Shown: one piece after another, positions 1 through 64,000 of the stretch | Layout: each line of letters opens with the position of its first letter | Position numbering within the stretch: position 1 is the first letter of the stretch | From: Escherichia coli | Lineage (GTDB): Bacteria > Pseudomonadota > Gammaproteobacteria > Enterobacterales > Enterobacteriaceae | Length of the DNA: 64,000 nucleotides | Assembly: GCF_003334315.1 (NCBI RefSeq) | Contig: NZ_QOWR01000018.1 | Direction: 5' to 3' (one strand) | The notes under the pieces: generated by a model | Databases searched by the model: none | What the model was told of the DNA's origin: nothing | Seen by the model: only the letters and a program-made list of their open reading frames with translations | Program-made: the position numbers and the translations under genes

Positions 1-41
1 AGGTACCCGTAAAGCGCGTAAACCTGAACTGGAGGTGAACC

Positions 42-371
42 ATGGCGCAGTTTGAATGGGTTCACGCCGCCTGGCTGGCATTGGCAATCGTGCTGGAAAT
101 CGTTGCTAACGTCTTTTTGAAATTTTCTGACGGCTTTCGTCGCAAAATATTTGGCTTGCTCTCCCTGGCGGCGGTGCTGGCTGCCTTTAGTGCGCTTTCT
201 CAAGCCGTTAAAGGGATCGACTTGTCTGTCGCTTATGCATTGTGGGGCGGGTTTGGTATTGCCGCCACGTTAGCCGCAGGTTGGATCTTGTTTGGTCAAC
301 GGTTAAATCGTAAAGGCTGGATTGGCCTGGTCTTGCTGTTGGCTGGAATGATCATGGTGAAACTTGCCTGA
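42..371 (+). CDS. mdtI: SMR-family spermidine exporter subunit MdtI (109 aa)
   Basis: Intact ORF, 4-TM small multidrug resistance-like sequence; synteny with ydgD and asr. Confidence 0.85.
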
Positions 372-409
372 TGAAGACGCTGCCCGCGCTGTCGGGCAGC
401 GTTTGAACA

Positions 410-1231
410 TTATTTTTGCGACAGTTGATCCAGCTTGTCGCGAAAACCGGTAACAGAAATGGCCCGGTTATCGGCGCGCCAGCGATCTTTCGCGGCAGGA
501 GCCGAACTTTGCACCCCAATTAATTGCCAGCCGTCATCGGTATGCAACATCAGAGGCGAACCGCTGTCACCCGGCAAGGTATCGCACTGATGTGACATCA
601 CCGACGTTTGCGCCCAGCCAGTCACTTCACAGTTTTGATGACTGTACAACGTATCGAGATGATCTTCAGGGTAGCCTGCCTGAGTCACTTTACGACCTGC
701 CGCTTTTAATGCGGCGGTAAGCGCGGCTTTATCTCCCTCAAATAACGGCAACGGCGTAATGCCAGAAGGGGGATTACGTAGCACAATCAATCCGAAGTCC
801 CACGGCGCGGCTGCGGGAGGTACAATCCAACCATCCCCATCTGCTTTTAACCGCTTTCCCAGTGTCGGATCAACGCGGCCTTCTATGTCGTGGATCTCAT
901 AGCGCCAAAGACCTTTATTTGACACAAAACGCAGCGCCACTGCTTTATCGGCTTTACCCTTTGGAGGTGTCAATAAACAGTGTCCTGCCGTTAATGCCAG
1001 ATTGGGTGCAATCAGCGTCGCCGTACATAAATTGCCGCTGGCCGTTTCCAGTTGCCCAACCGCATCCCACGGTGATTGGGTCGTGTCATTCACTGGCACA
1101 CGATCATCATGACCAAAAAACAGGGTGCTGACCTCATCGTTTGCCGATCTGGCAACGTCTGGTTTATCTGCAAACACAAAAGCAGACGTCAAACTAATTG
1201 CACCCAACACTACAGCAATGGTTGTACGCAT
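410..1231 (-). CDS. ydgD: Secreted trypsin-like (S1) serine peptidase YdgD (273 aa)
   Basis: Signal peptide; TAGHC histidine and GDSGSP serine active-site motifs. Confidence 0.8.
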
Positions 1232-1506
1232 ATCACACTCTGGTGGGTAATTATGATTATTAAAAGCAAACCCTCATAAATACTATAGACGGGACGGGAT
1301 GAAAGTGGGAGTAAAATCAGATAACTACAATCAGGAAAGATAAAAACGGGCGGCAATCAGTGCGCATAAAATAAGGATGATCAGAATGAACTCAAAGCGA
1401 TAACGGCCCACCATACTACCCTCCGCTAAAGGCGGTGCTAAACGTTACCCGCTTAGCACCGTAATTTTCAGGCGCGAGGGGGCGCGCCAGCATTACTGTT
1501 GAAAAC

Positions 1507-1815
1507 TTACGCTGCGGGTTGTGCAGCAGGTTTTGCCGGTTGCTGATGGCTGTGTTTCTTGGCGTGTTTCTTCGCTGCCTGCGCTTTTTGTTCAGGGGCT
1601 TTCTGTTCAGCTTTCGTATTTTTATGATGCTTTTTAGCCGCCTGCGCTTTCTGGGCAGGTGCTGCTTTATGCTGTTTTTTATGATGTGTAGTTTTCGCCG
1701 GCGCTGCTTTGGTGGTCGTCGCAGTCGGAGCAGGTGTGGTCGTAGTCTCTGCAGCAAAGGCGGCAGAAGACAGACCCATAGCAGCGGCAACAACCAGAGC
1801 TAATACTTTTTTCAT
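1507..1815 (-). CDS. asr: Acid shock protein Asr
   Basis: Signal peptide [21 protein letters not shown] then Lys/Ala/His-rich low-complexity repeats; start taken at second in-frame Met of the 111-aa ORF. Confidence 0.8.
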
Positions 1816-2238
1816 TGTCATACCCTCAATTTGTTTTTTCATTTAACCCCACTGCGGGGCCGTTGAAATAACTATATCCCTGGGAATGGCAGACTTCCGT
1901 GAGTGGTTGGTTTCAGCGTGTAACGATATGTACAAACGCTGAATAAATTACAGCGTTGATAATAACGTATTGTGACTTAAGGGAAATTTAGCTACCAATA
2001 ATAGTAGTCTTGATCGGGTTAACTATTTTACTACTTACAAAGCAGTAGAATAACTGCGCATCAGTAATAAATGACACACAGCAAAATGAATCCGTTTATT
2101 TGGGTACTTATAATCCTGATGACGCTAGACGCGCTGCGGGAATTGGCTGGCGCTTCGTCTATTTTAGGATGGCTATTAACGTTGGTTTGAGCTGGCAATA
2201 AGTCCGGACGGGTATTTACCGCAGTCCGGACTTATTTT

Positions 2239-3492
2239 TCAGGCGTGCAGACGACGATGCAAACGCGTCCCGACCAGCAGAGCAATGACCAGCATCAGAG
2301 CAATAAATGCGCCGACGCCGTTCCAGCCATAGTTATGCCAGAAAACACCACCCAGCGTCCCGGCAATACTCGACCCCAGATAGTAACTGAACAGATACAG
2401 CGAGGAGGCCTGGCCTTTAGCGCGTTTTGCGCGGGGGCCGATCCAGCTGCTGGCTACTGAGTGGGCTGCGAAGAATCCTGCTGAGAAGAGTAACATTCCG
2501 GCAAAGATCAGCCACAGCGAGCTGAATAAGGTCATCAGTAAACCAAACAGCATAACCCCCGTCGAAAACAACATCACTGGACCACGCCCATAGCGGGTGG
2601 TCATGGTTCCGGCTTTGGGTGAGCTCCATGTACCGGTCAAATAAGCCAGCGATAATAAGCCAACCACGGCCTGACTGACGTGCCAGGGGGAGAGCATCAA
2701 CCGATAGCCGATGTAATTAAACAGCGTGACGAACGACCCCATCAGCAAAAAGCCTTCTGCGAACAATAACGGTAATCCCCGGTCACGCCAGTGCAGACGA
2801 AAGTTGATAAACAACGTCTTAGGGCGCAGCGAAGTCGGGCGAAAATGGCGTGATTCAGGGAGGATTTTCCAGAACATCAACGCCGAGGCCAGCGCGAAAC
2901 AACCGATTGCCGCCAGAGCAATTCGCCAGTTGAAAAAGTCCGTGAAGACACCGCTAATTAAGCGTCCGCTCATGCCGCCAATTGAGTTGCCGCTGATATA
3001 CAACCCCATTGAAAAGGCCACGAAACTGGGATGGATTTCCTCGCTAAGATAAGTCATGCCAACAGCTGCCACGCCACTTAACGAAAGCCCAATCAAGGCG
3101 CGCATAATCAAAATGCCGTGCCAGCTGGTCATCATTGTCGAAAGTAACGTACAAATGGAGGCCAACAGTAGCGCCGTGACCATCACTGGTTTGCGACCAA
3201 TGGCATCGGATAGCGGGCCAGTAAACAGCAAACCAATAGCCAACATCGCCGTGGAAATGGACAGTGAAATACTACTGTTCGCGGGGGTTAAGCCAAACTC
3301 CTGCGAAAGCACCGGAAGGATAGGCTGCACACAATAGAGAAGTGCAAATGTTGCCAGTCCGGCAGAGAACAGCGCCAGGGTGACGCGCATAAATTGCGGC
3401 GTACCGCGTTTAATAAATTGATTTGGCTGAGAAATGCTTTGCTTGTCAGTGTCGCTTGCCGGAGCGCCATCAACAGTTGTAGTACGGCTCAC
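2239..3492 (-). CDS. ynfM: MFS transporter YnfM (417 aa)
   Basis: 12-TM hydrophobic ORF; position between asr and ynfL. Confidence 0.8.
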   Translation of the reverse strand: MSRTTTVDGAPASDTDKQSISQPNQFIKRGTPQFMRVTLALFSAGLATFALLYCVQPILPVLSQEFGLTPANSSISLSISTAMLAIGLLFTGPLSDAIGRKPVMVTALLLASICTLLSTMMTSWHGILIMRALIGLSLSGVAAVGMTYLSEEIHPSFVAFSMGLYISGNSIGGMSGRLISGVFTDFFNWRIALAAIGCFALASALMFWKILPESRHFRPTSLRPKTLFINFRLHWRDRGLPLLFAEGFLLMGSFVTLFNYIGYRLMLSPWHVSQAVVGLLSLAYLTGTWSSPKAGTMTTRYGRGPVMLFSTGVMLFGLLMTLFSSLWLIFAGMLLFSAGFFAAHSVASSWIGPRAKRAKGQASSLYLFSYYLGSSIAGTLGGVFWHNYGWNGVGAFIALMLVIALLVGTRLHRRLHA

Positions 3493-3598
3493 TTGAAATC
3501 CTTGCTAAATATGCCTGTAGATCAGGCTTATACATAGGGTAGGAAAATCGAATTGTTCTGTCTAATATATTAATAATCTCAAATAAGATGTTTTAAAT

Positions 3599-4492
3599 AT
3601 GAATATTGAACTTCGTCATCTGCGTTACTTTGTTGCTGTTGCGGAAGAGCTGCATTTCGGGCGCGCCGCTGCCCGCCTGAATATTTCGCAACCGCCGCTA
3701 AGTCAGCAGATTCAGGCGCTGGAGCAACAAATTGGTGCCCGACTGCTGGCACGAACCAATCGCAGTGTATTGCTGACGGCAGCAGGAAAACAGTTTCTTG
3801 CAGATAGTCGGCAAATCCTGTCTATGGTGGATGACGCTGCCGCTCGCGCTGAAAGGCTGCATCAGGGTGAAGCGGGGGAGTTGCGCATTGGTTTTACTTC
3901 GTCGGCTCCTTTTATTCGGGCGGTGTCCGATACGTTATCGCTGTTTCGCCGTGATTATCCTGATGTCCATTTACAAACCCGCGAAATGAACACTCGCGAG
4001 CAAATCGCTCCGCTCATTGAAGGAACGCTGGATATGGGATTGCTGCGTAACACAGCGTTACCGGAGTCGCTTGAACACGCAGTCATCGTCCATGAACCGC
4101 TTATGGCGATGATCCCGCACGATCATCCCCTGGCAAATAACCCGAATGTAACGCTGGCTGAACTGGCGAAAGAACCCTTTGTCTTTTTTGATCCGCACGT
4201 CGGGACAGGGCTGTATGACGATATTCTCGGGCTGATGCGACGTTACCATTTGACGCCCGTCATCACTCAGGAGGTGGGCGAGGCAATGACCATCATCGGT
4301 CTGGTTTCCGCCGGTCTGGGTGTTTCAATTTTGCCTGCGTCATTTAAACGTGTTCAGCTCAACGAAATGCGCTGGGTGCCGATTGCTGAAGAGGATGCGG
4401 TTTCTGAAATGTGGTTGGTCTGGCCGAAACATCATGAACAAAGTCCGGCTGCGCGTAACTTTCGTATTCATCTGCTGAATGCTCTCAGGTGA
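3599..4492 (+). CDS. ynfL: LysR-family transcriptional regulator YnfL
   Basis: N-terminal LysR-type HTH (MNIELRHLRYFVAVAEELHFGRAAARLNISQPPLSQQI), 297 aa. Confidence 0.85.
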   Translation: MNIELRHLRYFVAVAEELHFGRAAARLNISQPPLSQQIQALEQQIGARLLARTNRSVLLTAAGKQFLADSRQILSMVDDAAARAERLHQGEAGELRIGFTSSAPFIRAVSDTLSLFRRDYPDVHLQTREMNTREQIAPLIEGTLDMGLLRNTALPESLEHAVIVHEPLMAMIPHDHPLANNPNVTLAELAKEPFVFFDPHVGTGLYDDILGLMRRYHLTPVITQEVGEAMTIIGLVSAGLGVSILPASFKRVQLNEMRWVPIAEEDAVSEMWLVWPKHHEQSPAARNFRIHLLNALR

Positions 4493-4626
4493 GGGAAATT
4501 TCAGCGAAAAAGCCCGAAAAATGTGCTGTTAATCACATGCCTAAGTAAAAATTTGACGACACGTATTGAAGTGCTTCACCATAGCCTACAGATTATTTCG
4601 GAGCGCGAAAATATAGGGAGTATGCG

Positions 4627-5847
4627 GTGGTTGCTGAAAACCAGCCTGGGCACATTGATCAAATAAAGCAGACCAACGCGGGCGCGGTTTATCGCCTGAT
4701 TGATCAGCTTGGTCCAGTCTCGCGTATCGATCTTTCCCGTCTGGCGCAACTGGCTCCTGCCAGTATCACTAAAATTGTCCGTGAGATGCTCGAAGCACAC
4801 CTGGTGCAAGAGCTGGAAATCAAAGAAGCGGGGAACCGTGGCCGTCCGGCGGTGGGGCTGGTGGTTGAAACTGAAGCCTGGCACTATCTTTCTCTGCGCA
4901 TTAGTCGCGGGGAGATTTTCCTTGCTCTGCGCGATCTGAGCAGCAAACTGGTGGTGGAAGAGTCGCAGGAACTGGCGTTAAAAGATGACTTGCCATTGCT
5001 GGATCGTATTATTTCCCATATCGATCAGTTTTTTATCCGCCACCAGAAAAAACTTGAGCGTCTAACTTCGATTGCCATAACCTTGCCGGGAATTATTGAT
5101 ACGGAAAATGGTATTGTACATCGCATGCCGTTCTACGAGGATGTAAAAGAGATGCCGCTCGGCGAGGCGCTGGAGCAGCATACCGGCGTTCCGGTTTATA
5201 TTCAGCATGATATCAGCGCATGGACGATGGCAGAGGCCTTGTTTGGTGCCTCACGCGGGGCGCGCGATGTGATTCAGGTGGTTATCGATCACAACGTGGG
5301 GGCGGGCGTCATTACCGATGGTCATCTGCTACACGCAGGCAGCAGTAGTCTCGTGGAAATAGGCCACACACAGGTCGACCCGTATGGGAAACGCTGTTAT
5401 TGCGGGAATCACGGCTGCCTCGAAACCATCGCCAGCGTGGACAGTATTCTTGAGCTGGCACAGCTGCGTCTTAATCAATCCATGAGCTCGATGTTACATG
5501 GACAACCGTTAACCGTGGACTCATTGTGTCAGGCGGCATTGCGCGGCGATCTACTGGCAAAAGACATCATTACCGGGGTGGGCGCGCATGTCGGGCGCAT
5601 TCTTGCCATCATGGTGAATTTATTTAACCCACAAAAAATACTGATTGGCTCACCGTTAAGTAAAGCGGCAGATATCCTCTTCCCGGTCATCTCAGACAGC
5701 ATCCGTCAGCAGGCCCTTCCTGCGTATAGTCAGCACATCAGCGTTGAGAGTACTCAGTTTTCTAACCAGGGCACGATGGCAGGCGCTGCACTGGTAAAAG
5801 ACGCGATGTATAACGGTTCTTTGTTGATTCGTCTGTTGCAGGGTTAA
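4627..5847 (+). CDS. mlc: ROK-family global regulator Mlc (DgsA), 406 aa, GTG start
   Basis: ROK family sequence with CxCGxxGC zinc motif (CYCGNHGC); begins with GTG. Confidence 0.85.
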   Translation: MVAENQPGHIDQIKQTNAGAVYRLIDQLGPVSRIDLSRLAQLAPASITKIVREMLEAHLVQELEIKEAGNRGRPAVGLVVETEAWHYLSLRISRGEIFLALRDLSSKLVVEESQELALKDDLPLLDRIISHIDQFFIRHQKKLERLTSIAITLPGIIDTENGIVHRMPFYEDVKEMPLGEALEQHTGVPVYIQHDISAWTMAEALFGASRGARDVIQVVIDHNVGAGVITDGHLLHAGSSSLVEIGHTQVDPYGKRCYCGNHGCLETIASVDSILELAQLRLNQSMSSMLHGQPLTVDSLCQAALRGDLLAKDIITGVGAHVGRILAIMVNLFNPQKILIGSPLSKAADILFPVISDSIRQQALPAYSQHISVESTQFSNQGTMAGAALVKDAMYNGSLLIRLLQG

Positions 5848-5971
5848 CATTTTTTAACTGTTCTACCAAAATTTGCGCTATCTCAATTTGGGCCAGGAAA
5901 GCATAACTTAGACTTTCAAGGTTAATTATTTTCCTGGTTTATATTTGTGAAGCATAACGGTGGAGTTAGTG

Positions 5972-6667
5972 ATGCTGAAGCGTTTCTTTATTACCGGTAC
6001 AGACACTTCTGTAGGGAAAACGGTGGTTTCCCGCGCATTGCTACAAGCGTTAGCCTCCCAGGGAAAAACGGTTGCGGGATATAAACCCGTAGCGAAGGGG
6101 AGCAAAGAGACACCCGAAGGGCTGCGTAATAAAGATGCCCTGGTGTTGCAGAGTGTTTCAACCATCGAACTGCCTTATGAAGCAGTTAATCCTATCGCGT
6201 TAAGCGAAGAAGAAAGTAGCGTGGCGCACAGTTGCCCAATCAATTACACCCTCATTTCAAACGGCCTGGCAAACCTGACCGAAAAAGTCGATCATGTCGT
6301 GGTAGAAGGGACTGGCGGCTGGCGCAGTCTGATGAATGATTTGCGTCCACTCTCTGAATGGGTAGTGCAGGAACAACTGCCGGTGTTGATGGTTGTCGGT
6401 ATTCAGGAAGGTTGCATTAACCATGCACTGCTAACAGCTCAGGCGATCGCCAACGACGGGCTGCCGCTCATTGGCTGGGTGGCTAACCGAATCAACCCAG
6501 GACTGGCGCATTATGCGGAAATCATTGATGTGCTGGGTAAAAAACTTCCGGCACCGCTCATTGGTGAACTGCCTTATCTGCCGCGCGCCGAACAGCGTGA
6601 ACTGGGGCAATACATCCGCTTAGCTATGCTGCGCAGTGTGCTGGCGGTAGATAGAGTCACGGTGTAA
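5972..6667 (+). CDS. ynfK: Dethiobiotin synthetase paralog YnfK (BioD-like)
   Basis: P-loop GTDTSVGKT near N-terminus; start at MLKRFFITG. Confidence 0.8.
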
Positions 6668-7876
6668 CGTCCGCGAAATTACCGACGCAATTACGCAGGC
6701 AATCAATAAACCGGGGAGTAGCTGATACTCCCCGGTCATTTCACATATCATCAACGTCGACATAATCGGCGCGTGCGTGGTCGCCGCCAACAGTGTCGCC
6801 ATCCCGGTCAATCCGAGTAAAAGTGTAATTTCTTCGCCATCAGGGAACCATAATCCCAGGCTACGACCATACAACATGCCAATGGCAAGACCGATAAATA
6901 GCGTCGGTGTAAAGACCCCACCGGGTGCGCCGGAACCGCTACTCGCCAGCACGGCACACAGTTTACAAAGGAAGATCCCGGCAATGATCATTAACAGTGG
7001 TGGGGCGGTTAAAAAGGATTGTACGGTGCTATAGCCGTTGCCCCACACTGCAGGTGTGAACAGGGAAAGCAGACCCACGATCAACCCGCCTAGTGCCAGT
7101 TGCCAGGGCGGCGCAAGTTTGAGACTCACAAATCCACGATGACAGGCGTTCATTAACGTTAACAACAGTGGTCCGCACAGACCTGCCAGCACACCTGTAC
7201 TGATAATCAGCGCATAGTCACGAGCCTGAACCGTCACTGAGAGTTGTACGTTGTAGAGTAACGCGTCGCTATGATTAATCAGATTGCTAACCAGCAATGC
7301 CACGACGGCGGAAATAATCACCGGGCCGAGAGAGGCCAACATCATAGTGCCAAACAGCACTTCGGCTATAAATAAACTGCCAGCAAGCGGGGCACGATAG
7401 GCCGCAGCCATTCCCGCCGCGGCCCCACAGGCGATCCATAATTTCCACTCCTGGCGTGGCGTAAAACGTTGGGCAAAACAGGAGGCGGCAAGGGCAGCTA
7501 AAAGAATCATCGCACCTTCGCGACCAATTGCACTGCCGCTGGTTACTACCAGCAGAGAGGCAAGCGATTTAACCAGGCTTGCTGCGTAATCGAACTGTCC
7601 ATCGGTTTGCAACGCTTCCATGTAATCGGTCGGCGCATGAGGGCGTTGTTGGGTAAATTTCTGCCAGCCCATCAGCAACAAACCCGCCGCCAGTCCGCCG
7701 AGCGCCGGAGTTAGCAACCGTCGCCAGGGGGAAAGGTTTGTCGCTGCATTGACCAGACTGCCGGAGTCATTATTGAGGAACAACCACTCCAGTAGCAGCA
7801 TCGCATGACGAAACCCGGCAACGGCAAAGGCCGCGAGAATACCGACGACTGTTGCGATAAGCAGACGGCGGAACAT
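6620..7876 (-). CDS. clcB: ClC-family voltage-gated chloride channel ClcB (418 aa)
   Basis: Polytopic membrane ORF; start chosen at MFRRLLIAT inside the longer 438-aa ORF; 3' end overlaps ynfK by 48 bp. Confidence 0.8.
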
Positions 7877-8070
7877 AGTGCGCAGATCCGGATAGATGTG
7901 TAGATGATGCATGAGCAGAAATGGGCAATGAAACACGGGCGACTATTTTGCGGCAAAAGAGGCCAGCCGCAAAAGCAGTGCGTGCTTTAAGAGATAAAAA
8001 AACGTGACACTGTAACCTATTATTGCCGGATTGCGCGTAATCGTCACCATCCGGCAATATTACGGTGATC

Positions 8071-8685
8071 CTATCGAAACAGCGGTTTAACCGCGACAGG
8101 AATTAACAGTTGTGATTGCCATTGCGCCAGCGTTAAGCGAGCCAGTTCACCCAGTGCACGGTAGAAAGGGTGTTCTGCTTTTTCGATAAAAACATCAAGA
8201 AAACGTGTTGACCACGGAAAAAGGTGCCATGCCAGCAATTCTTCGCATTCTTTCTGGCGACCATTCTCCGCCAACCACGCAGCCATCAACAGCAGTGAAC
8301 CAAAATGATCTTCCGGTTCGTTTTGCTTCATTTCAAACTGAATGCCTTTCTCGCGCATCCACTGACGAAGTGCCAATGTTGAATCGCCAAACAGCACAGA
8401 TTCGCGATCCAGCCAGACCGACCCCCACGGCGGAGACGGCAGTGCCCACGGGCCGACAAACAAACGCTGCCAGGCCTGGGCGTGAGTCTCTTCACACTGT
8501 GTCTGAAAAGCCGTCACCAGCGGCGCTAATGACGCTTCTGGTAGAGGCCACTGAGTTTCCCAGCCGTCACTGGTGAGTACCGCAACCAGAGGTGCGGCTT
8601 CCGCACTCTCTGGAGCGTAATAAAACAGCGCGCCCAACACGCGCGCCGCGACAGAAAAATTATCTTGCTGTGAAAAATGGGTCAT
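8071..8685 (-). CDS. dmsD: Tat proofreading chaperone DmsD (204 aa)
   Basis: Sequence and position downstream of ynfEFGH; start at MTHFSQQ. Confidence 0.8.
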   Translation of the reverse strand: MTHFSQQDNFSVAARVLGALFYYAPESAEAAPLVAVLTSDGWETQWPLPEASLAPLVTAFQTQCEETHAQAWQRLFVGPWALPSPPWGSVWLDRESVLFGDSTLALRQWMREKGIQFEMKQNEPEDHFGSLLLMAAWLAENGRQKECEELLAWHLFPWSTRFLDVFIEKAEHPFYRALGELARLTLAQWQSQLLIPVAVKPLFR

Positions 8686-8727
8686 TCCTAACATCCTGAA
8701 ATGTGCGGGTTGCCCCGCACCAATTTG

Positions 8728-9582
8728 TTAACCTGCAATAGCCATTCCTACTGTCATGTGCAGGCCATAAAAGAGCACACGCCCGATCATCTCACCGCCA
8801 AGAATGAGGATTAACCCCAGAATAAGTCCGGCAACGTGAGGTTCACGGCGACGAATGAGCGGACAAACCCAGCATCCTAGACCTGCGCATAACAATACCA
8901 CACGCCAGACCTGTAAGGAGGCGTAATCTGGTACCAGTGCGCTGGCTTGTTGTACGGATGAGTGAATACACGCCAGAGACAAACCTTGCAGCACAATCAC
9001 CCCGGCACAAGCGATCAGCGCCAGAACGCTAATGATGGCAAATGGTGTGGTATTAAATGTAACGCGAGCTGCCCGCAGAATTGCGGCAGCAAGTATTGGA
9101 CCGCTCAACAATACCGTCAGGAAGAAAGCCAGCGTAGTGTAACCGTTATGCCAGGTTGGCACGGTGTCGATTTGATACAAGCAGGTCATCATCCAGACGA
9201 AAATGACGCCGAGCGCCATGCTGACAAGTAACCAGAGTTTCCCCAACGCTTGCGGCATTTTACCGATGACCGCCACCAGCCACCATAGTCCGCCAACGGC
9301 AAAAAATATGGAACCGGCAGCAATCTCGTTACTCAGACCAGAAGCTCCGATTCGATTCAGCGAGTTAAACGCCCGCAGTGGCGATCCCAGGTGCATGACA
9401 GAGGCAATAAACCCGATGCCCATCAACAGCCAGAGGAAAAACATGCCACGAACAATGTGCTGACGGTCTGCGTCATTTTTGGCGGCGAACCAGCCAATTC
9501 CGCTAACAATCAGCGCGCCTACTACGCATTGACCCAATACGGTAAAGATAACCAGTGGCCACTCATGCAATCCATTTCCCAT
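8728..9582 (-). CDS. ynfH: DMSO reductase-type membrane anchor subunit YnfH (DmsC-like, 284 aa)
   Basis: Polytopic membrane protein; start chosen at MGNGLHEW inside the 364-aa ORF, just after the ynfG stop. Confidence 0.75.
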   Translation of the reverse strand: MGNGLHEWPLVIFTVLGQCVVGALIVSGIGWFAAKNDADRQHIVRGMFFLWLLMGIGFIASVMHLGSPLRAFNSLNRIGASGLSNEIAAGSIFFAVGGLWWLVAVIGKMPQALGKLWLLVSMALGVIFVWMMTCLYQIDTVPTWHNGYTTLAFFLTVLLSGPILAAAILRAARVTFNTTPFAIISVLALIACAGVIVLQGLSLACIHSSVQQASALVPDYASLQVWRVVLLCAGLGCWVCPLIRRREPHVAGLILGLILILGGEMIGRVLFYGLHMTVGMAIAG

Positions 9583-9583
9583 T

Positions 9584-10201
9584 TTACACTTCCTCCGGAT
9601 TAGCCAGATAACCAGTGGTATCGCCGGTCGGGCGGCTGTTGGCGTTAGGTTTGATAACGATATTGGGTTTTGTGAAATGCGCGCGCGGCAGTGGCGCGAC
9701 GGCAGCAAGAGTGCCGTGCTTCTGGCGCAGCTCTTCAATTGGACCGAACTCAAGTGCACGCAGCGGGCAGGATTCGACGCATATGGGTTGTTTCCCCTCG
9801 GCGACGCGCGAATAACAACCATCGCACTTCGTCATGTGCCCTTTTTCAGCATTGTACTGTGGTGCGCCGTACGGACAAGCCATGTGGCAGTAGCGACAGC
9901 CGATACAAACATCTTCATCAACCACCACAAAGCCATCTTCACGCTTATGCATTGCGCCGCTGGGGCAGACTTTTGTACATGCGGGGTCATCGCAATGGTT
10001 ACAGGAGATGGAGAGATAATAAGCGAAAACGTTCTGGTGCCAGACGCCATTATCTTCCTGCCAGTCGCCGCCAGCATATTCATAAATACGGCGGAAACTG
10101 ACTTCCGGGCCAAGATCTTTAAAATCTTTGCACGCCAGTTCGCAGGTTTTACAGCCAGTACAGCGGCTGGAATCGATAAAAAATCCATATTGTGTGGTCA
10201 T
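9584..10201 (-). CDS. ynfG: Four-cluster ferredoxin subunit YnfG (DmsB-like, 205 aa)
   Basis: Multiple CxxCxxCxxxCP 4Fe-4S motifs. Confidence 0.9.
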   Translation of the reverse strand: MTTQYGFFIDSSRCTGCKTCELACKDFKDLGPEVSFRRIYEYAGGDWQEDNGVWHQNVFAYYLSISCNHCDDPACTKVCPSGAMHKREDGFVVVDEDVCIGCRYCHMACPYGAPQYNAEKGHMTKCDGCYSRVAEGKQPICVESCPLRALEFGPIEELRQKHGTLAAVAPLPRAHFTKPNIVIKPNANSRPTGDTTGYLANPEEV

Positions 10202-10211
10202 GGGCTACTCC

Positions 10212-20482: not shown

Positions 20483-21778
20483 TTAATTTTTCATTGCTTC
20501 GTTATGGGGCATGGTTGGGGCAAACTCGCTTAACTGTGTATTTAACAAAGCTACCTGTGCATTATTGTTTTCAGACATCCATTTTCCGTATACCTGAAAT
20601 ACCATTTGCGCATCTGCATGGCCCATCTGGTTTGCTATAAATGCCGGGTTAGCACCAGCTGTCAGCGACCAGCAGGCATAAGTATGTCTCGACTGATATG
20701 ATTTTCGATGGCGGAGTCCGGCACGTTTTATCGCTGCGTCCCACATCTGCCTTATTGAGTCAACGGTAAAATGGTCACCATAATTTTTTACTCTCGCTGA
20801 CACTTCAGGTTGAAAAACAAAGGTGCATTTTTGTTTTTCTGTTCTGCCATACTCTCTGAGGTGAACATCAATGATATGCTCTTTGCTCAGTCTCGTTAAT
20901 GTCATCTGGCTCCGGAGAGCGTCGATTGCTGGCTTAATAAGATGAATGACCCGATTGGTTCCCGCCTGTGTTTTTGGTACCGTGAAACGGTCTTTTGCTA
21001 AATTTCTCCTGATCATCATTGTTCCATTTTTCAGATCTATGTCCTCCCATCCAAGTGCACACAGCTCACCAGGGCGAACGCCAGTATAAACAGAAACACA
21101 CCATAAATTTTTTGCTTGCTGATTTCTGCACGCATCGATAAGACGGATAAATTCCTCCCGCGAAAGAGGATCCGGAATGGTTCTTGATTCCTTTAATGGC
21201 GAGATCCCCTTAAGCGGATTATCTGGCAGGTAACCGTTATCAACACCAAACTGGAACACGGCGTTAAGATTTGTCATGTAATTATTTACAGTTACAGCCG
21301 ATCGCCCTGGTTGTGTAACAATATAGTTACTTTTGGGGATCTGGTATCCAGTCAGTAGCTCTTTACGAACCTCCAGTAATTTTTCTTTATTAATCGATGA
21401 GGCAAGATTTTTTTCACCGATTATGCTCAGGATATTTTTGATGACGGCACGGTATGTGTTGAGTGATGTTTTGGCGACTTCAGTTTCTTTCAGTGCCAGA
21501 AATTTTTCAGCCAGTTCTTTTATGGTTAAATCTTGTCGGGCCTCACCAAATTTTTCCAGATTGCGTGAGGAGGGAAACTGTTTTGCATAGTCGAAAACAC
21601 CAGTTTTTATTGCGTAACAAACAGAGGAGCGTAGTTCACCTGCAACGCGCCTGTTTTTTGCTGTGTCAGGAACCCCCAGATTTTCCCTGACTCTTACGCC
21701 TTTATAAACAAACCAGATACGTAATTTCCCTCCATGGTTTTCCACGCCTGTCGGATATTTCATTTCAACTTCTCTCAT
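20483..21778 (-). CDS. Phage tyrosine integrase (431 aa)
   Basis: C-terminal catalytic region with R...HxxR...Y pattern; located at the prophage edge and transcribed toward the junction. Confidence 0.85.
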   Translation of the reverse strand: MREVEMKYPTGVENHGGKLRIWFVYKGVRVRENLGVPDTAKNRRVAGELRSSVCYAIKTGVFDYAKQFPSSRNLEKFGEARQDLTIKELAEKFLALKETEVAKTSLNTYRAVIKNILSIIGEKNLASSINKEKLLEVRKELLTGYQIPKSNYIVTQPGRSAVTVNNYMTNLNAVFQFGVDNGYLPDNPLKGISPLKESRTIPDPLSREEFIRLIDACRNQQAKNLWCVSVYTGVRPGELCALGWEDIDLKNGTMMIRRNLAKDRFTVPKTQAGTNRVIHLIKPAIDALRSQMTLTRLSKEHIIDVHLREYGRTEKQKCTFVFQPEVSARVKNYGDHFTVDSIRQMWDAAIKRAGLRHRKSYQSRHTYACWSLTAGANPAFIANQMGHADAQMVFQVYGKWMSENNNAQVALLNTQLSEFAPTMPHNEAMKN

Positions 21779-21797
21779 TAGTTAGTGTGGCTTTTAG

Positions 21798-22049
21798 TCA
21801 AGTAAGATGACGTCTTGGTCTCGCTGATGCCTGGCGCTCAATCCAGCGATCAATTTCTTCCAGGTTGTAAAAGCATGGACTGTTATCCCATGGCATACCG
21901 TCATGAGCGACATGCTTATATTCCCTTCCTTCCATAAACGATTTTTCCCGGGCCTTTTTTAACGTACCTTTTTTTATTCCTTTCAGCGCAATTAACTGCT
22001 CTTCGGATACCCATTTGCCGGGAGAGACAATCATGATTACTTCGCTCAT
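21798..22049 (-). CDS. Putative excisionase / small DNA-binding protein
   Basis: Small basic ORF immediately upstream of int in the same orientation; function by position. Confidence 0.5.
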   Translation of the reverse strand: MSEVIMIVSPGKWVSEEQLIALKGIKKGTLKKAREKSFMEGREYKHVAHDGMPWDNSPCFYNLEEIDRWIERQASARPRRHLT

Positions 22050-22121
22050 CGATTTCTTTATCTCTTACATCAGACGAGCGCCGGTTGCAGAATACCAGTC
22101 ACAACCGGCGACAGTTGAACA

Positions 22122-24593
22122 TTAAGAATCAGCCTGACTCGGGATCAGTTTTTGCCAGATAACTGAAACGTATTTTGCCTGGTAACGGGCGTCATCAAGT
22201 GCATTATGGCGCTCACCTTCGAATGGAATAGCCGTTCTGGCATCGAAGTCTATGGCTTTCCCCAGCTCAACGATTGTGCGTACATCGCGATCGTTGTAGT
22301 AACGCCACGGGCAGGGGATCCCCTGCCGTTCGTATGAACGGCGCAAAATCGTGTTGTCGAAGTTGGCTCCATTTCCCCAAACCTGAACAAAAAATTCACC
22401 GGAGTTTTCGTCGATAAATTCCCGCAATTGTAACAGTGCATCATCTAACGGGATTTCATCGGTCATAATGGCAGATTGCGCTTCGCGTGATTGCTTAAGC
22501 CACCATTTAATGGTGTTCCGATCAATGACTCCGCCAGCAGTTTCCAGATCGATAGTCTTACTAAATTCCGGTCCCATATCTCCGGTTTGCGGATCGAAAA
22601 ATATTGCACCTATTGAGATGATCGGGGCATCAGGATTTTTTCCCATGGTTTCAAGGTCGATCATTAGATGGTCACACGTCCTGCTGGTGGATGTGATTTC
22701 GTGATGACCGTTCACCTTAATTGAGTGATCTGCCGTCTCGCCAGTTTCATTATCGCTATTGTGATGCTGATTGCCGCCAGTGTTCTCCTTGTGTGGATGT
22801 TCAGCGCCTTCCATTTCCTCCGGATCATCTTCCTGAACTTCAACCTGATATTCTTCATCGAATGTTTCTTGATATGTTGCGTCGCCCATCACCGCGCCAC
22901 AATCAGGGCAGTTGCCGCCGCCGGTCTGACCGCAGGCGGTGCAGACTTTTTCCACTTCCTGTTGCGCCACTGGTTCAGGCTGTTTCGTTTCTGGCTCGTT
23001 TTGTAACGCATTTGTGCTGTTTTGTTCCGCTTTTTGGTAGTTCCGTTCCGATTTATGCTGGTTCTGGTTCACAGAATCGCGGGTCTGGATCCCCTTAACC
23101 CATTTCGGATCATTCGGGTCACTAATCCCTTCAACAAATTCACCACGTGATGCAGCAAGCAACTTATCGGCGTCAGGCTGGCTGATATTGGCTGCCTGCA
23201 TAATTTTGTTTACTTCGTCAGCGGTAACTTTTATCGGCTCTGGTTGTTCTGAATCTTCAGCGGTATCTACATTTTGCGGTAAGCCCGTGTATGTGCCATT
23301 TTTTCGGGCAAAATATTCTTCTTTTGTGATTTCAGTGGCGCCAGCAGCCAGTGCCTTATCCAGACCAGAAAGTTTGTTTGCGCGACCGTATTTTTCTCCG
23401 TCCTTATCTGCGAAGAGGAAATAGAACGGCCCCTCACGCTCTACAGATGGTTCAGCTTCCGGCGCGGTTTCATTTTTTGGGATATCAGATACCTCAGTTT
23501 CCACTGCATCAGTTTGTGTTTCTGATGACTGGAGAACATCAACAGTGCCCAGGTCTGTTTCTTCATTCTCAAACACGCCCTTTGTCGTCAGGTATTCGCA
23601 GATATATTTGTTCAGTGCTATGGGATCTTTGTGAATGTCGATCGGACGCTCACGGACAAGGCCAAAAATAGTCTGGCGGTCGTAGCGAAGGGCATCAGGC
23701 TGTTTGCGCATTGATGCCGAGATACGCTTCCAGTCTTCGCGGTCGTTGTCGATAACTTCTTTTTTTGCCCAGCGATGGATGCTGCCGTCAATGTTTCCGG
23801 CATCCACATCACCAGGCCAGAGAGCGTAGGCCAGTTCGTCATCCAGTGTTTTCCATGTCTGCTTGTATTCGCGATGAATGGCAGCAATGACCGGGCTGAT
23901 TTTTCCTGTTGAATTTTCAGTGTACTGTTGATTGGCTCTGGCGCGGGCGAGATCAACAACAGACGTGTATTTTCCGGTTTCCTTGCGTTCACCTTCGCGA
24001 CGTTTTTTCCAGATGCGCATCTCTGCCTGAATTTCGGGCCATTTAGCACCAGGAATACATTTATGCTTAACCCACCCAATGGCGTGCAACTTAAGCTCCG
24101 GATACATGGCGTTAACTTCTGGCATTTTCATCAACGCTTCAACGATATGTCCGTCGAATGTTGCCATGTCTTCCTGCAACAATTCCTGTGCGCTAATAAC
24201 CATATCAACGGTGATGTTTTCACATGTGTCGAACTTAACCATGACAGCGTTCTGTACTTCAGGGGCCAGCTTGTCAAAAGTGACGTTCATCGGATCGGAT
24301 TCAGTCTCAACCGGGACAAAAGAAGCAGACTCCTCATCCCAGCGGTTTTCCTGCATATATTCAGCATCCCATGAATCGAGGGCAGGGCGGGGTATGCCAG
24401 GTTTATCCTCGCAGACAATAAATTTATAAGCGCAGTCCTGAGCAGCCGGATAATGTTCCAGGAACTGCCAGTGAAATTTTGCTCGAGCACGGCGTTCGTC
24501 GCCAGCTTCAATGGCTGTGGCTACAGCCACAGCGCCTTCTTCCCTTGTTGCCAGTTCGTCAGGAATAGCGGCGCAAATAAAGACTTTACTCAT
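22122..24593 (-). CDS. Large prophage exonuclease (823 aa) with C-terminal DnaQ-like DEDDh 3'-5' exonuclease domain
   Basis: C-terminal motifs MIDLETMG ... HNALDDARYQAKY; central acidic low-complexity linker with a CxxC...CPDCG zinc ribbon; a central stretch resembles RecE as I recall it. Confidence 0.6.
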   Translation of the reverse strand: MSKVFICAAIPDELATREEGAVAVATAIEAGDERRARAKFHWQFLEHYPAAQDCAYKFIVCEDKPGIPRPALDSWDAEYMQENRWDEESASFVPVETESDPMNVTFDKLAPEVQNAVMVKFDTCENITVDMVISAQELLQEDMATFDGHIVEALMKMPEVNAMYPELKLHAIGWVKHKCIPGAKWPEIQAEMRIWKKRREGERKETGKYTSVVDLARARANQQYTENSTGKISPVIAAIHREYKQTWKTLDDELAYALWPGDVDAGNIDGSIHRWAKKEVIDNDREDWKRISASMRKQPDALRYDRQTIFGLVRERPIDIHKDPIALNKYICEYLTTKGVFENEETDLGTVDVLQSSETQTDAVETEVSDIPKNETAPEAEPSVEREGPFYFLFADKDGEKYGRANKLSGLDKALAAGATEITKEEYFARKNGTYTGLPQNVDTAEDSEQPEPIKVTADEVNKIMQAANISQPDADKLLAASRGEFVEGISDPNDPKWVKGIQTRDSVNQNQHKSERNYQKAEQNSTNALQNEPETKQPEPVAQQEVEKVCTACGQTGGGNCPDCGAVMGDATYQETFDEEYQVEVQEDDPEEMEGAEHPHKENTGGNQHHNSDNETGETADHSIKVNGHHEITSTSRTCDHLMIDLETMGKNPDAPIISIGAIFFDPQTGDMGPEFSKTIDLETAGGVIDRNTIKWWLKQSREAQSAIMTDEIPLDDALLQLREFIDENSGEFFVQVWGNGANFDNTILRRSYERQGIPCPWRYYNDRDVRTIVELGKAIDFDARTAIPFEGERHNALDDARYQAKYVSVIWQKLIPSQADS

Positions 24594-24686
24594 TTTGTTT
24601 TAACCTCATGACAGATTTAAGGATGAACAAATCCCTGCCATTGCTGGCATATAAGAATGAAACCGGATATTTATTACGGAACTGTT

Positions 24687-24878
24687 TTAAAGACCTGCCG
24701 GGATTTCGATATTATCCTGGTGAATAACTTTATCGACCGGGTAACAGTTACCGGGAATTTTCTGTTCGGTTGCTGCAGTCATACACTCCTGCATTGTCCT
24801 GTGAACACTGACTGCAATATCAACTGGCTCTCCGGAAACAAGAAAAACTGTCAGAACAAGCGCAAATGCTGAATTCAT
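24687..24878 (-). CDS. ydfD: YdfD-like small lysis/membrane protein (63 aa)
   Basis: Start ATG overlaps the dicB stop (ATGA); N-terminal hydrophobic segment; matches Qin ydfD as I recall it. Confidence 0.65.
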   Translation of the reverse strand: MNSAFALVLTVFLVSGEPVDIAVSVHRTMQECMTAATEQKIPGNCYPVDKVIHQDNIEIPAGL

Positions 24879-25063
24879 TGTGCACATCCTTTTGGCATCA
24901 GACGTAAACGAGCCAGCATTGAAACAATGCATATTTTATTTAATAGCTCCCGTTCTTGTTTTCTCTTGTTAATGGCATCTTCAGTAAATACAGGGTTACT
25001 GATAGTGACACCAATTTCAAAACAACCTTCAGACGTATTAACGTTTGGTAATAACGTTTTCAT
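24875..25063 (-). CDS. dicB: Cell division inhibitor DicB (62 aa)
   Basis: Translation MKTLLPNVNTSEGCFEIGVTISNPVFTEDAINKRKQERELLNKICIVSMLARLRLMPKGCAQ; SD GAGGA upstream. Confidence 0.8.
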   Translation of the reverse strand: MKTLLPNVNTSEGCFEIGVTISNPVFTEDAINKRKQERELLNKICIVSMLARLRLMPKGCAQ

Positions 25064-25235
25064 TATCGCGTCCTCAACAATGAATTTTGTGATGCAGTGC
25101 CTGGTGCCTCCAGGTGACGTTAACCAGTTAACAATTAACGCCGGATACAGAGAATCCACCCATAACACTGTTTTTGGTTTTAACTGTTCCGCGTGCGCTT
25201 AGCCGCATTCACCGCATCACAAAATTCACTTTAAA

Positions 25236-25290
25236 AACGGCGGCAGAGCAGTCACGGAGTAAAACTGATACCGCCAAACGTCACCAGAAA
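25236..25290 (-). ncRNA. dicF: DicF small regulatory RNA
   Basis: Reverse complement reads TTTCTGGTGACGTTTGGCGGTATCAGTTTTACTCCGTGACTGCTCTGCCGCCG followed by a T-run, matching DicF as I recall it; lies between the ydfA/B/C-like ORFs and dicB as in Qin. Confidence 0.7.
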
Positions 25291-25565
25291 ATTGATAACA
25301 GAGGGCGTTGCAGCGGGGTTGTCACTTAAGCGTATGGTCAACCTGACAACTCGGTGTCCTCAACGGGGAAGGAATAACCCCGCCATACTTACCGCCGCGC
25401 CATTTCGCGGGTTGCCACAACCGGAAGCGCACGGTCGAATTAAATTTAACGACACCGTACAGTGAGACGAACTTCGCCGTGCGCTTTCGTGTTGTGTGCC
25501 TGCTTTTAACCACGTCAGGCGAGGTGGTATCCTTCTTATTCCGAATAACCAAGAAGGAAATCTAT

Positions 25566-25766
25566 ATGACTAAAGAAGAATTTGTCTCTTATATTTTTGA
25601 TAAAACGGTTGAAATGTATGCCGCTACTTACGGGTCCTGTAATCCTCTGAATAAACCAGAGGGGAAAGATGATTTCGACAAAATTTACCGCTTCTTGGAG
25701 GACCGCTATATCAAAAGGTTAGAGGACGCAGGGATCAAATCCCCAGTGAAGTCACCATTGTCCTGA
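25566..25766 (+). CDS. Hypothetical 66-aa protein on the strand opposite the early-left operon
   Basis: ATG preceded by AAGGAA SD; no recognisable family. Confidence 0.4.
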   Translation: MTKEEFVSYIFDKTVEMYAATYGSCNPLNKPEGKDDFDKIYRFLEDRYIKRLEDAGIKSPVKSPLS

Positions 25767-26112
25767 GAACTTGCAGGACGTCATGATCGTAACTTCCATC
25801 CAAACCGCGACGGCAAATTGCTTCTCGTATTACCGGAAGCAGTTCGCTGGAAATCTCGGTGCATATTTCACCTGCTAATACGCCTGGCTCAAGTGAGAAT
25901 ATTGGTGAACTTACGGTCTTGGTCTCGACAGTTTCAGAGTCAGTGCCAACATTATAAAGCTCAACGAAAGCGGTCTTGATTTTCCGGGCCAGATCTTTTG
26001 CTGGCTCGCTTGCAATATCTTTCCCGATTTCTCGCAGCACAGAATGCAATGTATGAGCTGCTGTTTTCTGTACATCAGACGGTAAATCTTTAAATTCCAT
26101 CGTCAGCCTCAT
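25735..26112 (-). CDS. Hypothetical early-left protein (YdfB/YdfC position)
   Basis: ORF between the ydfA-like gene and dicF; start uncertain (MEFKDLP likely). Confidence 0.45.
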   Translation of the reverse strand: MRLTMEFKDLPSDVQKTAAHTLHSVLREIGKDIASEPAKDLARKIKTAFVELYNVGTDSETVETKTVSSPIFSLEPGVLAGEICTEISSELLPVIREAICRRGLDGSYDHDVLQVLRTMVTSLGI

Positions 26113-26264
26113 CAGTCAGTGTTTCTGGCTAACCAGCAACGCGCGCCAGATTCGGTTTTAAACGTTTTGCTTTTGGTATATGTCATCGCGGTGAACGTAC
26201 CGTCCTGGTTGGGGAACACGCCACATACCAGAGATTCGCTGTTGCCAAGATCGATAGTATCCAT
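26112..26264 (-). CDS. ydfA: YdfA-like small protein (50 aa)
   Basis: MDTIDLGNSESLVCGVFPNQDGTFTAMTYTKSKTFKTESGARCWLARNTD; first gene of the leftward operon downstream of the repressor. Confidence 0.65.
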   Translation of the reverse strand: MDTIDLGNSESLVCGVFPNQDGTFTAMTYTKSKTFKTESGARCWLARNTD

Positions 26265-26377
26265 GCTGACCTCATTTCCCCTTAACGCCGGGGTAGCGGA
26301 ACTGTTTGCTGAGAACACCGTGCGGTGTGTTGATGGAGGTAATTTAGTTTTCTCATTATTTTTCGTCAAGGTTTTTT

Positions 26378-26416
26378 GATGAGAAAACTCAAGTATTGGC
26401 GCAAGATAAAGCCAAT
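26378..26416. promoter_or_regulatory. Candidate operator / early-left control region
   Basis: 20-bp motif TGAGAAAACTCAAGTATTGG (repeated at 26915-26934) followed by palindrome TATTGGC-N10-GCCAATA. Confidence 0.4.
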
Positions 26417-26456
26417 ACATTGAAATGTAAGGCTTTAAAATTTTGTGAAGGGATGA

Positions 26457-26864
26457 TTATTGATGCTTGTTGCGTTTGCGAGCCTCTAATAGCTCGGTGA
26501 ACAGGCGATTAAAATTCTCAACGCGGGCGCGGAGTTCGCTGAGTTGTGCTTGTTGCTCTGATTTAGGAAGTGCGCGATACAAACGCAGCATCTCTAACTC
26601 ATCTTCCGATAAGTCTAAGGCACTATCGAGTGAAACAGGGGGAGCTGGTGTTTTGTCCTCGTCGCCAAACAGTATCCAGGTTGGTGAACATTGCAATACC
26701 TCGGCGAGGCGATGCAAATTTTGCCCACGCGGGGCTGTATGGTCACTTTCCCATAATGAAATTGATGAGCCAGATACGCCAGCAGCTTTGCTTAAACCGT
26801 TTTGACTTAAGCCTACCTGCTTACGTCTTTCTCTAATGCGTTGACCTAAAGTTTTCTCGTTCAT
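26457..26864 (-). CDS. DicA-like HTH (XRE-family) prophage repressor
   Basis: MNEKTLGQRIRERRKQVGLSQNGLSKAAGVSGSSISLWE HTH and LQCSPTWILFGDEDK tail, closely resembling DicA. Confidence 0.85.
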   Translation of the reverse strand: MNEKTLGQRIRERRKQVGLSQNGLSKAAGVSGSSISLWESDHTAPRGQNLHRLAEVLQCSPTWILFGDEDKTPAPPVSLDSALDLSEDELEMLRLYRALPKSEQQAQLSELRARVENFNRLFTELLEARKRNKHQ

Positions 26865-26941
26865 ATTTAGATATCTTAATAACCCTTGACTTGAGATTCC
26901 TTGAGTGATTAGCATTGAGAAAACTCAATATTGGAGGTGCG

Positions 26942-27169
26942 ATGTTTAAATCAGACGTAATTAATTTTTACGGTACGAAAGCCAAAGTAGCGAAAGCTGC
27001 TGGCGTTGACCCATCTGCTGTTTCTCAATGGCAAGAGCTGGTTCCTGAAGGTCGCGCGATGCGTCTACAGGAGGCATCTGGCGGGGAGCTTCTGTATGAT
27101 CCCAAGGTTTATGACGAATATCGTAAGACGAAGCGGGCGGGGCGGTTGAACAATGAAAATCACTCCTGA
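26942..27169 (+). CDS. DicC-like Cro-type regulator
   Basis: Divergent from the repressor; ...VPEGRAMRLQEASGGELLYDPKVYDEYRKTKRAGRLNNENHS resembles DicC; GGAGG SD. Confidence 0.75.
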   Translation: MFKSDVINFYGTKAKVAKAAGVDPSAVSQWQELVPEGRAMRLQEASGGELLYDPKVYDEYRKTKRAGRLNNENHS

Positions 27170-27674
27170 ACAGGCTCGTGAGGCTCTGGATGCCTGGATA
27201 TGTCGACCAGGAATGACACAGGAGCAGGCGACGATATTAATCACTGAAGCATTCTGGGCTTTGAAAGAGCGCCCGAACATCGATGTTCAGCGTGTCACAG
27301 ATGAAGGTGGCGCGGTTGATCAGCGAGCGCTTGGCGTTAATCGAGTGAAGATATTCGAACGCTGGAAGGCTATCGACACCAGGGATAAGCGTGAAAAGTT
27401 CACGGCGCTAGTGCCTGCAATTATGGAGGCTATCCGGATTAATGATTTCAGGTTGTATCGTGAAATTAGTGACGGAAAAAGCATCACGTACATGATCGCC
27501 GGGTTAAACAAAGAATATGGCGATGTGGTGGAGTCCGGACTGCTTTTTGCTGATCCTGCCGTAGTGGATCGTGAAACTGACGAACTTATAGAAAAAGCAA
27601 TTGCTTTCAAACTTGCGTATCGACAGCAATACCAACAAAAAGCTGGATGGAATTATGAGCCTTCTTTTTGCTGA
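27153..27674 (+). CDS. Hypothetical early protein (possibly YdaT-family)
   Basis: Follows the Cro-like gene with a 17-bp overlap; family assignment by position only. Confidence 0.4.
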   Translation: MKITPEQAREALDAWICRPGMTQEQATILITEAFWALKERPNIDVQRVTDEGGAVDQRALGVNRVKIFERWKAIDTRDKREKFTALVPAIMEAIRINDFRLYREISDGKSITYMIAGLNKEYGDVVESGLLFADPAVVDRETDELIEKAIAFKLAYRQQYQQKAGWNYEPSFC

Positions 27675-28620
27675 ACGCCCACTGGTTATAAACACACAGC
27701 TTGCGATGAAGATTGGCTTAAATGAAGCCATTGTGTTGCAGCAGTTGCATTACTGGTTGAGAGATACCAATTCCGGCATGGAATGTGATGGTGTTCGCTG
27801 GATTTACAACACAACGGAACAATGGCTGGAACAGTTCCCATTCTGGTCAGAGTCAACGTTAAAGCGCGCGTTTGCAAGTCTGAAAACGCTGGGGCTTTTG
27901 CGTTGTGAAAAGCTCAATAAATCAAAGCGCGATATGACCAATTTCTACACGATCAACTATGGGAGCGAGCTTTTAGATGGTGGCAAATTGAACGAATCCA
28001 TCGGTTCAAAATGCGCCGCTCCATCAGGTCAAAATGACACGATGGAAGAGGTCAAAATGAAACGCTCCATTGGTTCAAAACGACCCAATGTCATCGGGTC
28101 AAAATGGCCTGATGATCTTACAGAGAATACAACAGAGATTACTACAGAGAATAAAAACACTTTTCGTCCGGAAGCTTCGCAACCGGACCCGCAGACCGCT
28201 GAACAGGATTTTTTAATCCGGAACCCCGACGCGGTTGTGTTTAGTGCGAAAAAACGCCAGTGGGGTAGCAGGGAGGATTTGGCGTGTGCGCAGTGGATTT
28301 GGGGGCGGATCGTGAACCTTTACGAACAGGCTGCCAGCGACGATGGAGAGATCATGCGACCAAAAGAGCCTAACTGGACAGCCTGGGCCAATGACGTGCG
28401 CACAATGCGGATGCTGGATGGCAGAAGCCACAGACAAATTTGCGAAATGTTTGGTCGGGTACAGCGAGATCCATTCTGGGTAAAAAACATCATGAGCCCG
28501 TCAAAACTCCGCGAAAAATGGGACGAACTGGTCATCCGCTTGGGACGTTCACCTGTACAGCGTTGTGTGAATCATATTTCTGAACCGGATACAGAAATTC
28601 CGCCTGGTTTCAGGGGATAA
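27655..28620 (+). CDS. Phage replication initiation / replisome organizer protein
   Basis: N-terminal winged-helix-like segment (LVINTQLAMKIGLNEAIVLQQLHYWL) typical of phage O/DnaD-like initiators; serine/threonine-rich linker; C-terminal domain. Confidence 0.6.
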   Translation: MSLLFAERPLVINTQLAMKIGLNEAIVLQQLHYWLRDTNSGMECDGVRWIYNTTEQWLEQFPFWSESTLKRAFASLKTLGLLRCEKLNKSKRDMTNFYTINYGSELLDGGKLNESIGSKCAAPSGQNDTMEEVKMKRSIGSKRPNVIGSKWPDDLTENTTEITTENKNTFRPEASQPDPQTAEQDFLIRNPDAVVFSAKKRQWGSREDLACAQWIWGRIVNLYEQAASDDGEIMRPKEPNWTAWANDVRTMRMLDGRSHRQICEMFGRVQRDPFWVKNIMSPSKLREKWDELVIRLGRSPVQRCVNHISEPDTEIPPGFRG

Positions 28621-28660
28621 GTGTTGATTTCAGGTCATGAGGTAATTTTAAGGAGGACTT

Positions 28661-29083
28661 GTGGCAAAAGTTTTTACACAGGAAGAGCGGGAAAAAATTA
28701 AAGAGCAGGTGGTCGAACTTGTGCGCCAGAGCGGTCGCGAGACATTACGACAGTTGGAAGCTAAAACAGGTGCGACAAGATATCTGATGAGCATTCTTGC
28801 CAGAGAGCTGGTTGCCAGTGGTTATGTATACAACTCCGGCTACGGGTTATTCCCGTCTGAACAGGCACGAAAGGACTGGCAAAATGCCCGCAAAAAACTC
28901 TCTAGGGCGAAGGTGAAGAAACCCGCTGTGGTTGATCCGGACCTTATCTGGTCACTACCTGATGGAGAAATACGTCGCTACGACAGTCGTCTAAACATAA
29001 TCTGTCGCGAGTGCCGGAAGAGTGAAGCTATGCAGCGTGTACTGGCTTTCTATCAGGGTAATTTTCAGGAGGCGGTACTGTGA
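28661..29083 (+). CDS. Hypothetical protein (140 aa) in the replication module
   Basis: ORF with SD; no Walker motifs, so not a DnaC-type helicase loader. Confidence 0.45.
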   Translation: MAKVFTQEEREKIKEQVVELVRQSGRETLRQLEAKTGATRYLMSILARELVASGYVYNSGYGLFPSEQARKDWQNARKKLSRAKVKKPAVVDPDLIWSLPDGEIRRYDSRLNIICRECRKSEAMQRVLAFYQGNFQEAVL

Positions 29084-29590
29084 GTGAAATTAGCTATCAG
29101 GCTTCAATTACCGCTGGCATTCGCATCAAAGGAGAGGAGCATGGAAATAAAACCAGAGGATTAGTTAAGCAATATCGTTTTATTTCCGATAAAAGAGGAT
29201 GACCCTCGTAATCAGGTTAATTTTCTTTATGAGCCATCGGAAAGACCATATTGCCATCACGCTTCTGTCCGGGTTGACGAAAAAGAGCGTCAGGTCCGCT
29301 GTAAAATCTGAGGTGCAGTTGTGGAGCCATTTGACTGGATGCTCTCTGTGGCGAAAAGAGAAACCAGACTGGCAGATGATGTAAGGCTCTTGCGCCAGGA
29401 GGAACGGGAAAGACGAAAAAATATAGAAAAGCTAATTCAGATTGAGCGTAACGGGAAAGCGCGGATACGCAGGGTGACAAAATCCAGAACTGAATAATTA
29501 AATTTAGCACTGTTAAAAATTTAATCCTTAACCGGAGGGATTTCTGCACCCTCAGAACATCAGGAGGCCGCCCGAAAGGGCGGTAGTTAA

Positions 29591-29728
29591 ATGCGAAAGT
29601 TTAAAATAATTATTGAAACGGGAATAGCCGGTGGAGATTTCGAGGATGAATTCGAAGTGGATAATGATGCGACGCCTGATGAAATACATGACGAAGCAAA
29701 AGATATTTTCTTTAACTACTGCAATTAA
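29591..29728 (+). CDS. Small acidic protein (45 aa)
   Basis: ATG after an AGGAGG-containing region with a perfect 6-bp hairpin (CCGCCC-GAAA-GGGCGG); 13 of 45 residues are D/E. Confidence 0.4.
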   Translation: MRKFKIIIETGIAGGDFEDEFEVDNDATPDEIHDEAKDIFFNYCN

Positions 29729-29765
29729 TCATATCACGAAATAAAAGACGAAGAGGAAGAACAAA

Positions 29766-29942
29766 ATGGCTGATTTTGGTTCAACTAAATACAACGTCGG
29801 TTTTGAAGAATGGCATGAACTGTTAATGGACTATGCAGAGTTACGTGGTGGCAGTGCTGCTGATGCTGAAGCATGGCGTGATGATTATGAAGCAGGAAAA
29901 ACTCCGGTCGAAGCATATTGTGATGAGTGGGGCGATGAATGA
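29766..29942 (+). CDS. Small acidic protein (58 aa)
   Basis: AAGAGGAAGA SD 6 nt upstream; about 15 of 58 residues are D/E. Confidence 0.45.
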   Translation: MADFGSTKYNVGFEEWHELLMDYAELRGGSAADAEAWRDDYEAGKTPVEAYCDEWGDE

Positions 29943-39579: not shown

Positions 39580-39756
39580 ATGATGAACATTGAAGAGTTA
39601 AAAACAAAAACAGAAGCAGATATTTCTGAATATATAACAAAAAAAATCATTGAGCTTAAGAAAAAGACCGGGAAAGAAGTTACCAGTATCCAGTTTACTG
39701 CACGGGAAAAAATGACTGGTCTTGAAAGCTATGATATCAAGATTGATTTAATCTAG
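39580..39756 (+). CDS. gnsB: GnsA/GnsB-family small protein
   Basis: MMNIEELKTKTEADISEYITKKIIELKKKTGKEVTSIQFTAREKMTGLESYDIKIDLI; AAAGAGGAAA SD. Confidence 0.7.
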   Translation: MMNIEELKTKTEADISEYITKKIIELKKKTGKEVTSIQFTAREKMTGLESYDIKIDLI

Positions 39757-40051
39757 TCTGTTTATAGCATTAGCATCAATTTCTCATCAGATGCTATTCA
39801 ACAATACAAATTACCCATAAACCTCGTTTTTACGGGGTTTTGTTATATTTAAACATTACCGAATAGGTATAAATCTCGATTGTCGATGGTATTGGTTGTG
39901 TGACAATACCTAGTCTTTTCGGTATGCCTGAAGAGAATACAAACGACAGATTATGTAAGGGAAACGCGCTGAATCTTTCACTCTTTCATGCTGAGTGATT
40001 TGACGTTATATTTTTAGCCGTAAGTGAAGAGCAAACGCATGGAGCGACAAA

Positions 40052-40258
40052 ATGCATAAAGATCAATACACTGATGCCCCCTCCCAGGAGCAGGTTCGTG
40101 TAAAAACTATGCTTAATAGCACCATTTCGATGGGTTACCCGGATGTTGTAATTGCATGTATAGAACATCAAGTGTCTCTGGAAGCATTCAGGGCAATTGA
40201 GGCCGCGTTAGTAAAGCACGATAAGAATACGAAGGATTATTCCCTGGTGGTTGACTGA
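40052..40258 (+). CDS. Hypothetical protein (68 aa)
   Basis: ORF only. Confidence 0.35.
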
Positions 40259-40619
40259 TCACCATAACTGCTAACCATTCTGACCATTTCACAAGTGACA
40301 GAGTCAATATCGTATTCTGTCACTGTCAGGCTAATACAGCAATGCAATTCAACTACAGCAATGCCTCGTATTTAGGTGAATTTACAATATCGTCCAGTTC
40401 GGATGCCGGCTGCATTTCTGAAGATAAGGCATTTCGGTTCTCGTATTTTCCCCTCATGCTCGTCAGTCCTGCGCGTAGTAAGAGACAGGACACTCACACT
40501 AATTTGTGTGGGCATGCTGTGATGTCCTTCTGAATTATCCCCATGCCATTATGTAAAGCTCTGTTACAGATGCTCGTCACGGTTGTCAGGCTGTCGGGTC
40601 CTCCCAGTGGGGGGCCCTG

Positions 40620-40660
40620 CCACGGGGCGGGAGCGTCGCGGAAAAAGGCTAGTTTTTGCA
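40620..40660. other. Candidate cos site (cosN-like)
   Basis: GGGCGGGAGCGTCGCGGAAAAAGGC resembles lambda cosN (GGGCGGCGACCTCGCGGGTTTTCGC) and lies upstream of the small terminase gene. Confidence 0.4.
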
Positions 40661-40820
40661 TTTCCATGGTGGCGGCAGCATGTTTGGTAATTTATTGATA
40701 ATTAAAAGTTATTTCTCTTTTCAGCTGTACAATATTTTTTTCTCCCTGTCATTAGACTAGTTTGCAATTAATTGAAATATATAAATAAACCTGATTTTCA
40801 CCTGCCAGATGGAGTTGCTT

Positions 40821-41348
40821 ATGTCAAATGTGAGCGGGATCGGTGATGCTTATTACTGGAGTGTTTTTAAAATCGCCGAGGCCTTTGGGCTTCACCGGGA
40901 CACAGTAAAAAAACGGCTCCTCGCGGCCAACACTCCTGTGGCTGCGACTGTCAGGGGGAACCCCGTTTACGCCCTGCAGCATGTCGGGCCTGCCCTGTTT
41001 AGTGTGAAGCATGAGGCAGCAGACTCTGTTCATGATCCATCCCGTATGGAGCCGAAAGAGAGAAAGGACTGGTACCAGTCGGAAAATGAAAGGATCAAGT
41101 TGGAAAAGGAGCAGCGAAAACTCATCCCCGTTGATGAAGTAGTCATCGTCTATTCGTCCATGAGAAAGGCTGTCGTCCAGGTTCTGGAGACAATTCCGGA
41201 TGTTCTTGAACGCGATTGCGCCCTGACTCCTCAGGCCGTTGGCGTTGTACAGCAGGCCATTGATGACCTGCGATACACTCTTCAGGAAAAATCCTACGAG
41301 GCTTGTGCTGCTGAATTAATTCCTGATGAGGAAGGAGAGAGTCTCTAG
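40821..41348 (+). CDS. Terminase small subunit (Nu1-like)
   Basis: N-terminal HTH-like segment; immediately upstream of the large terminase. Confidence 0.7.
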   Translation: MSNVSGIGDAYYWSVFKIAEAFGLHRDTVKKRLLAANTPVAATVRGNPVYALQHVGPALFSVKHEAADSVHDPSRMEPKERKDWYQSENERIKLEKEQRKLIPVDEVVIVYSSMRKAVVQVLETIPDVLERDCALTPQAVGVVQQAIDDLRYTLQEKSYEACAAELIPDEEGESL

Positions 41349-41356
41349 GAGGAATA

Positions 41357-43456
41357 ATGGGTTTTTCATCAGCCCGAAATTTGGGAAGGGACATATCGGC
41401 AGGATTTTCCCCACCACGTCGCATGCCGATTTCGGAGGCTGTTAAAAAATTCATGCGTGTTCCCAAGGGGGCTGGTAACTCGGTGCCATGGGATCCTGAA
41501 CTGACACCCTACATCATTGAGCCCATGAACTGCCTGGCATCGCGTGAATACGATGCGGTGATTTTTGTTGGTCCTGCGCGAACAGGGAAGACCATTGGTC
41601 TGATCGATGGATGGATTGTCTATACCATCGTTTGCGATCCTTCGGACATGCTCGTTGTGCAGATGACCGAAGATAAGGCCCGCGAGCATTCAAAAAAGCG
41701 CCTCGACAGAACGTTCAGAAGCAGTGCGGCGGTAAAGAAAAGAATGAGTCCACGTCGTAATGACAATAATGTCCATGATAAGACGTTCAGGGATGGCTCG
41801 TTCCTTAAAATTGGTTGGCCCTCGGTCAACATTATGTCGTCGTCGGATTACCGGTTTGTCGCCTTAACCGATTACGACCGTTTTCCGGAGAATATCGACA
41901 GCGAGGGTGATGGTTTCTCCCTGGCCTCAAAACGTACCACCACATTTATGTCCGCCGGGATGACTCTGGTGGAGAGCTCGCCGGGACGTGACATCTGCGA
42001 CAGCAAATGGCGACGTAAGTCGCCTCATGAAGCGCCACCGACGACTGGTATTCTTTCCCTTTACAATCGTGGTGACCGCCGCCGCTGGTACTGGCCATGT
42101 CCGCACTGCGGTGAATATTTTCAGCCAGCCATGGATGCCATGACCGGCTACCGTAATGAACCGGATCCCTTTAAAGCCAGTGAGGCGGCGTATCTACTTT
42201 GCCCGCACTGCAGCGGCATTATCACTGCGGAGAAAAAGCGTGAGCTCAATAGTGCAGGAGTCTGGTTGCGTGAAGGTCAGGTCATTGATTGTAACGGCAA
42301 CGTTTCCGGTGAACCGCGCCGCTCCCGTATCGCCAGTTTCTGGATGGAAGGGCCAGCTGCTGCGTATCAGACCTGGGCGCAACTGGTTTACAAATTACTG
42401 ACTGCAGAACAGGAGTATGAAGCGACAGGAAGTGAAGAAACACTCAGGGCGGTTATCAACACCGACTGGGGATTACCTTATCTTCCCCGCGCCAGCATGG
42501 AGCAACGAAAAAGTGAACTGCTTGAGCAGCGGGCAGAGCCAGTTCCTTCCCGCAGTGTGCCAGATGGCGTTAATTTTCTTGTGGCGACAGTGGATGTGCA
42601 GGCGGGACGTCATCGCCGTTTTGTGGTTCAGGTAACGGGCTATGGCAGCCGTGGCGAACGCTGGATTATTGATCGTTACAACATCACGCAGTCATTGCGC
42701 GGTGACAGCGACGGGGAGAGCCAGCGAATTGATCCGGCCAGCTATCCGGAAGACTGGGATGTCCTGCTGACGGATGTTTTTCATAAAAGCTGGCCGCTGG
42801 CCTCCGATCCTTCTCAACAAATGCGACTGATGGCAATGGCGGTGGACTCCGGCGGTGAAGACGGGGTCACTGATAATGCCTATAAATTCTGGCGTCGTTG
42901 CCGTCGTGATGGCCTTGGTAAACGTATTTACCTGTTTAAGGGCGACAGCATCCGGCGCGCAAAACTGATCACCCGTACATTCCCTGATAACACCGGACGA
43001 ACGGGCCGACGGGCGCAGGCCGCAGGTGATGTGCCGCTCTGGCTTCTTCAGACGGATGCACTGAAAGACCGGGTGAATAACGCGTTATGGCGTGACTCGC
43101 CAGGTCCCGGCTATGTGCATTTCCCTGACTGGCTGGGGAGCTGGTTTTACGACGAACTGACGTATGAAGAGCGGAGCAGTGACGGGAAATGGAGTAAGCC
43201 GGGTCGCGGTGCCAACGAAGCTTTTGACCTGATGGTGTATGCCGAGGCTCTGGTCATTCTGCATGGATACGAAAAGATCCGCTGGCCGGATGCACCGGAG
43301 TGGGCGAGCCGGGAAACCTGGCTGGAGTGTGTCCCGGACAGTACCGAACCGTCATCCTCACCGGAACCGGTATCCACGCCTGTTAAAAAACAAAAACGGA
43401 AGAAAACAGTAACTGACGATGTTAACCCCTGGCTGACTTCCGGAGGATGGTTATGA
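41357..43456 (+). CDS. Terminase large subunit (lambda gpA-like)
   Basis: Walker A VGPARTGKT; 699 aa. Confidence 0.9.
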   Translation: MGFSSARNLGRDISAGFSPPRRMPISEAVKKFMRVPKGAGNSVPWDPELTPYIIEPMNCLASREYDAVIFVGPARTGKTIGLIDGWIVYTIVCDPSDMLVVQMTEDKAREHSKKRLDRTFRSSAAVKKRMSPRRNDNNVHDKTFRDGSFLKIGWPSVNIMSSSDYRFVALTDYDRFPENIDSEGDGFSLASKRTTTFMSAGMTLVESSPGRDICDSKWRRKSPHEAPPTTGILSLYNRGDRRRWYWPCPHCGEYFQPAMDAMTGYRNEPDPFKASEAAYLLCPHCSGIITAEKKRELNSAGVWLREGQVIDCNGNVSGEPRRSRIASFWMEGPAAAYQTWAQLVYKLLTAEQEYEATGSEETLRAVINTDWGLPYLPRASMEQRKSELLEQRAEPVPSRSVPDGVNFLVATVDVQAGRHRRFVVQVTGYGSRGERWIIDRYNITQSLRGDSDGESQRIDPASYPEDWDVLLTDVFHKSWPLASDPSQQMRLMAMAVDSGGEDGVTDNAYKFWRRCRRDGLGKRIYLFKGDSIRRAKLITRTFPDNTGRTGRRAQAAGDVPLWLLQTDALKDRVNNALWRDSPGPGYVHFPDWLGSWFYDELTYEERSSDGKWSKPGRGANEAFDLMVYAEALVILHGYEKIRWPDAPEWASRETWLECVPDSTEPSSSPEPVSTPVKKQKRKKTVTDDVNPWLTSGGWL

Positions 43457-43665
43457 ACCAGAATGATATCGAAGCCATGATTCAGCGTTATACGGAAGCT
43501 GAAATGGCGGTGCTGGACGGAAAATCCGTCACCTTTAATGGTCAGCAGATGACCATGGAAAACTTATCTGAGATCAGGCAGGGACGGCAGGAGTGGGAGC
43601 GCCGCCTTGCGGCTCTGATTACACGACGACGGGGGCATCCCGGGTATCGGCTGGCGAGGTTCTGA
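43447..43665 (+). CDS. Head-tail joining protein (gpW-like)
   Basis: About 70 aa between terminase and portal, ends ...RRRGHPGYRLARF. Confidence 0.65.
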   Translation: MVMNQNDIEAMIQRYTEAEMAVLDGKSVTFNGQQMTMENLSEIRQGRQEWERRLAALITRRRGHPGYRLARF

Positions 43666-45140
43666 TGGCAATTCTTGATGATGTGATTGGCGTTTTTTCA
43701 CCAGGATGGAAAGCGGCAAGGCTGCGTTCCCGTGCGGTGATCCAGGCTTATGAGGCCGTAAAAACGACGCGGACACACAAAGCCCGACGGGAGAACCGAA
43801 CTGCCGACCAGTTAAGCCAGTACGGGGCCGTGTCGTTACGTGAGCAGGCCCGTTACCTTGATAACAACCACGATCTGGTTATTGGTGTATTTGACAAGCT
43901 GGAAGAACGGGTGGTGGGGAAAAACGGGATTATTGTCGAGCCACATCCGGTATTACGCAATGGGGCCATTGCCCGTGACCTGGCTGCGGAGATTCGCACC
44001 CGATGGAGTGAATGGTCTGTCAGCCCGGAAGTCACCGGGCAGTTTACCCGTCCGATGCTGGAACGTCTGATGCTTCGTACCTGGCTGCGCGATGGTGAGG
44101 TGTTTGCCCAGATGGTTTCCGGGCGCATAAACAGCCTGACGCCTTCTGCCGGTGTTCATTTCTGGCTGGAGGCGCTCGAGCCGGACTTTATTCCCATGAC
44201 CAGTGATGAGAGCAACAGGCTGAATCAGGGCGTGTTTGTTGATGACTGGGGGCGTCCCGAAAAATATCTGGTGTATAAAAGTCGTCCTGTATCCGGACGG
44301 CAGATGGAAACCAAAGAAGTGGATGCAGAGCGAATGCTGCATCTTAAATTTGTTCGCCGTCTGCACCAGATGCGCGGGACGTCTTTATTGTCCGGTGTGC
44401 TGATCCGCCTCAGCGCCCTGAAAGAGTATGAAGATTCTGAGCTGACTGCAGCAAGGGTCGCCGCTGCTCTGGGGATGTACATCCGCAAAGGCGACGGACA
44501 GAGCTATGAAACGGATGGTAATGACAGCAAGGAGAATGAACGCGAGCTTACCATTCAGCCAGGCATTATTTACGACGATCTGAAACCCGGCGAAGAAATC
44601 GGAATGGTGAAGTCGGATCGCCCAAATCCTAACCTTGAAACTTTTCGTAATGCTCAGTTGCGTGCCGTGGCGGCGGGCAGTCGTCTGAGTTTTTCCAGTA
44701 CAGCGCGCAACTATAACGGCACTTACAGCGCCCAGCGTCAGGAGCTGGTTGAATCCACTGATGGCTACCTGATCCTGCAGGACTGGTTTATTGGTGCCGT
44801 CACCCGCCCGATGTATCGTGCCTGGCTGAAACAGGCTGTGGCATCCGGTGTTATCAGGCTACCCCGCGATCTTGACCGTTCTTCACTGTATACCGCGGTG
44901 TATTCCGGACCGGTGATGCCGTGGATTGACCCTGTTAAGGAGGCTGAGGCCTGGAAAATCCAGATTCGTGGTGGAGCGGCGACAGAATCAGACTGGGTAC
45001 GTGCAGGTGGTCGTAATCCGGATGATGTCAAACGTCGGCGCAAGGCCGAAATTGATGAAAACCGCAAGCTGGACCTGGTATTTGATACCGATCCGGCCAG
45101 TGATAAAGGAGGCAGCAGTGCCGCAACGAAACGACAGTAG
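43665..45140 (+). CDS. Portal protein (lambda gpB-like)
   Basis: ATG overlaps the W stop (ATGA); about 491 aa. Confidence 0.85.
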   Translation: MAILDDVIGVFSPGWKAARLRSRAVIQAYEAVKTTRTHKARRENRTADQLSQYGAVSLREQARYLDNNHDLVIGVFDKLEERVVGKNGIIVEPHPVLRNGAIARDLAAEIRTRWSEWSVSPEVTGQFTRPMLERLMLRTWLRDGEVFAQMVSGRINSLTPSAGVHFWLEALEPDFIPMTSDESNRLNQGVFVDDWGRPEKYLVYKSRPVSGRQMETKEVDAERMLHLKFVRRLHQMRGTSLLSGVLIRLSALKEYEDSELTAARVAAALGMYIRKGDGQSYETDGNDSKENERELTIQPGIIYDDLKPGEEIGMVKSDRPNPNLETFRNAQLRAVAAGSRLSFSSTARNYNGTYSAQRQELVESTDGYLILQDWFIGAVTRPMYRAWLKQAVASGVIRLPRDLDRSSLYTAVYSGPVMPWIDPVKEAEAWKIQIRGGAATESDWVRAGGRNPDDVKRRRKAEIDENRKLDLVFDTDPASDKGGSSAATKRQ

Positions 45141-47145
45141 CCGCAGTACACCGACGACCAGTCCGAAGAATAATTCCTGGTTCAGGATGCAGGCTGGTCA
45201 CCAGAGTGACGCGGATATTTATATTTATGACGAGATTGGTTTCTGGGGTGTTACAGCGAAGCAGTTTATCAGTGATCTGAATGCACTGGGCGATATCACC
45301 CACATTAATCTCCATATCAATTCACCGGGTGGCGATGTCTTTGAAGGCATCGCCATTTTTAATGCGCTGAAAACACATGGTGCGTCCATTACCGTTTATG
45401 TCGACGGTGTGGCGGCATCAATGGCGTCGGTCATTGCGATGGTGGGAAACCCGGTCATTATGCCGGAAAACACCTTCATGATGATTCATAAACCATTTGG
45501 CTTTACGGGCGGTGATGCGGAGGACATGCGCACCTATGCCGACCTGCTCGATAAAGTTGAGGCGGTTCTGTTACCCGCTTATGCACAGAAAACCGGGAAA
45601 ACCACCGATGAAATTGCTGCCATGCTGGCGGATGAGACCTGGATGTCCGGTGCCGAATGTCTGGCACATGGATTTGCTGATCAGGTAACGCCAGCCGTTA
45701 AGGCAATGGCATGTATTCAGTCAAAACGTACAGAGGAATTTAAAAAGATGCCGGAATCCATTCGAAACATGATTACTCCGCCACGCAACAGTGCTCCACG
45801 CGTACAGGATAATGAACCTGAAGCCTCCCGGACGCCAGTGCAGGCAGCAGCACCCGTGGTGGATGAAAACAGCATCCGTGCGCAGGTACTGGCAGAGCAA
45901 AAAGCGCGTGTAAACGGTATTAATGATCTGTTTGCCATGTTTGGCGGGCGTTATCAGACGCTGCAGGCTCAGTGTCTTGCCGATCCTGAATGTTCGCTGG
46001 AGCAGGCCCGCGAAAAGCTGTTGAACGAGATGGGGCGCGAGTCCACGCCATCCAATAAAAATACCCCGGCTCATATTTATGCCGGTAACGGTAATTTTGT
46101 GGGGGACGGGATCCGCCAGGCGCTGATGGCGCGTGCCGGATTTGAAAAAACCGAACGTGATAATGTCTACAACGGGATGACCCTGCGTGAATATGCCCGT
46201 ATGTCACTGACTGAACGGGGTATTGGGGTTTCCAGTTATAACCCGATGCAGATGGTCGGTGCGGCGTTCACACACAGTACGTCTGACTTCGGTAATATTC
46301 TGCTGGATGTTGCGAACAAAGCCATTCTGCAGGGCTGGGAAGATGCCCCTGAAACCTATGAACAGTGGACGCGGACAGGTCAGTTGTCTGATTTTAAAAT
46401 TGCCCATCGTGTGGGTATGGGGGGCTTCAGTGCTCTGCGTCAGGTGCGTGAAGGGGCGGAATATAAATACGTCACCACCGGAGATAAACAGGCCACTATT
46501 GCACTGGCGACCTATGGCGAGCTGTTCAGTATCACCCGTCAGGCCATTATCAATGATGATCTGAATATGCTGACCGATGTCCCGATGAAGTTGGGCCGTG
46601 CGGCGAAATCCACTATTGCCGATCTGGTTTATGCCATTCTGACGTCTAACCCGAAAATCTCCACAGATAATGTAAGTCTGTTCGATAAAGCGAAACATGC
46701 AAACGTACTGGAGAGCGCTGCAATGGACGTGGCATCGCTGGATAAAGCCCGCCAGTTGATGCGCGTTCAGAAAGAGGGGGAGCGTCATCTGAATATTCGT
46801 CCTGCGTTCGTACTGGTACCGACGGCGATGGAGTCTGTTGCTAACCAGGTCATTCGCTCCTCAAGTGTCAAGGGGGCTGACATTAACGCCGGTATTATTA
46901 ACCCGGTGAAAGATTTTGCGACCGTTATTGCAGAGCCTCGTCTTGATGATAACAGCCAGACCACCTTCTACCTGGCTGCGTCAAAAGACTCCGATACGAT
47001 TGAAGTGGCTTATCTCAACGGTGTGGATACGCCATATATTGATCAGATGGAGGGCTTCAGTGTGGATGGCGTGACAACGAAAGTGCGTATTGACGCCGGT
47101 GTCGCGCCAGTTGATCACCGCGGCCTGGTGAAATGTACGGCGTAA
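45118..47145 (+). CDS. Fused prohead protease (ClpP-like S14) and major capsid protein
   Basis: GTG start after AAAGGAGG; N-terminal ClpP-like region (INSPGGDVFEG ... MASVIAMVG ... MMIHKP); C-terminal capsid-like domain of about 400 aa. Confidence 0.8.
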   Translation: MPQRNDSSRSTPTTSPKNNSWFRMQAGHQSDADIYIYDEIGFWGVTAKQFISDLNALGDITHINLHINSPGGDVFEGIAIFNALKTHGASITVYVDGVAASMASVIAMVGNPVIMPENTFMMIHKPFGFTGGDAEDMRTYADLLDKVEAVLLPAYAQKTGKTTDEIAAMLADETWMSGAECLAHGFADQVTPAVKAMACIQSKRTEEFKKMPESIRNMITPPRNSAPRVQDNEPEASRTPVQAAAPVVDENSIRAQVLAEQKARVNGINDLFAMFGGRYQTLQAQCLADPECSLEQAREKLLNEMGRESTPSNKNTPAHIYAGNGNFVGDGIRQALMARAGFEKTERDNVYNGMTLREYARMSLTERGIGVSSYNPMQMVGAAFTHSTSDFGNILLDVANKAILQGWEDAPETYEQWTRTGQLSDFKIAHRVGMGGFSALRQVREGAEYKYVTTGDKQATIALATYGELFSITRQAIINDDLNMLTDVPMKLGRAAKSTIADLVYAILTSNPKISTDNVSLFDKAKHANVLESAAMDVASLDKARQLMRVQKEGERHLNIRPAFVLVPTAMESVANQVIRSSSVKGADINAGIINPVKDFATVIAEPRLDDNSQTTFYLAASKDSDTIEVAYLNGVDTPYIDQMEGFSVDGVTTKVRIDAGVAPVDHRGLVKCTA

Positions 47146-47168
47146 ACGTCGCAGACAACAACTCTGAT

Positions 47169-47188
47169 GGCCCGTAAGGGCTTTTTTT
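47169..47188 (+). terminator. Rho-independent terminator after the capsid gene
   Basis: GCCC-GTAA-GGGC followed by TTTTTTT. Confidence 0.55.
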
Positions 47189-47231
47189 GTACCTGAAATC
47201 AGCCCCTGAACGGGGCTGTGCGGAGACAGTT

Positions 47232-47555
47232 ATGGCAAAGAATTTTGTAGAAGAAGGAAAAACGGTGGCGATTGTTGCCAGTGCAGCCATCAGCAGCGGA
47301 GATCTGGTGCAGGTGGGTGATGTTTTTGCGGTAGCGCTGACCGATATTCCACAGGGTGAAACAGGCGACGGCCTGACCGAAGGTGTGTTTATGCTGCCTA
47401 AGCTGAAAACGGATGACATGAAAACGGGTAAGAAGGTTTATCTGAAGTCCGGAAAAGTTCAGTTGACTAACAGCGGCTCTGATCCGCTGGTCGGGGTTGT
47501 CTGGGCAGATGCCGGAACCAGTGCAGAAGAAGTGCCGGTAAAACTCAATGTCTGA
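47232..47555 (+). CDS. Head-associated hypothetical protein (108 aa)
   Basis: ORF with GGAGA SD after the capsid gene. Confidence 0.55.
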   Translation: MAKNFVEEGKTVAIVASAAISSGDLVQVGDVFAVALTDIPQGETGDGLTEGVFMLPKLKTDDMKTGKKVYLKSGKVQLTNSGSDPLVGVVWADAGTSAEEVPVKLNV

Positions 47556-47823
47556 TCCCTTTTCCCGGCTGGCAGCGCGTATGGATGCGATCACGGTCAG
47601 AAAGATGGGAAAGACAGCCTCGATTAATGATGTCGATATGACTGTGATCCCGGGAGAAACACTGGCAGAGCTGAATGCTCTGTCCGGACCTGCGGTCTCT
47701 CTGGTGGTGTTTTCTTCGGGATACCGCCCACGGCGCGGGGATCGCGTTGTTTATGACGGACAACAATGGACGGTCACACGGCATGAACGTTTTAACGGTA
47801 AGCCAATGATCTTTATTGAGTAA
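47548..47823 (+). CDS. Head-tail joining protein (gpFII-like)
   Basis: Position and RRGD-containing C-terminal half. Confidence 0.5.
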   Translation: MSDPFSRLAARMDAITVRKMGKTASINDVDMTVIPGETLAELNALSGPAVSLVVFSSGYRPRRGDRVVYDGQQWTVTRHERFNGKPMIFIE

Positions 47824-47834
47824 AGAGGTGTGGG

Positions 47835-48413
47835 ATGAAGGGGCTTGAGAATGCCATCCGTAATCTGAACAGCCTTGATACCCGTATGGTGCCACAGGCC
47901 AGCGCATGGGCGATAAACCGTGTGGCACAGAAAGCAGTCTCGGTCGCCACCCGGCAGGTTGCCGGGAATACCGTTGCGGGAGATAACCAGGTGAAAGGGA
48001 TCCCCCTGAAACTGGTACGTCAGCGTGTCCGGGTGTTTAAAGCCAGTCCGTCAGGAAAAATGACGGCCAGGATCCGCGTTAACCGGGGCAATCTGCCCGC
48101 TATTAAGCTGGGGACAGCCCGGGTCAGACTGGCCCGGCGTGGTGGAAAACTGCAGTACCGTGGCAGTGTGCTGAAGGTGGGTAAATATCTTTTCCGGGAT
48201 GCGTTTATTCAGCAACTGGCGAATGGTCGCTGGCATGTGATGCGGCGTATTGATGGCAAAAATCGTTACCCCATTGATGTGGTGAAAGTCCCGCTGTCCG
48301 GACCGCTGACACAGGCATTTGAAGATGCCCGCGACCGCATTATTGCTGCGGAAATGCCGAAACAGCTGGGGTATGCACTGAAACAACAACTGAGGTTATG
48401 GCTGACCCGATGA
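47835..48413 (+). CDS. Minor tail protein Z-like (192 aa)
   Basis: Size and position before U and V. Confidence 0.6.
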   Translation: MKGLENAIRNLNSLDTRMVPQASAWAINRVAQKAVSVATRQVAGNTVAGDNQVKGIPLKLVRQRVRVFKASPSGKMTARIRVNRGNLPAIKLGTARVRLARRGGKLQYRGSVLKVGKYLFRDAFIQQLANGRWHVMRRIDGKNRYPIDVVKVPLSGPLTQAFEDARDRIIAAEMPKQLGYALKQQLRLWLTR

Positions 48414-48811
48414 ACCGACATACACAAATCCGCCAGGCCGTACTGGCACGCCTTCGGGAACAGTGTGGAGACAGCGCCACGTTTTTTGACGGGCTTCCGG
48501 CATTTATTGATGCGCAGGAACTGCCTGCCGTGGCGGTGTGGCTGAGTGATGCTCAGTACACCGGAAAAATGACGGATGAAGATGACTGGCAGGCTGTTCT
48601 GCATATTGCTGTCTTCATCCGGGCACAGGCACCGGATTCAGAGCTGGATATGTGGATGGAGAGCACCATTTTCCCGGCTCTGAATGATATACCGGCACTT
48701 TCCGGACTCATCGACACCCTGATCCCTCTCGGTTTTAACTATCAACGTGATAATGAGATGGCCACCTGGGCGATGGCGGAAATCACGTACCAGATCACGT
48801 ACACGAATTAA
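48398..48811 (+). CDS. Tail terminator protein U-like (137 aa)
   Basis: Size and position. Confidence 0.65.
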   Translation: MADPMNRHTQIRQAVLARLREQCGDSATFFDGLPAFIDAQELPAVAVWLSDAQYTGKMTDEDDWQAVLHIAVFIRAQAPDSELDMWMESTIFPALNDIPALSGLIDTLIPLGFNYQRDNEMATWAMAEITYQITYTN

Positions 48812-48816
48812 AGGAG

Positions 48817-49566
48817 GTGGCAATGACCACACCAAATCCACTGGCAAAAACGAAAGGTGCGGGAACGACGTTCTGGATGTACACCGGCAAGGGCGATGCG
48901 TTTGCGAACCCTTTATCGGACACTGACTGGCTGCGTCTTGCGATGGTGAAGGATCTGCAACCTGGCGAAATGACCGCTGATGCAGAAGATGACACTTATC
49001 TCGATGATGAAGATGCAGACTGGAAAACGACAACCCAGGGGCAGAAATCCGTCGGTGATACTTCGGCGACGCTGGCCTGGCGTCCGGGTGACAGCGGGCA
49101 GAAAAAACTGGTTCAGTTGTTCGACTCCGGTGAAGTCTGCGCGTTTCGTATCAAATATCCCAACGGCACTGTTGATGTTTTCCGTGGCTGGCTGAGCTCA
49201 CTGGGTAAAACCATTGCCTCAAAAGACGTGATGACCCGCACAGTGAAAATCAGCGGTGTGGGGCGTCCGCATCTGGCAGAGGAAGGCACTGAAACAGTGA
49301 GCGTTACCGGGCTGACGGTGGCACCAGCATCTGCCAGTGTAAAAGTGGGAGCAACCACCACGCTGACCTTTACAGTAAAACCTGACGGAGCCAGTGACAA
49401 AGCGATCAGTGTACATTCGACAGATCCACAGACTGCCACGGTGACCCTGAACGGGCTTGTGGCCACGGTGAAAGGCGTGAAGCAGGGCAGTGTCAGCATT
49501 GTGGGCATGACTTCTGACGGCGATTTTGTGGCCGTGGCTGCGGTGGCTGTCAGCGCCGCAGGTTAA
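48817..49566 (+). CDS. Major tail protein V with C-terminal Ig-like domain
   Basis: 249 aa; C-terminal Big_2-like region rich in T/V. Confidence 0.85.
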   Translation: MAMTTPNPLAKTKGAGTTFWMYTGKGDAFANPLSDTDWLRLAMVKDLQPGEMTADAEDDTYLDDEDADWKTTTQGQKSVGDTSATLAWRPGDSGQKKLVQLFDSGEVCAFRIKYPNGTVDVFRGWLSSLGKTIASKDVMTRTVKISGVGRPHLAEEGTETVSVTGLTVAPASASVKVGATTTLTFTVKPDGASDKAISVHSTDPQTATVTLNGLVATVKGVKQGSVSIVGMTSDGDFVAVAAVAVSAAG

Positions 49567-49586
49567 CAGGACGATACTCATCATTT

Positions 49587-49610
49587 GCCCCGGTTATCCG
49601 GGGCTTTTTT
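49587..49610 (+). terminator. Rho-independent terminator after V
   Basis: GCCCCGG-TTAT-CCGGGGC followed by TTTTTT. Confidence 0.7.
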
Positions 49611-49623
49611 GCAGGTGGAGAAC

Positions 49624-50013
49624 ATGATGTTTCTGAAACAGGGCACGTTTAATTATGAAAAACAGTCCGTGGTGCTCAGTGAGCTGTCCGGGCTGCAGAG
49701 AATTGAATATCTGGCGTTTGTTCAGCAGCGAACGGCAAAGTTTGATGCCGGGGAGGGAGAACTGCCGGAGGCTGAACGACAGATTGCTTTTCTGCGGATG
49801 GGGATGGATATCAATGCCTGGCTGGTTTTCCGCTCACTGTGGAATGCGGATCAGTCTAAGGATGTAGAGACGCTTTGCGCATCCGTTATTACAACATGGT
49901 CGTATGATGCCCTGGGTGCGGGGGCGGAGATGGTTCTGTCGCTGAGCGGTATGGGGGCCATTGATAATGCCGGGGATGATGAGCATGAGGCGCTGACGCC
50001 GGAAAAGTCCTGA
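49624..50013 (+). CDS. Tail assembly chaperone G
   Basis: MMFLKQGTFNYEKQSVVLSELSGLQRIEYLAF resembles lambda gpG; AGGTGGAG SD. Confidence 0.8.
   Translation: MMFLKQGTFNYEKQSVVLSELSGLQRIEYLAFVQQRTAKFDAGEGELPEAERQIAFLRMGMDINAWLVFRSLWNADQSKDVETLCASVITTWSYDALGAGAEMVLSLSGMGAIDNAGDDEHEALTPEKS

Positions 50014-64000: not shown

Follow-up and report, generated by a model that had tools for sequence, protein, structure and literature searches.

The dicF-dicB-ydfD module of a Qin-type prophage occupies positions 24687-25290 of the window, the whole 64-kb stretch of Escherichia coli DNA that was analyzed, and runs exactly from the ydfD stop codon to the 5' end of dicF. Around it lie the other parts of an early-left operon, namely a ydfA homolog at the promoter end, a large exonuclease gene in the leftward direction, and a divergent repressor pair that would control transcription (Table 1). 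We aligned the window segment by segment to the locus of E. coli K-12 MG1655, which served as the reference throughout. The module proved to be the well-studied cassette of cell-division inhibitors known from Qin-type prophages of E. coli. It is almost base for base as in K-12, which is a real but ordinary finding.

Table 1. Features of the dicBF operon and its control genes, with positions in the window
Feature	Position	Strand	Evidence
823-aa exonuclease gene, next gene in the early-left direction	22122..24593	−	phrog_2082 full length; PGAP "exonuclease"
ydfD-exonuclease spacer	24594..24686	−	92/92 to K-12, one extra base in the window
Terminator-like hairpin within the ydfD-exonuclease spacer	24636..24649	−	consensus scan; spacer identical to K-12
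ydfD, 63-aa lysis protein (DUF1482)	24878..24687	−	protein 62/63 (V6A), DNA 191/192 to K-12
dicB, 62-aa cell-division inhibitor	25063..24875	−	protein 62/62, DNA 188/189 to K-12
dicF-dicB spacer, with the site for the alternative 72-nt DicF 3' end	25064..25237	−	172/174 to K-12
dicF, 53-nt small RNA gene with intrinsic terminator and T-run	25238..25290	−	RF00039; 52/53 to K-12
5' leader of the 190-nt DicF precursor	25291..25427	−	136/137 to K-12 over 137 nt
66-aa conserved gene, antisense to the operon	25566..25766	+	phrog_34441 full length, E=1.5e-50; PGAP WP_000159335.1
121-aa gene, converging on the 66-aa gene	25735..26100	−	phrog_33007
ydfA homolog (DUF1391), at the head of the operon	26112..26264	−	133/153 nt to K-12 ydfA; phrog_751
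dicBp-like promoter and two operator-like half-palindromes flanking or overlapping it	26341..26392	−	promoter scan, K-12 alignment
DicA-type repressor gene, 135 aa	26457..26864	−	NCBIfam NF007257, 239.4 against a cut-off of 101
Divergent dicA/dicC control region with operator-like palindromes, including exact TTGAGAAAACTCAA	26866..26928		sequence reading, K-12 alignment
DicC-type Cro-like regulator gene, 75 aa	26942..27169	+	NCBIfam NF007282, 165.3 against a cut-off of 130
rem, DicA antirepressor gene	31234..31485	+	80/83 (96%) to K-12 Rem; 220 nt upstream 97% identical

The window contains a single Rfam match to DicF (RF00039, 25289..25238 on the minus strand), which scores 72.5 bits against a gathering score of 48 (E=4.8e-14) and covers model positions 1-52 of 52. 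The only change from K-12 in the 53-nt RNA is C to G at nt 53, the last base, which lies between the stem and the U-run and outside both pairing regions. Nucleotides 1-52 are as in K-12, and the single-stranded 5' part (xylR, pykA, and manX) and 3' part (ftsZ) of the RNA are unchanged. K-12 DicF uses its 3' part to pair with the ribosome-binding site of ftsZ and its 5' part to pair with xylR, and pykA is a further validated target (PMC5069750); the regulation of manX is treated in PMC5861419. The terminator hairpin folds like the Rfam consensus, with no non-standard pairs in the stem (minimum free energy, −16.6 kcal/mol), and is followed by UUUUU. A simple terminator scan missed it because the stem has a bulge; the Rfam match and the folding both show the hairpin. 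Processing of the K-12 transcript by RNase III yields a 190-nt DicF and processing by RNase E the 53-nt form (PMC10448788), which ends at a Rho-independent terminator; cleavage by RNase III also gives rise to a 72-nt form (PMC5069750). By homology, the leader in the window reaches the RNase III cleavage position, and an RNase E cut at its 3' end would create the mature 5' end. When a 271-nt DicF precursor was folded, a stem enclosing DicF appeared with a z-score of only −1.35, and for the precursor we make no structural claim beyond its identity to K-12.

The single base change in dicB relative to K-12 is synonymous, and the start codon is undisturbed in the alignment. DicB matches its Pfam profile over residues 1-62 of 62 (PF05358, 136.7 bits) and its NCBIfam profile above the cut-off (NF049927, 132.8 against 100). 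Given an identical protein, DicB of the window would be expected to block FtsZ-ring formation in a MinC- and ZipA-dependent manner. According to PMC10448788 and PMC6832061, DicB of K-12 targets FtsZ by way of MinC and, in addition, keeps phages that depend on ManYZ from entering the cell. YdfD matches Pfam DUF1482 above the curated threshold (E=2.3e-26), and its gene overlaps the end of dicB; the ydfD ATG at 24878-24876 overlaps the dicB TGA at 24877-24875, the overlap reads TCAT at 24875-24878 on the plus strand, and K-12 has the same 4-nt overlap. YdfD of K-12 binds IspG and causes lysis (PMC8835842). Thus, the earlier note was right that dicF with its terminator, a full-length dicB, and a ydfD coupled to it through an ATGA overlap are all present, and the comparison with K-12 dicF that it had proposed turned up no divergence in the pairing regions. 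Further to the left, the exonuclease gene encodes an intact 823-aa protein, whereas K-12 keeps only the IS2-truncated pseudogene ydfE. The longest transcript detected in K-12 stops after ydfD (PMC10448788).

Upstream of ydfA, a σ70-like promoter (TTGACG-17-TAAATT, 26369..26341) aligns in position with dicBp of K-12. The repeat TTGAGnnnnCTCAA occurs exactly at 26915-26928, with one mismatch at 26379-26392, and with two mismatches at 26343-26356, where it overlaps the promoter spacer and the −10 element, so that operator-like repeats are common to the dicBp region and the dicA/dicC region. The dicA and dicC genes are divergent, and their products share 57% and 70% identity with DicA and DicC of K-12, respectively; the DNA between the two genes differs from K-12 as well. 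At the same alignment positions where the window has TTGAGnnnnCTCAA, K-12 Qin has TTAG…CTAA-type repeats (TTAGnnAnnnCTAA-type). On our reading of the sequence, the operator specificity probably does not match that of K-12 DicA, as homoimmunity with Qin would demand. The divergence of both immunity proteins together with the different palindromes argues that the phage is probably heteroimmune with Qin and that its DicA/DicC region is probably a heteroimmune variant of the K-12 switch. Phage mEp460_ev081 has almost the same immunity region as the window.

The DicA-type repressor has an HTH_3 domain as its only Pfam domain and lacks the Peptidase_S24 self-cleavage domain. A search for exact matches to the LexA box (CTGT-N8-ACAG) found none inside the prophage, and a model in which an antirepressor is under SOS/LexA control was dropped for that reason. 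A repressor of this kind in a prophage without an exact LexA box suggests that induction would depend on the Rem antirepressor or on the DicA/DicC switch and not on RecA-dependent cleavage. Rem of K-12 relieves DicA repression of dicBp 165-fold, and DicF- and DicB-dependent filamentation follows (PMC10448788). Just upstream of rem, as in K-12 Qin, is a hok/sok-type toxin-antitoxin locus (30693-31017; Rfam sok, 99.9 bits; hokD), which in K-12 Qin is also adjoined by relBE.

The prophage that carries the operon is inserted in ydfJ, the site of Qin. A 5' fragment of ydfJ (20344-20445) abuts the integrase end, and the 11-nt sequence TTATGGATTTC at 20435-20445, on the attL side, is found again where the ydfJ remnant of strain IBS28 begins and is a candidate att core. 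All of the genes that we recognized as essential are open in the window; the open genes are int, xis, the exonuclease gene, the immunity and replication genes, Q, and those for lysis, terminase, portal, capsid, and the whole tail. Several sequenced E. coli chromosomes match the segment 24600-26950 at 100% identity, and in BLAST comparisons IBS28 is 100% identical over 27000-51000 and 51000-63796. The PGAP annotation of IBS28 lists an integrase, an excisionase, an exonuclease, the dic genes, an O-like replication protein, and Q, followed by late genes for a holin, a lysozyme, Rz, a terminase, a portal, a protease-capsid fusion, and the complete set of lambda-type tail genes; two small hypothetical accessory open reading frames (ORFs) are the only ones flagged as pseudogenes. 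The attR site lies beyond the end of the window, which stops inside an IS1 element; the left end of IS1 makes up the last ~200 bases (63797-64000) and starts 70 nt after tfaQ. IBS28 is without IS1 at this spot, and strain 23CRST042 has IS1B ~1.2 kb further on.

Between the Q antiterminator gene and the lysis cassette is cargo (33432-36228) that encodes a lipocalin-family protein on the minus strand, a YbgA-family protein, and an HTH protein; Stx phages carry their toxin genes at this position. Rfam also matches a cspA-type thermoregulator leader at 38539-38955, preceding the prophage cspI gene, and IS009 at 63488-63686, inside tfaQ.

Two relatives frame the interpretation of this prophage. The K-12 Qin operon, ydfABC-dicF-dicB-ydfDE under the control of DicA, DicC, and Rem, belongs to a cryptic prophage. 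It shares with the window the order ydfA … dicF-dicB-ydfD-exo, the insertion in ydfJ, the divergent DicA-DicC switch, and rem, with 99-100% identity from the leader of the DicF precursor to ydfD. In contrast to Qin, the window prophage keeps integrase, excisionase, replication, packaging, head, and tail genes, and the position of ydfB-ydfC is held by the pair of 121-aa and 66-aa genes. The second relative is mEp460_ev081 (LR597641), an isolated, plaque-forming temperate phage (PMC6969025, PMC10448788), in which Ragunathan et al. noted dicB, dicF, dicAC, and rem in 2023 (PMC10448788). In a search of a phage collection, the window prophage was 96-98% identical to mEp460_ev081 over 59-89% of its length. 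Other close phages were HannyBb, phi458, and Ayreon, and Tritos was grouped with mEp460_ev081 and HannyBb. The module of mEp460_ev081 matches window positions 24687-25800 at 1,092 of 1,114 bases (98.0%), has the same flanking genes, gives an Rfam DicF match, and includes a 66-aa gene whose product is 100% identical to that in the window. The window copy differs from mEp460_ev081 in being integrated, in having G instead of C at nt 53 of DicF, and in part of the nin/late cargo and the tail-fiber end, where coverage falls short of complete. The view that the operon sits in an otherwise complete and possibly inducible phage, also put forward in the earlier note, is supported by the open essential genes and by this near match to a plaque-forming phage, with the caveats that attR is outside the window and that IS1 is present at its end.

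We consider it very probable that these genes form the early-left dicBF operon of a lambdoid prophage of the Qin type (mEp460-like) and that the operon works as in K-12. Every sequence element is identical or nearly identical to a characterized K-12 part, and the same mechanism is therefore expected; both the mechanism and its expression during induction of this prophage are inferred by homology. The K-12 dicBp transcript spans ydfABC-dicF-dicB-ydfD and is repressed by DicA (PMC10448788). In the lysogen studied here, the DicA-type repressor would bind the palindromic operators at the dicBp-like promoter upstream of ydfA and keep the operon off. Derepression would come from Rem, whose relief of repression by this DicA variant we presume, or from the DicA/DicC switch flipping spontaneously or under stress. 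A single leftward transcript would then cover ydfA, the 121-aa gene, dicF, dicB, and ydfD. From it, RNase III and RNase E would excise DicF, the 53-nt form of which would stop at its own terminator. DicF would act with Hfq, blocking translation of ftsZ with its 3' part and of xylR, pykA, and manX with its 5' part. Read-through of the dicF terminator would give DicB, which would bring MinC to the septum, where formation of the FtsZ ring would be stopped, and would also block ManYZ-dependent entry of phage DNA. The translationally coupled YdfD would inhibit IspG and promote lysis. The unrelated cassette in place of ydfB-ydfC, with its convergent gene, could alter transcript stability or read-through into dicF and dicB.

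Small toxic inhibitors of FtsZ-ring assembly that are expressed on derepression are likewise found in the repressor-controlled early-left operons of other phages and prophages, such as Kil of lambda, KilR of Rac, and YmfM of e14 (PMC3961180 and bioRxiv 10.1101/2020.11.19.390815). Their protein sequences are unrelated to those of the dic module, which differs further in adding the small RNA DicF and the lysis protein YdfD.

A competing explanation, which we regard as possible though not the one we favor, is that the module is kept mainly for the benefit of the lysogen, through low-level or subpopulation expression in which DicB excludes ManYZ-dependent phages and DicF tunes metabolism, with division arrest as an incidental effect. 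The distribution of the module speaks for this explanation. The 604-nt module matches 4,652 of 5,426 complete E. coli genomes, 3,779 of them (about 70% of the total) at a coverage of at least 80% and mostly at an identity of at least 95%, with a median of 2 and a maximum of 9 copies per genome, and many copies lie in decayed prophages such as K-12 Qin. Protection from phage infection by DicB and expression in stationary phase and in ~1% of cells, as described in PMC10448788 and PMC6832061, fit such a role as well. However, a plaque-forming phage has retained the module too, with 98% identity, and its early-left position is that of lambda kil, which is active on induction (PMC3961180). The two roles are not mutually exclusive, and a benefit to the lysogen could exist alongside expression of the operon on induction, the reading that we prefer.

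It is unlikely, in our estimate, that the prophage is defective like Qin, in which case the module would never be expressed in a productive induction. The IBS28 annotation, which covers identical sequence, includes the two accessory pseudogenes, and the IS1 end after tfaQ and the location of attR outside the window point the same way. Additionally, no N-like antiterminator was recognized in the early-left operon, despite the terminator-like hairpin between ydfD and the exonuclease gene. Against a defect stand the open reading frames of all recognized essential genes and the fact that the closest relative, mEp460_ev081, has the same local gene order and forms plaques (PMC6969025, PMC10448788).

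The presence of dicF, dicB, and ydfD in an apparently complete mEp460-like prophage is not new to the literature. According to a paper of 2016, none of the sequenced phages carried DicB or DicF (PMC5069750). A study of 2023 pointed out that mEp460_ev081 fills this gap (PMC10448788), and 60 records of the phage collection now match part of the module. The window offers a clean view of the operon in its apparently ancestral setting, that of a functional phage, and has little importance other than for annotation. Strains carrying this prophage could nevertheless help to establish what dicF, dicB, and ydfD do for a phage that is alive and what signal activates Rem.

The only uncharacterized items in the region are the two small orphan genes that adjoin dicF. 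These replace ydfB-ydfC of K-12, span 25566-26100, and overlap tail to tail by 32 nt. The wider arrangement of 2,351 nt, which combines this immunity type with the 121-aa/66-aa cassette, is found in 176 genomes. A longer or fused YdfB/YdfC protein was considered for the 121-aa gene and ruled out, as the K-12 translations and the DNA alignment show no similarity. The 121-aa protein has no match in Pfam or PADLOC, and its homologs are restricted to the Enterobacteriaceae. The 66-aa ORF on the opposite strand had been pointed out from the sequence with a good Shine-Dalgarno (SD) sequence, and it does have AAGGA ~8 nt before its ATG; PGAP calls it as a hypothetical protein in identical genomes. 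We conclude that it is a real conserved gene. That it arose as a chance ORF is very improbable, for although its product has no match in Pfam, NCBIfam, or PADLOC, belongs to a tiny family (11 matches in a profile search of 1.84 billion protein representatives), and is predicted by AlphaFold to form an uninformative two-helix hairpin (pLDDT, 79.5) without a match among solved PDB structures at E<1, homologs that are 54-89% identical keep 65-66 aa in four prophage backgrounds, dN/dS is 0.10-0.27 where dS reaches 2, and the gene has its SD sequence, a conserved upstream motif, and a full-length phrog_34441 match. The individual homologs are 89, 88, 73, 57, and 54% identical and share an invariant N terminus (MT.EE.V.YIFDKTVE), and the dN/dS values come from comparison with three diverged copies, with dS of up to ~2. 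Both genes of the pair are under purifying selection.

The convergent pair also occurs beside S24-type cI repressor genes in two other, unrelated prophage contigs that lack DicF, and in a Cedecea prophage the 66-aa gene is found alone, antisense between cro and a cII-like gene. Since it occurs in DicF-less prophages, the 66-aa gene is not functionally tied to dicF. Its orientation is constant in the four prophage backgrounds, against the early lytic operon and beside the immunity region. The motif GGTGnTAnCCTT (25505-25533 on the plus strand in the window), ~30 nt upstream of the gene, is invariant in four diverged loci. As a hypothesis only, it may hold an extended −10 element, TGgTATCCT (25525-25533), with a weak −35 element, TTTAAC, 17 nt upstream; a place in a CCAC…GTGG hairpin is just as conceivable. 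The constant antisense orientation and the conserved motif resembling an extended −10 element led us to consider that the pair might be a lysogen-expressed cassette, in which transcription of the 66-aa gene would collide or pair with leaky transcripts from dicBp and so act as a brake on dicF-dicB-ydfD, while the small protein might serve in exclusion or defense; we hold this suggestion to be rather improbable.

Follow-up and report, generated by a model that had tools for sequence, protein, structure and literature searches.

The near-identical motif copies on both sides of the DicA-like repressor gene in the 64-kb window (the whole stretch of E. coli DNA analyzed here) are most probably operators of the repressor that is encoded between them. 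On the comparative evidence, the region is an ordinary OL/OR-type operator set and adds a new allele, differing in specificity, to the known DicA/DicC (P22 c2-like) immunity module. The first-pass annotation had considered either an OL/OR-type operator architecture or a duplicated promoter-leader at a mosaic junction. The former reading is backed by the position of the copies relative to the predicted promoters, by their conservation and by their covariation with the repressor, and it is from these that we infer actual binding and the assignment of this protein to the sites.

Gene content of the immunity region

The gene map combines family searches with the PGAP annotation of E. coli CP53, in which the region is 100% identical, and comprises the following features:

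26457-26864, minus strand: DicA-family repressor, 135 aa (NCBIfam NF007257 DicA, 239 bits against a cut-off of 101)
26942-27169, plus strand: Cro/DicC-like regulator, 75 aa (NCBIfam NF007282 DicC, 165 bits against a cut-off of 130)
27153-27674, plus strand: YdaT/CII-like gene
24687-26264, minus strand: leftward operon (ydfA-like gene, 121-aa unknown, DicF, dicB, ydfD)
26112-26264, minus strand: ydfA-like gene (PGAP, identical CP53 region)
25735-26100, minus strand: 121-aa unknown (PHROG match)
25238-25289, minus strand: DicF sRNA (Rfam, 72.5 bits)
24875-25063, minus strand: dicB (PGAP, identical CP53 region)
24687-24878, minus strand: ydfD (PGAP, identical CP53 region)
31234-31482: Rem homologue (tblastn, 96% identical to K-12 Rem)

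The DicA family match spans the full length of the repressor (residues 1-135), whose N-terminal helix-turn-helix (HTH) resembles that of P22 c2 and contains the recognition helix SGSSISLWES. The similarity to K-12 DicA is uneven, with 45% identity over residues 1-56 and 65% over residues 57-135. For this protein and its relatives only HTH Pfam families are on record, with no peptidase family and no self-cleavage domain. The most likely start of the repressor gene is at 26864 (135 aa, as in PGAP) rather than at the upstream ATG of a 152-aa open reading frame. The cro-like gene is divergent from the repressor gene and lies 77 bp away from it; its homologues carry PF14549, and the N-terminal ~30 residues of its product are immunity-type-specific, while the rest is common with K-12 DicC. 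The gene for a putative Rem-like antirepressor is located ~4.3 kb downstream of the cro-like gene.

Palindromic sites flanking the repressor gene

The two copies, TGAGAAAACTCAAGTATTGG at 26380-26399 and TGAGAAAACTCAATATTGG at 26916-26934, are indeed near-identical and enclose the repressor gene, as the first-pass annotation had reported. They have 13 exact bases in common, followed by a 1-base indel and then TATTGG; the 20-mer occurs only once in the window even when up to 3 mismatches are allowed, as an indel distinguishes the two copies. Two features of the repeat had escaped the first-pass annotation, namely the inverted-repeat nature of the common core (TTGAG-N4-CTCAA) and the presence of a third copy on the opposite strand at 26343-26356. 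The repeat unit is thus a palindrome of 14-16 bp, (A)TTGAG-AAAA-CTCAA(T), and only this palindromic part is conserved, so that the 20-bp direct repeat originally taken as the unit does not hold as a functional entity. The strong and weak candidate sites around the repressor gene are:

26343-26356: OL1, TTTAGTTTTCTCAT (reverse complement ATGAGAAAACTAAA), over the -10 hexamer and spacer of the leftward promoter
26379-26392: OL2, ATGAGAAAACTCAA, the first copy of the first-pass annotation, ~10 bp upstream of the leftward -35
26914-26929: OR1, ATTGAGAAAACTCAAT, a 16-bp palindrome and the second copy of the first-pass annotation, over the -10 end and start of the cro/dicC-like promoter
26865-26880: weak OR3-like site, ATTTAGATATCTTAAT, adjoining the repressor start codon (9.3 bits, rank 15 of 127,970)
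26846-26861: weak site, CTAAAGTTTTCTCGTT (reverse complement AACGAGAAAACTTTAG), over the first repressor codons (9.6 bits, rank 12)
26890-26905: OR2-like candidate, CTTGAGATTCCTTGAG, adjoining the rightward -35, with directly oriented TTGAG half-sites (4.2 bits)

A 12-mer search with TGAGAAAACTMA (at most 1 mismatch) returned 3 occurrences in 64 kb against 0.61 expected, all of them within 590 bp around the repressor gene. An independent ranking was obtained with a weight matrix trained on 19 sites from other genera only, which was used to score 127,970 positions of the 64 kb. The three top ranks were taken by OR1 (26.2 bits), OL1 (23.2 bits) and OL2 (20.0 bits), the next best position scoring 13.9 bits; no further site exceeded 14 bits with the matrix anywhere else in the 64-kb window, for example near rem.

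The left and right operators are ~536 bp apart, with two strong sites on the left, and one strong site, two weak ones (9.3-9.6 bits) and a conserved half-site region on the right. The centre-to-centre distance between OL1 and OL2 is 36 bp, a spacing of 35-36 bp that is retained in other genera and in K-12; since 36 bp does not correspond to an integral number of helical turns, simple side-by-side cooperative binding at this pair is not assured. OR1 immediately precedes the Shine-Dalgarno sequence (GGAGG) of the cro-like gene. The second copy had been described as overlapping the start region of this gene; it is near the Cro-like start but not inside the gene, occupying instead the promoter, the 5' leader and the Shine-Dalgarno region, with the ATG at 26942.

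Among the weaker candidates, the site at 26846-26861 is the inverted-repeat partner of OR1; its conservation is inseparable from coding constraint. All 14 positions of the OR3-like core (26866-26879) are invariant among 51 haplotypes, and this core is also conserved in the genus alignment. In the OR2-like region the sequence C(C/T)TGAG(A/T)TTCCTTG is conserved across genera of the same specificity, and its status as an operator is uncertain.

Predicted promoters

A promoter scan of 26000-27300 returned only two sigma-70-like matches, one on each side of the repressor gene:

26341-26369, minus strand: leftward promoter (like dicBp/PL), -35 TTGACG at 26369-26364, 17-nt spacer, -10 TAAATT at 26346-26341
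26886-26915, plus strand: rightward promoter (like dicCp/PR), -35 TTGACT at 26886-26891, 18-nt spacer, -10 TAGCAT at 26910-26915

Both are consensus predictions matching at 9 of 12 positions each, in a number of matches no higher than that found in shuffled sequence. Transcription from them is predicted to begin near 26334 (minus strand) and near 26922 (plus strand), respectively. On the left, the -35 is conserved while the remaining spacer between OL1 and OL2 diverges, and the same promoter layout is seen in K-12, BL21 and strain 120; on the right, TTGAC is invariant in all 15 aligned loci. The suggestion that the motif may control dicB/dicF expression gains support from the fact that OL1 and OL2 both lie on the only predicted promoter upstream of ydfA-DicF-dicB.

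Conservation of the sites and covariation with the recognition helix

To follow variation within this immunity type we collected 51 distinct cassette haplotypes from IMG/VR contigs and reference loci, which fall into two clades ~90% identical to each other. The sites are nearly invariant among them (12 of 14 positions in OL1, 12 of 14 in OL2 and 13 of 16 in OR1), as compared with 8 of 23 positions, the -35 among them, in the spacer between OL1 and OL2, and 2 of 7 in the bases that follow OL2 and hold TATTGG.

A repressor search of viral contigs gave only copies 96-100% identical, and the wider diversity was sampled by a protein search together with contigs; repressor homologues with 60-80% identity were found by the protein search in many Enterobacteriaceae. 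Loci with the same helix were taken from Salmonella, Scandinavium, Buttiauxella, Citrobacter koseri, Klebsiella michiganensis, Enterobacter asburiae and Kluyvera. In these seven genera the repressors are 70-76% identical and keep the helix S(D/G/E)SS(I/V)SLWES. The sequence (A/C)TTGAGAAAACTCA occupies the OR1 position in all seven, and both left-hand sites with the -35 between them are present in six of the seven. In K. michiganensis an inserted gene shifts the leftward promoter by ~350 bp, and the operator pair, still 35 bp apart, has moved along with it.

Where the repressor has another helix (YATISLWES, HSTVSLWES or HATISLWES), different palindromes occur at the same positions. The immunity regions of K-12, BL21 and strain 120 contain no site of at least 9 bits with the matrix of the present operator; their operators are of TTAG-N6-CTAA types, as opposed to TTGAG-N4-CTCAA here. 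In the left regions of these three strains two palindromes flank the -35, each matching the strain's own right-hand operator.

Mosaic cassette and its distribution

BL21, K-12 and strain 120 cease to resemble the present sequence at 26335-26347 on the left side, and the resemblance returns at 27035-27041 on the right side, which delimits an exchanged cassette of ~690 bp (26348-27037). Within it are found the inner, type-specific half of OL1, OL2 itself, the repressor gene, the operators on the right and the initial ~32 codons of the cro-like gene. The right breakpoint (~27037) falls inside the cro-like gene, the remainder of which is nearly identical in all types. That both copies lie inside the cassette fits specificity determinants travelling with their proteins, and argues against a junction scar.

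The cassette is 99.7% identical to that of mEp460_ev081 and 99.5% identical to that of HannyBb, both functional phages. At a larger scale, about half of the segment 14000-38900 of the window, within ~20430-38900, matches mEp460_ev081/HannyBb at 96-98% identity. The former phage carries homologues of dicB, dicF, dicAC and rem (PMC10448788). The cassette was found in 797 of 5,426 complete E. coli genomes (~15%). A literature search with the operator sequence returned only unrelated matches to human, fish and virus primers, and the operator of the mEp460-specificity allele has apparently not been described before.

Comparison with characterized immunity systems

The closest characterized counterpart is K-12 Qin, whose operator Oc, a 20-bp inverted repeat (TTGTTAGTCATAACTAACAA) in the dicA-dicC intergenic region, titrates DicA in vivo at high copy and confers DicA-dependent repression on a reporter, an effect abolished by one base change (PMC3441716). 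Bound to Oc, DicA represses dicC and activates dicA, and of three proposed K-12 sites only Oc bound DicA in vivo (PMC3441716). As two other K-12 sites showed no DicA binding, the weak sites described here may not bind the repressor. PMC10448788, which cites Bejar et al. (1988), places K-12 operators both between dicA and dicC and between dicA and dicBp. The comparison with the K-12 dicA/dicC operator region that had been proposed for the motif places OR1 in the same columns as Oc (aligned as TTGTTAGTTATGACTAACAA among 15 repressor-cro intergenic regions), in both cases as a palindrome just upstream of the Shine-Dalgarno sequence of the dicC-type gene. The two loci are further alike in gene order (dicB, DicF, ydfA, promoter, repressor, divergent dicC), in the two sites that flank the leftward -35 at a distance of 35-36 bp from each other, and in the presence of a Rem homologue. 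On the other hand, the operator is TTGTTAG-N6-CTAACAA in K-12 and TTGAG-N4-CTCAA here, and the recognition helix is SHVSVSQWER in K-12 DicA and SGSSISLWES here. In addition, Qin is a cryptic prophage, whereas the prophage with the present allele is mEp460-like and functional phages carry the same cassette. The N-terminal domains are only 45% identical. Since the K-12-type regions score nothing with the matrix of the present operator, the two types would be expected to be heteroimmune.

Residues 1-72 of the repressor are homologous to the N-terminal domain of P22 c2 (phmmer against PDB, E 8e-16; matches 1ADR, 2R1J and 3JXB, E 8e-16 to 1e-14), which has been solved with operator DNA (PDB 2R1J, 3JXB). 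The P22 operators consist of TTAAG half-sites 4 bp apart with the consensus ATTTAAGATATCTTAAAT, and a valine of the c2 recognition helix packs against each half-site (PMC5175364). The 5+4+5 geometry is common to both systems (TTAAG-ATAT-CTTAA in P22, TTGAG-AAAA-CTCAA here), and the weak site ATTTAGATATCTTAAT nearly matches the P22 consensus ATTTAAGATATCTTAAAT. The strong sites of the present locus, however, have TTGAG rather than TTAAG half-sites, and the valine of SNVAISQWE in c2 aligns with a serine in SGSSISLWE. The two proteins also differ in size and domain content, the present repressor having 135 aa and no RecA-cleavable C-terminal domain as compared with 216 aa for c2; K-12 DicA likewise has no domain for RecA-dependent self-cleavage (PMC10448788). 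The strong sites number two on the left and one on the right, as opposed to three and three in P22. The repressor would thus work like P22 c2 but with a different specificity.

With lambda the locus shares the general plan, in which operator clusters flank the repressor gene and overlap divergent early promoters, with a divergent cro (PMC10448788). Unlike in lambda, the repressor is of a different family and size, the left and right operators are only ~536 bp apart, and induction probably proceeds through an antirepressor rather than by self-cleavage.

A candidate terminator between the repressor gene and OL2

26394-26436, minus strand: region with hairpin potential, lying between OL2 and the stop codon of the repressor gene; a candidate terminator for the repressor transcript

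This stretch holds the palindrome noted after the first copy, TATTGGC (26394-26400), N10 and GCCAATA (26411-26417), together with an alternative stem AAAGCC/GGCTTT. On the repressor transcript the palindrome corresponds to the minimum-energy hairpin (-13.4 kcal/mol, z = -3.6), which is followed by AGUUUUCUC. A terminator scan of 26000-27300 called no canonical terminator, and the palindrome differs from an intrinsic terminator in having an A/T-rich stem and a 10-nt loop and in not being conserved. In the sister clade the alternative stem AAAGCC/GGCUUU is found at the same place, and other genera have still other hairpins. The lambda immunity region has a terminator, t-imm. By this analogy it is plausible that the repressor transcript is terminated shortly before the left operators, and TATTGGC-N10-GCCAATA may be a clade-specific form of the terminator hairpin.

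The same palindrome was also considered as an operator or other conserved element and rejected in that role, because neither the sister clade, which is 90% identical, nor other genera have its left arm. Although correctly located by the first-pass annotation, it is clade-specific and forms no part of the operator system. In RM9245, which represents the sister clade, CATTTAATG follows OL2 and GCCTGG follows OR1, so that both this left arm and the extension of the repeat are absent. TATTGG seems to have arisen separately in each copy. Next to OR1 it leads directly into the Shine-Dalgarno sequence (TATTGGAGG, also in Kluyvera); next to OL2 it is part of a TGGCG element, whose distance from the operator is 5 bp greater in other genera.

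Proposed switch and alternative explanations

In the most probable scheme a repressor dimer would bind the 14-16 bp palindromes (TTGAG half-sites, 4 bp apart) through its recognition helix. Occupation of OR1 would cover the -10 and start of the rightward promoter and thereby turn off the cro/dicC-like, ydaT-like and replication genes, and occupation of OL1 (over the -10 and spacer) and OL2 (upstream of the -35) would turn off the ydfA-DicF-dicB-ydfD operon. The DNA-binding N-terminus of the Cro-like protein is exchanged along with the operators; this protein probably acts in the same region as the repressor and may prefer the weak sites around the repressor start, turning the repressor gene down. 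As the repressor has no cleavage domain, we infer that induction would proceed through the Rem-like antirepressor.

The sites could instead be bound mainly by the Cro/DicC-like protein or by another factor, with the repressor acting elsewhere or indirectly. We regard this as improbable, although it is the most serious of the alternatives, since the N-terminus of the Cro-like protein is swapped with the sites and the observed covariation fits Cro equally well; conservation alone does not separate repressor sites from Cro sites, and the failure of DicA to bind two of three proposed sites in K-12 (PMC3441716) points in the same direction. It is opposed by the DicA binding of Oc, the positional homologue of OR1 in K-12 (PMC3441716), and by the site geometry, which agrees with that of P22 c2, a relative of the repressor's N-terminal domain whose structure has been solved. 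In lambda-type switches CI and Cro share operators (PMC10448788), and a role of both proteins at the same sites would make this possibility more a refinement of repressor binding than an alternative to it.

The other explanations are less probable still. A duplication or recombination scar devoid of binding function, that is, the duplicated promoter-leader originally offered as a second reading, might be suspected from the position of the left copy less than 50 bp from the left mosaic breakpoint (26335-26347) and from the direct-repeat likeness, which in this clade extends 6 bases past the palindrome. This likeness stops after 19-20 bp, however, with unrelated flanks and promoters, and covers, besides the palindrome, just 6 unconserved bases (2 of 7 positions invariant, missing in RM9245) with different neighbours (the Shine-Dalgarno GGAGG at OR1, the conserved TGGCG element at OL2); both copies lie within the swapped cassette rather than at its edge, and the third copy is inverted. 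We therefore hold a scar to be very unlikely, and an action of the palindromes in RNA, as hairpins of the cro-like leader or the repressor mRNA end affecting translation or termination, is no more credible than a scar. OR1 is directly upstream of a Shine-Dalgarno sequence and a T-run at OL2 follows the stable hairpin of the repressor transcript, as an RNA role would have it, but the predicted rightward start falls inside OR1, leaving only half of it to be transcribed, and OL1, located in the leftward promoter's spacer, is outside the transcript of that promoter; moreover, 5-bp stems with 4-nt A/T loops are weak, and the covariation tracks the recognition helix of a protein. Chance similarity, for which the shortness of the motif is the sole argument, can practically be dismissed in view of three clustered sites against 0 to 0.6 expected, a gap of at least 6 bits to the next-best position and conservation across genera.

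Beyond operator binding by the repressor, an extension of the scheme can be envisaged that we put forward only tentatively and consider rather unlikely, in which repressor oligomers bridge the two clusters 536 bp apart and a single Rem induces several heteroimmune prophages. Bridging through the conserved C-terminal half might form a small DNA loop around the repressor gene, which, if true, would couple repression of the dicF/dicB operon to autoregulation. Given a C-terminal half common to heteroimmune alleles and a Rem with 96% identity to K-12 Rem, a single antirepressor might induce several co-resident heteroimmune prophages simultaneously.

Implications

The analysis reveals no new kind of mechanism. 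Among its practical consequences is a correction of the repressor gene start in some database entries. The comparative evidence defines the operator sequence and the specificity class of this immunity type, which is present in ~15% of complete E. coli genomes, and helps to predict heteroimmune Qin-like prophages. Overall, the TTAAG, TTGAG and TTAG types provide a natural set for specificity changes in the P22 c2-like recognition helix.

Start of the repressor gene and sequences around the operators

In a mechanical ORF list the DicA-family repressor appears as a 152-aa protein starting at ATG 26915, that is, inside the right predicted operator OR1 (26914-26929), and this start is also used by database entries such as P0003, P0004 and P0037, several of which are listed at 150-153 aa. 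Since the 135-aa form (start 26864) agrees end to end with both K-12 DicA and the NCBIfam model, the start of the longer forms has probably been called wrongly. ATG 26864 lacks a preceding Shine-Dalgarno sequence, so that the repressor mRNA may be leaderless, as is the lambda cI mRNA.

The repressor and cro-like genes are also linked by a perfect 14-nt inverted repeat, with arms at 26776-26789 (ACGCCAGCAGCTTT) and 26993-27006 (AAAGCTGCTGGCGT). Each arm falls in the HTH-coding part of one of the two divergent genes and specifies the same peptide, KAAGV, an arrangement that could reflect chance codon sharing, common ancestry or gene conversion.

Upstream of the left predicted operator OL2 (26379-26392) lies an element of the form GGCG-N10-(C)GCAACACATTGAA(A/T)ATGAAG (26400-26440), which forms small hairpins and is conserved in many genera (homologous positions in the related prophage immunity loci L087-L096), extending even to heteroimmune relatives. 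It may serve as a terminator or be bound by some other factor.

Comparison with related prophages

At L002 4054-5361 in E. coli CP53 (approximately window 27153 onward) an IS5 element interrupts the ydaT-like gene, which is intact in the window (173 aa); otherwise the two immunity regions are 100% identical. In Klebsiella michiganensis (L091 1656-1993) the repressor gene is separated from the left operators by an inserted gene of 67 aa, which runs on the opposite strand. The left operator pair of this locus, whose centre reads AAAG instead of AAAA, is shifted by ~350 bp with the 35-bp spacing retained.

Three further elements were located in the window:

30693-30867, + strand, sok antitoxin RNA (Rfam, 99.9 bits)
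31234-31482, + strand, homologue of Rem, the antirepressor of K-12 Qin (96% protein identity)
38539-38955, + strand, full-length cspA thermoregulator 5' UTR (Rfam, 109.8 bits)

The sok match implies that the prophage carries a hok/sok-type toxin-antitoxin locus, comparable to hokD in Qin. The cspA-type 5' UTR implies a cold-shock protein gene; in Qin, cspB and cspF adjoin the Q-like antiterminator gene (ydfT).

Rem is far better conserved than its presumed target, the window repressor, which shares just 45% (N-terminal part) and 65% (C-terminal part) of its residues with K-12 DicA. This is a hint that the antirepressor acts on the more conserved C-terminal part of the repressor. Judged from these sequence identities, Rem could be able to act across immunity types.

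Follow-up and report, generated by a model that had tools for sequence, protein, structure and literature searches.

Results

Two small acidic genes at the locus

The window analysed here is a 64,000-nucleotide stretch of Escherichia coli DNA, and the locus under study comprises two small open reading frames on its plus strand. The first, ORF45, occupies positions 29591-29728 (+), encodes 45 amino acids and is annotated in RefSeq as a DUF7167 family protein (WP_001441843.1). The second, ORF58, occupies positions 29766-29942 (+); it is intact, encodes an acidic protein of 58 amino acids and is annotated in RefSeq as a hypothetical protein (WP_000753057.1). The positions and translations match exactly those of a first-pass annotation of the locus, which had described both products as about 25-30% Asp/Glu with few basic residues. 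This description was confirmed. ORF45 contains 13 acidic residues (28.9%) and 4 Lys/Arg (8.9%), ORF58 contains 16 acidic residues (27.6%) and 4 Lys/Arg (6.9%), and the pI, calculated as that annotation had suggested, is 4.05 for each protein. All ATG-initiated open reading frames of 40-80 amino acids in the six frames of the window (n = 180) were screened for composition, and only ORF45 and ORF58 combined at least 25% D/E with at most 10% K/R. Since just 2 of the 180 frames reach these thresholds, the acidity of the two proteins is not a product of chance.

The locus was compared across 84 copies, made up of 80 IMG/VR loci, three reference records and the window. The pair is found at equal spacing in 84/84, and the ORF58 reading frame is intact in every copy. 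Conservation in related prophages, on which the proposal of anti-defence genes had been made to depend, is present. Among distinct alleles, the ratio of nonsynonymous to synonymous changes per site is 0.18 for DUF7167 and 0.12 for ORF58. As judged from sequence comparison, both families are under purifying selection, and both are real, conserved genes. They are at the same time ordinary genes, annotated before and widespread, and the window itself holds nothing unusual.

A truncated allele of DUF7167

The view of the locus as two tandem small ORFs holds in that both are real genes; it does not hold for the length of the first, as the 45-amino-acid form is a nonsense-truncated allele of a 60-amino-acid gene. 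ORF45 matches the Pfam model DUF7167 (hmmscan, E 2.3e-10, score 40.9) over model positions 1-52 of 60, and it matches phrog_1997 with an E value of 2.1e-23. Over its 45 residues it is 93-100% identical to the 60-amino-acid DUF7167 members of E. coli, where the usual form is 60 residues long and has the C-terminal end ...FFNYCNYSYHEIKDEEEEQNG. The premature stop, TAA at 29726-29728 (+), stands at codon 46 of the DUF7167 gene, where most copies have TAC: across the 84 copies, this codon is TAC in 76, TAT in 1, AAA in 1 and TAA in 6, the window included. A single base, TAC versus TAA, distinguishes phage vB_EcoS-640R1 from the window at this codon. On this sequence evidence, ORF45 is read as a nonsense-truncated allele of the 60-amino-acid DUF7167 gene (PF23768 / phrog_1997) and not as a native gene.

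The dead 3' end of the ancestral gene can still be followed at 29729-29773 (+), where codons 47-60 (SYHEIKDEEEEQNG) and the original stop TGA (29771-29773) are preserved and now untranslated. In the intact gene, this TGA overlaps the ATG of ORF58 (29766-29768) by 8 nt (ATGGCTGA). The 37-nt "gap" between the two frames corresponds to this dead 3' end. From the 8-nt overlap in intact E. coli copies it follows that DUF7167 and ORF58 are probably translationally coupled there.

The truncation removes the conserved residues Y46, Y48, E50 and I51, whose columns are 81-96% conserved among 27 DUF7167 homologues, together with the acidic tail. The conserved C-terminal aromatic segment Y-x-Y-x-E-I, which belongs to the full-length domain, is thus absent from ORF45. 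The AF2 model of the 60-amino-acid DUF7167 protein (pLDDT 88) has strands at residues 2-8 and 17-23, then a helix at 29-43, and ends in a tail of lower order. In this predicted structure, the 45-amino-acid allele keeps the beta-beta-alpha part of the domain, and this allele is found unchanged in many genomes. With its conserved end missing, the DUF7167 copy in the window is probably inactive.

Leader and expression signals

A conserved non-coding leader precedes the pair at 29498-29590 (+) and ends in AGGAGG and a hairpin, then 7 nt, then the ATG of ORF45. The AGGAGG lies at 29562-29567, and the hairpin CCGCCC-GAAA-GGGCGG follows at 29568-29583. Both genes had been credited with good ribosome-binding sites. 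This applies to ORF58, whose Shine-Dalgarno sequence GAGGA (29753-29757) stands 8 nt before the ATG, inside the dead 3' end of the DUF7167 gene; it does not apply to ORF45, where the AGGAGG is 23 nt from the ATG with the GC hairpin in between. The leader is kept in related loci even where the upstream gene differs, and in phage ArgO145 the homology starts exactly at TCAGGAGG and the hairpin. The hairpin is part of the minimum-free-energy fold (z = -2.25). Among the 84 copies, its stem is perfect in 62, carries a compensated change (G to A with C to T) in 4 and has one mismatch in about 15. The hairpin was also considered as a terminator; this was rejected, as it has no T-run and does not appear in the terminator scan. 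Neither a promoter nor a terminator was predicted around the pair.

A decaying prophage

The 1-kb region around the pair is 100% identical to many E. coli chromosomes, and some part of it is present in 2608 of 5426 complete genomes. Strain 13P460A carries a near-identical prophage, whose gene order in RefSeq runs integrase, excisionase, exonuclease, ydfD, dicB, repressor, cro, ydaT, O and DUF977, followed by the small genes and then hokD, rem, ydfU, Q and the lysis genes. By PHROG comparison, DUF977 is a match to the "Ren-like exclusion protein", and the small genes therefore belong to the nin-type, delayed-early part of the rightward operon. The placement of the pair in the early region is accordingly correct in the sense of a delayed-early, nin-type position downstream of O and the Ren-like gene; it is not an immediate-early position or the entry end of the genome. 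As for expression at entry, the window genes lie downstream of cro, ydaT, O and the Ren-like gene and have no promoter of their own. The first-pass annotation had also named relBE, ydfV and flxA as the genes at the corresponding place in the K-12 prophage Qin, and in position this is right: flxA, ydfV, relB and relE lie there between dicC/ydfX/ydfW and hokD.

The neighbours on both sides of the pair are pseudogenes. The upstream one, of the phrog_1621 family, lies at 29084-29497 (+) and carries TAG at 29162-29164 and TGA at 29309-29311 (PGAP "internal stop"); it was called by alignment to the intact 137-amino-acid gene of phage vB_EcoS-640R1. The downstream one, of the phrog_660 family, lies at 29939-30304 (+), and its ATG overlaps the stop of ORF58 (ATGA). 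PGAP describes it as "frameshifted; internal stop"; in addition to a stop, it lacks one nucleotide of the A-run at 30017-30023 (A7 in place of A8 when aligned with 640R1). A phrog_660 gene follows the pair in 76 of the 84 copies, with lengths of 65-171 amino acids. In total, four inactivating mutations affect three of four genes within 1.2 kb, and ORF58 is the sole intact gene of the four. Further along, ydfU of the window has a nonsense codon (GAA to TAA, 32372-32374) that is absent from the strain 13P460A prophage. The prophage is a decaying, lambda-like prophage of E. coli that resembles Qin and Rac. With three of the four genes broken and the additional nonsense codon in ydfU, ORF58 may be intact in the window by chance alone.

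The ORF58 family

ORF58 matches positions 76-137 of the 143-position profile phrog_519 (E 5.5e-22), and on this match it is read as a stand-alone C-terminal module of phrog_519. Pfam has no match to ORF58, nor to any of the 34 family members compared with it. When 1.84 billion cluster representatives were searched exhaustively, 62 related to ORF58 were returned, most of which are stand-alone proteins of 48-70 amino acids with 35-60% identity. Three long multi-repeat proteins (P0149, P0156 and P0164) were considered as relatives and rejected, their matches being low-complexity or repeats. The family, with its homologues in Ackermannviridae and other phages, shares the motif F-EEW[HY]..L...A...GGSAAD..AWR.DY.AGKTP.EAW.DEWG, in which W37 is invariant and F13, W16, Y41, G44 and P47 are near-invariant; all six are present in ORF58. 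The conserved aromatic and aliphatic positions are F13, W16, L20, A24, W37, Y41, A50, W/Y51 and W55. Structure prediction, which had been named as a check on the locus, gave an AF2 model of ORF58 with a pLDDT of 87, a three-helix bundle with helices at 13-27, 34-42 and 47-55; the 60-amino-acid DUF7167 protein was modelled as the beta-hairpin and helix described above, at a pLDDT of 88.

Acidity is a property of both families and not only of the window proteins. Net charge ranges from -4 to -15 in the ORF58 family (mean -9.7) and from -6 to -16 in the DUF7167 family (mean -11.9). Columns with Asp or Glu in at least 70% of the sequences number 10 in the ORF58 family and 14 in DUF7167.

Distribution on mobile elements

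In E. coli, the pair and its conserved leader move as one unit. The cassette follows O and the Ren-like gene both in the window and in phage vB_EcoS-640R1, and in the Stx2 phage ArgO145 its neighbours are ead/Ea22-like genes of an exo-xis type region on the pL side. The gene upstream of the cassette varies (phrog_1621, methyltransferase-like, DUF4406-like, Ea22-like or IS elements), and the cassette is patchy among otherwise similar prophages.

Beyond this unit, the two families are distributed separately. Lambdoid, P2-like and Ackermannviridae phages, as well as plasmids, have members of the ORF58 family; by tblastn, 198 phage records contain it, most of them from Ackermannviridae of Salmonella, Klebsiella and Escherichia, and the plasmid records number 554, of which 516 are typed as conjugative. 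DUF7167 was found in 35 phage records, lambda not among them, and in 15 plasmid records. The profile search reached relatives with as little as about 41% identity, one of them from Pseudomonas, and Enterococcus phages carry the family too. In Klebsiella prophages, the DUF7167 gene is followed directly by the gene of a DUF551 protein, and in a Pseudomonas element it stands without an ORF58 homologue. Conversely, the ORF58 homologue of P2-like phages follows the A replication gene and Dam, and that of another element follows Dam and an Rv2179c-like exonuclease. An obligate pair or toxin-antitoxin-like module was considered and rejected, as either gene is met without the other in Klebsiella, Pseudomonas, P2-like and other elements and as the numbers of records are very unequal (198 versus 35 for phages, 554 versus 15 for plasmids). 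ORF45 and ORF58 represent separate accessory genes, each of them conserved, that belong to mobile elements.

Genes of DNA metabolism recur among the neighbours. DUF7167 overlaps or abuts exonuclease genes in the replication clusters of Klebsiella Guernseyvirinae and Enterococcus Kochikohdavirus phages, and in a Klebsiella prophage it lies near RecT and a PD-(D/E)XK exonuclease. Plasmids offer other surroundings. In one IncI2 mcr-1 plasmid, the ORF58 homologue belongs to an operon of a CaiF/GrlA-type regulator, DUF1187, the homologue itself, SPFH, NfeD and type IV secretion. It lies about 15.6 kb from the mobC/relaxase/oriT side and past repA, so that this site is not clearly leading-region. 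In IncT and large Klebsiella plasmids, the homologue is one of many small ORFs that run in a single direction as long arrays. Phages EP_H11 and IME392 encode a fusion in which a NADAR domain is followed, at its C-terminal end, by an ORF58-like domain (71% identical). This fusion was rejected as a general architecture, being confined to these two related phages.

Searches for known anti-defence proteins

The first-pass annotation had regarded small acidic early proteins as a mark of DNA-mimic anti-restriction and anti-defence proteins and had proposed a search for such relatives. Neither protein matches a known anti-defence or DNA-mimic protein in Pfam, NCBIfam, PHROGs or phmmer and hmmsearch comparisons with the PDB. 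NCBIfam gave no hit for either protein, and the sequence and profile searches of the PDB gave nothing significant for either family. PADLOC, whose models describe defence systems and not anti-defence proteins, gave no hits. Foldseek comparison with viral models (BFVD) returned only uncharacterised homologues from Erwinia, Dickeya and Pseudomonas phages. A text search for motifs and accessions in the supplements of bioRxiv 2023.04.06.535777, bioRxiv 2025.06.06.658234 (EVADES) and PMC11541004 found nothing, which is a weak test because these files may hold no sequences.

In the literature searched, no paper names DUF7167 or either RefSeq accession, and the sole mention of phrog_519 with a functional hint is a machine-predicted anti-CRISPR score: phrog_519 members were listed as anti-CRISPR candidates by PaCRISPR score, a machine prediction with no experiment (PMC9409062).

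Discussion

As seen above, two separate small families, each strongly and consistently acidic, are carried as accessory genes by a broad range of mobile elements. The reading preferred here, which we hold tentatively and at somewhat less than an even chance, is that both proteins are small acidic protein-binding decoys in a general sense. Domains of 55-60 amino acids with a net charge near -12 would be too small for enzymes and too negative for nucleic-acid binding. The conserved aromatic residues most plausibly form the core; in ORF58, the aromatic and aliphatic positions are spaced as in the core of a helical bundle, and many conserved acidic positions would lie on the presumed surface. Small size, negative charge and 10-14 conserved acidic positions together make stoichiometric binding of a basic partner the most likely activity. 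Each protein would accordingly bind a positively charged, probably nucleic-acid-binding, partner that belongs to the host or to the DNA metabolism of the element, and the decoy or inhibitor would be produced upon transcription of the pR-type operon. That temperate phages, virulent phages and conjugative plasmids all carry such genes suggests that the target is common to enterobacterial hosts or to incoming DNA, and is not a matter of lambda-specific regulation. Counter-defence would be one plausible class of target and stays plausible in view of the broad carriage; a role in the DNA metabolism of the element stays plausible in view of the recurring exonuclease, Dam, RecT and replication neighbours. 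In the window, only ORF58 could still act, by way of its own Shine-Dalgarno sequence and uncoupled from the upstream gene.

Several observations were counted towards the decoy reading. They are the family-wide acidity, the conserved acidic and aromatic positions, the confident models of small domains and the broad spread on mobile elements; the movement of the cassette between nin-type and exo-xis/Ea22 regions, with each gene alone elsewhere; and the NADAR fusion, the DNA-metabolism neighbours (exonucleases, Dam, RecT and the P2 A protein), purifying selection, the identities of the two genes with the truncation of the first, and the lack of any predicted promoter or terminator around the pair. 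Counted on the other side were the restriction of the NADAR fusion to two related phages, the IncI2 site that is not clearly leading-region, and the chance that ORF58 is intact by accident.

Other explanations have to be weighed, and one of them concerns only the window. The locus of this prophage may be functionally dead, ORF45 being a pseudogene fragment and ORF58 a short gene that has not yet been mutated. The run of four inactivating mutations in three of four genes over 1.2 kb and the additional nonsense codon in ydfU point in this direction, as do the stripping of conserved DUF7167 residues by the truncation and the loss of translational coupling to ORF58. Yet ORF58 is intact in 84/84 copies, has a low nonsynonymous rate and retains its own Shine-Dalgarno sequence, and the 45-amino-acid allele keeps the beta-beta-alpha part and is carried unchanged by many genomes; a dead locus is considered rather unlikely, though less so than any of the functional alternatives that follow. 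The proposal of the first-pass annotation, that one or both proteins are anti-restriction DNA mimics, is given only a slim chance, the slimmest of those considered here. In charge composition, the two proteins (13 acidic and 4 basic residues in 45 for ORF45, 16 and 4 in 58 for ORF58) do resemble T7 Ocr, a protein of 116 residues of which 34 are acidic and 6 basic (PMC3439906). With Ocr, ArdA and T7 gp5.9 they have in common that Asp/Glu are in extreme excess, that they are small, that phages and conjugative plasmids carry them and that acidic residues stay at fixed columns across divergent homologues. The spread of the ORF58 family over phages and conjugative plasmids is typical of anti-restriction genes such as ardA, the one-directional small-ORF arrays around its homologue in IncT and large Klebsiella plasmids are in keeping with such a role, and Dam methylase genes often adjoin. 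Nevertheless, no likeness to Ocr, ArdA, gp5.9, Arn or any solved mimic was found by sequence, profile or fold, the predicted folds being a three-helix bundle for ORF58 and beta-beta-alpha for DUF7167. A lone domain of 55-60 residues would cover just a short DNA-like surface unless oligomeric, and the genes are delayed-early, after O and the Ren-like gene, or lie in the exo-xis region, and not at the entry end. The families are also missing from the supplements of the three anti-defence surveys (a weak test), and the DUF7167 protein of the window is truncated and probably inactive. A wider form of counter-defence is also conceivable, and we regard it as unlikely but clearly less so than DNA mimicry: the ORF58 family, an acidic three-helix domain of about 55 residues present in temperate and virulent enterobacterial phages and in hundreds of conjugative plasmids, may be an unrecognised, broad counter-defence or host-takeover inhibitor that masks the nucleic-acid-binding surface of a common host protein, with DUF7167 as a second, independent inhibitor of like kind. 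Phage NADARs have been reported to neutralise DarTG1 (PMC11825919), and the ORF58-like domain stands C-terminal to NADAR in EP_H11 and IME392; ORF58 itself, in contrast, has no NADAR domain, and with a fusion in just two related phages the link to counter-defence is one by association only.

Roles inside the element's own biology form the remaining group. SSB-type proteins have acidic C-terminal tails that modulate partners, and the two proteins might in the same manner be accessory subunits or modulators of the replication or recombination machinery of the element, for example acidic adaptors tuning an exonuclease, an annealing protein or a single-strand-binding protein. This is thought improbable to about the same degree as the broad inhibitor just described. 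It would fit the exonuclease genes adjoining DUF7167 in Guernseyvirinae and Kochikohdavirus, the RecT and PD-(D/E)XK exonuclease near it in the Klebsiella prophage, the place of ORF58 homologues after the P2 A gene or after the Rv2179c-like exonuclease and Dam, the position of the window pair behind the O and Ren-like genes, and the conserved acidic tail in DUF7167. However, the neighbouring enzymes are not the same in different phages and no one partner family is always present, the IncI2 homologue stands beside a CaiF/GrlA-type regulator, SPFH/NfeD and type IV secretion and not beside recombination genes, and a patchy, region-hopping cassette fits a dispensable accessory gene better than a subunit of the machinery. 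The proteins could also be modulators of development or host physiology like the small genes of the lambda exo-xis region (orf60a, orf61, orf63 and ea8.5), shifting lysis-lysogeny or host expression, which we consider very unlikely. The exo-xis small genes affect lysogenisation and induction (PMC3824215, PMC6213356, PMC5575149). With these genes the cassette shares its niche in ArgO145, among ead/Ea22-like genes of an exo-xis type region, as well as small size and the character of non-essential, mosaic, early-transcribed lambdoid accessory genes. Further points for such a modulator are the DUF7167-like gene of a Klebsiella prophage, which lies two genes after a DUF1317 (orf60a family) gene, and the IncI2 homologue, which shares an operon with a transcription regulator. 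The protein families are nevertheless different: identity with lambda orf60a or orf63 was considered and rejected, those genes belonging to DUF1317 and DUF1382, as against DUF7167 and, for ORF58, no Pfam family. The window cassette lies in the nin-type region, on the other arm, and it is in Ackermannviridae, virulent phages with no lysogeny decision to make, that the ORF58 family is most frequent. The published lysis-lysogeny effects of the exo-xis region concern other genes than DUF7167 and ORF58, and the exo-xis modelling paper covers neither ORF45 nor ORF58.

The reading of both proteins as acidic decoys is thus retained as the preferred one, and it would be reasonable to include the ORF58 family in an anti-defence screen. 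For annotation, the 45-amino-acid ORF is to be treated as a truncated allele of DUF7167 that lies within a series of pseudogenes. ORF58 defines a family still without a Pfam entry or a functional study. If the ORF58 family neutralised a host defence or a DNA-binding protein, a very small inhibitor would be carried by Stx phages, by the Ackermannviridae used in therapy and by mcr-1 IncI2 plasmids, and this would have a bearing on phage host range and on the spread of plasmids.

Leader of the cassette

The cassette, comprising the DUF7167 gene, the acidic 58-aa gene ORF58 and the leader that precedes them, begins with a non-coding stretch of about 95 nt. The DUF7167 gene has a single strong Shine-Dalgarno sequence, AGGAGG, which is separated from the start codon ATG by 23 nt that include a 6-bp GC hairpin with a GAAA loop (window 29562-29593). 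If this hairpin folds, the effective spacing from Shine-Dalgarno to ATG would be 7 nt, and the ribosome-binding site would be of a 'split' kind. Of the 84 copies of the cassette, 62 have a perfectly paired stem, about 15 have a single mismatch and 4 share one compensated variant. The AGGAGG-hairpin element was also carried along with the cassette into the Stx2 phage ArgO145.

The remainder of the leader, at window 29498-29561, is kept even where the upstream gene differs, and another small hairpin, GGAGGG-N9-CCCTC, is situated within it (about 29534-29553). This part of the leader may mark the edge of a module exchanged by mosaic recombination, or it may act as a regulatory RNA.

Genes downstream in the window

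Directly downstream of the run of pseudogenes flanking ORF58, the sequence presents a complete hok/sok module. The sok antitoxin RNA was matched by Rfam at 30693-30867 with 99.9 bits, above the gathering score; the hokD toxin ORF (30862-31017) adjoins this match, and a terminator-like hairpin follows at 31086-31103. Between the downstream pseudogene and hok/sok lies a highly hydrophobic ORF of 72 aa (30386-30604), or 59 aa if an internal ATG is the start, which is possibly a small membrane protein. It has no PHROG match, and nothing is annotated there in RefSeq. Further on, ydfU (DUF968; 31832-32881) carries an in-frame TAA at 32372-32374, whereas the prophage of E. coli strain 13P460A has GAA at this codon. 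Only 7 positions in 17.6 kb distinguish the two prophages.

Variants and distribution of ORF58

Phage phiSTEC1575-Stx2k (L004 2503-2574) has only the last 24 codons of the ORF58 gene, with a DUF551 gene directly after, a mosaic junction that falls inside the coding sequence. Phages EP_H11 (L100 3006-3662) and IME392 encode a 218-aa protein in which a NADAR domain is joined to a C-terminal ORF58-like domain with 71% identity to ORF58. The 72-aa E. coli protein P0001 is a variant with an internal tandem duplication of DDYEAGKTPVEAYC.

The E. coli-type cassette is also present, at 91-93% identity, in the record PP818812.1 of phage vB_Apl-pPE4, attributed to Actinobacillus pleuropneumoniae, suggesting either a broad host range or mis-assigned or contaminating sequence.

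On plasmids, ORF58 homologues occur in 412 records within the 80-90% identity band. The IncI2 mcr-1 plasmid pZJ3920-3 (L102 8348-10157) carries a homologue 88% identical to ORF58, in an operon with genes for a CaiF/GrlA-type regulator, a DUF1187 protein and SPFH/NfeD proteins, upstream of type IV secretion genes. Since most of the ~60-kb plasmids among the matches listed at the same identity have a DUF1187 neighbour, this arrangement is suggested to recur in most of them.

Follow-up and report, generated by a model that had tools for sequence, protein, structure and literature searches.

The window, that is the whole 64,000-nucleotide stretch of Escherichia coli DNA analyzed here, carries a prophage that extends from ~20430 to beyond 60300 and whose morphogenetic ORFs are full length. 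On the + strand, its genes follow in the order lysozyme, Rz-like gene, cos, terS and terL; lambda has its cos at the same place, flanked by the lysis genes on one side and by terS-terL on the other, and in the same orientation. The small terminase gene terS (40821-41348, + strand) encodes a protein of 175 residues of the DUF1441 family. An alternative ATG is found at 40809; the start at 40821, with GGAG six bases upstream, is used by RefSeq and in phage Tritos, and is more probably the correct one. Directly downstream, terL (41357-43456, + strand) encodes a large terminase of 699 residues, a gpA-family protein and the predicted cosN-nicking enzyme. Calculated over 60 nt at a time, the GC fraction is 0.63-0.77 across 40560-40660 and then falls to 0.20-0.32 across 40660-40820, an AT-rich stretch which reaches the small-terminase gene. 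Within 40560-40680, where the sequence-only reading had placed a GC-rich cosN-like element upstream of the small terminase gene, such an element is indeed present, in the form of the 25-mer GGGCGGGAGCGTCGCGGAAAAAGGC (40625-40649, + strand) in the GC peak. The first G of this motif lies 184 bp from terS if the start at 40809 is used and 196 bp if translation starts at 40821, compared to 190 bp in lambda.

For a comparison with lambda, the right and left ends of the lambda record were joined and then aligned with the window. The lambda row of the alignment reads ACGGGTCCT-(21 nt)-CG/GGGCGGCGACCT/CGCGG, and the window row GTCGGGTCCT-(20 nt)-CG/GGGCGGGAGCGT/CGCGG, with slashes marking the nicks. 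All seven positions of cosQ, all nine of ACG/GGGCGG and all five of CGCGG are the same in both, as is the 12-bp stagger; the cohesive ends GGGCGGCGACCT of lambda and GGGCGGGAGCGT of the window differ at bp 7, 8, 9 and 11 only. The resemblance to lambda cosN that had been proposed from composition and position is thus more than one of composition: it holds base for base in cosQ and cosN, in the same position and orientation, and the differences are confined to bp 7-12. The cosQ-like heptamer GGGTCCT, the putative packaging-termination signal, is located at 40596-40602 (+ strand) and is the same as the lambda heptamer; it starts 29 nt before the position where the top strand is predicted to be nicked, against 30 nt in lambda, the spacer between cosQ and cosN being 1 nt shorter (20 vs 21 nt). 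The cosN site itself, CCACG/GGGCGGGAGCGT/CGCGG, occupies 40620-40641 (+ strand; -5 to +17) and can be aligned with cosN of lambda, Gifsy-1, mEp213 and the mEp460-like phages. The top strand is predicted to be nicked at 40624/40625 and the bottom strand at 40636/40637, with CG preceding each nick; this would leave the 12-nt 5' cohesive end GGGCGGGAGCGT (40625-40636, + strand), whose left half is GGGCGG. It is known from other lambda-like phages that cosQ is a highly conserved 7-bp site and that the CG at both nick sites is conserved, and the Feiss laboratory describes bp 7-12 of the cohesive end as varying freely; the end of Gifsy-1, as an example, differs from that of lambda at bp 8, 9 and 11 (PMC4669245).

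A search of the window with the full lambda cosN 20-mer, allowing up to 3 mismatches, found no match; the 4 positions at which the two differ, all in bp 7-12, exceed this limit. For this reason a pattern that leaves bp 7-12 free, GGGTCCT-N18-24-CGGGGCGG-N6-CGCGG, was used in its place; it has a single match in the 64 kb, at 40596-40641, and none in 100 dinucleotide-preserving shuffles. Taken by themselves and allowed at most 1 mismatch, the two cosN halves match once in the window, where 0.07 matches are expected. When 26 window-type cos sequences are compared, the sequence left of cosQ is highly variable and conservation sets in sharply at cosQ; this abrupt start shows where the functional block begins on its left side. 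A full-text literature search for the end GGGCGGGAGCGT returned unrelated eukaryotic papers only.

The closest relatives of the site belong to phages cdtI and Tritos. In a megablast search of 40300-41400 against a phage collection, the records of cdtI (AB285204/NC_009514) and Tritos (OV696610, linear) have their first base at query position 326, which corresponds to 40625 in the window, where the predicted cohesive end starts. These record starts are strong hints of real ends, perhaps set by analogy with lambda; the basis for the record start is not stated in the Tritos paper, which describes Tritos as prophage 3 of E. coli LF82, spontaneously induced, a siphovirus by imaging, and isolated as a plaque (PMC9928086). 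Of the 235 positions between -35 and +200, 6 distinguish the window from Tritos and 13 distinguish it from cdtI; cosQ, the bases flanking the nicks, the cohesive end, the A5-N6-T5 tract and the IHF core discussed below are free of such differences. The differences from both phages include a T at 40670, which is absent from Tritos and cdtI; the sequence left of cosQ is mosaic and differs as well. Over the cos-terS region, the nucleotide identity to cdtI and Tritos is 98.5-98.8%, and the packaging module as a whole (cos, terS and terL) is of the cdtI/Tritos type, near-identical at 98.5-98.9% of nucleotides and with a TerS that is 100% identical to that of either phage. The window is furthermore collinear with Tritos from the integrase (~20430) through cos to the tail gene J, with an identity of 98.9% in the 7.5 kb that follow cos and of 95.8% in the 10.5 kb beyond, and the packaging, head and tail genes are 96-99% identical. 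Judging from its near-identity to the cos of a plaque-forming phage, the packaging site appears to be intact, as the sequence-only reading had suggested, and its packaging signal is no less complete than in that relative; position 40625 would then be the natural genome start for annotating this prophage. Part of this 1.1-kb region is matched in ~2,200 of 5,426 complete E. coli genomes, and most of it in 624.

The two terminase proteins relate to their lambda counterparts in different ways. TerL shows the Pfam domains GpA_ATPase (E 8e-81) and GpA_nuclease (E 2e-86), and aligns with lambda gpA over 627 columns at 24% identity (E 7e-22). The type of the large terminase is known to track the type of DNA end, and the gpA family goes with 5' cohesive ends (PMC12315714). 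TerS, on the other hand, is assigned by Pfam to DUF1441 (E 2e-44) and to no other family, Phage_Nu1 included, and shows no significant similarity to lambda gpNu1 by BLASTP (E 4.6); a profile-profile comparison with hhalign gave a collinear alignment with a probability of 52%. In the AlphaFold2 model of TerS (mean pLDDT 76, rising to 83-86 over residues 11-60), the N-terminus is predicted to be arranged as beta-alpha-alpha-beta-beta-alpha and would resemble MerR-type winged-helix domains; the best PDB matches of the model in Foldseek, with weak E-values, are MerR-type winged-helix DNA-binding domains and a viral packaging-motor component. PDB sequence searches with TerS and TerL returned nothing significant. 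We thus regard TerS as Nu1-like in its role, while membership in the Nu1 family is unsupported; accordingly, the earlier statement that the element lies about 160-200 bp upstream of Nu1 is right as to the distance and as to the role of the gene, but not as to its family. Since TerS has no demonstrable homology to Nu1, cosB must differ from that of lambda. The DUF1441 family of small terminases also takes in those of mEp460, mEp213/LLS, Gifsy-2, Fels-1, Stx phages and the cyanophage Cr-LKS3; no data on DNA ends were found in the DUF1441 literature.

To the right of cosN, seven DUF1441-type cos sites were compared, anchored at the nick. Between cosN and cosB, at the position of lambda I2, the window has the A5-N6-T5 tract AAAAAGGCTAGTTTTT (40642-40657, + strand), within which GGC-N3-TTTT(T) is kept in all seven sites, its fuller form being GG(A/G)AA..GGC...TTTT(T). 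I2 is required for efficient termination (PMC4669245), and the tract in the window may have an I2-like function. Further to the right, at 40688-40700 (- strand; +64 to +76), lies a predicted IHF site with the consensus TATCAATAAATTA (WATCAANNNNTTR), the counterpart of lambda I1. The consensus has seven perfect matches in the 64 kb, this one among them; at this location, a match with at most 1 mismatch on the same strand is present at +61 to +64 in six of the seven DUF1441-type sites, and it is perfect in the window, in the mEp460-like phages and in a Providencia phage.

Three elements around this IHF site are candidates for TerS binding. At the position of R3, the element CATGGTGGCGGCAGCATG (40665-40682, + strand; +41 to +58) is a possible first TerS-binding site; at about the same position, relatives have type-specific tracts with a three-base period (CATCATCATCA, CACCACCAC and CAGCAGCAG). 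The other two are copies of a repeat, TTTTCA(C/G)CTG, which occurs at 40718 and at 40795. Copy 1, TTTTCAGCTGTACAAT (40718-40733, + strand), is a tentative TerS site at the R2 position; it reads TTTTCACCTGTACAAT in most relatives and has TTTTCACCTG in common with copy 2. Copy 2, TTTTCACCTGCCAGAT (40795-40810, + strand), lies just upstream of terS, is tentatively placed at the R1 position, and is kept in the window type, in the island copies described below and in the Providencia phage. The window carries two unusual bases in these elements: the T at 40670 in the R3-position element is private to the window among the 26 window-type sequences, and the G at 40724 in repeat copy 1 is a minority base among them. 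Either of these could weaken TerS binding. A repeat finder run on the cos region reported AT-rich, chance-like repeats only and no clear R-site family, and no convincing R3/R2/R1 triplet was found in the cosB of the window. Compared to lambda, the window cosB lacks the lambda R-site sequences; the IHF site is at +79 in lambda, and the IHF core and the R3-position element of the window are both ~10-15 bp nearer to the nick. In the window, the predicted IHF site lies between the candidate TerS sites, and by analogy with the R3-I1-R2-R1 order of lambda, the +41 element and the repeats at 40718 and 40795 might be TerS sites arranged around an IHF-induced bend.

The cos sites of other phages show how far these parts can vary. 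The mEp460-like phages have the same cosQ, the same 20-nt spacing and the same end GGGCGGGAGCGT as the window, while the inferred end of mEp213/LLS is GGGCGGCGCGCT. Both types share the I2-like tract and have an IHF-like site at +62/+63 (PMC12315714), but their cosB diverges from that of the window from ~+34 onwards and their TerS proteins are 41-42% identical to that of the window; they probably represent other packaging specificities. Gifsy-1 of Salmonella has an identical cosQ and the end GGGCGGCAGCGT, one base (bp 7) away from the window end; in contrast to the window, it combines these with lambda/21-like Nu1 and gpA, with a lambda-like I2 and cosB, and with a cosQ spacing of 21 nt. Cyanophage Cr-LKS3 is reported to have 5' cohesive ends of 9 nt that start with GGGC, and the two bases flanking the site on each side are those of lambda (PMC9303873); its TerS is 38% identical to that of the window. 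Gifsy-2, Fels-1, Stx2_95 and the Providencia phage escaped the strict cosQ/cosN pattern; their diverged cosQ-like sequence or altered end length was recognized by eye. In the Stx2a phage Stx2_95 (L012, 731-780), the nick contexts are 10 nt apart (ACG/GGGCGGGCGG/CGCGG), while Gifsy-2 (L009, ~985-1035) has a spacing of 14 nt and a left half that has diverged (ACG/GGTGGCTTCGGGCT/CGCGG); Gifsy-2, Fels-1 and the Providencia phage have GGTACTCC at the position of cosQ. These sequences suggest that, in this clade, the length of the end may vary and the termination signal may be a variant one.

An exact search of IMG/VR with the cosN 19-mer found at least 120 stretches with the same end as the window. 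Among the matches listed, the cosQ-cosN segment and its 12-nt end recur unchanged next to at least six types of cosB and terS, which include lambda-type (MEVNKKQLADIF...) and 21-type (MKVNKKKLAEIF...) Nu1 genes. Since one and the same end is joined to at least six cosB/terS types, the mosaic joints must lie at or just to the right of cosN, and cosN is a recombination joint.

Based on the homology to lambda, the position of the site, the families of the two terminases and the record starts of the relatives, we consider it very likely that the stretch from 40596 to ~40810 is the cos of a cdtI/Tritos-type lambdoid prophage at a Qin-like locus, with packaging in the style of lambda. The site is, in this sense, already known: it is an ordinary cos of this type of prophage. 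The proposal of cohesive-end packaging made by the sequence-only reading is supported by the lambda alignment, by the starts of the cdtI and Tritos records and by the gpA family of TerL. The exact nick positions, the binding sites of TerS and IHF and the use of the site by the window prophage are what we infer beyond this. By analogy with lambda, the DUF1441 small terminase would bind to the AT-rich cosB, probably assisted by an IHF-induced bend at 40688-40700, and the bound protein would place the gpA-family large terminase on cosN. The latter would then nick after CG in each strand, 12 bp apart, creating 5' overhangs with the sequence GGGCGGGAGCGT; packaging would proceed rightward into the head genes, and would stop at the next cos of the concatemer on reading cosQ (GGGTCCT) together with cosN.

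Other explanations have to be weighed against this. It is conceivable, if unlikely, that the cos is intact but a relic, in a prophage that makes no virions, so that the site is never cut in the host. The Qin locus in K-12 is a defective prophage, and a sister copy of the prophage in the window (L007, strain 13P460A), which matches the 1.1-kb cos query at 100%, has an IS3 in its Rz-like DUF2514 gene; moreover, the private base at 40670 and the minority base at 40724 both fall into candidate TerS sites. However, the Rz-like DUF2514 gene of the window is uninterrupted (37836-38333), the collinearity with the plaque-forming Tritos from the integrase to J, the full-length morphogenetic ORFs and the identity of 96-99% all argue for a functional phage, and cdtI and Tritos, both functional, also differ mutually at several cosB positions. 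The prophage seems to represent a complete, Tritos-like form of the one found at the Qin locus. How complete the packaging signal is bears on the capacity of this Qin-locus prophage to go on spreading and on its possible mobilization of satellites with the same cos.

A cos that is cut differently, with nicks or an overhang length other than the 12 nt of lambda, is considerably less probable still. Variation of this kind does seem to occur among relatives, as judged by the spacing of nick contexts in Stx2_95 and Gifsy-2 and by the reported 9-nt end of Cr-LKS3, and the cosQ-cosN spacing in the window is 1 nt below that of lambda; yet CG/G and T/CGCGG are exactly 12 nt apart in the window, as they are in lambda, Gifsy-1, mEp213 and Fels-1, and the cdtI and Tritos records start at the very base that is predicted. 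We see hardly any room for the view that the element is not a cos at all, be it a GC-rich stretch arisen by chance, a terminator, a regulatory hairpin, a small ORF or a headful pac site. ORFs of 51 and 57 residues do overlap the site, and the record of phage HannyBb annotates hypothetical proteins over the matched region; in an E. coli genome matching the cos query at 100%, however, PGAP/RefSeq places no CDS at the equivalent stretch, and the conservation that begins abruptly at cosQ among the 26 window-type sequences is without coding periodicity. Scans for terminators, promoters and Rfam families gave no match at the cos site, so that these readings are rejected, and chance is opposed by the failure of any shuffle to reproduce the combined pattern. 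A headful pac site is unlikely, since TerL is not of a headful type but a gpA-family protein, and this family is associated with 5' cos ends (PMC12315714). An ordinary, lambda-style cos of a cdtI/Tritos-type prophage is thus the explanation that we prefer.

Three IMG/VR contigs contain two GGGCGGGAGCGT cos sites each: L057 (at 6242 and 9561), L066 (at 96 and 8231) and L075 (at 8431 and 9836). In each of them, one cos is of the mEp460 type and has its own terS, while the other has a cosB of the window type and no terS; the likeness of this terS-less copy to the window ends ~15 nt into terS. The islands in question have genes for an integrase, a DNA primase and an SSB as well as a repressor-like gene upstream of cos, and a ClpP/capsid fusion gene after it. 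The island copy resembles a PICI-like satellite, or else a rearranged prophage, that makes use of the packaging specificity of the window. That the cos in the window could itself belong to a PICI or satellite, which would have no terminase of its own, is ruled out by the full-length terS and terL directly downstream. We speculate, tentatively and with more doubt than conviction, that the cosB of the window represents an uncharacterized packaging specificity, in which the DUF1441 TerS might read the triplet repeats at +41 to +58, the IHF bend at +64 to +76 and the TTTTCACCTG repeats; the occurrence of a terS-less block from ~-31 to +210 in the integrase-primase-SSB islands of IMG/VR would then suggest satellites that depend on cdtI/Tritos-type terminases.

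Some further features of the prophage deserve mention. Between the ybcW-like ORF and cosQ, ~340 bp (40259-40595) are non-coding; this stretch is 97% identical to phage mEp460_ev081, and is partly common to other phages despite their differing terS genes. Between the lysis genes and cos, a match to the Rfam cspA thermoregulator (RF01766; 38539-38955, + strand; 109.8 bits, E 1.5e-28) spans the leader and coding region of a cspI-type cold-shock gene (ORF 38694-38909). The sister copy carries Qin-type cargo, comprising dicB, ydfD, hokD, rem, ydfU, cspI, ynfN and gnsB. At the other end of the prophage, a perfect IHF consensus, TATCAAATAGTTA (20461-20473, - strand), adjoins the integrase gene (20483-21778) and lies near the start of the similarity to Tritos at 20430; it may be an IHF site in an att arm.

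Follow-up and report, generated by a model that had tools for sequence, protein, structure and literature searches.

The ORF from 45118 to 47145 of the window, a 64,000-nt stretch of an Escherichia coli genome (assembly GCF_003334315.1, contig NZ_QOWR01000018.1), is very probably the only gene for the head shell in a lambdoid prophage, and in it a protease, a linker, a scaffold-like segment and a major capsid protein follow one another in one frame. The evidence slightly favours reading this gene as a nested in-frame pair, which would encode a polyprotein of 73.6 kDa and, from a selectively maintained internal start, a scaffold-capsid protein of 50.8 kDa. As a fusion, the gene is an ordinary member of the already named and curated family NF045540; the point that goes beyond the descriptions found in the accessible literature is the sequence evidence suggesting a second, internal start from which a protease-free capsid precursor would be made.

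No stop interrupts the reading frame between 44926 and the TAA codon, and translation from the GTG codon at 45118 gives 675 uninterrupted residues. The single 675-aa ORF proposed in the original prediction is intact, and its coordinates are identical to those of the RefSeq (PGAP) protein WP_077761210.1, annotated as 'ClpP-like prohead protease/major capsid protein fusion protein'. The GTG start after AAAGGAGG proposed there was also confirmed, as this motif lies five bases upstream of the GTG, and it pairs with the anti-SD at a duplex energy of -11.6 kcal/mol. The same holds for the claimed overlap with the 3' end of the portal gene, which amounts to 23 nt, the portal TAG (45138-45140) being in a different frame from the fusion gene. 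In phage Ayreon this TAG is replaced by GAG, and the portal gene is 11 codons longer.

Several GenBank phage records use an alternative start, the ATG at 45187, located 23 codons later and giving a product of 652 aa. With this start, a Trp-Phe/Tyr motif that is conserved in the family (W21-F22) is lost. The AAAGGAGG-N5-GTG arrangement is in turn kept in phage 1720a-02, with a DNA identity of 78%. Therefore, on the sequence evidence of both the retained motif and the kept arrangement, GTG 45118 is a better start than ATG 45187, which is of value for the annotation of those phage records. The coordinates of all the features are collected in Table 1.

Table 1. Features of the fusion gene and its neighbours, in coordinates of the window.
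Feature	Position	Strand	Details
Portal gene, lambda-type, Phage_portal_2	43665..45140	+	phrog_21 portal, E 1e-137; ATG 43665
Shine-Dalgarno AAAGGAGG	45105..45112	+	5 nt before GTG 45118-45120
Fusion ORF (protease-scaffold-major capsid)	45118..47145	+	675 aa, 73.6 kDa; GTG start, TAA stop (47143-47145)
ClpP-like (S14-type) head-maturation protease domain	45208..45690	+	residues 31-191
Putative catalytic residues	45418-45420; 45487-45489; 45634-45636	+	Ser101; His124; Glu173
Variable linker	45703..45864	+	residues 196-249; poor amino-acid conservation (column entropy, gaps)
Candidate internal start	45733..45750	+	GAGGA 45733-45737, 10-nt A/T-rich spacer, in-frame ATG 45748-45750 (Met211)
Helical scaffold-like (delta-domain-like) segment	45865..46038	+	residues 250-307; AlphaFold model, alignment
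Low-confidence segment	46039..46095	+	residues 308-326; pLDDT ~52 for residues 311-320
Major capsid protein, HK97 fold	46096..47142	+	residues 327-675; ~38 kDa if cut near residue 327
Terminator-like hairpin GGCCC-GTAA-GGGCT + T7	47169..47189	+	between fusion and decoration genes
Head decoration (cement) gene, DUF2190 / Phage_cement_2	47232..47555	+	107 aa; phrog_122 'head decoration', E 5e-47

A protein with two domains, an S14 peptidase-like N-terminus and a capsid-like C-terminus, had been predicted, and both were found in the same frame by profile search, with Pfam matches to CLP_protease (residues 31-191, E 5e-36) and to Phage_capsid_4 (residues 377-672, E 1e-54). The NCBIfam profile NF045540 aligned residues 32-674 to positions 2-651 of its 652 and reached 984 bits, its cutoff being 475, and PHROG 133 matched the fusion protein over its full length. 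The N-terminal domain is ClpP-like (MEROPS S14 type): in an alignment of 58 diverse homologues (33-69% identity) Ser101 and His124 are invariant, and the residue aligned with the catalytic Asp of ClpP is Glu173, not Asp.

This two-domain picture had overlooked a third, scaffold-like segment between the protease and the capsid, so the gene is tripartite. In the AlphaFold model the preceding linker has pLDDT values below 50 at residues 224-246, and residues 250-307 are predicted to form three helices, in which Arg264 is invariant in the alignment. A scaffold role for this segment is suggested by analogy with the central domain of the Gifsy-2 protein and of MD8 gp5. In the Gifsy-2 study of Effantin et al. 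(2010) this domain reportedly has about 200 residues. For MD8 gp5, a central domain of about 200 residues is likewise described (PMC8508860). The cut that releases the mature capsid protein during maturation would most likely fall in the low-confidence residues 308-326 that follow.

The prophage adjoins rspB, at the locus of the Qin remnant of K-12, and could be defective elsewhere. Its head module consists of TerS, TerL, adaptor, portal, fusion and decoration genes, in this order. The succession portal, fusion and Phage_cement_2 is conserved, with PF09956 downstream of the fusion gene in all eight distant loci, and the hairpin between the fusion and decoration genes coincides with an annotated terminator in phages Ayreon and mEp460.

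The candidate for a second start is the ATG at 45748 (Met211), which lies in frame where the protease passes into the linker; from it, a scaffold-capsid product of 465 aa and 50.8 kDa without the protease is predicted. GAGGA and this ATG are kept in 84 of 84 clade loci, and an ATG with AGGA(G) is present at the same site in the window, in 1720a-02, in Gifsy-2 and in Pseudomonas F10. As a sole test, the SD energy rank worked for the distant homologues, since in eight out of eight the linker ATG has the best SD among all in-frame ATGs, and was ambiguous in the clade of the window. There, the energy for Met211 is modest (-6.0 kcal/mol, only rank 3 of 26), and the ambiguity arises because Met115, Met137 and Met176, which lie in conserved Gly/Glu-rich protease motifs with G-rich codons, score as well or better. 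By the same score the known start of lambda Nu3, included as a control, ranked only 2 of 17. Because of this ambiguity, synonymous-site analysis was used instead. Synonymous sites are more constrained around this ATG than anywhere else in the gene: Glu206 is encoded by GAG in all 63 sequences, which makes its codon the top synonymous-bias outlier among 367 codon columns, and the codons of Pro212, Lys203 and Ser202 are also within the top eight. The test is rank-based, and only the ranks can be interpreted, as the codon-bias p-values do not correct for shared ancestry. No description of an internal start in such fusions was found in the accessible literature.

The same locus could also make one product only, the 675-aa polyprotein, so that each shell subunit carries its own protease, and the SD-like motif and Met211 would then be kept as an inter-domain translational pause, through an RNA or protein constraint, or as a relic of a two-gene ancestor. 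We regard this as a real possibility, albeit the less probable one. It is consistent with published descriptions of a single tripartite polypeptide (PMC8508860, PMC12315714), with the other in-frame ATGs of the clade that match or beat Met211 in SD energy, and with the lack of conservation of Met211 in the wider family: only 4 of 58 distant homologues carry Met at this position, and they have their candidate start some 25 residues later. The 10-nt spacer is also rather long. In contrast, a single product does not account well for a synonymous constraint that peaks at the SD core and at the codons on either side of the ATG, nor for the fact that in the distant homologues the best SD/ATG pair falls in an otherwise unconserved linker. 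The RNA around ATG 45748 is moreover A/T-rich and unusually unstructured (6th least structured of 656 windows), and gene callers choose this ATG where the upstream part is missing or frameshifted. These observations argue for the nested pair.

Both of these readings take the fusion as genuine. That a sequencing error, or a mutation as the prophage decayed, joined separate protease and scaffold-capsid genes has a practically negligible probability and is already refuted by the comparative data. Erroneous fusions do exist at this locus, as 1159-aa portal+fusion proteins produced by single-base deletions at differing positions, and in one draft genome the protease and the scaffold-capsid parts are in different frames. 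However, over 2000 complete E. coli genomes carry the ORF uninterrupted and at full length (it is present in 2135 of 5426), and so do 16 or more phage genome records, with an identity of at least 98.5%; the fused form is also found in Gifsy-2, in Pseudomonas F10 and in over 100 clusters formed at 50% identity, and the curated NCBIfam model of the fused form matches end to end. It is likewise very improbable that the C-terminal domain is another head component and that the true capsid gene lies elsewhere in the prophage. The capsid domain is only weakly similar in sequence to solved structures (best E 2.5e-4), and several GenBank records say only 'protease', 'Nu3' or 'scaffold'; a separate capsid or scaffold gene was looked for in the head module, and none besides the fusion gene was found there. 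The naming of the gene in GenBank phage records is inconsistent (protease, Nu3, scaffold, major head protein), and the labels 'Nu3', 'protease' or 'scaffold' obscure its status as the sole capsid gene.

Two further ideas were rejected. The many 1159-aa portal+fusion proteins in the databases had suggested recoding by a programmed portal-to-capsid frameshift. Their junctions are scattered over 44926-45140, a stretch open in both frames, and every one is a singleton; they stem from separate 1-nt deletions or sequencing errors and do not share a recoding event. Two stand-alone scaffold-capsid proteins (P0234 and P0167) had been considered as evidence of an unfused ancestor, and one of them turned out to be cut by a contig end and the other to follow a frameshift in a draft genome, so that neither decides the matter.

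Capsid assembly of the Gifsy-2 protein was studied experimentally, according to citing papers (PMC12315714, PMC8538268), by Effantin et al. in 2010 (Virology 402:355). Self-cleavage (already implied in the original prediction), its position and the assembly pathway are proposed here by homology with that protein, at 70% identity. By this homology, the precursors would assemble together on the portal, forming a T=7 procapsid in which their protease and scaffold parts face inward. The protease would then cut off the scaffold part together with itself, so that a capsid protein of about 38-40 kDa remains; as DNA is packaged, the shell would expand, and trimers of the DUF2190 decoration protein encoded downstream would cement it. 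In published accounts, the protease and coat genes of Gifsy-2 are fused (PMC12315714), its capsid is T=7 (PMC8814770) and its decoration protein is gpD-like and trimeric (PMC8538268).

The second in-frame start at ATG 45748 would probably add a protease-free scaffold-capsid precursor. If it is used, only a fraction of the subunits would deliver a protease, following the logic of lambda C/Nu3 and Mu I/Z, and the ratio between the two starts would set the number of protease copies per procapsid. It would explain how a protease-shell fusion avoids about 415 protease copies per head, a matter of modest importance, and would extend the nested protease/scaffold design of lambda, Mu, P2 and the herpesviruses to the capsid protein itself.

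Among known systems, the genes of the isolated phages mEp460, cdtI, Ayreon and Tritos present essentially no difference from this one apart from their start at ATG 45187 and their varying names, and together with HannyBb their DNA identity to it is 99% (98.5-99.5%). The tripartite capsid gene of Gifsy-2 from Salmonella (STM1034.3n, YP_001700678) encodes a protein with 70% amino-acid identity over the full length and the same domain order. Its neighbours are also alike: a terminase, an adaptor, a portal gene that runs into the 5' end and, downstream, a decoration protein of 107 aa with 61% identity. An in-frame ATG with an upstream GAGGAG is found at its protease/linker boundary, as here. Gifsy-2 differs in its host, in the roughly 30% of sequence divergence and in the length and sequence of the linker; in its record the gene starts with an ATG that lies 86 nt within the portal gene, and the start used here is a GTG with an overlap of 23 nt. 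In Pseudomonas F10 the protein is 56% identical over 97% of its length and shares the internal ATG/AGGAG, and for MD8 gp5 protease, scaffold and capsid domains are described in a single gene, as here (PMC8508860); the F10 / MD8 type differs in the host genus and in a longer N-terminal extension and linker.

Phage lambda has the same portal and terminase types and likewise a gene for a small trimeric cement protein next to that of the capsid. Its protease C belongs to family S49 and ClpP to S14, both in the same clan and with the ClpP/crotonase fold. As the original prediction had stated, lambda keeps C/Nu3 and E as separate genes. Its D gene comes before E, whereas here there is one ORF and the decoration gene comes after it; the capsid domain here is of the Mu gpT / Phage_capsid_4 type, different from that of E. 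Nu3 is nested in frame inside C, and this arrangement is the model for the internal start proposed here. The predicted internal product would in turn share its logic with HK97 gp5, which consists of a delta domain and a capsid domain and whose scaffold-like segment is removed by the prohead protease. In HK97, however, this protease (gp4) is encoded by a separate gene and belongs to the herpesvirus-protease-like family S78/U35, and the shell is held by a covalent chainmail instead of a cement protein.

The original prediction had described a single 675-aa ORF, started by GTG after a Shine-Dalgarno (SD) sequence and overlapping the 3' end of the portal gene, in which a ClpP-like prohead protease is fused to the major capsid protein, and this description was confirmed in all details. 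Translation from GTG 45118 to TAA 47143-47145 gave 675 residues with zero internal stops, the frame being free of stops from 44926 onwards, and the SD sequence AAAGGAGG (45105-45112) was found five bases 5' of the GTG. As the portal ORF (from ATG 43665) ends in a different frame, at TAG 45138-45140, the overlap between both genes is 23 nt. At exactly matching coordinates of an E. coli chromosome that shares 99.9% identity, the RefSeq annotation is WP_077761210.1, 'ClpP-like prohead protease/major capsid protein fusion protein'.

In the GenBank records of phages Ayreon and cdtI, the gene begins at the ATG equivalent to 45187, yielding 652 aa. In an alignment of 58 homologues (33-69% identity), most proteins start with M-x(2-8)-W-[YF], and the corresponding W21-F22 of the window protein falls 5' of ATG 45187; moreover, phage 1720a-02, with a DNA identity of only 78%, retains AAAGGAGG-N5-GTG. 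On these two grounds, GTG 45118 is judged the better start call, and the Ayreon and cdtI starts lie 23 codons too late, cutting off the conserved Trp-Phe motif. Naming is also inconsistent among phage records (ON470598, MF807953, AB285204, JQ182728 and PV340560), in which the gene appears as 'head-tail preconnector protease C', 'Nu3', 'putative protease/scaffold protein', 'Major head protein' or 'head maturation protease'.

The C-terminal tail of the portal protein, whose coding sequence falls within the start of the fusion gene, is polymorphic: Ayreon has GAG in place of the portal stop TAG, and its portal is 11 codons longer, ending at a TAA equivalent to 45171-45173. Protein databases also contain many singleton 'portal + protease + capsid' proteins of 1159 aa (also 1135 and 1080 aa). 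A recoding event was rejected as their origin, because their frame junctions differ in position within 44926-45140, a stretch free of stops in both frames; each such protein seems to stem from its own 1-nt deletion or sequencing error.

The protein matched NCBIfam NF045540 end to end (984 bits versus a cutoff of 475) and PHROG 133 across its full length. Profile searches identified the S14 peptidase-like N-terminal domain with Pfam CLP_protease (residues 31-191, E 5e-36) and with NF045542, the ClpP-related head maturation protease domain (residues 32-190), and the capsid-like C-terminal domain with Phage_capsid_4 (residues 377-672, E 1e-54), the match to Mu-like_gpT being weaker. An AlphaFold2 model built from the 58-sequence alignment (mean pLDDT 88) gave the domain arrangement listed in the table. 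The catalytic Ser and His of ClpP align with Ser101 (in AASM) and His124 (in MIHKP), both invariant in all 58 homologues, while the catalytic Asp position is occupied by Glu173 (45634-45636), a column with Glu in 49/58 and Asp in only 5/58; the catalytic centre may be a Ser-His-Glu triad or a Ser-His dyad. Directly past the protease domain, an [FY]-x-x-x-P motif (Phe208...Pro212, 45739-45753) is kept family-wide in an otherwise unconserved linker (Phe/Tyr in 47 and Pro in 51 of the 58) and might serve in docking or cleavage.

Head genes of the prophage and regions of the fusion protein
Feature	Position	Remark
Small terminase	40809-41348	
Large terminase	41357-43456	
gpW-like adaptor	43447-43665	
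Portal	43665-45140	
Fusion gene	45118-47145 (+)	Between portal and hairpin
Terminator-like hairpin	47169-47189	GGCCC-GTAA-GGGCT + T7; directly 3' of fusion gene
Decoration protein, DUF2190/Phage_cement_2	47232-47555	107 aa; tail genes next
ClpP-like domain	Residues ~20-195	AlphaFold2 model
Linker	Residues 196-249	Low confidence in AlphaFold2 model at 224-246
Three helices	Residues 250-307	AlphaFold2 model
Low-confidence stretch	Residues ~308-326	AlphaFold2 model
C-terminal domain		AlphaFold2 model; long spine helix plus beta-rich regions, as usual for HK97-fold capsid proteins

The window consists of E. coli chromosome (mdtJI ... ynfE-H ... rspAB) followed, from about 20480, by a lambdoid prophage whose integrase adjoins rspB. 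The prophage carries Qin-type genes (dicB, ydfD, hokD, rem, essD, rrrQ, cspI, gnsB) plus a full head and tail module, and seems to be related to the defective Qin prophage of K-12 but more complete. Strain WP8-S17-ESBL-05 is collinear with the window at about 99% identity; compared with it, the lysis-gene region (essD/ydfR, about 36800-37296) has about 360 extra or replaced bases. No second capsid or scaffold gene was found in the head module. The hairpin, annotated as a terminator in Ayreon and mEp460, sits in the middle of the late operon, where it could make the capsid mRNA more stable or more abundant under Q antitermination.

Isolated or sequenced phages, among them mEp460, cdtI, Ayreon, Tritos and HannyBb, match the 2.4-kb region at 98.5-99.5% identity, and Stx phages, VT1-Sakai included, do so at about 78%; of 5426 complete E. 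coli genomes, 2135 carry the fusion-gene region. Searched exhaustively without a profile, 1.84 billion cluster representatives yielded 7005 proteins at E < 1e-30, the best 150 of which were mostly full-length fusions with 35-60% identity. Fusion of the prohead protease and coat genes is described for Gifsy-2 in PMC12315714, and its product is 70% identical to the window protein over the whole length, with an identical surrounding gene order. The same tripartite gene is known from Pseudomonas phages MD8 and F10 (PMC8508860), the F10 protein being 56% identical. Judged by sequence, where every family-defining feature that could be checked was present, the fusion gene belongs to the Gifsy-2-type family of tripartite capsid genes, a real and ordinary feature that was already known in the form first noted. 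In one draft genome (GCA_000755365.1, BBMQ01000056.1, 2880-3010), a 201-aa ClpP-like protease and a 443-aa scaffold-capsid part lie in different frames, the second gene being called from the Met211-equivalent ATG (AAGGATTTTCATAACATG); a frameshifted, degraded prophage or an error of draft assembly is the probable cause of this split.

What was directly observed is a single ORF with two folds and a conserved Ser/His pair, together with conserved synteny and membership of the family; the assembly pathway was inferred from Gifsy-2 homology and general knowledge of HK97-like assembly. The precursor would assemble on the portal with its protease and scaffold parts inside, and the protease would then cut off itself and the scaffold part, leaving a capsid domain of about 38-40 kDa (349-368 aa) to form a T=7 shell cemented by the downstream decoration protein. 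Our best guess for the maturation cleavage is the low-confidence segment 308-326. For Gifsy-2, T=7 geometry (PMC8814770) and a trimeric, gpD-like decoration (PMC8538268) are reported. The original interpretation is supported, the autoproteolytic maturation that it implies being predicted from homology.

A scan for in-frame SD starts between the domains yielded just one candidate in the window, ATG 45748 (Met211, 'MPESIRNM'), after AGAGGAA with a long spacer of 10 nt. At the corresponding site, phage 1720a-02, Gifsy-2 and F10 also carry an ATG preceded by AGGA(G); a few further candidates occur in these phages. The Met211 column is Met in only 4/58 homologues; a linker Met is present in 57/58, typically about 25 residues further on and preceded by Glu/Lys/Gly-rich residues (e.g. 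TEKEGV/MP, DKQEEGI/MP). In the DNA of all eight distant homologues examined, the linker ATG (gagAAGGAGGgcgttATG and gcAGGAGGaaggcatcATG, for example) had the strongest anti-SD pairing among in-frame ATGs (rank 1 of 16-36), at least equal to that of the annotated gene start in five and weaker in three (P0143, P0186 and, marginally, P0170). In the window's clade (80 viral loci, 53-99% identity), SD energy alone fails to single out the Met211 ATG because G-rich codons in the protease domain compete, and even the known start of lambda Nu3 ranks only 2 of 17 by this score. The best SD of any in-frame ATG within gene C of lambda belongs to codon 309 (AGGAGGGCGA-ATG, -10.8 kcal/mol); nu3 is annotated from codon 239, where the value is -6.9 kcal/mol.

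In this clade, more can be learned from synonymous sites. Five codons ahead of the ATG, Glu was encoded by GAG in 36/36 unique contexts versus 39% elsewhere, and contexts with another residue there have AAG, CAG or GGA, retaining the AGGA core. When 79 unique genes were aligned by codon, the same column (GAG 63/63) was the strongest codon-bias outlier of 367 tested, with Pro212, which follows the ATG, 2nd, Lys203 5th and Ser202 8th; as the p-values ignore phylogeny, only these ranks count. The RNA from -30 to +15 around the ATG had an MFE of -1.4 kcal/mol (gene mean -9.2 ± 3.7; rank 6 of 656) and 38% G+C versus 51%. Taken together, the anti-SD, synonymous and RNA signals are what would be expected of an embedded translation initiation region, and we lean slightly towards a functional internal start, with a predicted scaffold-capsid product of 465 aa and 50.8 kDa.

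Descriptions in the accessible literature present a single polypeptide without mention of an internal start (PMC12315714, PMC8508860), and targeted searches there found none for such fusions. The original Gifsy-2 paper may already note one. The internal start might be the sole new part; as a testable nested-start signal, it lifts the gene slightly above routine annotation. As originally noted, the corresponding lambda genes are separate (C, with nu3 nested in it, D and E); here the E-equivalent function is fused with protease and scaffold, and the gene order differs. With respect to HK97, the differences lie in the protease family and in the use of a cement protein. In formal terms, the predicted 465-aa product would correspond to HK97 gp5, and the putative internal start would parallel lambda C/Nu3.
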